Assembly: GCA_002104905.1 (NCBI GenBank)
Contig: MCFE01000454.1
Location: 1 to 64,000 of the forward strand
Direction: 5' to 3'
From: Basidiobolus meristosporus CBS 931.73
Taxonomy: Eukaryota; Fungi; Basidiobolomycota
DNA: 64,000 bases
The notes under the pieces: model-generated
The model's database searches: none
Told to the model about the DNA's origin: nothing
The model's input: the letters and a program-made list of their open reading frames with translations, nothing else
Made by a program: the position numbers and the translations under genes
Shown here: positions 1-64,000 of the stretch, in pieces
How the letters are laid out: each line of letters opens with the position of its first letter
Numbering within the stretch: position 1 is the stretch's first letter

Positions 1-1120
1 AAAAAATGCCTACTGCTTCATTTCCCCTATGAAGATAATTTGATGCTGCTGGTGGATTCAATCTACACCAGCCATCAAGATCCCATCAGGAGACAATTAT
101 TTACACCAGCAGCTTGGAATTAACAACCATCTACATGATCTTATCACAGGATTACAACAGTGTTTGGCTAATTTTACTGCCAAATAAAGTTAAAAATATA
201 AAAGTGCTTTAGTGGTGTTTTGCAAAGGGTGGCATGGCATTGTTGCAGTCTTAGTGCACTCTGCAACTATTTGAGTAGATCTAACCTGCCAGTACATCCA
301 ATTGCCCTATTTGGCAAAAAGCTTGACAGTATTTTGATGGTCTCATTGCAAGCCTGTACTGGCATTATCATAGCAGTATGGCAGCTTACGGCTAGTTCTG
401 CATAGTGCTACTGTACAAATTTACCAAATGGTATTTCCTTTTTCTACCCCCTTGCGCAATTCATAAAATCCACTGTAATATTTGCTTACCCACTACTACC
501 TGTGTATTCTACATATAAATCAAATCTAAAAACTCTATGGCCTCCTGCTTGCCAACCTCTACAAGCATGCACACCTGCCACAATGCACTATAGAAATAAT
601 TTGGTCACACAGGTGGATCTAATCTAGATCAGCTGTCAAAATCCTGTCAGGAGACTGCTCTATTGTCAGCAGCTTGGAATTAATGACCAACTATATGATC
701 TTGTGATGCAATCACCATGCCATTTTGCTAATTTTATAGCCAAATAAAGTCAATAAAATATAACAGTGTTTGTTCATTGTCTTGCCAACAGTGGCATGGC
801 ATGGCTACAGTCTTAGTGCACTTAGCAACTATTTGAGTGGATCCAACCAGCCAATACACCCAATTGCCTTATATGGCAAAAAGCATGTTGCTGTTTTGAT
901 GGCCTCTTTGTGAGGCTCTGATGGCATTATCATGGCAGTATGGCAGCCTACAGCTAGTTCTGTACAATGCTACTGTGCCACTTTACCAAATGATATTTCC
1001 TTTTTCTACCTCCCCTTGCGCAATTCATATATTCCACTGTAGAGTTGCCCCTCTTTATTTGCTTACCCACTGCTACCTTGCGTACTCCACATATAGTTTG
1101 AATTGAAATACACTATGGCC
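1..1120 (-). repeat. Two tandem, diverged copies (~575-590 bp period) of the segment lying 3' of the CACTA-like transposase
   Basis: 1-~590 and ~590-1120 align with each other and with 5718-6260, and as reverse complement with ~17960-18348 (shared anchors such as cagcagcttggaatta, ccaaataaagt, ctatggcc). In the other copies this segment directly follows the transposase C-terminus. Confidence 0.8.
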
Positions 1121-2308
1121 TGTTACAAGTCTTGGAATAAGAGTTGTAGAGGATTAGGGAGTTTTGCTAGTATTGTATTCATCAAAACTTGAACTGATTA
1201 TGATTGAGGTTCCAGCAGCTCCATATACACATTTTGCCAGATCAATTGCTGACTAATTGTATTTCCAAATGTAGGCTGTGGCTAATGACTCATTTGATTG
1301 CATCATCATCACCCAATAAGGTCCTACTCAATATATCTTCTCCCATACTCCAGTTGAGAGTGTTCTCCTGAATCTCCTCTCTTGTTATACCAATATCCTG
1401 ATGGTTCAGTATTGTCAGCAAGTCTTGCAAGATTGAATCTGTCTCTATAAACTAAGTCTTCCCAGATATTACCTTTTTTGACTACTAGTTGGTAAGTTGC
1501 AAATGGGCATTTTCTGATGATCTTGAGAGGTCCTGTCCATTGTGGTTCAAACTTCTTGCATGTGATGATTCTCACCAATACAAAGTTCCCAACTGTCAAC
1601 ACCTCTGGTGATTTAGTCTTCTCAAATCTCTGCTTCACTTTTTCTGCACTCTGAGATACTTTAGCCTGTGCCTCTTGATGACTTTGTTCTAGTTACTGGT
1701 ATCTACTTGGCTGACTGAGTTCATCTTCTAAGGCATCTGTAAGCCTTAGTAGTGTGTCATCTCCTGAAATCCTTGGTTCACATCCATACACTGAGTAAAA
1801 TGACAATTGGTTGATTTAGCAGTGTGGGCATGTTTTCACCAGCTTCTGAATATCTTGTTTCATTTTGGGCCACCATGCTCTGGCTTTCATAAGGCTATGG
1901 GTTCCTTCAATTCCAAGATGCCCATATCCACTGCATAGCTTATTCATTATATCTAGTTGTGCAGCATAAGTGCAATAGGCAAAAAGGCTTCCATCAACCA
2001 TTTGGCTGAGTGTTTCATCCTGTACTACAGATTTGCTGGCTTCATACTGGACTATCTTTTTGATCTCTTCATCCACCTTATTAGGAATGGATTGGTCCCC
2101 AAGTACATTAGTGATAGGCTAGGTCAATCTGATTGATAAATCAAGTTGAGTTGGGCAACTTGTTCTAGTCTTGATAAAGCATCAGTAACCATGTTGTTTT
2201 TCCCAGGGCAGTAGACAATCTCCAAGTCAAATTGCTGAATGTATTCACTCCATCTTGTCATTCTTCAGGATAGAACCTTGTGAGTAAACATATAATTGAG
2301 TGTGGTAT

Positions 2309-3381
2309 TGTAGTGGGGTCACAGTGACACCTACTGACAGACATTCTCAATCCCATATATTCAACTTGCTTACTTTTCTACTACCCTTGTATCATTTTTA
2401 TCCTATTTGTCTTACTTGATCAGTAATTTCCCATAAGCTGGCCAACTATCACACCTGCTTGTGTTATTGCCTTAGTTATCCCTCACTTTATGTAAGATCA
2501 CTTGATGTAAGTGCCTCTATATTAGGCAAGTACCCATGCCTGTACCTGTAGCACATGACCAAACTGTGACACCATCCCTACCATTTTCACCCCATATATG
2601 GTACCCTAATGTAACACAGGTTTCAGAATATTAATCCCTGATTGGTTGGGTTTGCTGTGCTGTTTAGAACCTTCTGGCACCTACATAGAACATTCTTAGC
2701 TCATTCTGAGGTCATTAAGTTTCTATCTTGACCACCAGAACTTTCTGGAACACCATGATTAGTACTCACTTTGCCAGTGAGAAAAGTATATAAGGAGGGG
2801 CAATCCCTTAACAATACATCATCATCCCTTTTATCACTATACCAACTTGTTAATTGGTGTGATTACTGCTGCCTACTGCTACCTGAACTTCCACCTGCAG
2901 ATCACAGGACACTCCCTGGTAACCACACTGACAGCCAACTGACCATGGAGGCACTACCTGTGAGGAATACCTACAGTAGGTATCTTTTATTATATTTGAT
3001 TTTTTCCCAAGTTTGTTCTTGTACAGGCAAAGATGCTTTTCTGTCTTTGTGACTATTGACCACAGCTGTATTCTTATCAAGTCCTTGCTGGTGGAGTGTA
3101 GAGTTGTTTTGACTTTAGAAGCCTTAGTACATTGTCATCTCAAAGGATGCTGAGCCCAGCACATACTTTTGTTAAGAAACCAACTGAGTTGGGGATTGTA
3201 GCTCAATAGCTTTCCCTTGACAAGCTTGTGGCTCTATTGCTCTTCACATTAGATTAGAGACAGAACTCAAGTATTCCTAGCAAACTTTTGCCAGAGGTTA
3301 TTGCACCCCGTGAGCACCCCACACACAAAACACTTGAGCAGTGTTCAGTTTATCACTCCCTTGAATTTATATACCACCACA
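2309..3381. mobile_element. ~1.07-kb non-coding LTR-like insertion inside the Gypsy pol
   Basis: Interrupts pol between the RT connection and the RNaseH end. Starts TGTAGTGG and ends CCACCACA (imperfect TG...CA inverted ends). Contains TATATAA at ~2787. No TSD seen. Confidence 0.5.
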
Positions 3382-4100
3382 GCATCTGAAAGGCAGTCTT
3401 ACAGGCTATGTCCCAATTCATGGTGTTGACTTTGTTGAGAATATCTGTTAAAGGGGTGCAATACTTGCAAAGCACTTGACAAATCCCTCATAATAGGAAA
3501 CTATTCCAATGAATGATCTGAGTTTTGATATGCTATGGGACTGCTTCAGATTCTTGATGACCTCAATCTTCTTGGGGTTTAAGGTCACTCCTGTGCTGGT
3601 CTCTATGTCTCCCATATATTCAAAATGTTTTCTCAAGAATTCACATTTTGCTAGCTTGCTGTACAGCTTATTGTCTCTTTGCTTCTTCAAGACCTTTTCA
3701 ATGTGCACCTAGTGTTTCTCTTCTGTCTTGCTGTATATCAACATGTTATCTAGGTAGATTAGCACAAACCTGTCTAAGTATTCCTGGATGACAGTTTGCA
3801 TCAAGGTCATGAATGTTGCCAGGGCATTGGTAAGGCCAAAACTCATGACTAAGTACTTGTAATGTCCATATATGGTCCTGAATGCTGTTTTAGGGATGTC
3901 TTCTGGTTTCACTCTAATCTGGTTGTATGCTGATATGAGGTCAGTCTTGCTGAATATGATAGCTCCATTAAGTTGGTCCAAAAGCTCATCAATCCAAGGT
4001 ATGGGGTACTTATTCTTCATGGTAACTGAGTTGAGGGCTCTGTATTCAATGCATATCCCAAGTGTTCCATCCTTCTTTTTCATAAAAAGTACTTGTGCTC
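3382..4100 (-). pseudogene. Gypsy reverse transcriptase, disrupted
   Basis: ORFs 3709-4083 and 3448-3708 are in one frame, separated by stops. The frame continues to WDIACKTAFQML at ~3382. The catalytic motif reads YLDN. Confidence 0.92.
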
Positions 4101-7100
4101 CCTAAGGTGACTTGCTGGATCTGATATATCCTTGCTTCAATAGCTGATACATTTGTCTCTTCATCTCTTCTAACTCCAGTGGACTCACTATGTAAGGTGT
4201 CTTACTCACTGAGGGGGCTATCTCATATGTCAATGGCATGATCCACCTTTCTGACTAGGGGTAGGCTTACAAATTCATCTGGAAACACGGCTCAATATTC
4301 CTTCAAAACAGTCTGGACCTTCTGGGATGCTGTAGTGTAGGAATCCACCTGTAATACCACCATGAGGAACATCTGGGTACATTCTCTGAGTGCTGTACAG
4401 AATGTGTCTTGCTAAGCTCACTTGTTTCACACATATTGGAATTGATCAGGTTGAAATCTAGTCTGGCAGGTATTAGCTCATAAGTCTTGTTGTCCTTCAG
4501 GTTCTGAGTAGCATGGGTTCTCCAGTTAACTGATGAATTACAACAAAATAGCCAGGTTTTTCCAAGTGCAATGTCAAATTTGCAGGTCCCAAATATATTG
4601 ACTTGTAGGCCTTCTTCATAGTCCTTGATCTTCATTCTTACTGACTGAGTAATATGGCTTATTATGCAAGAGTTCCCATCTGCTGTCAAGACTGAAGTTC
4701 ATTTGGTGGGTTCCAAATTGATTCCAGCTTTCAAGGCTGATTGCTCTGACATTTACTTGTGGAATACTCCTCAGTTAATCATGATCTTAGCAGGTACTCA
4801 ATTTGTTACTTCATTCAAGTTAAATAGCTTTCCTGAGTTTGAAGTCATTTGGGATAGGTATTCTTCCATCATATGGAATGTGAGTTCTGAGCTTTCTCCA
4901 AGATCATCCTCTGTATTACTATGCTCAAGGGCTTCAATATAGCTGAGGGTTCTTGATGGCCGGTGTCCATTTCTTCTCTGAGGGCAGTACTTTTCAATAT
5001 GTTCTTTCTGGTGGTAATTAAACAAAGTCCTTTCTTCCTACATCCTTCTGAGGTAGTATTCTACTGTATAGCATCTATTTCCATTGGCACTGCTTCTAAT
5101 TGTCTTCTTTCATAGGGATTGTAGCCTCTCTGATTAGTCATTGTGGGCTGTCCAGCTGCAAACATAGCTGAGCCATAGTCAATGGCAATATTGATGGCTT
5201 CTTTAATAGTCTGATGTGTCAAGGAACTCACTTCCTTACAAGTTCTTTCCTTCAACCTGCAAATAAAGTATTCAACTTGGTCTAGGGGGTTTATTTGTTT
5301 GATTTATCCACATAGACACCTATATTCATAGATGTACTATTAAACCAATCCTGTCTGTCTCATTTTCTTGAACATCCTTCTTAGTAGTGTCTGCTGGCAT
5401 GGGAGTTCAAGAGTATCCTGAATTTCCAACACAAACTCATCCCAGGTAGAGATTGTAGAGCATCCTGTTATAGTGGCTGACCTGATCTTGCTACGGTACC
5501 ACTGTAAAGCTGCATAATGTAACTTGCTTTCTAGGGCAACTCCCTTAGGCTTAAAAGCTTCTTCAATCAGTAAGAGTCAAGTTCCCAGGTTTTGATTGGC
5601 TCTACCATAATACAAGTTGACCTTCACACTAAAGTGGTTTTGCTTTCTCTGGGCCATGGTAGTCATTCATTGTTGCTGCTGGCTTAGGATCTAGAGTAAC
5701 TGTTGCTGCTGGGCCAGGATTTCCCTATGCAAAATAATTTGGTCCCATAGGTGGATCTGATCCTAATCAGCTGTCAGGATCCCATTAAGAGACTGTCACA
5801 ATACCAGCAGCCTAGAATTAGTGACCCTTTTAACAATTGTATGACAGATAATAACAGCTTTTTGCTAGTTTTACTACCAAATAAAGTGATAAAACTTGAC
5901 AAGATTAGGTTGTTGCTGTGACAATAATTGCATGGTATTGTTGCGGTCTTATTGCACTCTACCACTATTGTGAATGGATCCAACTGACCAGGACATCTAA
6001 TTGCCTTATATGGCCAGAAACTTGATGGTATTTCAGCAAGCTCATAGTCAGACTCTGATGGCATTATACTGGCAGTGTGGTGGCCTACAGCTGGTTCTGT
6101 ATAGTGCTGTCATACCAATTTACCAAGTGGTATTTCCTTTTTCTACCTTCTCTTGGGTAATTCATATATTCCACTGTGGAATCACCCCTCTGTATTTGCT
6201 TGACCATTGCTACCTTGGGTATGCCACATGTAGTTTGAATCAATAAAGACTATGGCCTCCTGTTTACTAACCTCTACAAATGTGCACACCTGCCATAATT
6301 GACATACTTCTATCACCTCAACTAAACAGCTTTTTAGTGTAATACTTGCAAAGTTGCCATATACCTTTTACTGCTGGCAGCATATAGGTGTTGCAAATAT
6401 ATGCTTGGTTGTTGCCACTTCTGCCACAAATACCTCCTGAAAATTGGCAAAGAACTTCTTGGTATTTAGCCAATATATTCCTTCTCCCTGCTGGACTCTA
6501 GTCCCCCTTCTAGGAGTGCTCTGGCTCCTATCTGTGTGAATTCCATACTGAATGATGTAGAAGTTGGCTTGTGATCAAGAGAAACATGGCACACCTTGGT
6601 AGAGTTTTCCTAGTAAATATTAGTTGCTTGTTGCACCCAACCCAACTTTGCATTACTTAACAGATTACCCAAGCATTGGGGCTGCTTAGCTTCTTAATGC
6701 CATAGACATAGGTGTCTTCATGTGTACATTTAATCTCAGTATTTTCCAACTCTTCCTGGCTGTCCTGCATGTGCCAACACATTACATCCATGATGGACTT
6801 GAAGGTAATATTCTTGATGAAATTGGGGTATAATAGTACCTGCAACTTGACTTGTCTTCCTATCCCCCATGCATCTGCTCCATAGGAAACTCCCAAAGGG
6901 TGAAGCAAGGCCAATATTCTCCACACACTGTGCAAGTTGGAGTAGAGAATGGATACAGTAGCAGCAAAGATCTACATGTTCAGCTTATGTTTGTAGTATA
7001 GCTGCTCAAATCCCATCACAAACTCCTTGCACAACTGCTGTAAATAGACTAGTTCTGTTGGATAGTGTCACATAGTGCCAGCCTGTTTATGGTGCCAGAT

Positions 7101-7189
7101 TGATCTGGCACTCTACAGCACTATCTGGCACTATAATTTCTACCATGATGCCAGTGGTATGATACAGATACTGGTAATTTTACTCAATC

Positions 7190-8086
7190 TTACTTTTGTT
7201 GCTCAGAATAGTGCTTTCCTTGGTTTGTTTGCTCTTCATAATGCTCCAGACACATTTCTCTCAGTGGATGTTTTCTTGTAAGAACATACTGTGCATTAAT
7301 AAGTATGTTAACTATTTTACCTATTTGGCTGTTTTCTCCTATATATGACTTTCCTCTGTATTTACCTGCCAATATGCTGAATCTCTTCAGATATCCAAAT
7401 GTGTGCTCTACCCTCACTCTGAAATGATTAAATATCTCATTGTAGAGCTTCTGCTTCCTGCTAAGCACACCATTCCTTGGCTTCCTATAAGCTGGAATAC
7501 ATCCTAATCTCTGACAATCCTCTCCTATATAAGCTAAGTCTGCCATACATTTCTCCCCTCTACTGAGTTCTGGATGATTCTCTACCCAGGGTGCTTTGTC
7601 ATGCCTACTTCCAGCAAATGGCCCACTAAATCAGATGATGTTACCCTCAATGTCAGGCAGTGCTTGAAACTTCACATAGTGTGCCTTGTACTTGCCAGAA
7701 TAAAAGTGCCACTGCCCTCTAGAAGGTCTGTTAATCCTCACTGGGAAGGTATCCAAAATACTCCTGATATGGAACCTGTTGCTGAACACTCTGGGATATG
7801 GAAGTCTATTGGAGCTTCTGAACCTAGTATTCCAAGCTTGCTCTAAGTTATTCATACCCTCTGCAAGGTGGCTCTCCATTGCTGTCAGCTGGGAATGAAA
7901 GCTTCTAGGACTTTTGTTGCCATGGATGGTGGGATGAAACCTTGTAGGGCAATAGTTCTTGTAATAGCAGAGAAGCTTAACAAGGGATCTCTTTGAGTAG
8001 ATTGGGGTTCATGGTCCACAGTACTTGATATATATCTCCTCTAGTGTGTCAAAAGGAAATCCAGTGTTAGTGATGTATCCCATCAT
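7190..8086 (-). pseudogene. DDE_Tnp_4-type (PIF/Harbinger/IS5-like) transposase, ~298 aa, with two in-frame TGA stops
   Basis: One continuous frame: ILDTFPVRINRP..FYSGKYKAHYVKFQ..SGPFAGSRHD..MADLAYIG..KP..RVRVEHTFGYLKRFSILAGKYR. Only two stops (TGA at 8009-8011 and 7631-7633), both explicable as CGA>TGA. Confidence 0.88.
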
Positions 8087-8417
8087 TATGTTGCAAAAAT
8101 CATCCGCAAACAATGCCTTGGTACTTTTATTGATGCTTTAATCATAGGTCTATAATCAAATAGGAAATCTGCAATTGATGTGATCTGATCCGTGTCAATG
8201 TGATCCAAGATGCATCATGTATAATATATGGAAAATTCAACAATCACATTAGTTTTCATATAAATTTCATATAAGACCAGGTTGATGCCAATATACTGCT
8301 GCATAAGTATCCAAATCCAATGCTATGGTCCCCATACCAAGCCTCAACTCATCTTTAGTACAACCCAGACAAAACCCATCCCCCAGCTCACAAGCGCGGT
8401 CTGGACCGGAAAAGTCA

Positions 8418-9585
8418 ATGTTGGATCCATTTGAGTTCTTGCCAAATGATTTTAGTATGGCCCAAGTGTCTGTGATGAGCCTTCATACAGATATTTGGGC
8501 ACTACTGATTAATCTAGCAGAACTAGATACCTCACAGAGTTGACAAAGATGGAAGAATTTGAGTAGAAAGCTGTGGTATGAGTTCTACATCAAGATGCCA
8601 GCCAATGTATGTAAGAAGATATATAACAAGACAAGTATTGAAATCAAGAAGGAGCTGAGAGTGAGGGGATTTGACAAAGAAGCCATGCAGGAACAATTTT
8701 GCACGTAATTTGCACAATATGGGCTGGATGCATCTGTTTGTGCCTCAACTTTGGGAACCAAAGAGATCTTGAATGAGTTTTTGCCTCAAATGACTAATGT
8801 ACTACATGATATATTAGTAGAGCTAAGTGGCTTCCAAGAGCAATATACACAGGACTCATCCAGGCAACAGCTCCAAAGTATCAGACAGAGGGTAAGAGAA
8901 TACCTTGAGGAATCAGATGGTGAGCTTCAGGAGGAAGAATTCAGACCGCAAGCAACATTGCCCAGATTGCGCCAGCATGCCTTGCTGGATTCCCTACCAT
9001 CTCTTACAGCCACAGTGTGCTGGCGCATGTCAGTCCAGACCACGCCAACACCCTTTACCAGAACGCCGCACATCAAGTCAACGCACATTGAGTCAACGCA
9101 CATTGACCCAACACACGCTTCAGAGCAAAACTACAAGAACTTGCCAAACTGCTCATTTAGATACAAGTTCATTGGAGCAGACTGAGTTGCGTCAACATGC
9201 AGCATCACATCAAACTCAGCCAAGGGCCATCTCAACGTGTCAAGGCGCACCTGCGTGTGCCATTTTGCCTGATCATCAGCAAGTTACTTCTGGTGAACTG
9301 ACTGATGATGACCAACATGAAGTGCCTCAACCACTGGAGCCCTTGGCAAGTAAAAGAACGCGTCATTGTGTGGCACTACAGGCTGGTTCAGTTGGTTCAG
9401 TTGGAGCAATTCAGCGTGGCCAAGCTGCAGCATTGCACTCATCAACTAGGAGGCAAAATACTGACTACAAATACACAAGTAGCCAAGATGATAGTCAGCC
9501 AGGAAGTAGTATAGGTGTGCAAAGTGAGTCACTACCAAATGCTTCAGTAGTAATCCCTGTGAGAAAAAAACCCAGGAGAAGATGA
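8418..9585 (+). pseudogene. Second ORF of the PHIS element (~390 aa): F-box-like N-terminus, SAP-like motif, C-terminal basic NLS-like tail
   Basis: Frame from ATG 8418 (MLDPFEFLPNDF...S*QRWKNLSRKLWYEFY...EIKKELRVRGFD) continues into ORF 8751-9185 through two stops. It then shifts to the 8905-9585 frame, which ends VRKKPRRR. Confidence 0.6.
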
Positions 9586-11916
9586 TGCAATTGCTTTGAA
9601 TTGCTCAGATTTGTAATGATCCTGACAACCATTTTTTTTGCAATTCAAATCAAGCCATCACATATCAGTGATCATCAAATTTTTGATATAACTAATATCA
9701 AGGTTGTCTCACATTTGAGACAGAACCTCTATAAATAAACACCCTGCATATATATATGTCATCTGTAATACCAGTGCAGCTATTGGATCTGTTTTGCACC
9801 TACACAATTGCTTGCTTGCTAGCTATGTCACCTTGTCCAATCACTAGGATCAGGGACTTACTTGCACAATGGGCAAAATGGGATATTTGATAGCAAATCA
9901 GGTAGCTTTTTTAGTAGTCTATGAGCCAATTGGGGGCTGCCAGCTTCAGGATACTTTTGGACCAATTAACCACTGAGATACCATCCAATTGGAGTGAGGG
10001 TAACCAAAATGGTAAGTATCAGTGTAGTTTATAGTGTGATACACATTTATTTCCATTTACATTAAAGAAACATATCCAAATACCAAATTTTACCTGCCAT
10101 AATATTGGTATCCAATTGCGCACGTGATGCAAACACTACAAGTTGGCGCAATCATCTGTGCCAACCTCATTGTGTCAGATTGTGACATAGTGTGCAAGAT
10201 TGTCCTGCATAGTGCAAAATTGTCCAAGAATGATCCTGCCTTCTTGTAGCTATAATATTGCACCCAATTGTTCTTTATGACCGCTGATTGCGCCGCGCAC
10301 CCTGGCACAGTACAATGGAACAAGTCTAATGCATTAAGTTGGCATTGATGATCTGCGTCTGGATAAATATTCCTACAATGTCCACAGATGACTCCTGGTG
10401 CTTCCAATGTATTGTAAGTAGAAATGGCTTCAGAACACCACTTGAATAAATTCATATCCAGCTTATCCAGTCTGGGCATTTGTATTGTTGCATATGCATA
10501 TGAATATTGATTGGAGCCTGTGAAAAGTACATAGGGTAGTGGATTCTCTGTAATATCTTGCCAGTTCTTTCAAACTTCTCTGGTATCACAAATGGCTCAT
10601 TTAGCTTGAAATGCTCCATGCACATCTTAGTCATCAGTGTAGGGATATTGCTGAAAGGCAAATGCATTACTCCAGCATACCCTTAATCTTAAGTATCTGC
10701 AGCTTCTGATTGATTCCATATTCTGGCTAATGGGTTATAGCTTGCCAACTTTGCCGCAATTGCATGCTGACTTCTTTATATTCTCTCTGTGGAAGGATGA
10801 TGTTCTTAGTGCTAGTGTTTGGGTTATAATAATGTGTGTGAGTTATGCAGTAAGTCCCCTGGATCTCACTCATTTGACAGCAATACCATCCATTGTGCCT
10901 AGAAAAACCTGCTATTTTGCTGATGGCCGGGGTATCTCCAATGCAGATTATAATATGCGCTTTACATGATGGCCATTTACTGTTATCCTGCTGGAAAGCA
11001 TTCAAAATTCATCCTGCAATGGACACAGGTAGCTATCCAGGTTGGACAGTCATTTGGGCCCAGATACTAGTGAGACTACCATCAGATTATTGCTCTGATA
11101 CCATAAGATAGGTGGCAGATTCAGATTGATGAGAATCAGTGGCCAGTAGGATTTGCTGGAAGGGTACTTGTTTAATGAGAATCCATCAAGTGCTAAAGCA
11201 AAGGCATGGTCATACATACCCTCAAAGTAGCCCTTGCTTCTTAGCTGTTTGTAATGTTTGCCATTGTATATATATATATATAATGTCTCATTGCATATAG
11301 GAATTTGACCAGGCTCATATGTGTTATTGTTGTTACGGGAGATAGGCTCAGAATCTATCAGTGAGCCCTCTTTATCAGAGCTATCACTCTCCATGCCATA
11401 TACTGAAGGCTGAGGTGAGCCTAAAGGTGTCACAAACTCACCTGACTCAGTTTGTGCAAGGTGGCAAAGACAGCTATGTGCTAATATAGAAGTATCAACT
11501 GGCTGGCAAAATAATGTTGCTACAGACGTGACCAATGAATGGTCAAATATGACTTGGGTAGCAAAACACTGGCTGTGATCCTTGTAATACTCCCTATGCT
11601 CTCTGAGTGTTTCATGGCTGAGAGGCTTGCTGCAATAGCCACATGGTATTTTTTCTCTTCTCTTATAGTGTTGAGTCAAAGTAGTCTTGTCCATGGGGCA
11701 AACAGTTTGACCTTCAACAACATAACACTATTATATCACTTTTTGGTCAATACTCATGTGAACTAAAGACAGTCTTGTATTTGAGACATTGCACCTACAT
11801 GAATGTAAGATTCAAAGATGACCTGCCATAGTAAGCATTATAAATAAAGTTGTGGCACCACATACATACATATATGTAACACTATTTCCCCTTTGGTTTG
11901 ACTCACTTCCATATAT

Positions 11917-12936
11917 ATGCCGCCAAAAAATAAAGCAAAGTTGTCTGGTTCTCAACTAAATGCCACTACTGATGGCAACAGAAGAACGGTTGGACAACAG
12001 CTTGCTTTGACATTCAGTACAACAAGCAGGGCTACATCCAAAAAAGGCCCTGTGGACAGTGTGCCCATTGAAGGTAATAATGCGGACTCCTCAGGCTCTC
12101 AGTCAAGTAGGCAATTGAGAACCTTGGCAGAGCCACAAGCTGACCGTTATGCTCTGTCAGATAAGAGTGTAGCAAACACAGTACCATCAGTAGAAGATCA
12201 CCAAGTGGCCATGATAACATCACTATCACCCATATTTGCAAGTATGTTGTCAGCTCATACCAAAGCATTAATGAAGCAATTTGATGCAGTGGCTGATAGG
12301 ATAGATGCAATGGCCCAGAGAAATCAGGAAGTAGTCCAGAAACAGGATGAGCAGATAATACATGTAGAGCAATCAATATCCCAGGTAGAGAAAGCAGTAT
12401 CTTTGCTGCAAAGAAGGAACTCAAGTAGCTCAATGTCACAGCCAAGAATTGAGCCATTTCCCAATGTAACAGCAGAGGAACACTGTACATTCTTTGAAGC
12501 ACAACTACAGTGCCCAAAGATAAAGCCCACAGAAAAACCTATCACAGCATGGGAGGGAGACAATGTGGTGATTATACCAAAGCCTAAAAACCAAAAGACA
12601 TTGAAGATCCGTGAAGCTGTTGAGTGCAATAATGAAGAGTGGGCTAATATACAAGAGGCCATCAGAAGTCTAGCATGCCATCACCTTAAGGCCGGCATAC
12701 CATGGGACCATCAGGAACTCAAGGCCAAGCAGAATGCACTTGACTTGTTCCATGAGCATTATCCTGGATTTAAATGGGCAAACAGATTTTGGGCCAGCAT
12801 TGGTATGCTAAGAAAGTATCTTAAGAATAGCAGAAACTATCAAAGGCAGAAGAACAAGGGTGCCATGGCTAAAAACCAGCGGCTTCCTCAAGAGCCCATT
12901 ACAAGCAGGGCCAAAAGCTCCAGACAAGCATCATAG
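11917..12936 (+). CDS. CACTA accessory (TnpA-like) protein; 339-aa open frame, probably originally extending to ~13993
   Basis: Uninterrupted ATG ORF with a low-complexity N-terminus, a coiled coil and a helical domain (EWANIQEAIRSLACHHL..W..Q..WASIGMLRKYLKNSRNY). A decayed homolog lies at 18449-19323 (-), in the same position relative to transposase copy D. Confidence 0.6.
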   Translation: MPPKNKAKLSGSQLNATTDGNRRTVGQQLALTFSTTSRATSKKGPVDSVPIEGNNADSSGSQSSRQLRTLAEPQADRYALSDKSVANTVPSVEDHQVAMITSLSPIFASMLSAHTKALMKQFDAVADRIDAMAQRNQEVVQKQDEQIIHVEQSISQVEKAVSLLQRRNSSSSMSQPRIEPFPNVTAEEHCTFFEAQLQCPKIKPTEKPITAWEGDNVVIIPKPKNQKTLKIREAVECNNEEWANIQEAIRSLACHHLKAGIPWDHQELKAKQNALDLFHEHYPGFKWANRFWASIGMLRKYLKNSRNYQRQKNKGAMAKNQRLPQEPITSRAKSSRQAS

Positions 12937-13300
12937 AGATGTCAGGCAGCTGTAAGAGTGCTAATTAAGGACAAGCAGGCAGACATGGATGCACCGGCAC
13001 AACATTTATGAAGGAAAAAGTGTAGTACCACTCAAGAAGCACCCAGTCAAAGTAGCAGTGATGGACCTGGCAGTGATAAAAGCCAGCCGCTTTACAGGAG
13101 CCCATCATAACTACGTTTGAGAGCTCAAAACAAGCTGAAAAGAAACGTCAGGTTGCCAGAAGAATGCCTGCAATGGACAAGAAGGCCAAAACAGATGCAT
13201 CAGAGCAGAACTCATGAAGGAGAAAATTTAGTTCTTTAGAAGAAGCACTCAGACAAAGTAGCAGTGAAAGACCTGGCAGTGATAAAGGAAAAGGTAAAGG
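12889..13300 (+). repeat. Diverged tandem duplication, period ~206 bp, in the 3' part of the accessory gene
   Basis: caagagcccat (12889) recurs as caggagcccat (~13095); gacctggcagtgataaa occurs at 13064 and 13270. Confidence 0.8.
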
Positions 13301-14794
13301 GAAAAATGTCTACCCAAGCCTGAGACAGTGAGGCATGCAAAAAAAACTGCAGTTCTTGCCAATCAACACCGCAAGCCAGGAACAGACTGAATCCCATCAT
13401 AGCCAAGAAGAGTTACCAACAAGAAAACAGCTGTTTTCACAAGAGCTGGAAGCGCAGCTAGTTGAGCTACACTCTAGCAAGGTACATGTGTTTGCTGAAA
13501 AAGGTAATTTGTCTACCACTGCCTCCACAGCCCCCACAGCCTCCATTGTTGACAGAGTGGAGATCCCACTGACAGACAAGGCTACAATGTCAAGAGCTCA
13601 AAAGACTATCACAATGCATTCAGTGGAGTTTTGGAACATTAAAAGACACACCAAGAGGTTACAGCACTTTTTCAAGAGCAGTGCTCAAGAAACACACTGG
13701 AATATTGCAAGAATTTATTGCGAAGACTGGCAGATGAGGAGCTAGACCTTGCAGTGCCAGCTGAAGACCAGGATGTGTGGGAACCAGTGAATGAACAGTG
13801 GCATAAAGCTGTTGGGTTCCTGCCAAAGTTGTGGAACCAGAGCATTACAGCAGAAATACTTATTGAGTGGTGGATTTTAATGGAGTTACTTGTTGAGTGT
13901 AGGGTTGGGCTTAAGGTTAGTGTAGGGTATAGAGACTTGTATAGGTCAATACAATTGGCAATTGAGGTACAACTGAATTTTCAATGGAAATAAATCAATT
14001 TGTATGCATGAAAAGTAAGAGAAACGGTTGAGTCAGGAAGTAAGGAGTGTGAAAAAGAGCCAATAGCCAACCAATTCACACAAACATAGGAGGCAATATA
14101 TGAGCAAATTGGCAGGGAACCAATCAACAGCCACTTATACATTGTAGTGCTGAAGAATTTTGACAAAGTTTTTTGTGAAATATGGGGTGCAAGTATTTTT
14201 CAATGGTCTCTGGACAGTGTCCTGACAAGATCAGTACCTCTGAGTTACGGGACATTAACTTTGTGACGGTCTTTTGACAGGATCATCTCAATAATTTTTC
14301 ATAGGGTATCAAGGCCAGTGTTTTGCCACACAACTCATGTTTGATCATTCACCAGTAACTACTGCACTAACAATATCTTGCCAGCCACTTGATACTTCTA
14401 TAATTGCACCTGGCCATACTTATCACCTTCCACAAACTGAGTCAGGTGAGTTTATGGCACCTTTAGGCCCACTGCAGCCTTCTGAATATGGCACATAGAG
14501 TGATAGCTCTGAAGAAACAGGCTTACTTATGGATAGTGAACCTATCTTCCCTAATAACAGTACCCTGCATGCACCTGACAGAATCCCATTATGCAACAAG
14601 ACAACACCTGTAAAAAAAAATACCTAGGATCCTTTATGGAGTCAAGTGAGCCCAGTAATCTATCAACTGGTGAATGATGTGGTGTTGTGGCTAGGGAAGT
14701 GGTGTGCTTCCACTAATATGAGCTATGGGGGCCTTGAGGACTTATTACCACTTGTTGCCAAAATCATTCTGGGATGCAGCCTACCATATACATG

Positions 14795-15185
14795 AGTTGT
14801 GTTCCATTGGATAGTGCCACATTAAGCCATGAGTGCCAAATGATGCCATAGTGTGCCAGAGGGGCCAAGTGAACCTATACTTGCCCACAGAGTGTGAATC
14901 ATAGCTCTGCATCTTCATACAAAGCTGTCCCTGTGTTTACCCATTGTGTTGGAGAAAATCCATTTTTTGACCTTTTTTTTAGGTTAATGTAGTGCAGGAT
15001 GTGTAAGAACACAAAAGGATTGAAGACATGCATCATAGGTGAAACATAGGGGCTGCTTTGCATATAGATGTGGAGCTATGTTTCACACTCTGTGGCCAAG
15101 TATAGGTTCACTTGGCCTCTCTGGCACACTATGGGATCATTTGGCACTCATAGCTCAATGTGGTACTATCCAACAGAACAAGTCT
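14795..15185. mobile_element. Foldback MITE (internally deleted), same TIR family as the PHIS element
   Basis: Left arm agttgtgttccattggatagtgccac..., right arm ...gtggtactatccaacagaacaagtct; flanks ATG and ATT. Absent from the homologous site in copy D (~20120). Confidence 0.82.
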
Positions 15186-16311
15186 ATTGTATAAATGGAC
15201 AAGCATCATGTGGCTAGCAACATATGACCCAGAGACTGTCCTGATACTTGCATGTGCTAACAGTTGCATGGTATTCACATTAGAAAATGCCACCATTGCA
15301 AGGTGTCCAACTTGTTAGGAATCTACCACCTTTGGGGGAAGACATTACTCACACTCCAGACATATTCCAGTAATACCCTATCTAAAGAAGCTCATGCAGT
15401 CCAACATATATTGTGAAGCTATATAGTACTGCACTCAGTACTGATCAAGAGCAAACATATCAAATATATACAATGGTAATCATTACAAACAGCTAAGAAG
15501 CAAGGGCTACTTTGATGGTATGTATGACCATGCCTTTGTCTTGGCACTTGATGGATTCTCATTAAACAGGTACTCTACCAGCAAATCCTGCTGGCCACTG
15601 ATTCTCATTAACCTGAATTTGCTACCTATTGTACAGTATCAGAGCAGGAATCTGATAGTAATCTCACTGGTATCTGGGCCTAAATCACTGCCCAACCTGG
15701 ATAGCTCCCTGTATCCATTGCTGAATGAATTTTGTATGCTTTCCAGCAGGATAACACTTAACAGCCATCATGTCAATTCCCATATTATTATCTGCATTGA
15801 AGATACCCCAGCCATCAGCAAGATGGCTGGCTTTTCTTGGCACAATGGATGGTACTATTGTCAAACATGTGAGATCTGGGGGACTTCCTCCAAAACTCAC
15901 ACACACTATTATTACCCAAACACCAACACAAAGAACGTCATCTTTCTGCAAAGAGAACATATAGAAGTCAGCATGCAATTGCAGCATATTGGGCAAGCTA
16001 TGAGCCATTGGCCAGAATATGAAATTAATTGGAAATCAGAGATACTTAAGATAAAGGGTATCTGCTGGAGCAAACGCTTTCTGCTGGGAGCAATGCACTT
16101 GCCTTTCAACAATATCCTTATACTGATGACCATGCTGTACATGCAACTTTTCAAGCAAAATAAGCCCTTTGAGATACTGTAGAAATTTGAAAGAATTGGC
16201 AAGATATTGCAGAGTATTTGCTACCCTAAGTACTTCTCACAGGCTGCAATCAACATTCATACATGTATGCAACAATACAAGTGCAAGGACTGGATGAACT
16301 GGATAGGTATT

Positions 16312-17042
16312 AGACTTCTTCCGTTGGATAGTGCCACATTGAGCCATGAGTGCAAAATAATGCCATAGTGTGCCAGAGAGGCCATGTGAGCCTATACCTG
16401 GCCACAGAGTGTGAAACATAGCTCTTCATCTTCATGCATAGCAGCCCCTGTGTTTCACCCATTGTGTTGGAGAAAATCCATTTTTTGACCTTTTTTGGAT
16501 CAATGTTGTGCAAGATGTGTAGGAGCACAAGCGGATTGAAGATATGCATCTGGTACTCAATACCCATGTCACTCTGAATCTAGCTCCTGTGGCTTGTGAC
16601 ATGTCACAAAAATGTACGGCACTGTCTTGGTCCACTGGTACTATATGGCACTATAAGTGCTTTGTATAGGTCTTACTTTAGGGCTAATATTTAAACATAG
16701 TGCCAGATAGTACCAGTGGACCAAGATAGTGCCGTACATTTTTGTGACATGTCACAAGCCACAGGAGCTAGATTCAGAGTGCCATGGGTATTGAGTACCA
16801 GATGCATATCTTCAGCTCTCCTGTGCTCTTACACATCCTGAGCTACATTGATCCACAAAAAAAGGGCAAAAAAAAGATTTTCTCTTGCGCAATGGGTGAA
16901 ACACAGGGGCTGCATTACATGAAAATGCAGAGCTATGTTTCACACTCTGTGGCCTAGTATAGGCTCACTTGGCCTCTCTGGCACACTATAGCATTATTTG
17001 GCACTCATAGCTCAATGTGGCACTATCCAATGGAACAAGTCT
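16312..17042. mobile_element. 731-bp foldback MITE (~345-bp inverted arms, 42-bp spacer), ATT TSD
   Basis: 16312-16654 is the near-perfect reverse complement of 16697-17042. ATT lies on both sides (16309-11, 17043-45). The empty site ctgg-N6-atttattcaagtgg is present in copies B and D. Confidence 0.92.
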
Positions 17043-18350
17043 ATTTATTCAAGTGGCCTTCTGAAGCCATTTCTACCAAGAGTACATCTGAAGCATTGGG
17101 AGTCAGATGTGGACATTGTAGGAATATTTATCTGGAAGTGGATAACCAATACCAACTTGACACATCTACAGCTTTTGTGCAAAGTGTTTGTGACTGGATT
17201 TGAGTAGCTTTACTATAATTGGAAAGCTGAATGCGTAGATCTCTACTGCTACTGTATCCATTTGCTACTCCATCTTGCTTGGTGTGTTGAGAATATTGGA
17301 CCTTGCTTTACCTTTTGAGAGTGTCCTATGGAGCAGAAGTGTGGGGAGATAGGAAGATGTGTCAAGCTGCAGGTACTACTATATCCCAATCTCATCAAGA
17401 ATGTTACCGTCAAGTCCATCATGTATGTGATGAGTTGGCACATGGAGAACAGCAAGGAAGAGTTGGAAAATACTGAGGACAGATGTGCACATGGATACAC
17501 TTATGCTTGTGGCATTAAGATGCTTAGCAGCCCCAATGTATGGGTAATTGGCTAAGTAATGTAAAGTTGGGTTGGTGCAACAAGTAACTAATTCTATCAG
17601 GAAAACTCTACCAAGGTATGCCGGATTTCTCTTGGTCACAGGCCAATTTCTACACAATTCAACATGGAATTCACACAAACAAAAGCCAGAGTGCACCTAT
17701 AAGGGGGACTAGAATTCAGCAGGGAGAAGGAATATATTGGCTAAATACCAAAAAGTTCTTTGCGGATATTCAGGAGATATTCATGGCAAAAGTGGTGGCA
17801 ACCAAGCATATGTTTGCAAGATGTATATGTTACCAGCAATACAAGGTATGTGGCAACTTTGCAAGCATCACACTAAAAAGCTGTAAATCTGATGCCATAG
17901 AAGTATGTCAATTGTGTCAGGTGTGCAGATATGTAGAAGTAGTAAGCAGAAGGCCATAGTATTTTGATTCAGAGTATATGTGGAATACCCAAGATAGTAG
18001 TAGGTTAGCAAATAAAGAGGGGTGATTCTACAGTGGAATATATGAATTGTGCAAGAGGAGGTAGAAAAGGAAACCCCATCTGGTAAATTGGTATGGGAGC
18101 ATTATACAAAACTAGCTGTAAGCCACTATACTGCCATAATAATGCCATCAGTGGCTTACAAAGAGTCCATCAAAACACTGTCAAGTTTTTTGCCATATAA
18201 GGCAATTGGATATACTGGCTGGTTAAATCCACTCAGATAGTTGTAAAGGGTGCTAAGACTGCAATAATGCCATGCCACCCTTGGCAAAACACTAAACAAA
18301 TGCTGTTATATTTTTCAACTTTATTTGGTTGTAAAATTAGCAAAATGCCA

Positions 18351-18466
18351 GAAGAGCAATGTTTCACACTGTGTGGCTGAATTTAGGTCTGCTATGCCTC
18401 TCTGGCACACAATGGCACTATTTGGCAGTCATAGCTCAATTTGGCACTCTACAACTGAACAAGTCT
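18351..18466. mobile_element. Single arm of the same foldback MITE family
   Basis: tgtttcacact...ggcacac...tagctcaat...gaacaagtct followed by AAT (18467-69). Confidence 0.75.
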
Positions 18467-18469
18467 AAT

Positions 18470-21400
18470 GCTCATACAACAGATCAAGCACATTCTGCAT
18501 AGCCTTGAGTTCCTGATGATCCCATGGTATGCCAGCCTTGATATGATGCTAGCTAGATTTCTTACAGCCTTTTGAATATTAGCCCACTCTTCCTCATTGC
18601 ACTCAACAGCTTCATGAAACCTCAATGCGCTCAGCTTTATAGTATTGGGTATAGGTATCACAGTCACTACCTTTCCTGCTGTGATGGATTCTCAGTGGGC
18701 ATTATGTTTGGGCACTGTACTTGTGCTTCAAAGACTATGTGGTGCTCCTCTGCTGTTATATTGTGAAATGGCGCATTTCTTGGCTGTGATACTGAGTGAC
18801 TAGAGTTCCTTCTTTGCAGCCTGAACACTGAATTCTCCACCAAGCATATTAAATGCTCCACACATATTATCCACTCATCCTGCCTCTGGGATACTTCCTG
18901 ATCTCTCCAGGCTATTGTGTCTATCCTATTAGCCACTGCACCCAATTGCATCCTTGATGCTTTGGTATGAGCTGACAACATACTTGTTAATACTGGTGGT
19001 GATCTTTTGATGGCCATTTGCTACTTTTCTACCAGAGGTGCTGTGTCTGCTGCATTCTAATCAGCCAAAGCATTATGATCAGCTTGCAGATCTGCAGAGA
19101 TTCTCAATTGCCTACTTGACTGAGAGCCTGAGAAGTCCATATTATTACCTTTAGGAGGGACACTTTTGGCATGGTCTTTTCTAGATGTTGCCCTGCTTGT
19201 TGCACTACATCTCAGAGCATGCTGTTGTCCAACCATTTCTCTGCTGTTGTTTGCAGTGGGGCTTGATTGGGAACCAGACCACTTTGCTGTATTTTTGGTA
19301 GCATAGATGTGGAAGTGAGCCAAACCAAATGGGAGGTAGTGTTACACATACATGTGTAGGTGGTGCCATGGCTTTATTTATAATGCAAACCAAGGTGAGG
19401 AATAATTGAATCTTACATTCAAGTAGGTGCAATATCTCAAATACAAAACTGTCTTAAATTTGCATCAGTATTGACATAAAAATGATTTGATAGCATTATG
19501 CTGTTAAGTGACAAGCTGTTTGCCCCTAGGACAAGACTACTTTGACTCAAAGCCTTAAGAGATAGGAAAAACATCCATGTGGCTATTGTAGTAAGCCTCT
19601 TGGCCATGAGGTATGCAGAGGGAATAGGGAGTACTCTAAGGATCATGGCCAGTATTTTGCCACAGAAGTCATATCTGAGCCTTCATTAGTCACTACTGTA
19701 CCAACCAAATCTTGCCAGCCACTTGATACTTCAATAATGGCACTCAGCCATACTTGCCACCTTGCATACCCTCATTCAGGTGAACTTGTGACACCTTTTG
19801 GCTCACCTTAGCCTTCTGAATATGGCCCATAGATTGATAGCCTGGAAGAAAAAGGCTCACTGATTGATTGTGAGCTATCTCCTCTCACAACAGCATCCTG
19901 CATGAGCCTGGCAAATTCCTAATGTGCTATGGGACAACACTTGTGGGAGAAAAAGCCAAGCACACTTTAGGGGGTCAAGTGGGCTCAGTAATCCATCTAC
20001 TGGTGAATGATGCAATGTTGTGGCTAGAGAAGTGGTGTACTTCCCCTAATATTGGTAATGGGGGCTTGAGGATTTACTGCAACTTCTTGCCAAAATCATT
20101 CCAGAATGCAACTTACCATGCACTAAGTATAAGTGGAAACTGTCATGCAGCTGGTGATACATGACCCAGAGACCATCCTGATACAAGCATGTGCTAACAG
20201 TTACATGGCATCACATCAGAAAATGCCATCATTGCAAAGTGTCTAACTTGTCATGAATCTACCATCACAGGAGGAAAACATTGTTCAAACTCTGGATATA
20301 CTCCAGTAATACCCCATCTGAAGAAGCTCATTCAGTTCAACAAATACTGCAAAGTTTTAAAGTACTGCCCTCAGTTTCAATAAAGCATAAGCATTTCCAG
20401 TATATTTGATGGCAATATTACAAGTAACTAAGAAGTAAGGGCTACTCTAATGGTATGTATTGCTGTAAATATCTTGGAGATATTGGAAGTGATTGGGAGA
20501 GCAAGTATATTTTGCCTTGGCACTTGATGGATTTCCACTTAGCAAGTACTTTACCAGCATATTATGCTGGCTACTGACCCTCATCAACCTGAATCTGCTG
20601 CCAATCTTACAGTATCAGAGCAAATATCTGATGGTAGCCTCACTGGTATCCAGATCTATATCACTGTCCAGCCTGGATAGCTACCTATACCCATTGCTGG
20701 AAGAATTTTGTATGCTATCCAGTGGGGTACTAGTAAATGACTGTCATTTCAAAGTGCATGTTATTATCTGCATTGGAGATACCCCAGCCATCAGCAAGAA
20801 ATCAGGCTTTTCTGGGCACAATTGAGAGTATTGGTGTCAAATATGTGAGATCCAGGGTATTTGCTCCATAGGTCAAACACATCATTATTATCCAAACACT
20901 AATATTAAGAACACCATCTTACCACAGAGAGAACATACAGAAGTTAGTATGCAATTGCAGCAAATTGGGCAAGTAATAAGCCATTAGCCAGAATATGGAA
21001 TTATTCAAAAGCTGGAGTTACTGAAGATAGAGGGAATCTGTTTGGGCAAAAGCTTTCCACTGGGAGCATTGCATTTGCTCTTTGACAACATCCCTCTAGA
21101 AATGACCAAATTGTAGTTGGGGCATTTTAAGCTGAATGAGCCCTTTGAGATACCGGAAAATTTTGAAAGAATTGGCAAGATATTACAGAGTATCTGCTAC
21201 TCATAGTATTTTGCACAAGCTCCAATCAATATTCATATGCATATGCAACAATACACATGCAAGTACTGGATGAACTGGTTATGCATTTATTCAAGTGGCT
21301 GTCTGGAGCCATTTCTACCAAGTGTACATTGGAAGCATTGGAAGTCACATGCTGACATTGTAGGAATATTCATCCAGAAGCAGATCACCAATACCAACTT

Positions 21401-21775
21401 GATGCATCTACAGCTTTTATGTGGGGAGTTTGTGATGGGATTTGAGTGGCTATACTACAAGCATAGAGCTGAATGTGTAGATCTCTGCTGCTACTGCAAC
21501 CATTCTCTACTCCATCTGGCTTGGTGTGTGGAGAATATTGGGCCTTGCTTCACCTTTTAGGAGTTTCCTATGGAGCAGATGTGTGGGGAGATAGGAAGAC
21601 CAGTCAAGTTGCAAGTACCACCATATCCTGGTCTCATCAAGAATATTACCTTCAAGTCTGTCATGGATGTGATGAGCTGGCACATGGAGGACAGCCAGGA
21701 AGAGTTGGAAAATAATGAGGACAGATGTGCACATGGAGACACCTATACCTTTGGTGTTAAGAAGCTAAGCAGCCC
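18470..21775 (+). mobile_element. CACTA/EnSpm-like element, copy D: decayed accessory gene (-, ~18470-19330) and decayed transposase (+, ~19500-21775)
   Basis: 18449-19323 fragments are homologous to 11917-12936. ~19400-19900 matches the reverse complement of ~11350-11830. Motifs ALALDGFPL..LINLNL, IGDTPAISKKSGFSGHN and EFPMEQMCG are present. Confidence 0.88.
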
Positions 21776-22030
21776 CAATATATTTAGAAAGGTCCCAAGT
21801 ACCATTGTGACAGTTTTGGAGTGATTGGAAGTGATTGGGAGAACAAGTGGATCATGTGGTTTTTCATGTCATTGTTTATTGAATGTAAAAGTAGCATTTA
21901 CACTTTTACATGGGCTTGGGGAAAACAAACATATGGAACATACTTAGGAAGGTCCCAAGAACATGTGTGCAGAGTTTGGGGCTGTTTAACCACTTATCAA
22001 AAACTCATGTTTTATTTGTGAAGGGGGCAT
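21776..22030. repeat. Unclassified dispersed repeat, homologous to 55110-55310
   Basis: ttggaagtgattggga..aacaagt..aatgtaaaagt..aaggtcccaag..catgtgtgc..agtttggggctgttt is shared with 55110-55305. A ~50-bp piece also lies at ~20460-20510. Confidence 0.8.
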
Positions 22031-22158
22031 TTTGAGAACCTACATCGACCATGAGCCAGGTCACCAAGAGGAAAAACTATAATACAGGGAAAAGAACTGC
22101 GGGCGCAGGATGGTTCAGATGTAGCCCCCCCCCCTCTTCTTCGAATCATGTTGCATAG

Positions 22159-23046
22159 TCACCACGCTGTGTAGCCACCATCGATGACGATGTCGGAACC
22201 GGTGCAGAAGGCACTGGCCTCCGAGGCGAGCCATATGGTGGCCCCGCATAGCTCATCCGGTGCTCCCAATCTACCTTGTGGGGTGCGCTGACACCACTCC
22301 TGGAAGAGGGTGCGGAAGGAGCGGTTCAGGGCCGTCTCCATGTAGCCGGGGGAGATGGCGTTGCATCGGATCCCATAGGCCGCCCACTCGGCGGCCAGCG
22401 ACTTCATCAGGTGCTTCACCCCGGCCTTGGAGGCGTTATAGGCGCACTGGGGCTGGGGCCAATTCACGATGGTGCCCGACATGGAGGCGATGAAGATGAT
22501 GCTACCGCCTCGTTTCCGGGCGATCATGTGACGACCGCAGGCCTGCGACACGAGGAAGGATCCGTTGAGGTTGATGTCGACCACCCGACGGAATTTCTCC
22601 GCCGGGTACTCCTCGGCCTTCACCAGGTCGGCCACCCCGGCCGAGTTGACCAGGATGTCCACCGAGCCGAAGTCCCGTACGACGGCGTCGATCACCTCGT
22701 TCACCGAGGTCTCGTTGGTGACGTCCACCTTGTAGAATTTCCCCTGCAGGGAGTAGAGGGAGCGAAGCTTGGTGACCGCCTCTTGGCCAACACTTTCCTG
22801 TAGGTCAAGTATGGCGACCGCCTTGAGGCCAACCGAGCAGAGCCCCTCCGCCATGCAGTACCCCAGGCCACCGGCCCCGCCGGTGATCACCGCGACCTTC
22901 CCGTCGCATCGGAACATGGACAGGTAATCCTTTGGAGTGGTGTGGGGAGGATAGCGGGCGTTGGATTCGGCCAACGCGGTGGCGACTTCTTCGGTGGTTG
23001 GTGGGGTGGGCACGACCGCGACGTGTTTGACTGCCTCGGGGTCCAT
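22159..23046 (-). CDS. Short-chain dehydrogenase/reductase (sorbose reductase / D-arabinitol 2-dehydrogenase-like), 295 aa, intronless
   Basis: TGGAGGLG cofactor motif, NSAG, SMSG, YNASK catalytic motif, VNWPQPQCAYN and C-terminal DGGYTAW, typical of fungal polyol SDRs. Confidence 0.93.
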   Translation of the reverse strand: MDPEAVKHVAVVPTPPTTEEVATALAESNARYPPHTTPKDYLSMFRCDGKVAVITGGAGGLGYCMAEGLCSVGLKAVAILDLQESVGQEAVTKLRSLYSLQGKFYKVDVTNETSVNEVIDAVVRDFGSVDILVNSAGVADLVKAEEYPAEKFRRVVDINLNGSFLVSQACGRHMIARKRGGSIIFIASMSGTIVNWPQPQCAYNASKAGVKHLMKSLAAEWAAYGIRCNAISPGYMETALNRSFRTLFQEWCQRTPQGRLGAPDELCGATIWLASEASAFCTGSDIVIDGGYTAW

Positions 23047-24324
23047 TCGAAATAGACGTGTAACGGTGAAGTGAAGGGAAGGGAAGGGAAGGGAATGGAG
23101 TAGGGTGATGCGTGATGGGAACGAGAAAACTGTAGATCAAGTGGTGACAGCTGGCGGGTGCCCCCGGTATTTAAGCGAAAATCCTCAAGTGGGCAGGATC
23201 CCACCCCCCACTCGCCCCCCTCCGCTGTTGACGGTGTGATCGGTGACCTGAACATGAAGCAACGACCTCGGCGATGGGGACCTGTGAACGTAAGCGGGTG
23301 GACCTTTTCGGTAAGCCGTCGACCACCCAGTGGCGACGAGGCGAACGTGGGTTTGCTGGATTGGGAGGTCGATCGTTTGAGGGACTTGAGAGCCTCCGCT
23401 GGATCTTGGCGATTCCGAGATCTCCATCAAAGCGGCGGCTCCAGCACAGCGACCAGAGGAGCCATGAAACCTGGTGAATGGTGGCATACCGGCCCCATGC
23501 CAATCTCGAACCTCGCTGGGAGCCTCGGGCAAATCAGCTCCCCACCCCTCTTCCCTTACCAGCTCGAACATGGATTATGTAACCGAGGTTCCGGATGACG
23601 TGGTCCGTCCTTCACACCAGCCCACTTCCCAGTGGCTCTCAGGTGAGTAGTGATCTGTCGGCTCGGTGATCTATGAGCGATGCGTGTGGCTTGTTTCATC
23701 CGCCTTGGGGAGGCTTGGCAGCATTCCGCCCCGTTATTGCCACGGCGGTAGCGTCATACATGACTGTACCGGTCGAGCTCATCGAGGTGCATCGTTCTTG
23801 ATCCGACAAGACCAACCATCACTCCGTCCTAGCCCAACACCCCCTCACTCCCGCCTACGCACCGTTTTCGGGCCAAGGCAGCCTCGTTCCAGCGTAGAAA
23901 GAGGTCATACCTTTGCAAGGCCGCTTTCCGAACGGAAAGGCTCGGCTGGTGTACCGACAGGAACCGCGAGGCCACACATCAGGTGGATTTGGGCATTCAT
24001 CACGGATGGCTAGGCAAATATGGATGTTGGCCCACGGACCAGACAATGCCTGCACGTATCATCATTCACCCAGTCAAAATGGCCATCGATTGGCCTGTGT
24101 TACGTAAGGAGCCAACGGGCCGATTCAATCCCCACAAGCAACAGCCAACAACATGGGTGGTTGGAGCAGGGTAAGGCATGGCAAGGCAGTCCTGCCTTCC
24201 GGAGGAACACAAGGGAGGGGAATCAGCAGGAGACGAAATGGGTTCGACACGTAGACTTTATTAATTTCTACTACATGCCCACATGTATGTTACATCAATT
24301 TAATATATCCCACACATACGGGAA

Positions 24325-27300
24325 CTAATCCTTTAATGACAAGAAGTTTTGGATGCTGTTGGAGAGGGCCTCGATCTCCGCCTGGTACCCCTTGATCTTG
24401 GAGTCGTTCATCTCCCGCACATCACTGCGCACCTTGCTCTCGTAGTCGGGGATCTCGGTCTTCTTGAGCAGGGAAGTCAGACTCACCTGCACCTTGTCCA
24501 ACTTCTTGTTCAACTTCCCGACCTCCGCTTCGATGTCCACCTGTCCCTTGACCATCAGCAACACGTTGATGTCCTCGGTGACGGTGGAGGTGGCGCAACC
24601 GGCGGGGGCGGCCTCGGACTTGCCCAACACGTTGGCCTGCTTGCATCCCTTGGTGAGGGTGACGATGGAGCTGGCCTCCTTGGCGAGTAACTCTCTCACC
24701 TCGTCTTGCCCGATGGAGATGTAGATCTGGGCATTCGAGGAGATGTTGTACTCGACGATCAAGGAACGGGCGGCCTTCACGATGGCGAACACGTTGTCGA
24801 AGTCTCTCTCGGCCTTCTCGTTGTCGTAGGATGGCTCCTCCACAGGGTAGCTGGCCTTGGAGATGGTGGGGATGGTGTCGTTCTCACGACGAGGCAATCT
24901 CTGGTACAGCTCCTCGGTGACGAAGGGCATGAAGGGATGGAGAAGCTTCAACCCGGCCTCCAAACAGGTGTACAAGGTGTCCTTGGCGGAGCGTTGCTGG
25001 CTGGCGTTCTCGGGGGAGGAGTCGTCGGTGATGGGCTTGATCACCTCCACGAAGATGTCGCAAAGCTCGTACAACCAGAAGCTGTACACCGCCGAGGTGG
25101 CAGCCATGAAGTTCTTCTCAGTCAAGGCGGCATTGACGGCGGTGGCGGCCTTGTTCAATTTGTGGAGGATCCAGAGTTCCGCGAGGGACTCTTGTCCGGT
25201 GAGCTTGGCATCGGCTCTGGGCTTGAAATCCTCCCCGAGCTTCATCAGGGCGAATCGGGTGACGTTCCAGAGCTTGTTACAGAACTTACGGTATCCCTCC
25301 ACTCTAAGGATGTCCAAATTGATGTCACGTCCGGTGGAGGTGTAGGCGCAGAGGGCGAATCTCAGCGCATCGGTTCCGCACTCGGGGATTCCGTTGGGGA
25401 AATCTGCCTTCTGGCCAGCCTTGGCCTTGACGGCCTCTCTGGGGTCAAGGTTGCCTTGGTCAAGCTTGTGGTGGAGGGCCTCGAGGGTGATACCCTCGAT
25501 CACATCGATGGGGTCGATCACGTTACCCAAACTCTTACTCATCTTACGACCGTGGGCATCACGGATCATGGCGTGACAGAAGACTTGCTTGAAGGGAACC
25601 TCGCCGGTAAGCTTGATACCCAACATGACCATACGAGCGACCCAGAAGAAAAGAATATCCCAACCGGTCTCGAGGAGGGTGGCGGGGTAGAAGCTGTCGA
25701 AGTCAAGGGTCTTCTTGGGCCAGCCCATGATGGAGAATGGCCACAATCCAGAGGAGAACCAGGTGTCTAACACATCGGGATCTTGCTCCAAAGTGAACTG
25801 CTTTCCGGCGAATTTGGTGTTGGCCTTAGCTTGGGCTTCCTCCAAAGTGCGGCCAGACACCCAGTAGTTTCCGTCGTTGGCGTCGTGGGTTTCTCCCTCG
25901 ATCTTGACGAAGTAGGCAGGGACTCTGTGACCCCACCACAACTGGCGAGAGATACACCAGTCTTGGATGTTCTCGAGCCAACGGAACCATTCCTTCTCGG
26001 AGGCCTTGGGCTGAATTTCCAACTCACCGTCGACAACAGCCTTCATGGCGGCATCAGCCATCTCCTTGCAGCGGACATACCACTGAGGCTTCATCAAGGG
26101 CTCGATAATATCACCAGATCTGGTACAGATGGGGACGGACATTGGGTTGTCGCGGGTCTCCACGTAAAGACCCTTCTCTTTAAGAGCAGCGAGCACAGCC
26201 TCACGAGCATCGAAACGCTTGAGTCCCTCGAAAGGAGCAGCGTGGGCGTTGAGGGTACCGTCGTCGTTCAAGATGTTGATGAACTCAAGGTTGTGACGCT
26301 TTCCGACTTCGTAATCGTTGAAATCGTGGGCGGGGGTAATCTTGACCGCACCAGTACCGAAAGCCATGTCCACAATGATGTCGTCGCAAACGATGGGGAT
26401 TCTACGTCCGTTGAAAGGATGGATCACATACTTGCCGTGGAGATGCTTGTAGCGCTCATCCTTGGGATGGACGGCGACAGCGGTATCACCGAGCATGGTT
26501 TCAATACGGGTGGTGGCAACGATGATCTTCTCATCGGAGTTCTCGACCTGGTAAATGAACGAGATCAACACACCGAATTCGTACTTCTTGTTGGAGTCAT
26601 ATCCAGGGATGGACAAGAGGGTGCGTCCGGGGAGCTCCTTGTTCTCGACCTCCAAGTTGGACAAGGCAGTGTTCAACTTCACCGACCAGTTGACGAGGCG
26701 GGTGGCGCGATAGATGACTCCTTCTTCGTGCAACTTCACGAAGGTCTCGGTCACGGCGTCACTGAGATCGGGATCGAGAGTGAACTTGGCGCGATCCCAG
26801 TCGTAGGAACCGCCGAGGCGTCTCAACTGGCGATAGATGTGATCGCCATACTGATGCTTCCATTCCCACACCTTCTCGACGAACTTCTCACGGCCAAGGT
26901 CGTGTCTGGTTTGTTGGCTGGTCTTCCAGAGTTGCTTCTCGACGACAGCCTGAGTAGCGATACCAGCGTGATCACAGCCAGGGTTGTATAGGGTGGTCTT
27001 GCCAGACATACGATTCCATCTCACAAGGGTATCTTGAATGGTCACGGTAAGAGCGTGTCCAATGTGAAGGGAACCGGTGACGTTTGGTGGGGGAGCAGGA
27101 ATGACATAGGCTCCGGCGGGTTTGACCTTGCCATCGGGGCCGAATTCGGGCTTGAAATGGCCCTCCTTCTCCCACCATTCGTACCAAGCAGACTCGACAG
27201 CCTTAGGATTGTAGGCAGCAGCAAGAGGAGCGCTGAGATCTTTCTTCTCACCCTTGGGGGTGGTGTTGACGAACACCTCCTCCTTAGGAGCAGCAGCCTT

Positions 27301-27504
27301 CTCCTTGGGCTCCTTCTTCTTCTTCTCGGCTTGTTTTCCGGACGCGGCTTTCTTTGCCTCTAAGGCGGCCTGCTTGGCGAGGAATTTCTCCATCTTGGCC
27401 TTACGCTTGGCCTCGTTTTTCTCGGCATTTTTGGATTTGGCCTCAGCCTCGGCGGCAGTCTGTTGCTGCTGCTGTTGCTGTTGCTCTAGCTCTTTATTCT
27501 CCAT
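24325..27504 (-). CDS. VAS1: Valyl-tRNA synthetase, 1059 aa, intronless
   Basis: PPPNVTGSLHIGHA (HIGH), KMSKS, DWCISRQLWWGH, TTRIETMLGD editing domain and C-terminal coiled coil. Confidence 0.99.
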   Translation of the reverse strand: MENKELEQQQQQQQQTAAEAEAKSKNAEKNEAKRKAKMEKFLAKQAALEAKKAASGKQAEKKKKEPKEKAAAPKEEVFVNTTPKGEKKDLSAPLAAAYNPKAVESAWYEWWEKEGHFKPEFGPDGKVKPAGAYVIPAPPPNVTGSLHIGHALTVTIQDTLVRWNRMSGKTTLYNPGCDHAGIATQAVVEKQLWKTSQQTRHDLGREKFVEKVWEWKHQYGDHIYRQLRRLGGSYDWDRAKFTLDPDLSDAVTETFVKLHEEGVIYRATRLVNWSVKLNTALSNLEVENKELPGRTLLSIPGYDSNKKYEFGVLISFIYQVENSDEKIIVATTRIETMLGDTAVAVHPKDERYKHLHGKYVIHPFNGRRIPIVCDDIIVDMAFGTGAVKITPAHDFNDYEVGKRHNLEFINILNDDGTLNAHAAPFEGLKRFDAREAVLAALKEKGLYVETRDNPMSVPICTRSGDIIEPLMKPQWYVRCKEMADAAMKAVVDGELEIQPKASEKEWFRWLENIQDWCISRQLWWGHRVPAYFVKIEGETHDANDGNYWVSGRTLEEAQAKANTKFAGKQFTLEQDPDVLDTWFSSGLWPFSIMGWPKKTLDFDSFYPATLLETGWDILFFWVARMVMLGIKLTGEVPFKQVFCHAMIRDAHGRKMSKSLGNVIDPIDVIEGITLEALHHKLDQGNLDPREAVKAKAGQKADFPNGIPECGTDALRFALCAYTSTGRDINLDILRVEGYRKFCNKLWNVTRFALMKLGEDFKPRADAKLTGQESLAELWILHKLNKAATAVNAALTEKNFMAATSAVYSFWLYELCDIFVEVIKPITDDSSPENASQQRSAKDTLYTCLEAGLKLLHPFMPFVTEELYQRLPRRENDTIPTISKASYPVEEPSYDNEKAERDFDNVFAIVKAARSLIVEYNISSNAQIYISIGQDEVRELLAKEASSIVTLTKGCKQANVLGKSEAAPAGCATSTVTEDINVLLMVKGQVDIEAEVGKLNKKLDKVQVSLTSLLKKTEIPDYESKVRSDVREMNDSKIKGYQAEIEALSNSIQNFLSLKD

Positions 27505-27840
27505 CTTTGCAAGAATTCAAAATTCCTTAGGGCGAGAGTGGTCGCGCTAGGTGGTTTTAAGTGCGTGTGAAAATCCAGAAAAAAAAAACACCCTTTAAGT
27601 TCAATGTGATTCGTAACTGATTTGATGATTGAATGTATTATCCGAGATCAACTAGGTTTATGCTTATCCCGAATCAATGCATGCTAGACTTAGTAACTAT
27701 GACTCCATGTACAGACAGTATTGGTGATCCGCAAGACCACTGGAATTCCCACTCATACTGGTATTTGAGTCAAAAAACATACGGGGACTAGATGATGTTT
27801 GGTTCGTCTCTATATTACAATTATAAACTCTAAAGAAGGT

Positions 27841-28860
27841 TCAGTTCCTTGATTTGGATGGGTTTCTAACATATTCCTCCAGCTCAGCGGCTGTAAGCGG
27901 CAACTCGGTTGGAAGTTTTTTGCGGTAAAGATCTAATACAAGCGCCGCAATGTGCTCCATATCCTCCAGAGTGGTATCAAACACCTCCCACCAGGGTGGG
28001 GAGAGGGGAAGCTTGACGGCACAGGTGCGTGCGGCCAGGAAAACCATGGAGCACGCAATGGTGGGAGGCTGATAGCACACATAGATGTTGGTTCTCAGAC
28101 TATCATTCAGATAATTCCAGGCCATTTGGGGGACTTCGGGGTGATTGGTCAACTCCAGCGAACGTATATAATTTATGAGCATCCCGTAGGGGAGTTGAAC
28201 TTGCACGTTAAAAGCGAGCTTGGTCAGGATCAGCATTTCAGCCTGCAATAGCCCTTTCTTCATGACATAGAACTCCTAAATACAGGACTCGAAGTTAGTG
28301 TTGTCGCTAGGTTAGGGGCAGGTGAACTTGGGTGCATACGTTAGAATAGGCCTCCATCGGCTTGGTGTCCAACTTCCGGAATCTCTTGCTTAGATAGTGG
28401 AAAACGTTGATAATATCTTTGATCTTACGGGGGGATTCTTCCACCTTTGAAGCCAGGAATAGGGCGCCCATTGCAAGATCCTTGTGATTGAGGGGTACTT
28501 TAGTACATACTTCAGGTGTTGAATAGAAAATGCACCTACCTGTACTCCGGTATCTTTCAGCGAGGTGCGATAAAAGTATCTGTAGATCAACACTTGAGCA
28601 GTGGCCATGGTTACTTGTGGTCTGCAGATTTAACATTAAGGAAAATGAACAATTCTACGGTGTCAACGAAATAAGAACATCCCTAGGATGGAGCATTTAA
28701 AAGGGATACAGTTTAAGAAGGACGCCAGCAGATTGGGCAAATTCACACGCCAAATGACAGAGATCGCGTCCCAGTTCAGCGCTGATTCCATCCGCCAAAG
28801 AAGGGGTTGGGCAAGGTATTTGTATTCAACCACGGCATTCTTCAGAGAGAGTTTCGACAT
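27841..28860 (-). CDS. Cyclin L-like transcriptional cyclin, spliced (3 introns); apparent 1-nt frameshift near the 5' end
   Basis: Exons encode TPSLADGISAEL..CEFAQSAGVLLKL / PQVTMATAQVLIYRYFY / DLAMGALFLASKVEESPRK / AEMLILTKLAFNVQVQLPY..AWNYLNDSLRT. GT-AG introns are visible. Confidence 0.9.
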
Positions 28861-29123
28861 GATCTAACGATTGGGGATTGCCACGAACACGCTTGAACGT
28901 ATATAGCACACGCTGAACAATCAATCGATTCTTTCTAGAGCTCAATTGAAATTGGGAAAATTTGTAAGGGAATTGGGCCCATATAAGATACACATTTTGC
29001 CACCAGATCCAACGTCATGCCCGAGCCAATGACTCGATTCTCCGATATGCGTGGTCGCTCATATTAAGACCCTATTAAATCATTTCATTGCAAGCCGACT
29101 ATTGATAGCAGCAAGCTACCAAC
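28861..29123. promoter_or_regulatory. Short divergent intergenic region, putative bidirectional promoter of cyclin L and TRS31
   Basis: Head-to-head ATGs 263 bp apart. Confidence 0.5.
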
Positions 29124-29986
29124 ATGCTTCCACAGAATCTCAACCTCAAAACCAATCGAATCTCACTTTCGGTGTCTCAAGACCTTCGCTTTGGTCGTAA
29201 ATCGAACAGCATTGACCGTAGCCTCTCGAAGACCAAAAACACCGAGGTGATTTAGTTTCCACCCATTTCTTTCGTTGACCCCTATGTTTTGTGGGGAATG
29301 TCTTCATCGAAGGTTCATCTTGTCAACGGCGACTTACGAAGTTTATTTCAACCCCGCACGTTAGGTCAGTCTTAGCGCGTTCTCGTTTCTCTTTTCGGAG
29401 ATCCTGCAATACTCACAGAACAGAGTGCATGGTATCCAAGATTTGGAAAAACTGTAAGTGGCCTAGGGTCTTGCGAGCGAGCTTTCGTAGTAATCCTCTC
29501 TAGTTTGAATGAGTTCGGGTACCGTGTAGGCATTCGCACCCTGGAGTTATTCATGTGGAGAGAGAAGAATATACGCAGAGAGACTCGAGTGTTGGGCATC
29601 CTGTATTTCATCAACACTGTTGTTTGGAAGACACTGTTCGGCAAGCAGGCCGATTCCCTAGAGAAGAGCACAGAAAACGAGGACGAATGTACGTATCATT
29701 CTTGTGCAACGCGTGTATTGGCAATGATTTGACTCGGTTGGCATTCACAGACATGATTTCTGATAACGAGCCAGTGGTAAACAAGTTCATCTCAATTCCC
29801 AAAGAGCTTTCCCAGCTGAATTGTGGAGCATTCATTGCTGGCATTGTCGAGGCGATATTAGACGGGTGCCAGTTCCCATCCAGAGTTACCGCTCACTCGG
29901 TTCCCCTCGAGGGACAGCCGCTGAGAACAACCATCCTCATCAAGTTCGACAAGAACGTTTTACTAAGAGAGGAGCAGATGAAATGA
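29124..29986 (+). CDS. TRS31: TRAPP complex subunit Trs31 (TRAPPC5), spliced (3 introns)
   Basis: Spliced reading [16 protein letters not shown] / [28 protein letters not shown] / [31 protein letters not shown] / [26 protein letters not shown]. Confidence 0.95.
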
Positions 29987-30124
29987 CGACCGCCATATAA
30001 ATACTTCATATTCATTTGTAATTCATTTATCTAGTCATTAGGATTAGTGTTGACTACTTCGTCACAAACTCGTTGATCATTAGTACTATTGTTGGTCACT
30101 TCATTGATCAGTGGAATAAATCTA

Positions 30125-33100
30125 TCATTGCTCATTGTCGAAAATGGGGGAAGCTACGCCGGCCTTCATCTCTGCCTCCTTTTGCTTGGCAAGATCGATT
30201 TGGTCCTGCAGATACTGCAAGGCACGGTCTAGCGCCAAGTGGTGGGTCAGGTCTCTGTTGTCGTGGAGAAGGGTTAGTGCCCGGTCAAGGAACCCCGGCT
30301 ATCAACAGGCCATACCTTCTGGGGCTAACGGAGATGGTGTGTCGGTCGTCCATCTGGAGGTCCATGATATTTGAATGATGCGCGCCGGGGCTGAATCCAA
30401 CACGTAGAGAGTATTCTTTGCTTCCATCCGACTCACGGTTGCATTCGTACAGCTCGAAGGTGATTTGAGTAAGATCTGTCGAGACAAACGGTTAGTGCTG
30501 CCTTCACCTGGGGGCGCCATTGCCACTTACAGTCAAGCTCCTCTAGATCGGCTCTAGTTAATTTGGTAGGAAGCCCGCTTCCAAATACGACGTTCAGCAT
30601 GGTATGCAACTGGGATTCTGATGGAACAATTAGTCGGCGTCGCGTGAGCAATAGGCATCGGCGTAACTAACCCTTTGTGAAGTAGAATCGAGCACTTGGG
30701 CTGGTTCCTGAGCGGATATCCTCCAGGTCGCTCACGATCTGGTTCAGCAAGGGGATGGAGGTAAGGCTGCCGATTTCCATCTTTTCATCGGGGGTAATCC
30801 CGAATTCCTGTGGGGCCACAATATCAAACAGAATCTTCGCGCGACGATACAGCTCTCGAATCTGGCCAATCTGGCCGTGCTCTTCCGGCCGCACAAATAT
30901 CACCTCGAGAAACTCGCGGTTGTGCAAAGCGTCGTACTTGAGCGAGTCGTAGAGCTCGGATACTTTGCTTGGGTTGAAGTTCTCGTAGCCTGGATCACAG
31001 ATATCGTGGAAGATCTTTTCCCAGCGCTCCTTGAACAGCCCTGGGGTTTCCGAGCAGCACCAGGTTCTCTGGATGTGCTCCACATCCATGCTGGCGAAGT
31101 TGGCATGCATTGTAGCCCTGAATGTCGAAAGTAAATCCACCGTCTCCTTCAAAAACTCCGCGAGATTCTCGATCTTCTTGGGGATGGTGATCAGCTCGGG
31201 AATTTCCTCTCGGGTGGTGGCCTTCATGATCTCCTTGAGCTGCTTCTTGGCCTGTTCGATGGGCTCTTTGGCCGCATCACTGTCGTCCAGCATGTCCCCT
31301 CGGATCTGGACAAAGTCTTTCTCTAGCTGAGGAGTATCTAAGAACGTCCTGCCAAATACTTCGGCTGAGCCATACGAAGAAAGTTAGTGACATGGGACGT
31401 AACGCCAGTTTGGGTGGATGCCGTGGAAACTAACCAGTTGCCACAACTCTCCGCTCAGAGCTGGAGTAAATACGAACGTCGTCGAAGAGCTTTTTGTTCA
31501 GAATAGCAAGATCGTTTCTCATGTTCTCAGCAACCTCTTTGGTGTGATGCAGCCCAGCATGAGTAAACTGACAACAGACAGTCAGCAGTCAGTATGACGA
31601 GGCGACATGAAGCAAGACGAAGCAACTTACCTCTCCGCCCCACTTGACCACGAGAACTAGCTTCTCAAAGTGGCCGGTTTTTTTGTTAAACGACGGCTTG
31701 ATTTGCACTTTTGTGCCGGTCAGGCTGGACTTGTTTTCCAAGATCAATTTCAGCTGCTCCAACTTCACGCGGTCATCCGCACCGAGCTCCAAAGCCTCAT
31801 CGGCAGCGCGGATAACTCCGATCAGATCCTTCTCTTTGTTGAGGATGATTTTCTTGGTGGAGCCGTTCAACAGTTGGATGAACGGTTGGCTGGTGAAGCT
31901 GAATTTGACTTTTTGCTTGGGTGTTCTGTCCCCGTGTCGGAACACCGAAAGGAACCCTTTGAGCGTCCAGGCGTTTTCGTTGTTGGGCCCTCTGCTAAGG
32001 AAATGAGAGAACCATCTTTTCTTGGCAGCGTTCAGAAACATGCGGCGTAAGATCTGCGCGCACATGTCATAGTAGTTGTCGTTCCCTTTGACGAAGGACC
32101 ACCCGTTGACATCGATGACGTATGATTTGCCATCAGTACGAAGCAAGTCTATCCCGCAGATATTTTGTCCGAACGCGATGCACACACGTTTGACCATCTC
32201 CTTCTCTTCGGGCGAAAGGTTGGTAACATATCGTACCTCTTTGCCATCAGCATTACGGCGAACGATTCCATCTACAACAGGAGATCTACGAAGGGGCTTA
32301 GAATCCGAGAAAAGCGATGAGTTATGGGTGGAATGGTTACTTTCTGGTCTCTGCGTGCGCGTAGCCTGGACCAATGGTATAAACCTTGAACATCCTCCGA
32401 GTTGACCACGTCCACAAATTCCTGTAGCCGGGAGGACACTCAGTATCCGTTGGAGAACTCAGCAATGCGGGGTTTCTTACCTCGTACACAAAAGAACCAT
32501 CCTTTCTGATGTCTCCTAGTTCTGGACAGTACTCGCTGGACTTATTGCCAACCTAGACAACATGTGAGCTGCGTGGACATGGACAGGTGCACCCCTCTAG
32601 ACTCACTCTACCTTTCTGAAAAGACACCTGACACCCCCGCCTTGCTCTTCCGAGTAATAGATATTGATGTTGTGATCCTCTCCATCTGCAGGCTTCTCGA
32701 CAAACGGCTTGACCATCTGCTCGCCCATGATTTCAATCACATCACTGGAAAGAACGTTCACCTCAGTTTCCGGAAGAGTCTCATTCAACTTCAGCCCAAT
32801 GTGTCTGTATACTTTGTCCGCCACCTCGTCTGGTACCTTTGGTCCCCCGTCACGGTTAATGATCAGTCGACGCGGAGTGGGGACCCCGACCGCATCCAGA
32901 ATGGAGAGTACCAGGCGTCGATCGAAGAGTACGTGCTGCATGGGAAGGTCGTTCACGCAGAAAGGCTTCCTCAGCTTCACGTATTCCACCGCCTTTTCCA
33001 ACGGGAACCCGGTGGAGAAGAAGGAGATAAGGAAATCACAATAGGGCCAGTTTTGCACGTCTAAAGGCAACGAGAGAGAACAGGGATGGTTAATCAACGG

Positions 33101-33376
33101 CCACCAGAACGAACCTCGGATAGGCTACCTTCATCCAGGATTACTTTGTCCCCGAATATCACCGTCTCGAAGTCTCCATATGCCAAGAGTCGGTTGAGGA
33201 TGTTACGCATGGGCTTCGACCGTGTCTTGGTATCCAAGGCACATATTCCAACGACCACTAAAGGCAAACTTAGTTCAGCTTCGAAGGAAACCAGCAACCA
33301 TTGGGAAATACTCACGCTTTCTACTGGGCGCAGAAAACTGGAAAAAATGCGGGGAGGAGCTGAATAAACTGGACAT
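30125..33376 (-). CDS. VIP1: Vip1/Asp1 inositol pyrophosphate kinase with histidine-phosphatase-like domain (PPIP5K), multi-exon
   Basis: [112 protein letters not shown] inferred at 33376 and stop at 30125-27 from GT-AG splicing. Confidence 0.95.
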
Positions 33377-34113
33377 GTGGTGAAGCTACTAGCAAGAAAG
33401 CCGGAACTGAATCAAGCATCTCTAGTGAATGGAAAAAAATGGGAAATCCGGTTGATCCGACTACACCGCACCGGGCCTGTCGAACAACAATACGATTGAT
33501 TCCATTTATTTATGAGGATCTCGAAATCGCTCGAGCGAGCACCGCCATCATGGATGAAGCAAGGCCTATATAACAGATCAGTCAATCCCAACCATCCAGA
33601 TTGGAGCAATCGGCCGTTTCCTGCAACTTAAATTTCATTTTTAGGATCGGCATGCGCAAAAAAAGTCACAACCGGCAAATGCCAAGATTGGCAGTGAGGT
33701 CCAAAGAGAAAGGTCAAGTGGGAAGGAAGCCTGATCACTGGTGAACCCATGTTTCTTAGATGAAGATGATTGTGATGTTTATTGAATGTCACTGGATATC
33801 AAGAAATGCTGCCAACTGCAGAAAAACCAAAAATGATGTGGCTAGCAGAGATAAGGGCGGAACCAACGTATTCTCGTAGTGATAAGTCTAGCTTCAATAT
33901 TATGTGCTTGGAGGTGGGCGGGTGTTGCTCGCAAGAGCTGGGTATTGGTGCTATAAACGCTCGCTTGGGATCAATGTGGCCTGGTGATCGCAATCTGAAG
34001 GGTTAGCGAAGTTGTCTGGTTTGTCGGGATATTCCAGATTTGTTTCCGAGAAACCCGATGTTATCTTGTACGATGTCTGCACAATAGAGGGTTTTGCTTC
34101 ATAGTTGTGGCTG

Positions 34114-35205
34114 TTATATCTTCACAGTCAGGTCGGCTCGAATTTCGTGCAACTTCTCTTGGATATACAGCCCATCAACTCGAGTACAATTATCAATGAT
34201 CAGTACTTTGAGGTCTTTGAGCTGGGTTTCCCAGTCAATAAAGAGAAGAAGCATGGAGTCGATGAGCCAACTAACTGACGAGATGTCCAACTGCACAAGT
34301 TTGCTCAAGCCTCTAGCAATAGTCCCTAAGGCTGCGGGGCCTTCCGATAAGTCAAAGCATCCGGCAATGTTGAGATGAGTCAATGCAGGGGTAGAGTCGA
34401 CAATGGTTGTTGATGTTTGCCTCCCTTTAAGATTCTTGCAAAATGAGATATCTATAGATTTCAGGCTCGAGGATCTGCTGGGATTTTCGAGACTAGTTCC
34501 GGTAGATGATTGCAAGGGAAGGTCGCTGTGGCATGCATAAACCTTGGAATGATCAAAGAATTCAGCCAGTCCTTGATTAGTGAAAGTGCCGCATTTTAAA
34601 TAAACTCGCTCGTAGTCGCTATCTTTGAACTGAACTAATAGTTGGTCAGTGAGGTGGTGACGCTTGGCAGTTGACTGTAAAAGTCGTTGTTTGAGATGAA
34701 CAGGTAGCTTTGCGATCATTTCCGAGGACTGCAGTTTGATATGAGTAGCCGCAACTTGGGTACATATTTTCCGGAGACTCTTGAGACGACCTCGAGCTAT
34801 AAAGGAATAGATAAGCCAAAAGGAACAAGGAGAAAAATGGGAAGCAACAAGAGGTTTACCCTTTGTTCTGTCTTTCAACATTCGCTTTCTGGGTGGGGGT
34901 GGTGGTGGTGGTAGCGGCCCTGCCAGCACCTTCTTAGCTGTTGAGATAGCTCTACATTTGTCTTTCTCATCAAGAAACAGGTCATATTTGGTGAAAGAAG
35001 TGTTGAAAGGAAGAATGTTTCTTGGAATGGAGGGGCTTGAAGCCAAATGTCTGCGAATCTGCTCGGAAATTTGTTCTTGTTTTAGCTCATGGAAGGCCCC
35101 ACTGACTACCCGTTCAACGTTTTTGTGATTGTACAAGTCAAATGTCCGGGCTCGCTTGAAGGGTTTACATAGGTCAGGCCGGAGGTGTGTGTTTCTTTTA
35201 GGCAT
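34114..35205 (-). CDS. RNI-like leucine-rich-repeat protein; probable in-frame 63-bp intron at 34797-34859
   Basis: LRR-type segments SLKSIDISFC, ALTHLNIAGC, KLVQLDISSV, DLKVLIIDNC; LKSLRKIC resembles a BC-box. First ATG at 35205. Confidence 0.75.
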   Translation of the reverse strand: MPKRNTHLRPDLCKPFKRARTFDLYNHKNVERVVSGAFHELKQEQISEQIRRHLASSPSIPRNILPFNTSFTKYDLFLDEKDKCRAISTAKKVLAGPLPPPPPPPRKRMLKDRTKGKPLVASHFSPCSFWLIYSFIARGRLKSLRKICTQVAATHIKLQSSEMIAKLPVHLKQRLLQSTAKRHHLTDQLLVQFKDSDYERVYLKCGTFTNQGLAEFFDHSKVYACHSDLPLQSSTGTSLENPSRSSSLKSIDISFCKNLKGRQTSTTIVDSTPALTHLNIAGCFDLSEGPAALGTIARGLSKLVQLDISSVSWLIDSMLLLFIDWETQLKDLKVLIIDNCTRVDGLYIQEKLHEIRADLTVKI

Positions 35206-35653
35206 GGCCAAAGTGGTAGGCAATAAATTAGTAGGAGAGATTTACTATCTATGCAATTGCTCCAGCAGTATATTGTTCAGTTAAATAGATAGATATAAAC
35301 GTATTTTAACTGGCCCAATGTTTCGATCCAATGTCTAAGCGTGGATTGCGGCAGGTAGGCAAGTCGCAGTTGAGAACCCCATACACTAATCGACAAGCAT
35401 TGAATCGATCACTGTTGGGCTCTGTTCGAGGAAATCCCACATATATGCCGCAATAGCCTCTAACAGGTTAGCACCACCAAACGTGCACTTTTTACAGTCA
35501 CGCACACCCACAAGCATAATCCCTCTTTATCCAAATCATACATCCCTCGTTTTACCAAAATTAGGCTTGATTTATTTGTTGGGGTATTTGACCATTATGA
35601 TACATAGAGTTGGCGCCGGCTTGGTTTAGTGCGTTCCTCCCTGGTGATTTGGT

Positions 35654-35818
35654 TTAGTGTTTTCCCTCCTGGTGATGCGAAGGGTACAGACGGAGATGCT
35701 TGTCGGTAGCAACTTTTTTACCCATGCTGTAGACTGCGAATCCCAAGGCTCCGCTCAAGACTGCGATCAGAGGAGTAACTTCGACTGGGACTTTTCTCAA
35801 GGCACTTCCGAAGGACAT
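35654..35818 (-). CDS. 54-aa single-TM microprotein, B12D/NDUFA4 (MLRQ)-like, paralog 1
   Basis: MSFGSALRKVPVEVTPLIAVLSGALGFAVYSMGKKVATDKHLRLYPSHHQEGKH*. TATAAAA ~70 bp upstream. A conserved paralog lies 0.75 kb away. Confidence 0.8.
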   Translation of the reverse strand: MSFGSALRKVPVEVTPLIAVLSGALGFAVYSMGKKVATDKHLRLYPSHHQEGKH

Positions 35819-36395
35819 GTTGGTATGGGAATGGATTAGATTAAATGGCTAGATTGGTTTATCCTAAATGGAAAATCACTGGTCTGCTTTTATAAGTCGG
35901 TCTGGTAATCACGACCAGATCCAGAACACCACCCATAATCCCACACAACTATTGCCATACATACATCCTGAGAAAGCGCAGCCTAGAACTGACGGTCCCT
36001 AAATAGTTTCCTGCTTGTCGAGTGGTAATAGTACACAAGAGCCATCAGGCTAAACTCTTCCACCACTTTATCATGCTTAAACACCGAGAGCAGTCTGGAT
36101 TCCTCGAGATGTCCCCAGATCCTTTACTCCAAACCCCGCATCCATATGACGTTCTACTCAAATGTTTGTGCTACTTAGACTCACAGCGGGACAGAACTCG
36201 TTACTCAAGTCAACTTCTATTATATTGTGGAGTCGCTTTTATCCGAACATTTGTCAGAAATCATCCCAGTTGAAGAATTGAGGTTGACATTGAAATTTAT
36301 TTAACGGTCACATGTATAACAACCGATTGTTTGTTTGAATGTATGTGATGGAGAGGCGACTAGTAGTATGGTACAGGGTTTACTTCGACGAAGCC

Positions 36396-36563
36396 TTAAT
36401 GGTTTCTGGTTCCAGACATGTGGGAAGGATAAAGACGAAGGTCTCTGTCGGTAGCGATCTTCTTACCCATGCTGTAGAAAGCGAAAGTGACGGCACCACT
36501 CAAGACAACGATCAATGGGGTGACTTCGACGGGGACTTTTCTCAAGGCGCTTCCGAGGGACAT
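36396..36563 (-). CDS. 55-aa single-TM microprotein, B12D/NDUFA4 (MLRQ)-like, paralog 2
   Basis: MSLGSALRKVPVEVTPLIVVLSGAVTFAFYSMGKKIATDRDLRLYPSHMSGTRNH*. TATATAAA ~60 bp upstream. Many differences from paralog 1 are synonymous. Confidence 0.8.
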   Translation of the reverse strand: MSLGSALRKVPVEVTPLIVVLSGAVTFAFYSMGKKIATDRDLRLYPSHMSGTRNH

Positions 36564-37748
36564 TTTGTAAGTAGATTGATAGACAACTGAATATACTCTT
36601 TTCCGAGGGGAATCCTGGTGTTTATATAGTCATGTCGATGGAATATCGAGAGACCGGCAAAGTCTATATTTGGGCAGAGAACAAACAGTCTTCCCATTCC
36701 ATTCCCCCACATCCACACCATACTTTCGAAATTGCCCAAAATCTAGAACTGTCGTTTCCTTTTGATAGGATATTAATGTGCCTAGATAATTCTAGCCACA
36801 GCCTCGTTCTAGAGATTGCCCCATTTTTGATCGACCTCATACCGATCAATGGAGCATTAATCTTTGCGGATGGTTAATTGAAAATCATCAGATCATTAAA
36901 GCGCCACTAACTTGGACTTTGCGAGTATCAATAAATCTATAGTGTGTTATCATATTGATTATGGGTTAATGTTCCCGTAAATCTGCCGCATGCAGTAATT
37001 CTGGTCCTAAATTGTTAATAGCACAAATTGACCAACATGGATTGCGTTACTTACCGCGTTATTTAATACCAAACTAGTTATAATCCTGTTACTTTCATTT
37101 CGTTTCATCATAATCATATTGCAATCCTTTCGGTTAAGGCTATGGCTATGGCTGTGGCTATGTGCTACTATTTATCCTGAATTTCTAGCAGCTTATCACT
37201 TGGTTATCTCTGAACTTCAGTTTATAGTTATTTAACCCGTGTGCTACATCAAAGTCGAATGTAAGGGCATTAGAGGTTCGCACCTTAAGGATACCCAGCA
37301 CTTTGATTAGGGTGATACCATCGCCTAAAGTGTTACTGCCGTCACCGCTAAAATAGTGAGAAGGGGGGGGTGATGGATATCAAGGTAGAACGAGTGCGGT
37401 AGAACCAAACTCGTTTCAGCAATAAATAGAAATACATGATGGTTTACATGTAATTTTACTATATGTGTCTTGGTGACTATGGCCTCATCCCAATCTATCG
37501 AATTTCTCCGGGTAAATTGGCTTCGACTATTTTACTAGCAACTGCCTTGGCCCTTAAGCGTGTAGTGTAACTCAGGTGTTACTTCTACAGAGCTGACTTC
37601 ATCACGAACCGGTGTTACGATCAGATACATGGGTGAATTATAAATAATGTGCTCCTTCGCCTAGCCACACAGTCCACTTTTTCACCATTAATATTTGGCA
37701 TTACTCTTCCATTCGCCTTCTGTAGATTGATTAGCAATACCTGGCGTT

Positions 37749-38627
37749 ATGATACCAAGCGGCATTGTCCAAGGCGCATTAAACACGAATTATCAAGAAC
37801 CTCTGAAGAGCAATGGCTATTTCCCACAATGCTACATTGCTTCTTCCCAATCGAAGTTTCCTCAGAGCTACCCAGCCTCGTCAATTCATGGAAATGACGT
37901 TACACCCAAGACAAACAGGTCTCTCTCAATCGCTCTTTTAGCTCCCTACGACAAGAGATACATTTCGCAAACGACCCCCAACAGCCTGAAGGACCGAAGG
38001 GATTCGTTTTCTGAAGTTCAATGTCAGTGTCATTCATGCACAAAGCCAGCTGATGGGTATTATGGAGTAAACACAAGCCCCCCTTCAGTAACACAGTACT
38101 TGGGTAACAGCTCCATGAAAGTGAGCAATATCCACAAGCTCTTGAACCATGAAGCCTCGCCATTGCCCAGCAGTAGGAATGTTGGATCAGGGCTGTGCCC
38201 AACCACGCCATACCTTCCAAGCACACCATACCTTCCGAGCACACCACAATATGCAACGAAATCCTACTATCACCCATATTTAGGAAGCCCACGAGATACG
38301 TACCACCCTCGCGCCATTGCCTACATTTCAAGTCTCACACCGGAGAGCCACTTCCATCACGTTGACTCTTCATATACGCATTTTCATAGAAACCAGTACT
38401 TCAACAGCAAAAGTCACATCTGCCAGTATCCTAGTTGTCACATGCGATTCAAACGCTTAGAGCACCTCAAACGCCACTTCCGGGTTCACACATTAGAGCG
38501 TCCGTACATATGTACCCACGAGGGTTGTAACAAGGCATTTTCTCGGAGAGACAATCTTGGCCAGCATCTGAAGACTCATGAGCGCCGAGCGCTGAAACAA
38601 GAGCATCAGTTGAAATCCGCCAAGTGA
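37749..38627 (+). CDS. C2H2 zinc-finger transcription factor (two C-terminal fingers), 292 aa
   Basis: [55 protein letters not shown]; Ser/Pro/Tyr-rich N-terminus. Confidence 0.9.
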
Positions 38628-39561
38628 TTGCTCTGTTGCCAGGAATCGTCTATATATTACATAATGCTTAATTAAAATCTTCGGTTTGTCCAGCCACACA
38701 TGGCATGCATAACTACAAGAATTGTCAGCTAGTCACAAAATGATAAGGCTCGTCCTATGTGCTCATGCAATTGGCGATATCGCTGTGCTACGGCCATCTC
38801 GGGTGTTACGACAATGATTCCGTTAAGGACTTGAACGTGGTTGCTGTGGATACCAATCAGATGGCTTCAATTTAGCCATTGCGGGATAGGCAGTTGGCTG
38901 GCTTGTTGATTGGATTTCTGCCCTACTGATGGCGGGCATGTGAATGGTCATCAAGGAATACACGCCATCATTGGGATTCTATGCGCCCAGAGGTTGGCGA
39001 AGAAAAGATGCGCTTCAGAATGGCTGTGTACTGTTCATGATGCAGATCTAGAGGGAGGTGGTTTGTGGAACGCCCGCGGAGATTGAAATCCTAAGGGAAA
39101 TGGAAATGCACCGTGGGGATTGCCAACATATGACCCAGGATGCAAATGCGGAGTGGTTCTCAGGCATCGTGGAGCACATTCTTCACAACAGGTTTTATTC
39201 AAGATTAATGCCTGAGAGTAGTGCCAAAACTGGGAGCATTTAGCCAAATGGCGGAGGAATATCCGGTAAAGGCTTGGGCCCCTTGTGCGCTGAAAAGTTG
39301 CTGGGACCTAGTCTGCACAATTAACGCAATGTGATACGACCATATGGTGGATCGAGGTTCAACAATATCGCTTCAAGTGTACTCTATGGACATGGGTCAG
39401 TAGTATTCCTTAAATGTGCTCTATGGACATGGGTCAATAGCATTGTTTAGTTAGTACGGTTTGCGTGGGATGGGGTTGGATGGTGGTTTTCGATCTCACT
39501 AATACATAGGGAATTCAAAAGAACTGATTAAAATGTACAATAATTGTTGTGTGAATGGATG

Positions 39562-42500
39562 CTATTGATAAATATTGGAGTGGGTCTCTGCCTCAAGTCT
39601 TTTATGGTGATAGCCACAGAGCCAACGGGTGATTCCGCCACGGAGCTTGGTGTAATGGAGCCCTGCCAATGGGCGCGACTCGACATGGTCCGGGAGGTAG
39701 TCTTCAAAGAAACCAAGTGAGTGACCGATGCTTAGGTGGTGAGTTCCAAGTGACAAAACATTACCTTCAAGCTGAATGAGGCCCACGTCGCGAGCGTGCG
39801 GGCTGATTCTCATCGCCTCTTCTAGCCAACGGATTTGACTGTCCTCGTCATCCCTGGCCCATGAATCCTGCATCTTCTCAGAGTCCTGTTCAGCCACGAA
39901 GGCTTCAAGGATCCTGGCGATTTGTGCAAAGTATTCTCCGGTGGAGGAGGAGCTTCCTTGAAGATACTCCAGAGGAATTGTTGGCGTGTGGCACGGAAGC
40001 GAGTTGATAGAGCAATAGCGAGATACGGCGGCAACCAATGGTCCAGCTACAAAACGCAATAGCACCCGTAAGTGGAAGGGTGGCGGGGGAATGTCAGCCG
40101 TGAGGGACTCACCATTTTTCAAAAATTTATGAGGATTTCCGATTGGGAATCCGGGATGGGATGTGATATGCGTGTTGCTGTGTTCACAGAGAATGTACAA
40201 AACAAAGGTGTCCTGGTTCCATTGGCTAGTGGGAATCATGTTAGTCTGACTGGACTGGGAAAACAATACACAGATGCAGCCTACTTGGGGGATTTCCACG
40301 ATTCTCCTGCTTTGTCCCCGGGCTAGAAAGCAATGGGCTTAGAAAGGAGCCTAACAAAGGGATAGCGAACAGAACCAAACCATGACAACAAATAAACGCG
40401 GTATTTTGATGGACGACTCCGAGAGTAGCATCGCCTTCAATGAATCGAGATCGCTTTTTACAGTTGGTGAGTGGTTGTGTGCGGCGGCAAAGACATCGAG
40501 GTTGTGCTCTTGAGAATTACTGGTGGTAGACTGTGAGCTTCTATGGGGAGTGGGCTGAACTAACTGAGGAGCTAGAAGGGCCTCCTCATGGGCAACAGGG
40601 TCCAGATTGTTAACGACATGTAATCCCCTTCCGCTTTGGTTAAGATACTCGTCGTCACAGGTAAGTCGAGCAATCCTATCCAGTGGACTAAGCGTTTCAC
40701 TGATGTGTTTGTCATTAATCTCCCCATTCTGTACGCTGCTGCGTCCCTGCAAGCTGGAGCTATACACATCTGGGGTAGCCGACAGTTGATACTCACTTTC
40801 GTGGCCTGTTGAAGCATTGCTTGTCCCAAAAGATGGCAGAACGGGGCTGCTATCACTTCTGGTTGGGGAATCACTATAGAGGGAAAGCAACGAGCTCTCT
40901 TTGCCAAGTGGGCTAGCTTCATACGAGCCGTTGGCCCATAGATAAGAGCCAGAGTAACCAAGCCCGTGAAGGCTACTTGGTCGTTGACTGGCATCCCCCA
41001 TCAGATAGGAGTCATTAGGGCTGAAATCAGCAGGGAGGCCTACGCTTGAATTTGGAAGATAGGAAAACGAGTCACCCCGAGCGCTGTCAAAATCCGGATC
41101 AGCCTTTCTTTCGGCCTCATGGTCAATCCGGACGTTCCTCTGCTTCTTTCTTTTCCAATTTCTGACCCCTATGCCCGTAATCACCCCCATGGCCAATATT
41201 CCAAAGAATGAGCTAAGGATGGCAACAATAATCACCACTTTGCTGTTGGACCCAGAGTTGTTGGAATCCCCGGACGAGTCACCGGGTTGTGTTGGGTTGG
41301 TGGGGCCCGGTTTGGAGTCAGGATGAGCACTATACTTTGTCCAGTTCCAGCTCACAAGGTCAAGACCATAAAGATTATTGTCGCTCTCAGCTCCGATGCC
41401 GCCGTAAATATATAGTTGGTTATTGTCCAAAGCAGCAGTATGGCCTGGAACATCGTTAAACATTACATATCGCTGGATTCTTACGAGCTCGACTTACCCA
41501 TTCTGGCAGTTGGTGCGTTTGATTTGTTCTTGATTGGGGCTCTACTCCAAGTGTAGGTGTTGCCTACGAGTTCCAACACCCATATGTCGTTATCAGTGGG
41601 CGAGTTGATATTCGTTTGGGCAGTTCCCCCAGTGCCGCCTTGATGATCAAAGTCCGTGTTAAAAAACATTGCTTAGGGAGGAAAAACGGTCCTGTCCAAA
41701 TTACCAAACACAATCATCTTGTCTGTCAGGCAGCTTGCAGAATGGCCGATTCTAGAGAGAGCGCATAGAGTTTAAGCCAAGATCATCTGTTGATTCAAGA
41801 TAAGCTGAAAGAACCTTGCGCCAGGCATCGCAGACCCGCCATTGTCCCCTACGTATGGGACATTCAACCTCCATCCTTTCGTACTAAGATTGTAGATGTG
41901 GAGTGCGCTAGTCGCCTGGCTTTGTATACTTCCCCCAAAGTACAGGATACTATTCTGAGAAGCAAAATAGCATGCGGCATGAAAGTAGACGGAGATTCCG
42001 TTTGAGGCAGAGTACCAAATCTGTTGTGCGGTATCCTACAACGTTGTAGACATCGGGTGTTACTTGGTGGAAATTTGATTTTTCCAAGGAGGCTTTCACC
42101 AGACTTACAAAATTGCTAAGGTCACTTTGAATACTGCCCCCATTGAAAGCACCAGTAGCATCCGCAAAAATCCCACCAAACAGGTAGGCTTCCTCGTTTG
42201 CGATGGTAAAAGTGGAAGCCAAACGTGCTGCCGGTGGTGCGCCCGCTACCATCAAGAAGAAATCAGTGAATATTGGAAACTAGCAACTGCCATTGGGATA
42301 GCCTACCGTTGGTGGCGTACGACCAGCCCCAGGAGTAAGTGTCAAGAACAGCTATTTGACTTTCGCCAGACCCAGGAAAGGGGAGATAGGTGAAAATCTT
42401 GTCTGAAGTGACTGGACTAATGGAGGTGACAAATTTTTGGGGGTTTTTCGGGATCCCACTCTGCGTAGGCTGTGACCACGTTTGCGTTTTGATATCCCAC

Positions 42501-42703
42501 ACATAAAGGTCCGTAGTTCCAGGGAGTTCTACTGGATTCTTTGCAGTGGTGGTGGAGTTAATGCCGCCGAAGATGATTAGTTTACCGTTTGCCACTGACG
42601 ACGAATGAAAGGCTTTCCAAGCTGGCACAAACGGCTTTTCTGGCGCACAGCTGGTTAGGGTAGGTAAAGCCAGTAAAAACCAGGCCACCCAGGGAAGTAG
42701 CAT
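39562..42703 (-). CDS. Multi-exon type-I membrane protein: signal peptide, Kelch repeats, one TM helix, Ser-rich linker, C-terminal domain resembling the tail of ROCO/COR proteins
   Basis: MLLPWVAWFLLALPTLTSC signal; Kelch motifs KLIIFGG, AYLFGG, GHSAS, GHTAALDNNQLYIYGG; TM VVIIVAILSSFFGILAMGVITGIGV followed by RNWKRKK; tail IPRLFVV..DTFVLYILCEH..HPGFPIGNPHKF..GITRWLCGYH. Some splice junctions in the 3' part are unresolved. Confidence 0.75.
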
Positions 42704-43296
42704 ACTAGATCTATTGGAAAGAGGGGAGCAAAACTGAAGTCTATGTATCCTTACAAAAATAACGAAAGTTTGTTAATAGAAAGAGCAATGCACTGCAAAA
42801 AGAATAAGTAATAAACCAGCCATCTCAGAGTATATATGAGATACCATTGTACGATGCTTAATTATATTAAGCTTCACTTAATTTCCTATTAAAATACGCT
42901 AGAATACGCAGTGCCATACATTCCCACTTAATAGCCTTGATTAGCTGGGTTGTTGGGTAAACCTCCAAAATTAGATCAGCAATTTGATTCACTCACAAAC
43001 GCCCACCATCCTGCGCCGACAGGTAGATGGATCATTGACCACTGAAGATAAATATGTTGGAATCTAATTTATTTTACAAAAAGACCGATGAAATGCATTC
43101 GTCCACCTTCCCGAACAAATCACCGCTGATTGGAGGACTATTTTTAACCAACCATCGGTGTTTCTCAATCATAGACTCCGGATCCCAGTTCAGTTAAATC
43201 TCGCTCGAGCTCACGATGCATGGCACGAATCAGCGGAGATTAAGTGCGCTGAGGACGGTGGTCAAATGCAGAGATGAAGGGTTTCTAAGAACATCT

Positions 43297-44934
43297 CTAA
43301 GAATAGATCCTTGACTTATACCTTCTGCTTTGCCACCAGACAAATATGCGATGACGCATGAAGTAGGCCGTGATGGCACATACGACCACGATAATCGCAA
43401 AGATTGTGAGGCCGACAATAAGCCCAGTCTTGGATTTTTTCGGCCGGACCGGACGCGGGGTGAACGGCAAAGAGACGTATGGTGGATCGCTTGTGGCGAA
43501 CATCACCTGTCTTGCCATGAGGGCCTGGAAAGGTGCGTTATAATCCAGTGCCACTTCAGACTGTTTCCAGTCGGTACGTTCGTCATAGAACTGATCATCT
43601 TTGTTTGGGCCGCCAACCATCGCCCCATACAAGACGTGTTGGTTTTGAGGTGGGTTGTTGAGGTTTCCAACGTCTGTACCACCATGGGCTCCAGCGTGGT
43701 GTGGATTCTGGGGGGAGTTTACGTGGACTCCAGCCACATACGGCGTGTTTTGGGGGTTCTTTCCCAGTAGATAATCGATTTGCGATTGAACAAAGCTTTC
43801 GTACTTGGCTTTCTTGGCTTGGCTAGCGTCAGTATTAGATTTTGACAGTACCGTGCGGCTGTAAATGCTGGCCAAAAAGGAGCATGTGTTGGCCGGAACC
43901 GTGGACGCCATGTCACTGGTCCCCGAGAACCAAATGAGGCCAGCTTTTGTGAAGGATCCATCCTTGCTCCCGCTCACCACACCGTCCAACCATGCCTCGG
44001 CTTCATTTTTGAATCGTTGCGCGTTGTTGTCGGCAAATACCTCAGATGCCAAGACATAAATGCCGGGGGTTTTGTCATTCCAATCCATGGGATTAGTCTT
44101 GCCACCAAGCTTATACTGGTCGAAATAATTTACGGCAATGTCAAGGTAGGAAGTCTCGTTTGTTGCGCGGGATAGCCAGAGAGCACCCCAGACTAACTCG
44201 TCACCATAGCCGCTCGACGCGTAAAATTCCTTTGCGTCAGAGACGGATTTTTGGTATTCGGTTTTTCGTGCGGTATTTGCAAAGTTGAAAAGATCACGGG
44301 CATGTTTTACTAGCTTGTCGGCATAGTCGGCATCACCGAAGTAATTCCGAAACACCAGAGAGGTAGCGGCCAGGGAGGCTGCGGTTTCACTAGCTATATC
44401 GGTGCCCGGATGGTCAAAATCGATTTTGTATGCTGGCCGGGGAGTCGGGATTCCGGTATCGGGGCCCCAGTAGTTATTGTCGACATTTCCTTTACCCACT
44501 TGAACATAGAGTGTATTGGCATCGGGATGTGCCTTCATGATCCAATCTGTGCCCCATTTGAGCATATCTCTGAGATAGGTATCTTGAGAGGCAAGCTTAT
44601 AGCCCTGCCAATATTCAAGTGCTCCCCAGGAAGTGATGGTCAAGCTGTAGGCTAGCGGCAGTAGAAACTTCAGGTAATCGCCGGCATCGTAATAACCGCC
44701 AGTTAAGTCAACCCCTACGTCCTTCCCATCGTCCATGCCCGAATCATGGCGCCATGATATGCGTGATTGGTACCCATTTTGATCCAGCTTTCCACTTCTT
44801 TGCGCTTCATAAAACCAAAGAGAGTTATTTAGGATCGCCACGTAGTTCGGGTTGGCAACTGGAACAACGTCTTGGCTCGCAACGAAGCTGGGTGAGGCCA
44901 GTAGTGCTAGAGAGACAACGCCAGCGAAAATCAT
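43297..44934 (-). CDS. Glycoside hydrolase family 9 endoglucanase with signal peptide and C-terminal TM anchor, ~545 aa, intronless
   Basis: FYEAQRSGKL, DLTGGYYDAGD, HPDANTLYVQVG, PHH, GAMVGGP..D..YDERTDWKQSEVALDYNA; TM LIVGLTIFAIIVVVCAITAYFM. First ATG at 44934. Confidence 0.95.
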   Translation of the reverse strand: MIFAGVVSLALLASPSFVASQDVVPVANPNYVAILNNSLWFYEAQRSGKLDQNGYQSRISWRHDSGMDDGKDVGVDLTGGYYDAGDYLKFLLPLAYSLTITSWGALEYWQGYKLASQDTYLRDMLKWGTDWIMKAHPDANTLYVQVGKGNVDNNYWGPDTGIPTPRPAYKIDFDHPGTDIASETAASLAATSLVFRNYFGDADYADKLVKHARDLFNFANTARKTEYQKSVSDAKEFYASSGYGDELVWGALWLSRATNETSYLDIAVNYFDQYKLGGKTNPMDWNDKTPGIYVLASEVFADNNAQRFKNEAEAWLDGVVSGSKDGSFTKAGLIWFSGTSDMASTVPANTCSFLASIYSRTVLSKSNTDASQAKKAKYESFVQSQIDYLLGKNPQNTPYVAGVHVNSPQNPHHAGAHGGTDVGNLNNPPQNQHVLYGAMVGGPNKDDQFYDERTDWKQSEVALDYNAPFQALMARQVMFATSDPPYVSLPFTPRPVRPKKSKTGLIVGLTIFAIIVVVCAITAYFMRHRIFVWWQSRRYKSRIYS

Positions 44935-46239
44935 GGTGTATTCGCTGAATGGTTTGATTCTACTTGATAGAGAAGGCAACACTTCAAGTAAATTGATGTA
45001 CTAATGAAGGACGAAAGCAATGAAGATGCCACGGTCCACCTTTCTATTTATGTATTTTACAAATCTCATGGCGGTCGATTCACCTCACTATCGATATTGC
45101 CAATTGAATGGGTTAATTACTTTATGATACAGTTATATTCAAATCTAGAAACCATGCCAATATAGGGAGGGGACTTGGAATGGCTATTGTGCCTAATCAA
45201 GAAAGAAAATAGTTCCAAGAGGTAGCTTCGTCAACGAACCTATCGCCCAATCATCTGCTTTGTGAACCATAAGTGCAACCTGTCGCCCAGTAAATGTATG
45301 AATAAAGTGGAGTGTTTGTAGGCCATAGAAAACGCAGCCATAGAAAATGTAACATTGGTGATCACAATCCTTAGCAAAGCACGCTTGTTGATCGAATTCT
45401 GATTTCATTTCACAGCACCAATAGATGTATGCACAGCAAATATCTACGCTCTCTTGGCGTTCCGATTCAAGTATGGCAATCACAAATCCCACTGTTATTT
45501 GCAGCGATGATTTATGCAGAATGCATAAAAGGTGCATAAAAAATGCCCTCCACCCAGCGAATGAATCTTGATAATCTAGTATGGGCTTTACTTATCCAAG
45601 ATAGAGCAAAGGGCTGTCTAAGTGGGATTTATTGGTTAGCGTTTGGATTCCGAAATTCCAGACTCGGACTTAAATGTTCAGAGTGATTTAAGCCATCCTG
45701 ATCGCCCCCTAGGCGGTTACCAAGTAAACCTTTTCTTGAAAGCCTGTCATACCAAGTCGTAGTTGGGATGGTCATGGTGTTGCGTATTGATCTTGGCACC
45801 TGAAAACACTGGCAACGAGGAAGCATAACGCTAATACTTCAGTTGTTGTATCAGACTGGCAAGTTGTCTAAAGACTGGTCTATATTTCTGTGAGTTCTTA
45901 AGGAAATTATTATAGAACCTTCACTGACCCGCTAGTTCCAAATCAAGCAATCAGGTGAGCAATTCGGAAGTATTTCAAGTGGCACAAGAGTCCAATGGTT
46001 CAGGTGAGCGGGTCCTATAAATTGGCATTTACTCCCGATCTTCGTAATAACTGTTTCCACTCCTCTTAGTCTTCAGTTGGTTTGCTACAAATACTGAGTG
46101 TATTTCGGCTGAGTCTATTAGTCTATCTCTTACATATTCCTGTCCACAGCTTCTCGGTTGTGTTTACGTTCTTGGAAAAAAGCCATCATATATATTCAGT
46201 GTGATCAGAGGCCAAACGACTGTGTACCATATCAAAAAG

Positions 46240-47031
46240 ATGAAAGTTGTTGCTGATCTTCCCTACTCCAATCCTAGCCCAGTTACTGCTAATCGTAGAA
46301 GCAAACGCAAGGGAGTTCCAGTAAAGTCACCAAGCCATTTGGATTTAGATACTGCACCAGGGATAATATTCAAATTTCCCATCTACTTTCCACCTTCTCC
46401 GCTTGATCTGAGCCCACCAAGCCCGGCCGAGTCTACCAGCTCCTCCTCCAGCTCCATCACGGAGGATGAGGCTACAGAAAAATCAGACGGAAGCATCATA
46501 CTGCACTATCCAGTACTTCTGTCACATGTTGCGAGAAAGCGAAGAGCAAGATCCTTGGATATCGATGTTCCCAAATCCTCCAGAACTCAAAATTTGGCAT
46601 CGCCAACACAGAAGCCACGGAGATCTAGTGAACATTGGCCACGGGATTCTTCAGCAAACTCCACCTCACTTCAAGGCATAGCTCATCATCAGAATGACCT
46701 CGTACATTCCCACGAATCGACATCACCTGGTCACTCCTCGCCCGATAATTCCGGGCTCGCATGCACCAAAAAATGTTGCGCTTCTTGCGGTGTAAAACAC
46801 ACCCCTTGCTGGCGTCCCGGGTGGTCTGAACATGTTCCACTTTGCAATTCATGTGGGCTAAGGTATTATCGATTTCAGTATGACTTGCTCCTCCCCCACT
46901 GATCTAATCGTTGATTTAGATATCGTAAGACCAAGATTTATTGTCGGGGCTGCCTATACATTCCTCTTAGGAGTGAAATTAATGCCAGCTCCAAATGTCC
47001 AAAATGCCTCGAGGACTTCCGCCAGACGTGA
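46240..47031 (+). CDS. GATA zinc-finger transcription factor, Ash1-like, one intron (~46863-46919)
   Basis: CASCGVKHTPCWRPGWSEHVPLCNSCGLR (C-x2-C-x18-C-x2-C), spliced to YRKTKIYCRGCLYIP..KCPKC. Confidence 0.85.
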
Positions 47032-47542
47032 GTCTGTTTAGTAGAGTTTCCTAAAATGTAGGGCTCGTTCACTACTAAAGTACCAACTTTGTATATAAAT
47101 GGATATTCTGGGGTGAGTCCACTACATCCGTAATGCAACATATGTTTCTCACTTGTGAATGCTCGCTGACTTGCATGAATCCATCATCAGGAATGGTCAC
47201 ACACAATCTATTATTATTGTCAATCACTGGTAAAATAAAAATACTCCAACCATGATTGCTGTTTTCTTCGGGGATGGTAGGTACGCTTAGTATTGTTCAT
47301 AGAAATTTTCAGCAAACACATGGTAATAGCGGATAAATCTCACTTGCCCTAGAAATCATTTATGGAATCACAAATGATTCATTGCCATATTAAGCCGCGG
47401 TTTCTCATTTGCTTGGTCTTGACGTAGCACCTGCAACTGATCATTGATGCCGATACCATTCCACCAATTGACCACTCTTTGATACAAGAAGCATTTATAA
47501 TAGATCAATCTTTTTATTCTGTTAATTTACAAATCGAGTCTA

Positions 47543-47893
47543 TTAGACGTTAACGATAACATCAACTCTATCCTTCAAGCAAACAATTGCCCGAATGTCC
47601 AGGCCGAGTGCCCGAACCTTAGCGTCAACAAGCGGACAGCCTTCATTGGGGCCTTGATGGGTAGTGGCGGTGTTAGGAGGCATCGAGTTGTTCTTACTGA
47701 GACAGACGACAGCGTTGATGTTTAGACCAAGAGCCTTTATCCGGACCTCAGCATCATCACAAGTGACAGGCGGGACATGGGGGGACTTCGCAGGTCCAGA
47801 TCCGACATCCACATTTACACCAACCGGAAAGGGTGAAGCCAGGGCAGAGATAACAGCATAGAGTATGGTGAATGAGCCCAAGATGAAGCGCAT
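47543..47893 (-). CDS. Small secreted protein (116 aa) with two C-x18-C repeats, paralog A
   Basis: Signal peptide MRFILGSFTILYAVISALA; repeats CDDAEVRIKALGLNINAVVCL and CPLVDAKVRALGLDIRAIVCL; TATAAATA ~55 bp upstream. Confidence 0.88.
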   Translation of the reverse strand: MRFILGSFTILYAVISALASPFPVGVNVDVGSGPAKSPHVPPVTCDDAEVRIKALGLNINAVVCLSKNNSMPPNTATTHQGPNEGCPLVDAKVRALGLDIRAIVCLKDRVDVIVNV

Positions 47894-48346
47894 AATGACT
47901 ACTTGTGGTAACTAATCTACTTACCAAGACCTACAAGATCCTCTATTTATACACAACCGTCAGGAAGTAGCCTTCGATGCAAACTTCACTCTACGAATAC
48001 CCCCTATTCTGTCTATTAATCTCCGGTCTCTTGGTGAGAAATTTGGTAAATATGGTGAGTAGTCCAAATGATTAACATTTGGAGTAACAAATGATAACTG
48101 TCACCAGACGCTACTTACTGTGCAATTTCTGGTTCGTCGGTAGGGGCACATTGGCGTAGTAACCCCTTGGTATATTCGGCCTATTTGAGAAGGATTCCAG
48201 CAATCTAATGATTTTTCCGAATGCCTTGGGCTGCAGAAATAAGTGTGGAGATATTAACGCGGAGTCACTTCAGGTCGGTGTGGAGTTGTATCAGTCAGGA
48301 AGTATATAAAGAAGCAGTGCTTTCCTTCTAAGAGCAACTTAGTAAT

Positions 48347-48700
48347 ATGCAATTGTTGTATACAGTAACGCTCTTTGCCTGTTTGGCATTCTCCGTTATC
48401 GCTTCACCCTTTCCGGTTGGTGTAAATGTGGATGTCGGATCTGGACCTGCGAAGTCCCCCCATGTCCCGCCTGTCACCTGTGATGATGCTGAGGTCCGGA
48501 TAAAGGCTCTTGGTCTAAACATCAATGCTGTCGTCTGTCTCGGTGAGAACGACTCAATGCCTCCCAGCACCGTCGCCACCCACACTGGCCCCAATGAAGG
48601 CTGCCCACTTGTTGACGCTAAGGTTCGGGCGCTCGGCTTGGACATCCGGGCAGTTGTCTGCCTTAAAGATAGAATTGATGTTTTCGTTGATATTCACTAA
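48347..48700 (+). CDS. Small secreted protein (117 aa) with two C-x18-C repeats, paralog B (head-to-head with A)
   Basis: Signal peptide MQLLYTVTLFACLAFSVIA; same mature sequence family as paralog A; TATATAAA at 48303. Confidence 0.88.
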   Translation: MQLLYTVTLFACLAFSVIASPFPVGVNVDVGSGPAKSPHVPPVTCDDAEVRIKALGLNINAVVCLGENDSMPPSTVATHTGPNEGCPLVDAKVRALGLDIRAVVCLKDRIDVFVDIH

Positions 48701-48997
48701 TACTTAAAATGGCTACGAAGATACATCACTATGCGATTATCTGTCTCTAAATAAACCCGTCGGATGATGTTACGCTAACTTTTCCTTTAATGAGCACTTT
48801 TGCATTTATAAGCTTGATATAAAGATTGAGATGTTTGATCGCAACACGTAGAAATTTGAACCACATGATAGATTCATGAATTAACCCTAGAAACGTTTAT
48901 TGGTAATGATTCATACTACTCACACCCGTATGACTCATTCGTGCGTATATAAATATATGAGGACTGAGGTTGTGGGCGACATTTCTACTATTGGCAC

Positions 48998-49999
48998 ATG
49001 AAGCTACATCCAGTTCAAAGACTTCCCTTGGAGATATGGATACATATCCTTAGTCATCTTTCTCTACAAGACTTTGCCCACCTACTTTCAGCGGACCGCA
49101 GGTTTGCCAGATTTCTGTACCAGCTTGGCAGTACTGAGTGGCTGCAAATTATTAGGCAGATGTGGACCGGATTAAGCGGCAAAGCAATGCCCTGGACAGA
49201 ATACAGAGAAACCAAGGATGATGTATTGTGGATGGCCAACACTCAATTCGCCAGGATCGAGGATAGGTCTCGATTACTACGGCATCTACTATACATTGAT
49301 CGCATGCAGCAAGATATAGTAGAATCCATACTTCGTGAATCAGTTTATTTACTCGAATGCCCTAGACACCCACCCATTCATTTCGCCATGTGCTATACGC
49401 AAGATTCACATCCCTACCGACTCTATGGTAACGACATCTTAAAGCATCTACAGAAATCCCTGTCCGTCGTACTGCCCCTGGATTTTTTACACTTCCTACT
49501 TTGTTACTCCCATCGCTTGGCTCTCAAACAGCCCAATCTTCAATGGGATTTCAGATTCACCAGTCCGCCCTTCCTCTTCTTGGGTCCAGAGGAAACATGG
49601 CGCCACTTCCGGCTGCTGAATTTAGAGGAGTATGTAGACCCCGACTTTGAAGAGGGTATTCGTCCCTCTCATGTACTTTACAACCGACGAAATCCTAATA
49701 TCAACGCCTCGTGGAAGGTCAGCAATAGAAAACTGCTAGTCATTAGTCAAAGCACATCAGGGGATAGACTGCTCTTGGATGTGACGCACCCAGATAGTAG
49801 CACGTTTGGTTGGATATATGCCCACTCTAATCATCCACTAGTATTCAATACTCACAACCCACAATTTCTGGACTTCAGCATCACCGATCTTATGTACAGA
49901 ATCACCAGCAACGATCAGATGAAATTGAAAACCATTTGGTTTCATAATCTTTTTGACAAGCCCAACAGGGGTTGTTCAATGCTTCATGTAAATAAATAA
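48998..49999 (+). CDS. F-box protein with probable SMI1/KNR4 (SUKH)-like C-terminal domain, 333 aa
   Basis: F-box: RLPLEIWIHILSHLSLQDFAHL. SUKH-like: ILKHLQKSLSVVLPLDFLHFL ... KLLVISQSTSGDRLLLDVTHPDSSTFGWIY. Confidence 0.75.
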   Translation: MKLHPVQRLPLEIWIHILSHLSLQDFAHLLSADRRFARFLYQLGSTEWLQIIRQMWTGLSGKAMPWTEYRETKDDVLWMANTQFARIEDRSRLLRHLLYIDRMQQDIVESILRESVYLLECPRHPPIHFAMCYTQDSHPYRLYGNDILKHLQKSLSVVLPLDFLHFLLCYSHRLALKQPNLQWDFRFTSPPFLFLGPEETWRHFRLLNLEEYVDPDFEEGIRPSHVLYNRRNPNINASWKVSNRKLLVISQSTSGDRLLLDVTHPDSSTFGWIYAHSNHPLVFNTHNPQFLDFSITDLMYRITSNDQMKLKTIWFHNLFDKPNRGCSMLHVNK

Positions 50000-50778
50000 A
50001 CGTATGCTCCGAGCAGATACGGTGCCATATGGACGGACACATGCTACATGTGTTCAATCCAAGGTCCCTATCAACTGCCTAATCACCCAAACTTATCGCC
50101 TTGCATAACTTATCACTTTCTCAACGGAGTAAACGTGTGATGTAATGGTTTTGGGGATTGGACACGGAAATTAGACATAACCCCTCAATAGTATTGATGT
50201 CTAGAGTGTTGGCTGGCAGCGGTGGGAATCTATATGAAACTCTTGGTCGTTGCCTAAGCCCCACTCCATTGTTTGCTGATACACGAATACCAATGGGATG
50301 CAGTATTGGGGTGCGGTCAAGTTGTTAGCAACTTTGAATGGCGGGTCTACGGAATTCTAATTAGGTCTAGTCTCACGGCTGCAATCCAACCCGATCACAT
50401 TTAGGACGATGTGTCAATTACATTATACTGCGAAGGATCTGCATATATTGGCCTACATCTTAGGCCTATTACCTATCTATTTATATGTGTTGCATCTGGG
50501 CCCAATCAATATTTGGATATTATCGAATTCTCTCTGGAGGCAATCCCATCTCACTGGTCGATATGCACAATCTTCGGATCATTTGCAAGTTTTAACTAGT
50601 TCCTTTCCACGATTTGTGGATCTCCTAAAATGAAAGTTTATACTAAAGCGGTATGTTGATTTGTATAAAAGCGCCTGGGGTGACTTTACAGTACTCACCA
50701 ACTGCCATCCACTGTGCTCTCTTGGCTACTACCTCTACTTTCCAAACATTATCCGATATCCATTCTAAAATTGACAAT

Positions 50779-51000
50779 ATGTTCGCAGTTCCAGTGCGCT
50801 CTACCATTTCCAAAGCCATGCCTTTCCCGTCTATAGCCTTCGTTGGCCTGACGCTCGGAGCCAGCAGCATCGCCATTCTCAACACGAATACCCCAAATAC
50901 TCTTCCACCTACAGCAACGAAACCTAAGGGCAATACGAACAACGCCTCTCATCCTTCTATGATCCTGTCCCTTTCCCCTGGGGACTACGTATGTTTGTGA
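50779..51000 (+). CDS. 73-aa microprotein, possible divergent member of the VWW-tail family (ends GDYVCL)
   Basis: ATG in gacaatATG context; TATAAAA at 50664; acid-free N-terminus plus hydrophobic stretch PFPSIAFVGLTLGASSIAIL; G-x-Y-V aligns with the family tail. Confidence 0.4.
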   Translation: MFAVPVRSTISKAMPFPSIAFVGLTLGASSIAILNTNTPNTLPPTATKPKGNTNNASHPSMILSLSPGDYVCL

Positions 51001-51617
51001 TTTGACCACCGGATACTCCTGCGGAGATCTGCTTCATGGATACCATATCATAACCTAGAATCGCTTCAAGCATTTTGTAAATTTACTCCGTACCTTCTCT
51101 CACAAATCTAAAGGAGGGAAAACATTTTAGACGCTCAAAGTCCTATTAACAAAACCCGCTCAATATAATTCGTCTCCTTTGTCCTGTATAGAATACCTAT
51201 CAATAACATCAATAAATTCGAAAGAAGATTCGGTCACCCCATGATATGCACACCACCAATAGCCTGTTGAGCAGTCTATCCATCTTAGGACACAACTCTA
51301 TATAATTAATGTTTCCACATAGTTTGTGTTACAATCCCGAGTGTTGGCATAGGATAGCATGCGTAACTCTAAAGTGAACTCTTTTTAGCCAATGTAGGTG
51401 AGCCAATTGAACCCTCCTGGCGGACTTACATGTATTCAAATAGTATCGCCATCATTCTTCAGATTTTGCCATATTTGGACAAAGTTGGCAAGAGAACGTC
51501 AGTTAGTTTAATGATCTGGTATATATTGTTTGTCTATACTTAATTACATTGTCAATTTCAATTTTGTTTACATGTGTGGATGAAGGTTCACAGATTGTTT
51601 AAGCATGTGTTGAGCAT

Positions 51618-51818
51618 TCACCACCAAACGAAAGTACCAAGATCCTTCGCCATTGAGCCTTTAAAGGAGCAGATCTCGGGTCCTTTAGCTTTCTGGGTCA
51701 GAAGTGTGGATCCAAGCCAGCCGACGCCGAAAACACCCAAGGCCGCTAACGATAGTGGGCTTGCGGAATTGATAACCCGAGCAGAGATAGAAGTAGTGCG
51801 AATGATTGTTGCTGACAT
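51618..51818 (-). CDS. 66-aa microprotein ending KDLGTFVWW
   Basis: MSATIIRTTSISARVINSASPLSLAALGVFGVGWLGSTLLTQKAKGPEICSFKGSMAKDLGTFVWW*. caacATG context; TATAAATA ~55 bp upstream. Confidence 0.7.
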   Translation of the reverse strand: MSATIIRTTSISARVINSASPLSLAALGVFGVGWLGSTLLTQKAKGPEICSFKGSMAKDLGTFVWW

Positions 51819-52896
51819 GTTGAGTATTAACGAGTTCGCTGTCACGATGTAGATTCCCAGACACCATAACGGTATTTATATTTGAAAAAAACCGAATCGA
51901 CATTTCAACACACTACTCCACCAACTGTGCCCAGGAAATTTTCCATTTTCTTTTCGCAGACTGGGTCCCGAATATTCCAAACCGATTTCGAATGTTTTCT
52001 TTGATGGAGTGTAGCTGTACCCAGCATTTTTTCCAAGAAATGGAGAGCGAATTGGCCCCTGAATTCGACATTCAATAAGTAATTTATCGCTTTTCAACGA
52101 TTCGTTGTACAGGCGCAAGTGGAGATTGCGTCGGTGTTCTCCATGGACTCCAACAAATACAATGAATTTGATCACCGCCCGCTTGATTCGTCTCTCCATA
52201 CGATTGCTTTGACTGCCAGAAATGAGCAAAATTAATAACAGTGCATCACAATTGGCACAATCTGATCGTAAGATTGTCCTAATGAAATTATCCACCCGAA
52301 TTATCCCGAGCGTACACAAGTCAGTCTAGCTCAGTGTTAGCAATAATAGTCCACTCATCACTCATCACTTATCACTCATCACCAGTATCGCTTTAATTCC
52401 AAGAATAAGAATTCGTAAGTCTGAAGCCTGAATTGTGCCCATGTGATAGGCTCCTAAATATAGGTGATTGATTTGTTGACCCACATGGCTAATAAATTTC
52501 ATTGCAGCTGGGCGATGTAGGTAATTCTACGCCAGAGGACGAATTTGAAAATAATCCGATTACTCAGAATGATTCTGGAAGCACAGGAGTTAAAGTGAGT
52601 GGGATCTAGATGATCTTTTTCGTCGAGGAATCGGGAAACTTGGGGAAGACATCGGAAGACTCAGAATCGGTTAAATCTCCCTGGCCAACTAGTGGTTTAG
52701 ACGGCTGGTGGAGCTAAGCCGTTGGTTAATCCTTTTTTCGGATTAGCCACTTACGTTACTCACCAATCCATTTCCTCGTTACATCGGGTGGATTCGGAGG
52801 CCAGCAGGTTCACAGTGCAGCTTTGAAGGATTATAAAATTTACCTATTCGCCTCAGGAAGTATTCAGATCTTCAAATCAACCTAGCAACCATAGCA

Positions 52897-53049
52897 ATGA
52901 ACTCTACCACCTTCGTCGCCAAGGAGAGCTCCTTCAAAGGCATCCGCGAGCTTCTTGCGTTCAAATGGCTCCAATCAAAACCTACCCAAGGTGCTACATT
53001 GACGAAAAGTAATCTTTCTCAGGATCTTGGCTCCTATGTCTGGTGGTAA
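52897..53049 (+). CDS. 50-aa microprotein ending QDLGSYVWW (not in the ORF track)
   Basis: MNSTTFVAKESSFKGIRELLAFKWLQSKPTQGATLTKSNLSQDLGSYVWW*. TATAAAA at 52832; C/G-ending codon bias in the 5' half. Confidence 0.7.
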   Translation: MNSTTFVAKESSFKGIRELLAFKWLQSKPTQGATLTKSNLSQDLGSYVWW

Positions 53050-53401
53050 CCCATAGATACCCCAGCCTGTACTCTTTACACCACCTAGACAAATGTAAAT
53101 ATAATGTTCCATGCGAATAAACCTTCGGATAAATCCTCACAACACATTCCTTTTCTCTGACTATTTCTGCATTATCTCGAGTTCGATGGAAGTCGATAAT
53201 TCGTGGCAAATCTGTTGTTCTATGGATGGCCTTGTTCGGCGGTAATTCCTGATCTTATGGTAAATTGGGTAAACTTCGATCATGTTGCTCAAACTCCTGA
53301 TGTTTCCTTTTCAAGTCTGAGGTTACAAAATACGCGATTGCAGTTTATTAAAAAGAAAATACAGGTTGATATATATAATACAGTGGCTACAGGGCTTGTT
53401 T

Positions 53402-53605
53402 TCACCACCAAACATAGGACTCCATATCCTGCTTTAGTGTAGGCTTGCTTGGAGAAAGCTGATGCGACTTGCTTTTGTTGATCGCGGTGGCAACGAACCA
53501 CGCTATTGAGCCAGAGCCAAGTCCAGTGAGCATAAATGGTCCAAAGTTGGCCGAGGCGATGGGCATGAGTCTGAGGTATTGGAAACGTGTAAGCGCGAAG
53601 TGCAT
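53402..53605 (-). CDS. 67-aa microprotein ending QDMESYVWW
   Basis: MHFALTRFQYLRLMPIASANFGPFMLTGLGSGSIAWFVATAINKSKSHQLSPSKPTLKQDMESYVWW*. cacaatATG context; TATATAA ~57 bp upstream. Confidence 0.7.
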   Translation of the reverse strand: MHFALTRFQYLRLMPIASANFGPFMLTGLGSGSIAWFVATAINKSKSHQLSPSKPTLKQDMESYVWW

Positions 53606-55094
53606 ATTGTGGATTGCTGTCAAACGGTGGATTGATGCTGGTACCAAGAGATAATTTAGGCTTATATAGGTGAGGTATGGAGAAAGTCGTATATCACCGC
53701 TCCGTCATTGGTGATCCATTAGCTTCCAGAACGTCTTGTGTGGGGTCCACGAGTGAAAGGTTAATTGGAGCCAACCAAGTATAACTATAGTATATATATA
53801 TACTACAGACTGAATGTTTTTAACTGAACCGTAGTCAAATATGGAAGCAGAGACCACCAGAATTCTATAATAGGAAACAGAGCTGGGATACTATATTAGT
53901 GATAATTCTAGACCGAATACTGATGATCGGAACAGAAGTTGACCTGTATTTACAGTGAACGATTGTTGAGGGATGATTTAACTGAAGTGGAAGTGAATTC
54001 TGACTGAGCATATCAACTGAGTATAGAGATGGAGTTCACCTAAACTCGGCAATATCCAAATAACGATCTATAATTTGTCGTGGGGATTGGTATCAGCGAG
54101 TTAATGGGTCTAGAAGGAAGCTGGAAATGTTGTAGCATATAGATTTAGTATCGCAGCATGTGTACAGACATCTAGTGCCACTTAATACACACGCCTTTGG
54201 TTTCAAACTGACACAGGCTGGGGAATTGGTTTGCAGTCTCGTCAAAATTTTACGCATTATTCGAACTCCAAATAACAATCAGGATCTATTATTTATTTGC
54301 ATTATTTGCATTATTTGTAGGGATTTGGTTAAACATGGGTTAAACTTATTTAATCCCAATCAATTCCTTCGGAATTAGATTGCTTGACGTGGCGCATAAG
54401 TGTTTTAAAAATACATCAAATTAAGCCATTTTTAAATTTTGTTTAATGTCAATTGGAGGCCAACAGTCTAATACGTAGAATAAAACGCGGAAACCAATTA
54501 TCACAATCTTACTCAAATTTAATGAAAGAATTAGCAATGGGTAGTGGTAGCTTCTTAATAATGAAATCTTTACAAGCACCTGGTGGCGAGAATTATTTAG
54601 GTATTTATTGATGGTTCTGGACATCCATGACTTCATAAATCGCCAATAGTTGACAGCAAAAGTCAAAATGGAACTACAAATTCCGTTTGCAAATTCCCCG
54701 ATTAATTGAAATATTAAAATACCAGAAGGTACACAGGTGTCCAAGGTATCTAAGTTTTGTACATGCCTCTTGATGGCCCACTGTAATGCATTTCTATTCA
54801 AAGATCTGGGAAGTTCCTTGGAGGTAAAGTTTCCCTTCACTCTGTAAGCTTTGTTCAACTTAACATCAAGTAATACATGGACCTTCAGATATTGCATGCT
54901 AGTCAAATGCCTTATCAGATGGGAAAATAATCATCAATGGGATTGAAAAGGGGAGGAGTGCAGATAAAATTCAACTTTTGCTTGATTTGAATTCAGTATT
55001 GTTAGTATCATTCTTGCATCCAAATGAGTATATTAGCTATATCACATAGACCATAAGCAATGCACATTATTACTCACTTACCAATATCTCTATT

Positions 55095-55750
55095 AGGTGT
55101 TGTTAGTGTCTTGGAGATTTTGGAAGTGATTGGGAAAACAAGTAGATTATGCGATTTTCACTTAATGATTTATTCAATGTAAAAGTGGTATTTATGCTTA
55201 TACATGATATTGGCAAAACAAGAATGCGAAATATGTTTAAAAAAGGTCCCAAGAGCATGTGTGCAAAGTTTGGGGCTGTTTGGACAACCTTGAGAAATTC
55301 CATGTTCTGGGCGCCTGATATTTTGGTGAAAATATTCGAAGTACGTCCCGACAAGGTATTTGGTCAGAATTCTCTAAGATTTGTAGATTATGTACCAAGT
55401 GGCCAAGTTAGGTGAATATTTAGGTGTAATTACGAAATTTACAACATTGTGATCTACTTCGAAATCTACGGGTACCCAAAATATGATTATTCTCGAAGTT
55501 GTCTATGTGAGCCAAGACTATGCGCGTATTGTTGCAAAATTCTGAAAGCATTGGAAGTGATTCGGTGAGCGCAGAAAACTGTATGATATTTACTCGGTAG
55601 TTTGTTGATTTGAAATTAGGCATTCCTACTTCTGAAAGCACTTTGTCAAGTTGAATCTCAATATATTTTAAGAAAGTTATCATGAGATGATGTGCCAAGT
55701 TTGGGGTCTTTTGGAAGAGCTTGAAAGTTCTGATAGCTTCACCAAGTCAA
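55095..55750. repeat. Unclassified dispersed repeat (homologous to 21776-22030) with a diverged second unit ~440 bp downstream
   Basis: 55110-55305 aligns with 21816-22005. The anchors ttggaagtgatt and agtttgggg recur at ~55550 and ~55700. Confidence 0.65.
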
Positions 55751-56389
55751 AGAATTGGCCCGCATACTACAAGCTCGGTATAAATTAAATAACTTGAACA
55801 CTTGTGTCCTTGGAGCCTTCCTGTATATATTCTACAGGCTTTTTCCAAGTCCTTGAAAACATAAGGTACAACTTGTTCAGTTGATAATGCTGTAAATTTC
55901 GTATTTATGAAACTTATTTAACACCTATATCTATCGCATATCTTGAGTCTCAACTTTGCTAATTGCCGTATTAAGAACTGTGAGTTTAGGAATTGGCATG
56001 TAGGATGCATATTACTTTAGATCATTAAAGCCCCAGTAGTCATTAAAATAATGTCGCTTTTGTCCAAATAACTCCAAGGTAAGTTTCCGGAGTTGAAACA
56101 TTCGTATGGTCGATTCCGCAGTACGGATAGGTTCAAGAGTGTATCTGTAGAAGCACAAAAACGAAGAAATGATTAGTAGTGCGCCAAGTACGATGGGTTC
56201 AATCGAAATAAAGCTCTTTCAGCATCTGTGTACTTGCGCACTGATGTAAATGCAAATAAAGGCACACTTGGCGTGCTAATAGCCAAACTTCTACGACACT
56301 ACTCAAGGCCATATATATATTGTTGATATGAATCAAAATGATTTTCATGTTTATTTTTACACACAGTTAATCGAGGCAACAAATGGTAT

Positions 56390-59300
56390 CTATAGGTATT
56401 TTTTGGCCTGGAATCGTTTCAGGTGCAGCGACGAGCAGATCACAGTCACGGATGAAAGCACCATGGCTAATCCGGCAAGTTCCGGAGGGAATGGGTGTAG
56501 CCATAGGGGATAAAACACACCAGCAGCTACTGGAATGGCCAGGAAGTTGTAGAAAAAGGCCCACGCGAAGTTGTATCGGATTCTGCGAAGTACTTTCGCA
56601 GAAAGATCAAGCATGGTAAGAAGCGAGATAAGATTAGGCGTATTAAGAATAATGGATGCTGCCTCAATGGCGATATCAGTTCCAGAGGATGGTGAGATGC
56701 CAACGTCGGCCTGAGCCAATGCGGGGGAATCATTGATACCATCTCCCACCATTGCCACTACTGCGTTTCTATGGTTGGGCATGCCGTCGCGAAGCCATGG
56801 GAAGTACCGTCCTTTGAAGGTACGAGCGGGGTCGATCGAGACGCCTTGGGCTTGAAGGGATGCCACTTTGGAGGCCTTCTCTTCGGGCACAACCTGGGCC
56901 ATTACTCTCTCCGGTTTAATCCCTATCTCGCGTGCAATTGCCGTAGCAGAGATACGATGATCACCGGTGAGCATCCACACTTGAATTCCACGCTTTTCGA
57001 GCTCGCGAATGATCTCGGCGGTGTGCTCACGGGGACGATCAGCTACTCCAAGGGTAAGTACGATGAACCCATTGATAGCAACCTGCACAATCGAGGCACC
57101 GGTATTTTGGAATGCCTCGATCTCCCGATCTTCAGTCTGCTTGTCAGTAATCGAGCTAGCATACTGGCTACCAATAGATGTGATCCAACCCGGGCTTCCA
57201 ATTTGGATTGTCAGAGACGCGAATTCCAGATCCGATTCTTGACCGGCATTCTTGGAGTAGATGAATTCGGGGAAGACTTTGGCCTCTGGACTGGTCGACA
57301 CGTTGATCACTGCCTCAATCCCCTTACCTGGGACCTCTTGACAAGAGTCAACTTCAAAAGGAACTACTGATGAGTAGTCGGCGGGCAGATTGCCATCACT
57401 AGTTTGCTTTTCCGAGGCTTTCTTCTGGTCAACAAGTGGGGCAATGATATCAGTGGCATACTGCACCACTGCGCGAGCCAAGGGATGCTCTGAGCCACTT
57501 TCTAGCTTGTGGACGAGCTCCCATAGAAGGCGCTCTGCGTCGGAAAGAATCAATGTCTTGGTGTCGTCATCAGATTTCTGGACTGGAGTGCTAGCTCCGT
57601 ATGTAATCCTGTCCGCGCTAAGATACATCCTCACTCCATTGACGATTGGCTTACCAATGGTCAATGTCCCGGTCTTGTCGAAAACAATGGCGTCAAGTCG
57701 GTTGATCATTTCCAAGGCTAAACCTCCACCTTTGATCAGAATTCCATGTTTGGCGGCAACACCGGTTCCAACCATGATGGCTGTGGGAGAGGCCAGCCCT
57801 AAACCGCAGGGACATGCGATGACGAGCACGGTGATGGCAAACCACAAAGCGAAAACACCTGGTGAGGTTTTCTGCTTGGTAATCCATTCAGTGGGAACGT
57901 GTCCGGTATATCCTAGTGAACACCAGAGAATAAAGGTGATGATCGCTAGAGCGACAACCAGTGGAACAAACACACCAGAGAGCATATCAGCGAGCTGTTC
58001 CATTGGGGCCTTCTTGGCTGATTGTGCATCCTGGACAAGCTTGATGATGCGGGAAAGTGTGGTATCGGCTCCCACCTTTTCAGCTACGAAGTAGACGGGG
58101 GATGTCAAGTTGAGGGTTGCAGATATGACGCGGTCACCATTTTCGGCACTCTTTCTGACTGGAATGGATTCGCCGGTGATAGTGGATTCATCAAATGTGG
58201 ATGTGCCATGGTAAAGGGTACCATCGCAAGGAATACGTGTTCCAGGGTTGACTTTTAGTATGTCTCCTTGTTGAACAAGAGCAAAATCGATCTCCTCTTC
58301 TTGGGCGTTCTCGATGGGCTGGCCTTCTTTGATGGTCACAAGTGTTGCAGTTTCTGCCTGGAGCTCCATAAGCTTACTGATGGTGTCAAAGGTTTTTCCC
58401 TTAGCGTGAGCTTCGAGGAACTTGCCAAACAGAATGAAGGTTATCAGGTAGATGGTTGTATCGAAAAATTGATGACTCTCAGATGCGCTTTTCTCAACAA
58501 TGTTGGCGATACACGTCCCTACTGAAGCAAAGTAGGCTACGCCAGTACCCAAAGAGACAAGTACATCCATGTTTGCTGTATGCGCATACCGCAACGATTT
58601 GTAGGCTTTACGGTAGAAAGGCCAGGCGAGAAAGAATTGAACAGGGGTAGCCAGGATCCACATAATGAGAAATGATACACTGAGCCCTGGGCAAACCTCA
58701 GAGGCAAAAGCTCTGCGGACTTTGTTTTCCTTTGATAGCGCAACATCAAAGATAATTCCGATGATGAAAGCAGGAATGGCGAAGCTGAGTGCCCAAAGAA
58801 AACGAATAAGAAGGGAGCGTGTTTCACGAGAGTGGCGCTCTTGGATGGATGGCCCTTTGGTGCTGGGTTGCACAATAGTAGCCTCATATCCCAGGTCAGA
58901 AATAAGCTCCACCAGGGTACGTGGGCCCACCTTTGTCGGATCATGAACTACCACTCCGGATTGCATAAGAAGGTTGATCTGACACGAAATGATCCCATCA
59001 TGCTCACGGAGGTTGGACTCTATACTATTAACACAGGAAGAGCAGGTCATACCAGTGATGTTCAAATTGGTGGTGAGGGTGGTGTTTTCATCGGAGTCCT
59101 CTTTATCGGATGAGTCCTTTTCTTGAATGGTCTCCCACTGCAAATCGACTAGATCATAGCCGATGTTGGAGACAGCTTCGTTGATTGTCTTTCCTAGTGC
59201 TTCTTGATCTTCACTCGCGAACACCGCCACTCCACGGCCGGTGAGAGCACTGACACTGATGGTGCCTTCAACGATGCTTTCAATAGCAGACAGGGCCTTT

Positions 59301-59975
59301 TCGGTGGTTTTCACACAGGAAGAACACGTCATCCCTTCGATCTGCATAGTGGCACGGCTCATGGTAACCATATTCTTGGTTGGTTTCTTTTTGTTGATAA
59401 CTTCCCACTGCAAGTCGACCAAGTCATACCCGATATTGGATATCGCCTCCTCGATGATCTTCCCAAGACTTGCTTGATCTCCATTTGTGAATACGGCTAC
59501 ACCACGACCCGTCAGTGCACTGACACTGATTGACTCTGGAAGTATGGATTCGATGGCTGTCAACGCCTTTTCCGTGGTTTTGACGCATGAGGAGCAAGTC
59601 ATTCCCCTCGATCTGCATGATAGCACGATACTCCAGAGATTCCTTGCTTTCTGTTGGTACAGTGGTTGGGTTCTGTGACTGATTTGCGATAATCTCCCAT
59701 TGGAGATCAACCAAATCGTAACCAATGTTTGAGATAGACTTCTCGATGGCTTTACTTAGCCTGTCGCGATCGTCAAGTGTGAAACTGGCTACGCCACGGC
59801 CAGTCAATGAACTGACACTGATGGAGTCTATGACGATTGAGTCGATTGCTGCCAAGGCTTTTTCCGTGCTTTTGACGCATGACGAGCAGGTCATTCCCTC
59901 AATTTGCATGATGGCCCGATATAGGAAGCTCTGGTCAGGTTGAGAAACTTTAATACTCTGTAGCTCTGACGACAT
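56390..59975 (-). CDS. CCC2: Cu(I)-transporting P1B-type ATPase (Ccc2/ATP7-like) with four N-terminal metal-binding domains; 1-nt frameshift in a C4 run at 59604-59607
   Basis: GMTCSSC x4 once ORFs 59424-59975 and 56390-59725 are joined; TGES, IACPCGLGLASP, DKTGT, SEHPL, GDGIND, YN and M..SS membrane ligands. Confidence 0.93.
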
Positions 59976-62900
59976 TTCAGTCTGAACTGTTTGTATGAAT
60001 AGCGTATATTAATGAGGGATGAAGGTAAGGTAATTAGTGAGTTAATGAATGTGAGGTTGGTTGTTACACGGTTGACTTTATATTATTCCTGATGTCCTGA
60101 AGCTTACCTAATTTAGCATTTCCCAGCAAAGTCAAAGATCCTCAAGAAATTTCTGTTTCTGGATTGATGAGTTAAGGTGGGAGCGCGATTTCAGCTATTG
60201 GTCAATATGTCAGTATACAACCGAATTTCTCATTTCTTGGAATTCGAAAATCAATTGGATTAGTGATTTGACTGAAAATCTGATTACACATTAGCCAATG
60301 CCACTCTCGGATTTCTATAGATTTGTAATTAAATCGAATAATCTTGTCTAACAAACAAATATACTAGTTCTAGAAAGATACTTCAAAAAGCGGCCAAAAT
60401 CCCTCATATTCATGATCGTAATAGACAATGAGCCTCAGCTTGCTAAACTATATTCATGGTTTTCTAGATTTTTGTTCTTGTGGATGGAAATTTGTTGCTC
60501 TTGGATTTTATGATCAGAACAATTAGTGCATAATAGCCCAAGACGTCAATGTTTAAGGAGATGAAGCACAGTATGTGTACCTTGAGGGCTATGATATCGC
60601 TACTATGACTAATACCATTGGCATGCTCCTGTGCTTTCAAGTATATTTGATTAGTCAAGATTGTACTCGATGACATCTATCTATCATAGTGGAATCACTT
60701 CACAACATACCACCACAAGGAGAGTCTACGCGCAAGAGCAAAAAGTCAATCCGTTATACTATCATAGCTCTACGCCACCATAACTAGCAGTAACTTTGTC
60801 CTAATCATAGCCAAAGCATGCGCGTTTTATCACCTATAGCGACCATAATAACAATGGGATTGCATCTTGTTTTCCCGACCAAAGCTGCTAGCAGTAGTAG
60901 GAATTCGAAGTATTGCACCAGACTCGTTAGGGATGTATATTCCAGATCGTTTTCGATCGAATACTGAATACATAAGTTACGGATGGGGAGTACCCAACCC
61001 CCACGTAATCCAAAATTATTGGTGATTTTGTAGACACCTATCAAAAAAGCCTATTGTGTTGGTAGATACGTCACAGACTTGATAGAGTCTGAAATGGCTG
61101 GAGCTTTGCAGCATCCCAACCTCGGGCAAATCAGATGTACTGGCGGTTTCCTGGTCATGAAGTTGTTCTCCTCACCCGCTTCCGATACATGATCATTTTC
61201 AAGGAACGTTACCTCCTTTTAGCAGGCCTTCACTTGCTCAATACATGGCTCAGCACCCTAACTGACTTGCGAATAGCCAAGAGGTAAAGCAGCGATAATA
61301 TGCAAGGAAGAAATAATAGAGATAAGTAAGGGGATGGTAGTTCTCGCTATTAGATATTTGCTGTTATACATAGATGTTTCGAGTATACGCTACTTTCAGG
61401 GTCTAGCTACAGATTCTTCCATTACCAAGCTGAATACTCGTACAGGGTAGATGAGTTCTACTGTCCAAACATAAAACCACGCTACTTTTTGGCTGCTATA
61501 CAACGTCCACCGATACTTGGAATCGAATAATCGACACTCATGATTAGATTTGCCAACCACTTATTAGGGAGAAACCATTATCCTTAACCAGTCAAAATCT
61601 TCAATTTCCATAAATAACCATGCGGACACTGGAATAATTTTATAGCAATTAGATGACCGAGTGTGATAGATGGGGTGAGGTATTTTTGCCGAATGGGTCA
61701 CATCTAAATGCTTATCGATGGGCCAATGTATGGATATGCCTAGTGCAAGTTTGATTCACTGGAATTATCCCAACTACGTTGTGGAGACGTACACTACAAC
61801 GGAAAAATACCAAGATTTTCATGTTATTCGGAGCATGGGAGTGAGGCTTAGTCTCGCTTCATATGAGTAATCCGCTAGAACCTATAGCATCCCAAAAGCA
61901 AGGTATGTTCTGTAACCGCAATGAATGGCTAATGAAATAGCCATGATATGTTATTTCCCATCGGATTGTGAGATAAGGTTATTAAGCCTGTAGTCTGCTC
62001 CACATCCAGATCTTCGGCAGGCAACAAAAATACAAGTCTTGGGCTATTCCAATCGACTCTTTGGGGCGGCAACATGGAATAGTCTACATATCTGACTAGT
62101 AAAGTCAGTTTTGCTGAAAATATAGTCCGAAAATACTAATTGCGGGAAGAGAATTCATTGCGTTCCGAAAATACCTGGGAAATCATTGAGCCACCAAATA
62201 TAGTCAGTCTTGATCTGCAGAGTCCGATGGAAATTCCCTAGTCTGAATGTAGGAGTCACAATGTCTTGTTAGCAATATGGCTCGCTTAATGCTCGAGATG
62301 GCTCAGTTGTAGTTCAGTGCTTATAAGCAATCTACCAACTGGTAGAGACGGTGTGCTTATTCCACAGTGCTGGCAATAGCTTTGTAGCTGTACAGTTGAT
62401 TATATCCAAGGTTTTCCATAAGTATATGACAAAATAGAATGCTGCGTCAATTGTACCCAAATTTCAGGATATTATTGAATGGATATCTTGCCAAAATCAA
62501 TTAAGCAGTTCAGTACATTCTCCCATTTCCATAATGATTTGCTTACCGAAATTGATCAATTCTACAGCTATACTGGAACCAATACCGGAACCAATACCGG
62601 AAACAGTGAAGCGCTAGACTGTAATAGGATCTTGATTAGTGGCATTTTATGCTATGCTGTAGTCTCTACACTCACAGTTGTTGAATGTTGCGTTCAAAGA
62701 CAAGGGAGATGGAAAAATATAATTCCAATAGATCAACATCCCAAATTCATGGAAGTCTACTGATACGAATATACCGAAAAGTTTCTTTATTGCGCTGTGC
62801 TTGAGTGCGTCTACGGCAGACTTGATTTATTCCCATTGGCTGACAGATAAGGTTCGGTAAGCCAGAAATCTAATTCAAATCCCGATCTTTGACATACAAT

Positions 62901-63086
62901 CATGGCGCCCCATATGGTCAAATGTGGCAGCTCAACATTTAATGATAAGCGTTAAAGTCAGTGTGACTGAAAATATAACCCGAAATTACCAATTGAGGGA
63001 GGTGACATTTTCCGGCTTCAAGGATGTTGGTTGTGTGAAGAAGTATAAATATGCAGTACTAGTCATTTCGTCATGTATACATCAAA

Positions 63087-64000
63087 ATGAAAGGTCCCTT
63101 CGCAGAGCTTTCGCATCCACGCGAGATTATTAAGAATTTCATTCCAGGTTGGTTTGCAGTGAACATGGGAACTGGGATTACTGGTATTGTAATTGCCAAT
63201 TTCCCGTTCCCATTTCGTGGCATGGTAGCCATTGGGTCGATTTTCTTCCTAGCAAACGTATCCATGTTCTGTCTGTTTACGCTACTATTTGTGGCAAGAA
63301 TCATAATGTTCCCTGAAACAATACCTCCGTTGCTTAAGCACAGCCAGTGCCTAATGCTGAGTACCATTCCCATGGGGCTGACTACGTTGACGAACTATAT
63401 TATCCTAGTGGTGGTTCCCACGCATTCCTGGGCCTTGGAGCTAGCTTATGTCCTGTGGTGGATTGAGTTCGTCTTCACGCTTTTCAGCATATTTGGCATT
63501 CCGTTCTATATGATGAGGTTTCATCTACTTAAAATAGAGACGGCAAACGGAGCTTGGCTTTTACCATTGGTCCCAGCCGTGGTCACTGGGGCATCCGGTT
63601 GTTATCTTTCACGCTACCTGGAGAGTGAAGGTCACAGAGCCCTCATGATCCTGACCATTTCTAGTATCACCCTAGGCTGTGGGCTGTCCTTAGCGCTTCC
63701 GGTGATTGGAATCTACTTCTACCGACTGATAGCCCATGACTTCCCATCCGAGGATGTCGTTATTACTGCTTTTCTCCCTGTTGGGCCATTAGGCCAAGGA
63801 ACATACGGCATCATTGAGATGGGCTGGGCATGTCAGAAGGTGATTGGGGATAAATATGCGCCTGGGTTTGGCAACAGTGCCTTCACAGTTTGCGTAATCA
63901 TTGCGTTTTTCCTGTGGGGCTATGGGATTTGGTATCTAAGCTTTGCTATAGCATCGATTGGTGTTAGGCGGCGAGCCGGGATCCGTTTCAACATGGGCTG
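63087..64000 (+). CDS. TDT/SLAC1-family transporter (Ssu1/Mae1-like), truncated by the window end
   Basis: Open frame MKGPF..IKNFIPGWFAVNMGTG..STIPMG..AWLLPLVP..YFYRL..FLPVGPLGQG..WGYGIW..RFNMG with many TM segments; missing from the ORF track because it has no stop in the window. Confidence 0.9.
   Translation, partial: MKGPFAELSHPREIIKNFIPGWFAVNMGTGITGIVIANFPFPFRGMVAIGSIFFLANVSMFCLFTLLFVARIIMFPETIPPLLKHSQCLMLSTIPMGLTTLTNYIILVVVPTHSWALELAYVLWWIEFVFTLFSIFGIPFYMMRFHLLKIETANGAWLLPLVPAVVTGASGCYLSRYLESEGHRALMILTISSITLGCGLSLALPVIGIYFYRLIAHDFPSEDVVITAFLPVGPLGQGTYGIIEMGWACQKVIGDKYAPGFGNSAFTVCVIIAFFLWGYGIWYLSFAIASIGVRRRAGIRFNMG

Follow-up and report, generated by a model that had tools for sequence, protein, structure and literature searches.

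A Basidiobolus family of microprotein genes with a conserved C-terminal tail

Comparison of sequences identifies four short reading frames of Basidiobolus meristosporus CBS 931.73 as real protein-coding genes under purifying selection. They are intronless microprotein genes (A–D), each probably transcribed independently, that belong to one old paralogous family, so far seen only in the genus Basidiobolus. Three of the four proteins end in the same aromatic motif, D-[LM]-x-[ST]-[YF]-V-W-W-stop, and the fourth carries a related invariant tail of its own. The genes lie at 50779–53605 of the window, which is the whole stretch of DNA analyzed (positions 1–64,000 of contig MCFE01000454.1, assembly GCA_002104905.1).

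Organization and Annotation of the Gene Cluster

The four ORFs that an earlier note on this DNA had listed (73, 66, 50, and 67 aa) were all recovered in place, alternating in strand (+,-,+,-) and each preceded by its own TATA box (Table 1). These boxes sit 62–115 bp upstream of the ATG, where 55–110 bp had been given before. Counting both species in which the family occurs, a TATA box is found at −42 to −121 in nine of the ten genes, including a TATATAAG box at −121 in the B. ranarum ortholog A_r1 and a TATAAATT box at −53 in the B. ranarum ortholog of gene C; apart from it, no convincing 8-mer common to the promoters of all family genes was found. The conserved block containing the TATA box of gene A is, from its similarity between species, probably the promoter, and the block upstream of gene C may be a regulatory element. 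That the ORFs are exons of one larger spliced gene was ruled out by the alternation of strands and by the separate TATA box, ATG, and stop codon of each. Rfam and tRNA scans of the whole window were empty.

The genes had been described as unannotated, which holds for A and C, both absent from the B. meristosporus protein collection, but not for B and D, which are deposited in GCA_002104905.1. The B. ranarum annotation lists the orthologs of all four as hypothetical proteins, and one gene model of that species is over-extended. A 64-aa spliced model located between B and C in B. ranarum falls outside the family and has no counterpart in the window.

Table 1. Features of the microprotein cluster and the neighboring ATPase gene, in window coordinates
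Feature	Position	Strand	Description
Gene A upstream block	50572..50703		70% over 140 nt with B. ranarum L001 5673-5808 (blastn); contains TATA box; probable promoter
Gene A TATA	50664..50671	+	TATAAAAG box, 115 bp upstream of gene A ATG
Gene A	50779..51000	+	73 aa; M-x5-R, hydrophobic helix (residues 16-34), long polar linker, invariant tail SMILSLSPGDYVCL-stop
Gene B	51618..51818	-	66 aa; deposited model (P0001); MSATIIR, helix LSLAALGVFGVGWLGSTLL, linker, tail KDLGTFVWW-stop
Gene B TATA	51873..51880	-	TATAAATA box, 62 bp upstream of gene B ATG
Conserved non-coding block	52602..52645		~250-295 bp upstream of gene C; 80% over 44 nt with B. ranarum (blastn, B-C spacers compared); possible regulatory element
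Gene C TATA	52832..52839	+	TATAAAAT box, 65 bp upstream of gene C ATG
Gene C	52897..53049	+	50 aa; no hydrophobic helix; amphipathic stretch FKGIRELLAFKWLQ, linker, tail SQDLGSYVWW-stop
Gene D	53402..53605	-	67 aa; deposited model (P0002); MHFALTR, helix FMLTGLGSGSIAWFVATAI, linker, tail KQDMESYVWW-stop
Gene D TATA	53661..53668	-	TATATAAG box, 63 bp upstream of gene D ATG
P-type ATPase gene	56390..59725		copper type (P1B); 2.8 kb from gene D

Conservation and Selection

All four frames are kept in B. ranarum, in the same order and orientation, and one additional A copy and one additional D copy are located outside the cluster. Gene A has two orthologs there (P0007 and P0008) with 71–74% identity and the last 14 residues identical (pN 0.135, pS 0.72). 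The ortholog of gene B (L001 4492-4674; pN 0.286, pS 0.85) ends in DLGTYVWW, that of gene C (P0010, K7432_007256; pN 0.249, pS 0.718) is 58% identical, and gene D corresponds to P0006 (69% identity) and a second copy, P0011 (pN 0.166, pS 0.81). The comparison of the two clusters shows all four types to be older than the split between the two species.

Across the family, synonymous differences between the species are saturated (pS 0.72–0.85) whereas pN stays at 0.13–0.29. The between-species pairs gave two finite dN/dS values, 0.06 and 0.13, dS being uncomputable in the other three. The intergenic DNA of the cluster, conserved blocks apart, cannot be aligned between the species; starts, stop positions, and TATA boxes are conserved. 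Together, the low pN at saturated pS and the unalignable surroundings reveal protein-coding genes under purifying selection, in agreement with the earlier claim that selection acts on the peptide.

Architecture of the Microproteins

The N termini had been thought impossible to align. Proteins A, B, and D nevertheless share an M-x5-R start, a hydrophobic helix rich in Gly, Ala, and Ser, and a polar linker, and one Trp, where the helix ends, never varies among B, C, and D; because all of these elements align, the four types form one family. An acid-free N terminus followed by a helix, previously ascribed to two members, is present in three (A, B, and D), in which the first acidic residue is found at position 41–69 and the net charge over the first 20 residues is +1 to +2. 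The N-terminal segments are no more than modestly amphipathic (muH 0.36–0.56).

The hydrophobic segment of A, B, and D begins at residues 16–24, is at least 19 residues long, and is marginally hydrophobic, with a best 19-residue Kyte-Doolittle mean of 1.05–1.8 and a summed Hessa free energy of +1.4 to +4.1 kcal/mol. Identity between orthologs is far higher in the helix (0.64–0.92) than in the linker (0.31–0.47), which suggests that the helix is retained and functional and is not a cleaved signal. The linker also varies in length, being 14 residues longer in type A. Read from these features, A, B, and D appear to be single-pass membrane proteins in which a fast-evolving, disordered polar linker follows the conserved helix. 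The charges flanking the helix are ambiguous for membrane topology. An AlphaFold2 model of D (seven sequences) places helices at residues 4–12 and 22–47 and leaves linker and tail unstructured, at low confidence (pLDDT 57). The acid-free basic N terminus and the weak helix hint at a mitochondrial location of A, B, and D.

Type C appears to have lost the membrane helix while keeping linker and tail, and contains an amphipathic helix instead (muH 0.62–0.67). Its WLQ[LS]KP stretch falls, in the family alignment, where the membrane helix ends in B and D; the same stretch resembles the yeast α-factor. Gene C was rejected as an α-factor-type pheromone precursor, as it has no signal peptide, repeats, or KR sites. 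Lipopeptide pheromones of the a-factor type were rejected as well, because the tails YVWW and YVCL form no CaaX box, the Cys of type A being at position −2.

A Shared C-terminal Tail

The endings KDLGTFVWW, QDLGSYVWW, and QDMESYVWW, reported earlier, are those of B, C, and D, respectively. Within the six-frame translation of the window, [YF]VWW-stop occurs three times, compared with 0.01 on average over 300 shuffles. Type A instead terminates in Y-V-C-L-COOH; it belongs to the family and has an invariant tail of its own, SMILSLSPGDYVCL. Synonymous differences are found at nearly every tail codon and all three stop codons are in use among the ten family genes of the two species, extending what had been noted for the cluster and ruling out a DNA repeat as the source of the shared tail. 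Identity between paralog groups is 0.58 over the last 12 residues compared with 0.09–0.15 elsewhere. The varied codons and stops, combined with this identity at the C terminus, place the tail under selection at the level of the peptide.

We infer that recognition by a partner is the best reading of the motif. The mechanism that we favor, with a probability of roughly 0.4, is that single-pass microproteins, possibly mitochondrial, and one soluble paralog present a free tail on a disordered linker that docks on a shared partner. The tail would be a tethered short linear motif of the form aromatic-Val-x-hydrophobic-COOH, with a free carboxylate, and would dock by strand addition into a pocket of the putative partner. 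The conserved helix would set the tail at one membrane and pack against other helices there; from the acid-free N terminus and the weak helix, the mitochondrial inner membrane is, tentatively, the most likely site. As a soluble protein, type C could then compete for this pocket or modulate it.

Two known systems resemble parts of this docking model. The regulins, such as sarcolipin and phospholamban, are likewise tiny, cross the membrane once, and pack their transmembrane helix on a partner, and sarcolipin has a short conserved aromatic C-terminal tail (RSYQY) that is required for function. The Basidiobolus proteins are, however, twice as long as regulins, carry a disordered linker of 15–35 residues between helix and tail, and have no sequence similarity to them in Pfam, PDB profile, or exhaustive profile searches. 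A P-type ATPase gene does lie near gene D, but it encodes a P1B copper pump and not SERCA, and the extra family copies of B. ranarum have no ATPase neighbor, so there is no consistent linkage with a pump. A functional analogy to regulins is conceivable. EMRE (SMDT1), a single-pass inner-membrane subunit of the mitochondrial calcium uniporter, similarly combines a basic N-terminal targeting region, one helix that packs through small residues, and a conserved tail at the extreme C terminus with which it docks on another subunit. The EMRE tail is poly-acidic, whereas that of the Basidiobolus proteins is aromatic; EMRE is metazoan, and there is no homology.

Anchor, Precursor, or Sorting Signal

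The tail might instead be a lipid-interface anchor or a self-association element, its Trp- and Tyr-rich end dipping into the interface and not binding a protein. In that case A, B, and D would function as helix-linker-anchor staples, C would be peripheral and amphipathic, and oligomers formed through the small-residue helices would shape, perturb, or permeabilize the membrane. Trp and Tyr favor membrane interfaces, the conserved Gly/Ala/Ser helices have glycine-zipper-like spacing (GVFGVGWLG, GLGSGS) and Hessa sums indicating that they are too weak for stability alone, and the helix of C is amphipathic, all of which fit an anchor. Many permutations of aromatic and hydrophobic residues would, however, be expected to serve, yet paralogs that are otherwise dissimilar all hold to the order [YF]-V-W-W, to L-S-Q-D ahead of it, and to one exact stop position. 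Type A, moreover, keeps Y-V and replaces WW by C-L, which a pocket accommodates better than a lipid interface does. A Trp-rich tail might just as well lie at a membrane interface with no protein to bind. An anchor is considered the less probable reading.

A second alternative is that a bioactive peptide (pheromone, signaling, antimicrobial, or RiPP) is cut from the proteins and released, the body being a leader or pro-region and the last 8–12 residues the product, which might carry a modification on Trp or Tyr. The genes are small, clustered, and TATA-driven, acidic residues lie close to the Tyr, and a variable body with a conserved motif at or near the C terminus is the pattern of the plant CLE, IDA, and RGF/GLV prepropeptides and of Bacillus ComX. 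Those precursors have a cleavable N-terminal signal peptide or an adjacent modifying enzyme, unlike the Basidiobolus proteins, whose internal hydrophobic segment, absent from C, is 64–92% conserved at saturated dS, a conservation unlike that expected of a signal peptide; C has no signal sequence of any kind. Ahead of the tail there is no conserved dibasic or other recognizable processing site: eight of nine proteins have no dibasic Kex2 site, the single RK of D_r2 is not conserved, and each protein has one tail and no repeats. Fungal RiPP precursors (dikaritins such as ustiloxin, with YAIG/YVIG, and phomopsin; Kex2-processed repeat proteins; MSDIN; PMC7329392) are also small genes giving short ribosomal peptides with a Tyr-Val motif. 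Their tandem core repeats, KR sites, and conserved leader are all absent from the Basidiobolus family, and so, apparently, is a conventional signal peptide. No gene for DUF3328/UstYa, prolyl oligopeptidase, methyltransferase, P450, or prenyltransferase was found within ~10 kb or in a scan of ten large ORFs, taken from 27 with 150 aa or more; the ~10 kb contain no tyrosinase gene either. The Phe that replaces Tyr in B of B. meristosporus, where the other members have Tyr, further means that a Tyr modification cannot be essential. The suggestion of a RiPP or Kex2-type precursor made in the earlier note finds no support, and a released peptide is considered unlikely.

The third alternative is that the tail serves general machinery as a sorting or turnover signal, whether a di-hydrophobic ER-export signal, a class II PDZ-type ligand of a quality-control protease, or a C-degron for an SCF ligase, for example one formed with the neighboring F-box/SUKH protein. 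Both V-W-W and V-C-L fit hydrophobic-x-hydrophobic-COOH, and both tails, at the free end of a disordered segment, fit class II PDZ-type ligands, including the Trp-rich ligands of HtrA-family PDZ domains, a resemblance of pattern only. The genes within ~10 kb comprise the Cu-ATPase gene, a gene coding for F-box and SMI1/KNR4 (SUKH) domains, two 116/117-aa unknowns, and GATA, GH9, and Kelch genes. In both species 780 bp separate the F-box/SUKH gene from gene A, but synteny with B. ranarum reaches well past it (the GATA gene and others), so the adjacency has no weight. The extra A and D copies of B. ranarum have no F-box/SUKH neighbor, nor any neighbor gene in common with the cluster, and the gene context therefore points to no partner. 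A complex prediction of F-box/SUKH residues 100–333 with C scored 0.00, a value that bears neither for nor against recognition. General sorting signals also allow much more variation than the tails show, and a signal of this kind appears quite improbable.

Finally, that the ORFs are chance or decaying frames without function, as might be supposed from the missing gene calls of A and C in B. meristosporus, is scarcely credible when four intact, syntenic frames, with their starts, stops, and TATA boxes, persist under purifying selection amid unalignable intergenic DNA and saturated synonymous sites.

Search for Relatives

No known family had been recognized in the earlier note, and the searches bear this out. 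An exhaustive profile search of 1.84 billion representative proteins returned family matches only in B. meristosporus and B. ranarum, as did word-index protein searches. One further match, to a 1677-aa protein (E 2e-4) in 13 short stretches, is probably spurious. The best E-value in a Pfam scan of nine members was 0.046, far below the curated cut-off, and that in a PDB sequence profile search was 1.5, so that neither of these searches nor the exhaustive profile search gave a described family. The ESM Atlas yielded no usable match, the structural look-alikes being generic single helices. Metagenome scans with tail and helix patterns produced 33 and 138 pattern matches, none of them confirmed by tblastn. 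In the literature searched (Basidiobolus pheromones, B. meristosporus transcriptomes, YVWW, and fungal microproteins), the family is not described.

Significance

At present this is an orphan gene family with good support and an interesting motif, and not yet a mechanism. Gene callers systematically overlook conserved microproteins, and the B. meristosporus annotation lacks two of the four described here. Four old paralogs share almost nothing but a helix plan and a free C-terminal motif of 8–12 residues, and the constancy of this motif over a time in which synonymous sites reached saturation predicts a single specific reader protein. A synthetic tail peptide would be a direct handle for fishing out such a partner in a poorly studied, gut-associated, and occasionally pathogenic fungal lineage.

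A more speculative extension, on which we would not place much weight, is a peptide-based system of communication or regulation new to early-diverging fungi. The tail (~LSQDLGSYVWW-COOH) would be the ligand of one dedicated receptor, membrane-tethered in A, B, and D and free in C, and would act either as a juxtacrine or secreted signal while Basidiobolus grows as hyphae, mates, or lives in the gut, or as a mitochondrial regulatory switch in which the soluble paralog competes against the tethered ones. We know of no peptide signal in zygomycete-grade fungi, and if the tail were released it would be one. A respiratory or transport complex as partner would make the family a regulatory layer specific to this lineage.

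Conservation of the Gene Cluster

The four neighboring genes A-D span positions 50779-53605 of the window, whose coordinates are, by exact look-up, those of contig MCFE01000454.1 (GCA_002104905.1). At the 90% clustering level, the valyl-tRNA synthetase of the window groups with its B. ranarum counterpart. As the earlier note had described, three of the ORFs end directly before the stop codon in closely similar sequences (B, KDLGTFVWW; C, QDLGSYVWW; D, QDMESYVWW), and among all six reading frames of the window [YF]VWW-stop is seen only three times, always within the cluster (shuffle mean 0.01, 300 shuffles). The TATA boxes that it had placed upstream are canonical and lie 62-115 bp before the ATG in 4/4 ORFs. 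The ORFs are not exons of one larger spliced gene, since their strands alternate (+,-,+,-).

Coordinates of the cluster genes, their B. ranarum counterparts and neighboring features, with Nei-Gojobori pN and pS for B. meristosporus/B. ranarum ortholog pairs
Feature	Position	Strand	TATA box	Details
Gene A	window 50779-51000	+	50664-50671	73 aa, ATG-initiated
Gene B	window 51618-51818	-	51873-51880	66 aa, ATG-initiated
Gene C	window 52897-53049	+	52832-52839	50 aa, ATG-initiated
Gene D	window 53402-53605	-	53661-53668	67 aa, ATG-initiated
B. ranarum A ortholog	L001 5370-5591	-		pN 0.135, pS 0.72
B. ranarum B ortholog	L001 4492-4674	+		pN 0.286, pS 0.85
B. ranarum B model (K7432_007258)	L001 4360-4674	+		annotated as 104 aa
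B. ranarum C ortholog	L001 2613-2765	-		pN 0.249, pS 0.72
B. ranarum D ortholog	L001 2021-2218	+		pN 0.166, pS 0.81
Extra B. ranarum A copy (P0008)	L002 5379-5600			other contig than cluster
Extra B. ranarum D copy (P0011)	L004 3662-3856			other contig than cluster
F-box + SMI1/KNR4 (SUKH) gene	window 48998-49999	+		333 aa, uninterrupted ORF
Head-to-head pair	window 47543-47893	-		116 aa
	window 48347-48700	+		117 aa
B. ranarum pair	L001 8714-9055 and 9546-9848
64-aa B. ranarum model	L001 3709-4030	-		spliced
Barstar-family (PF01337) gene	L002 3350-3697	-		B. ranarum
SDR gene	window 22159-23046
Valyl-tRNA synthetase gene	window 24325-27504

All four genes are present in B. ranarum (GCA_040143965.1) on contig JASJQH010007227.1 (L001), in mirror-image order and orientation, with F-box/SUKH and GATA genes beyond A, matching those of the window. 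Of the cluster DNA, the coding parts and the A promoter could be aligned between the two species, at 67-74% identity; the remainder gave no alignment. All four frames, whose conservation in related species had been left to be checked, are kept, with pN far below a saturated pS and dN/dS of 0.06-0.13 where dS is finite. Judged from these sequence comparisons, A-D are protein-coding genes under purifying selection, of four paralog types older than the split between the two species, and almost certainly they form one family of genuine genes kept by selection.

The description of the genes as unannotated is only half true: A and C are absent from the protein collection for GCA_002104905.1 (exact look-ups), but B and D are already deposited, without names (P0001 and P0002). 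In the B. ranarum B model, a TATA box lies inside the annotated CDS, 42 bp before an internal ATG at L001 4492. Because the TATA box precedes this ATG, which corresponds to the ATG of the B. meristosporus ortholog, the protein is really 60 aa and the model over-extended at its N terminus.

Several features of the surrounding DNA were also observed. The F-box/SUKH protein and its B. ranarum counterpart share 54% identity along their whole length. The conserved F-box is missing from the deposited model of B. meristosporus (270 aa, start 49187), and that of B. ranarum (319 aa) likewise begins downstream of the conserved MHPVQRLP start. The annotated head-to-head pair (85% mutually identical, no Pfam match), conserved in B. 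ranarum, carries an internally duplicated motif, C..A[EK]VR[I.]KALGL.I.AVVCL, in each member. The 64-aa model, with a hydrophobic stretch, sits between the B. ranarum B and C orthologs; nothing corresponding to it could be detected in the spacer of B. meristosporus (51819-52896). Barstar is typically a bacterial ribonuclease-inhibitor family, and the B. ranarum gene, which is separated by 1.7 kb from the second copy of A, may represent a further horizontal acquisition by Basidiobolus. GC content is 0.55-0.59 at 22001-27000, over the SDR and valyl-tRNA synthetase genes (flanks 0.40-0.45); the first 21 kb is AT-richer, with transposon-like ORFs, and 54001-56000, between D and a Cu-ATPase gene, is low in GC (0.357) with only short, unconvincing ORFs.

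Protein Architecture and the C-terminal Tail

The N termini had been thought impossible to align, yet A, B, and D align from M-x5-R (MFAVPVR, MSATIIR, and MHFALTR, respectively) through one Gly/Ala/Ser-rich hydrophobic helix and a polar, Lys/Ser/Thr/Pro-rich linker to the tail, and lack acidic residues up to position 41-69. The helix is marginally hydrophobic (best 19-residue Kyte-Doolittle mean 1.05-1.8; summed Hessa free energy +1.4 to +4.1 kcal/mol). An AlphaFold2 model of D, of low confidence (pLDDT 57), has helices at 4-12 and 22-47, with linker and tail unstructured. C has no hydrophobic helix; its amphipathic stretch, FKG[IF]RELL[AG]FKWLQ (muH 0.62-0.67), lines up with the helix end in the other types, where B, C, and D share an invariant Trp. 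Residues 24-29 of C (52966-52983) read WLQSKP (WLQLKP in B. ranarum) and resemble the core of Saccharomyces cerevisiae alpha-factor, WHWLQLKPGQPMY; we regard the likeness as chance, because C lacks both a signal peptide and Kex2 sites and because these residues line up with the paralogs' helix end.

Identity between orthologs and between paralog types, respectively, is 0.64-0.92 and 0.15 for the helix, 0.67-1.0 and 0.58 (last 12 residues) for the tail, 0.22-0.56 and 0.09 for the N terminus, and 0.31-0.47 and 0.12 for the linker. The A tail, ...SMILSLSPGDYVCL, is identical in 3/3 A sequences and shares with YVWW the Y-V and hydrophobic-x-hydrophobic-COOH pattern; a single base change would turn either its TGT or its TTG codon into TGG. 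Across the ten genes of both species, tail codons differ synonymously (GTA/GTT/GTC/GTG, GGT/GGA/GGC/GGG, TAC/TAT) and all three stops (TGA, TAA, TAG) are used, which indicates, as had been argued from fewer genes, that constraint acts on the tail peptide and the position of its free end.

Proposed Role of the Tail

The conserved weak helix, variable linker, invariant C-terminal motif, and soluble paralog lead us to favor, at a probability of roughly 40%, a tethered short linear motif, ending in a free carboxylate, that would dock on one shared partner. The weakly hydrophobic, small-residue-rich helix would localize the protein and pack within a membrane complex, the disordered linker would evolve freely in sequence and length, and the motif at the extreme C terminus would be the docking element; C would be a soluble paralog retaining only linker and tail. 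The acid-free basic N terminus and weak helix seem closer to presequence-targeted mitochondrial inner-membrane proteins than to ER-inserted ones, a weak guess because the N terminus is only modestly amphipathic and the flanking charges leave the topology ambiguous.

A membrane-interface anchor or self-association element is an unlikely alternative, as the order of residues is fixed and a Y-V-C-L variant exists, which favors a pocket over a lipid interface. Somewhat less probable still is a released peptide or pheromone, or a RiPP precursor as suggested earlier: the proteins have no processing site or repeats, the hydrophobic segment seems more conserved than a signal peptide should be, C lacks any signal, Phe replaces Tyr in one member, and no tailoring enzyme is encoded within about 10 kb. 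For a general sorting signal or degron, the adjacent F-box/SUKH protein is a tempting reader, but synteny is general at the locus and the extra B. ranarum copies lack such a neighbor, leaving this reading improbable; complex prediction with the neighbor gave no answer either way. That the ORFs are non-functional is scarcely credible, being contradicted by the conserved syntenic frames and purifying selection in B. ranarum.

Relationship to Known Families

The family has no match in Pfam (best E-value 0.046) or PDB sequences (best E-value 1.5) and no usable match among ESM Atlas features; metagenome scans confirmed no member. Word-index searches and an exhaustive profile search across 1.84 billion representative proteins found relatives only in the two Basidiobolus genomes, although this does not prove the family absent from other fungi, because genes this small often escape calling. 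Sarcolipin (RSYQY tail) and EMRE (acidic tail) are single-pass micropeptide regulators or subunits that contact a partner through their conserved terminal tail, and these, with class II PDZ-type C-terminal ligands, are the nearest analogies by function; plant CLE/IDA/RGF prepropeptides and ComX are nearest by evolutionary pattern. A-D are homologous to none of these, and no comparison with a known system placed them within it. We class them as a new sequence family whose general kind is familiar, that of lineage-restricted microproteins bearing a C-terminal linear motif.
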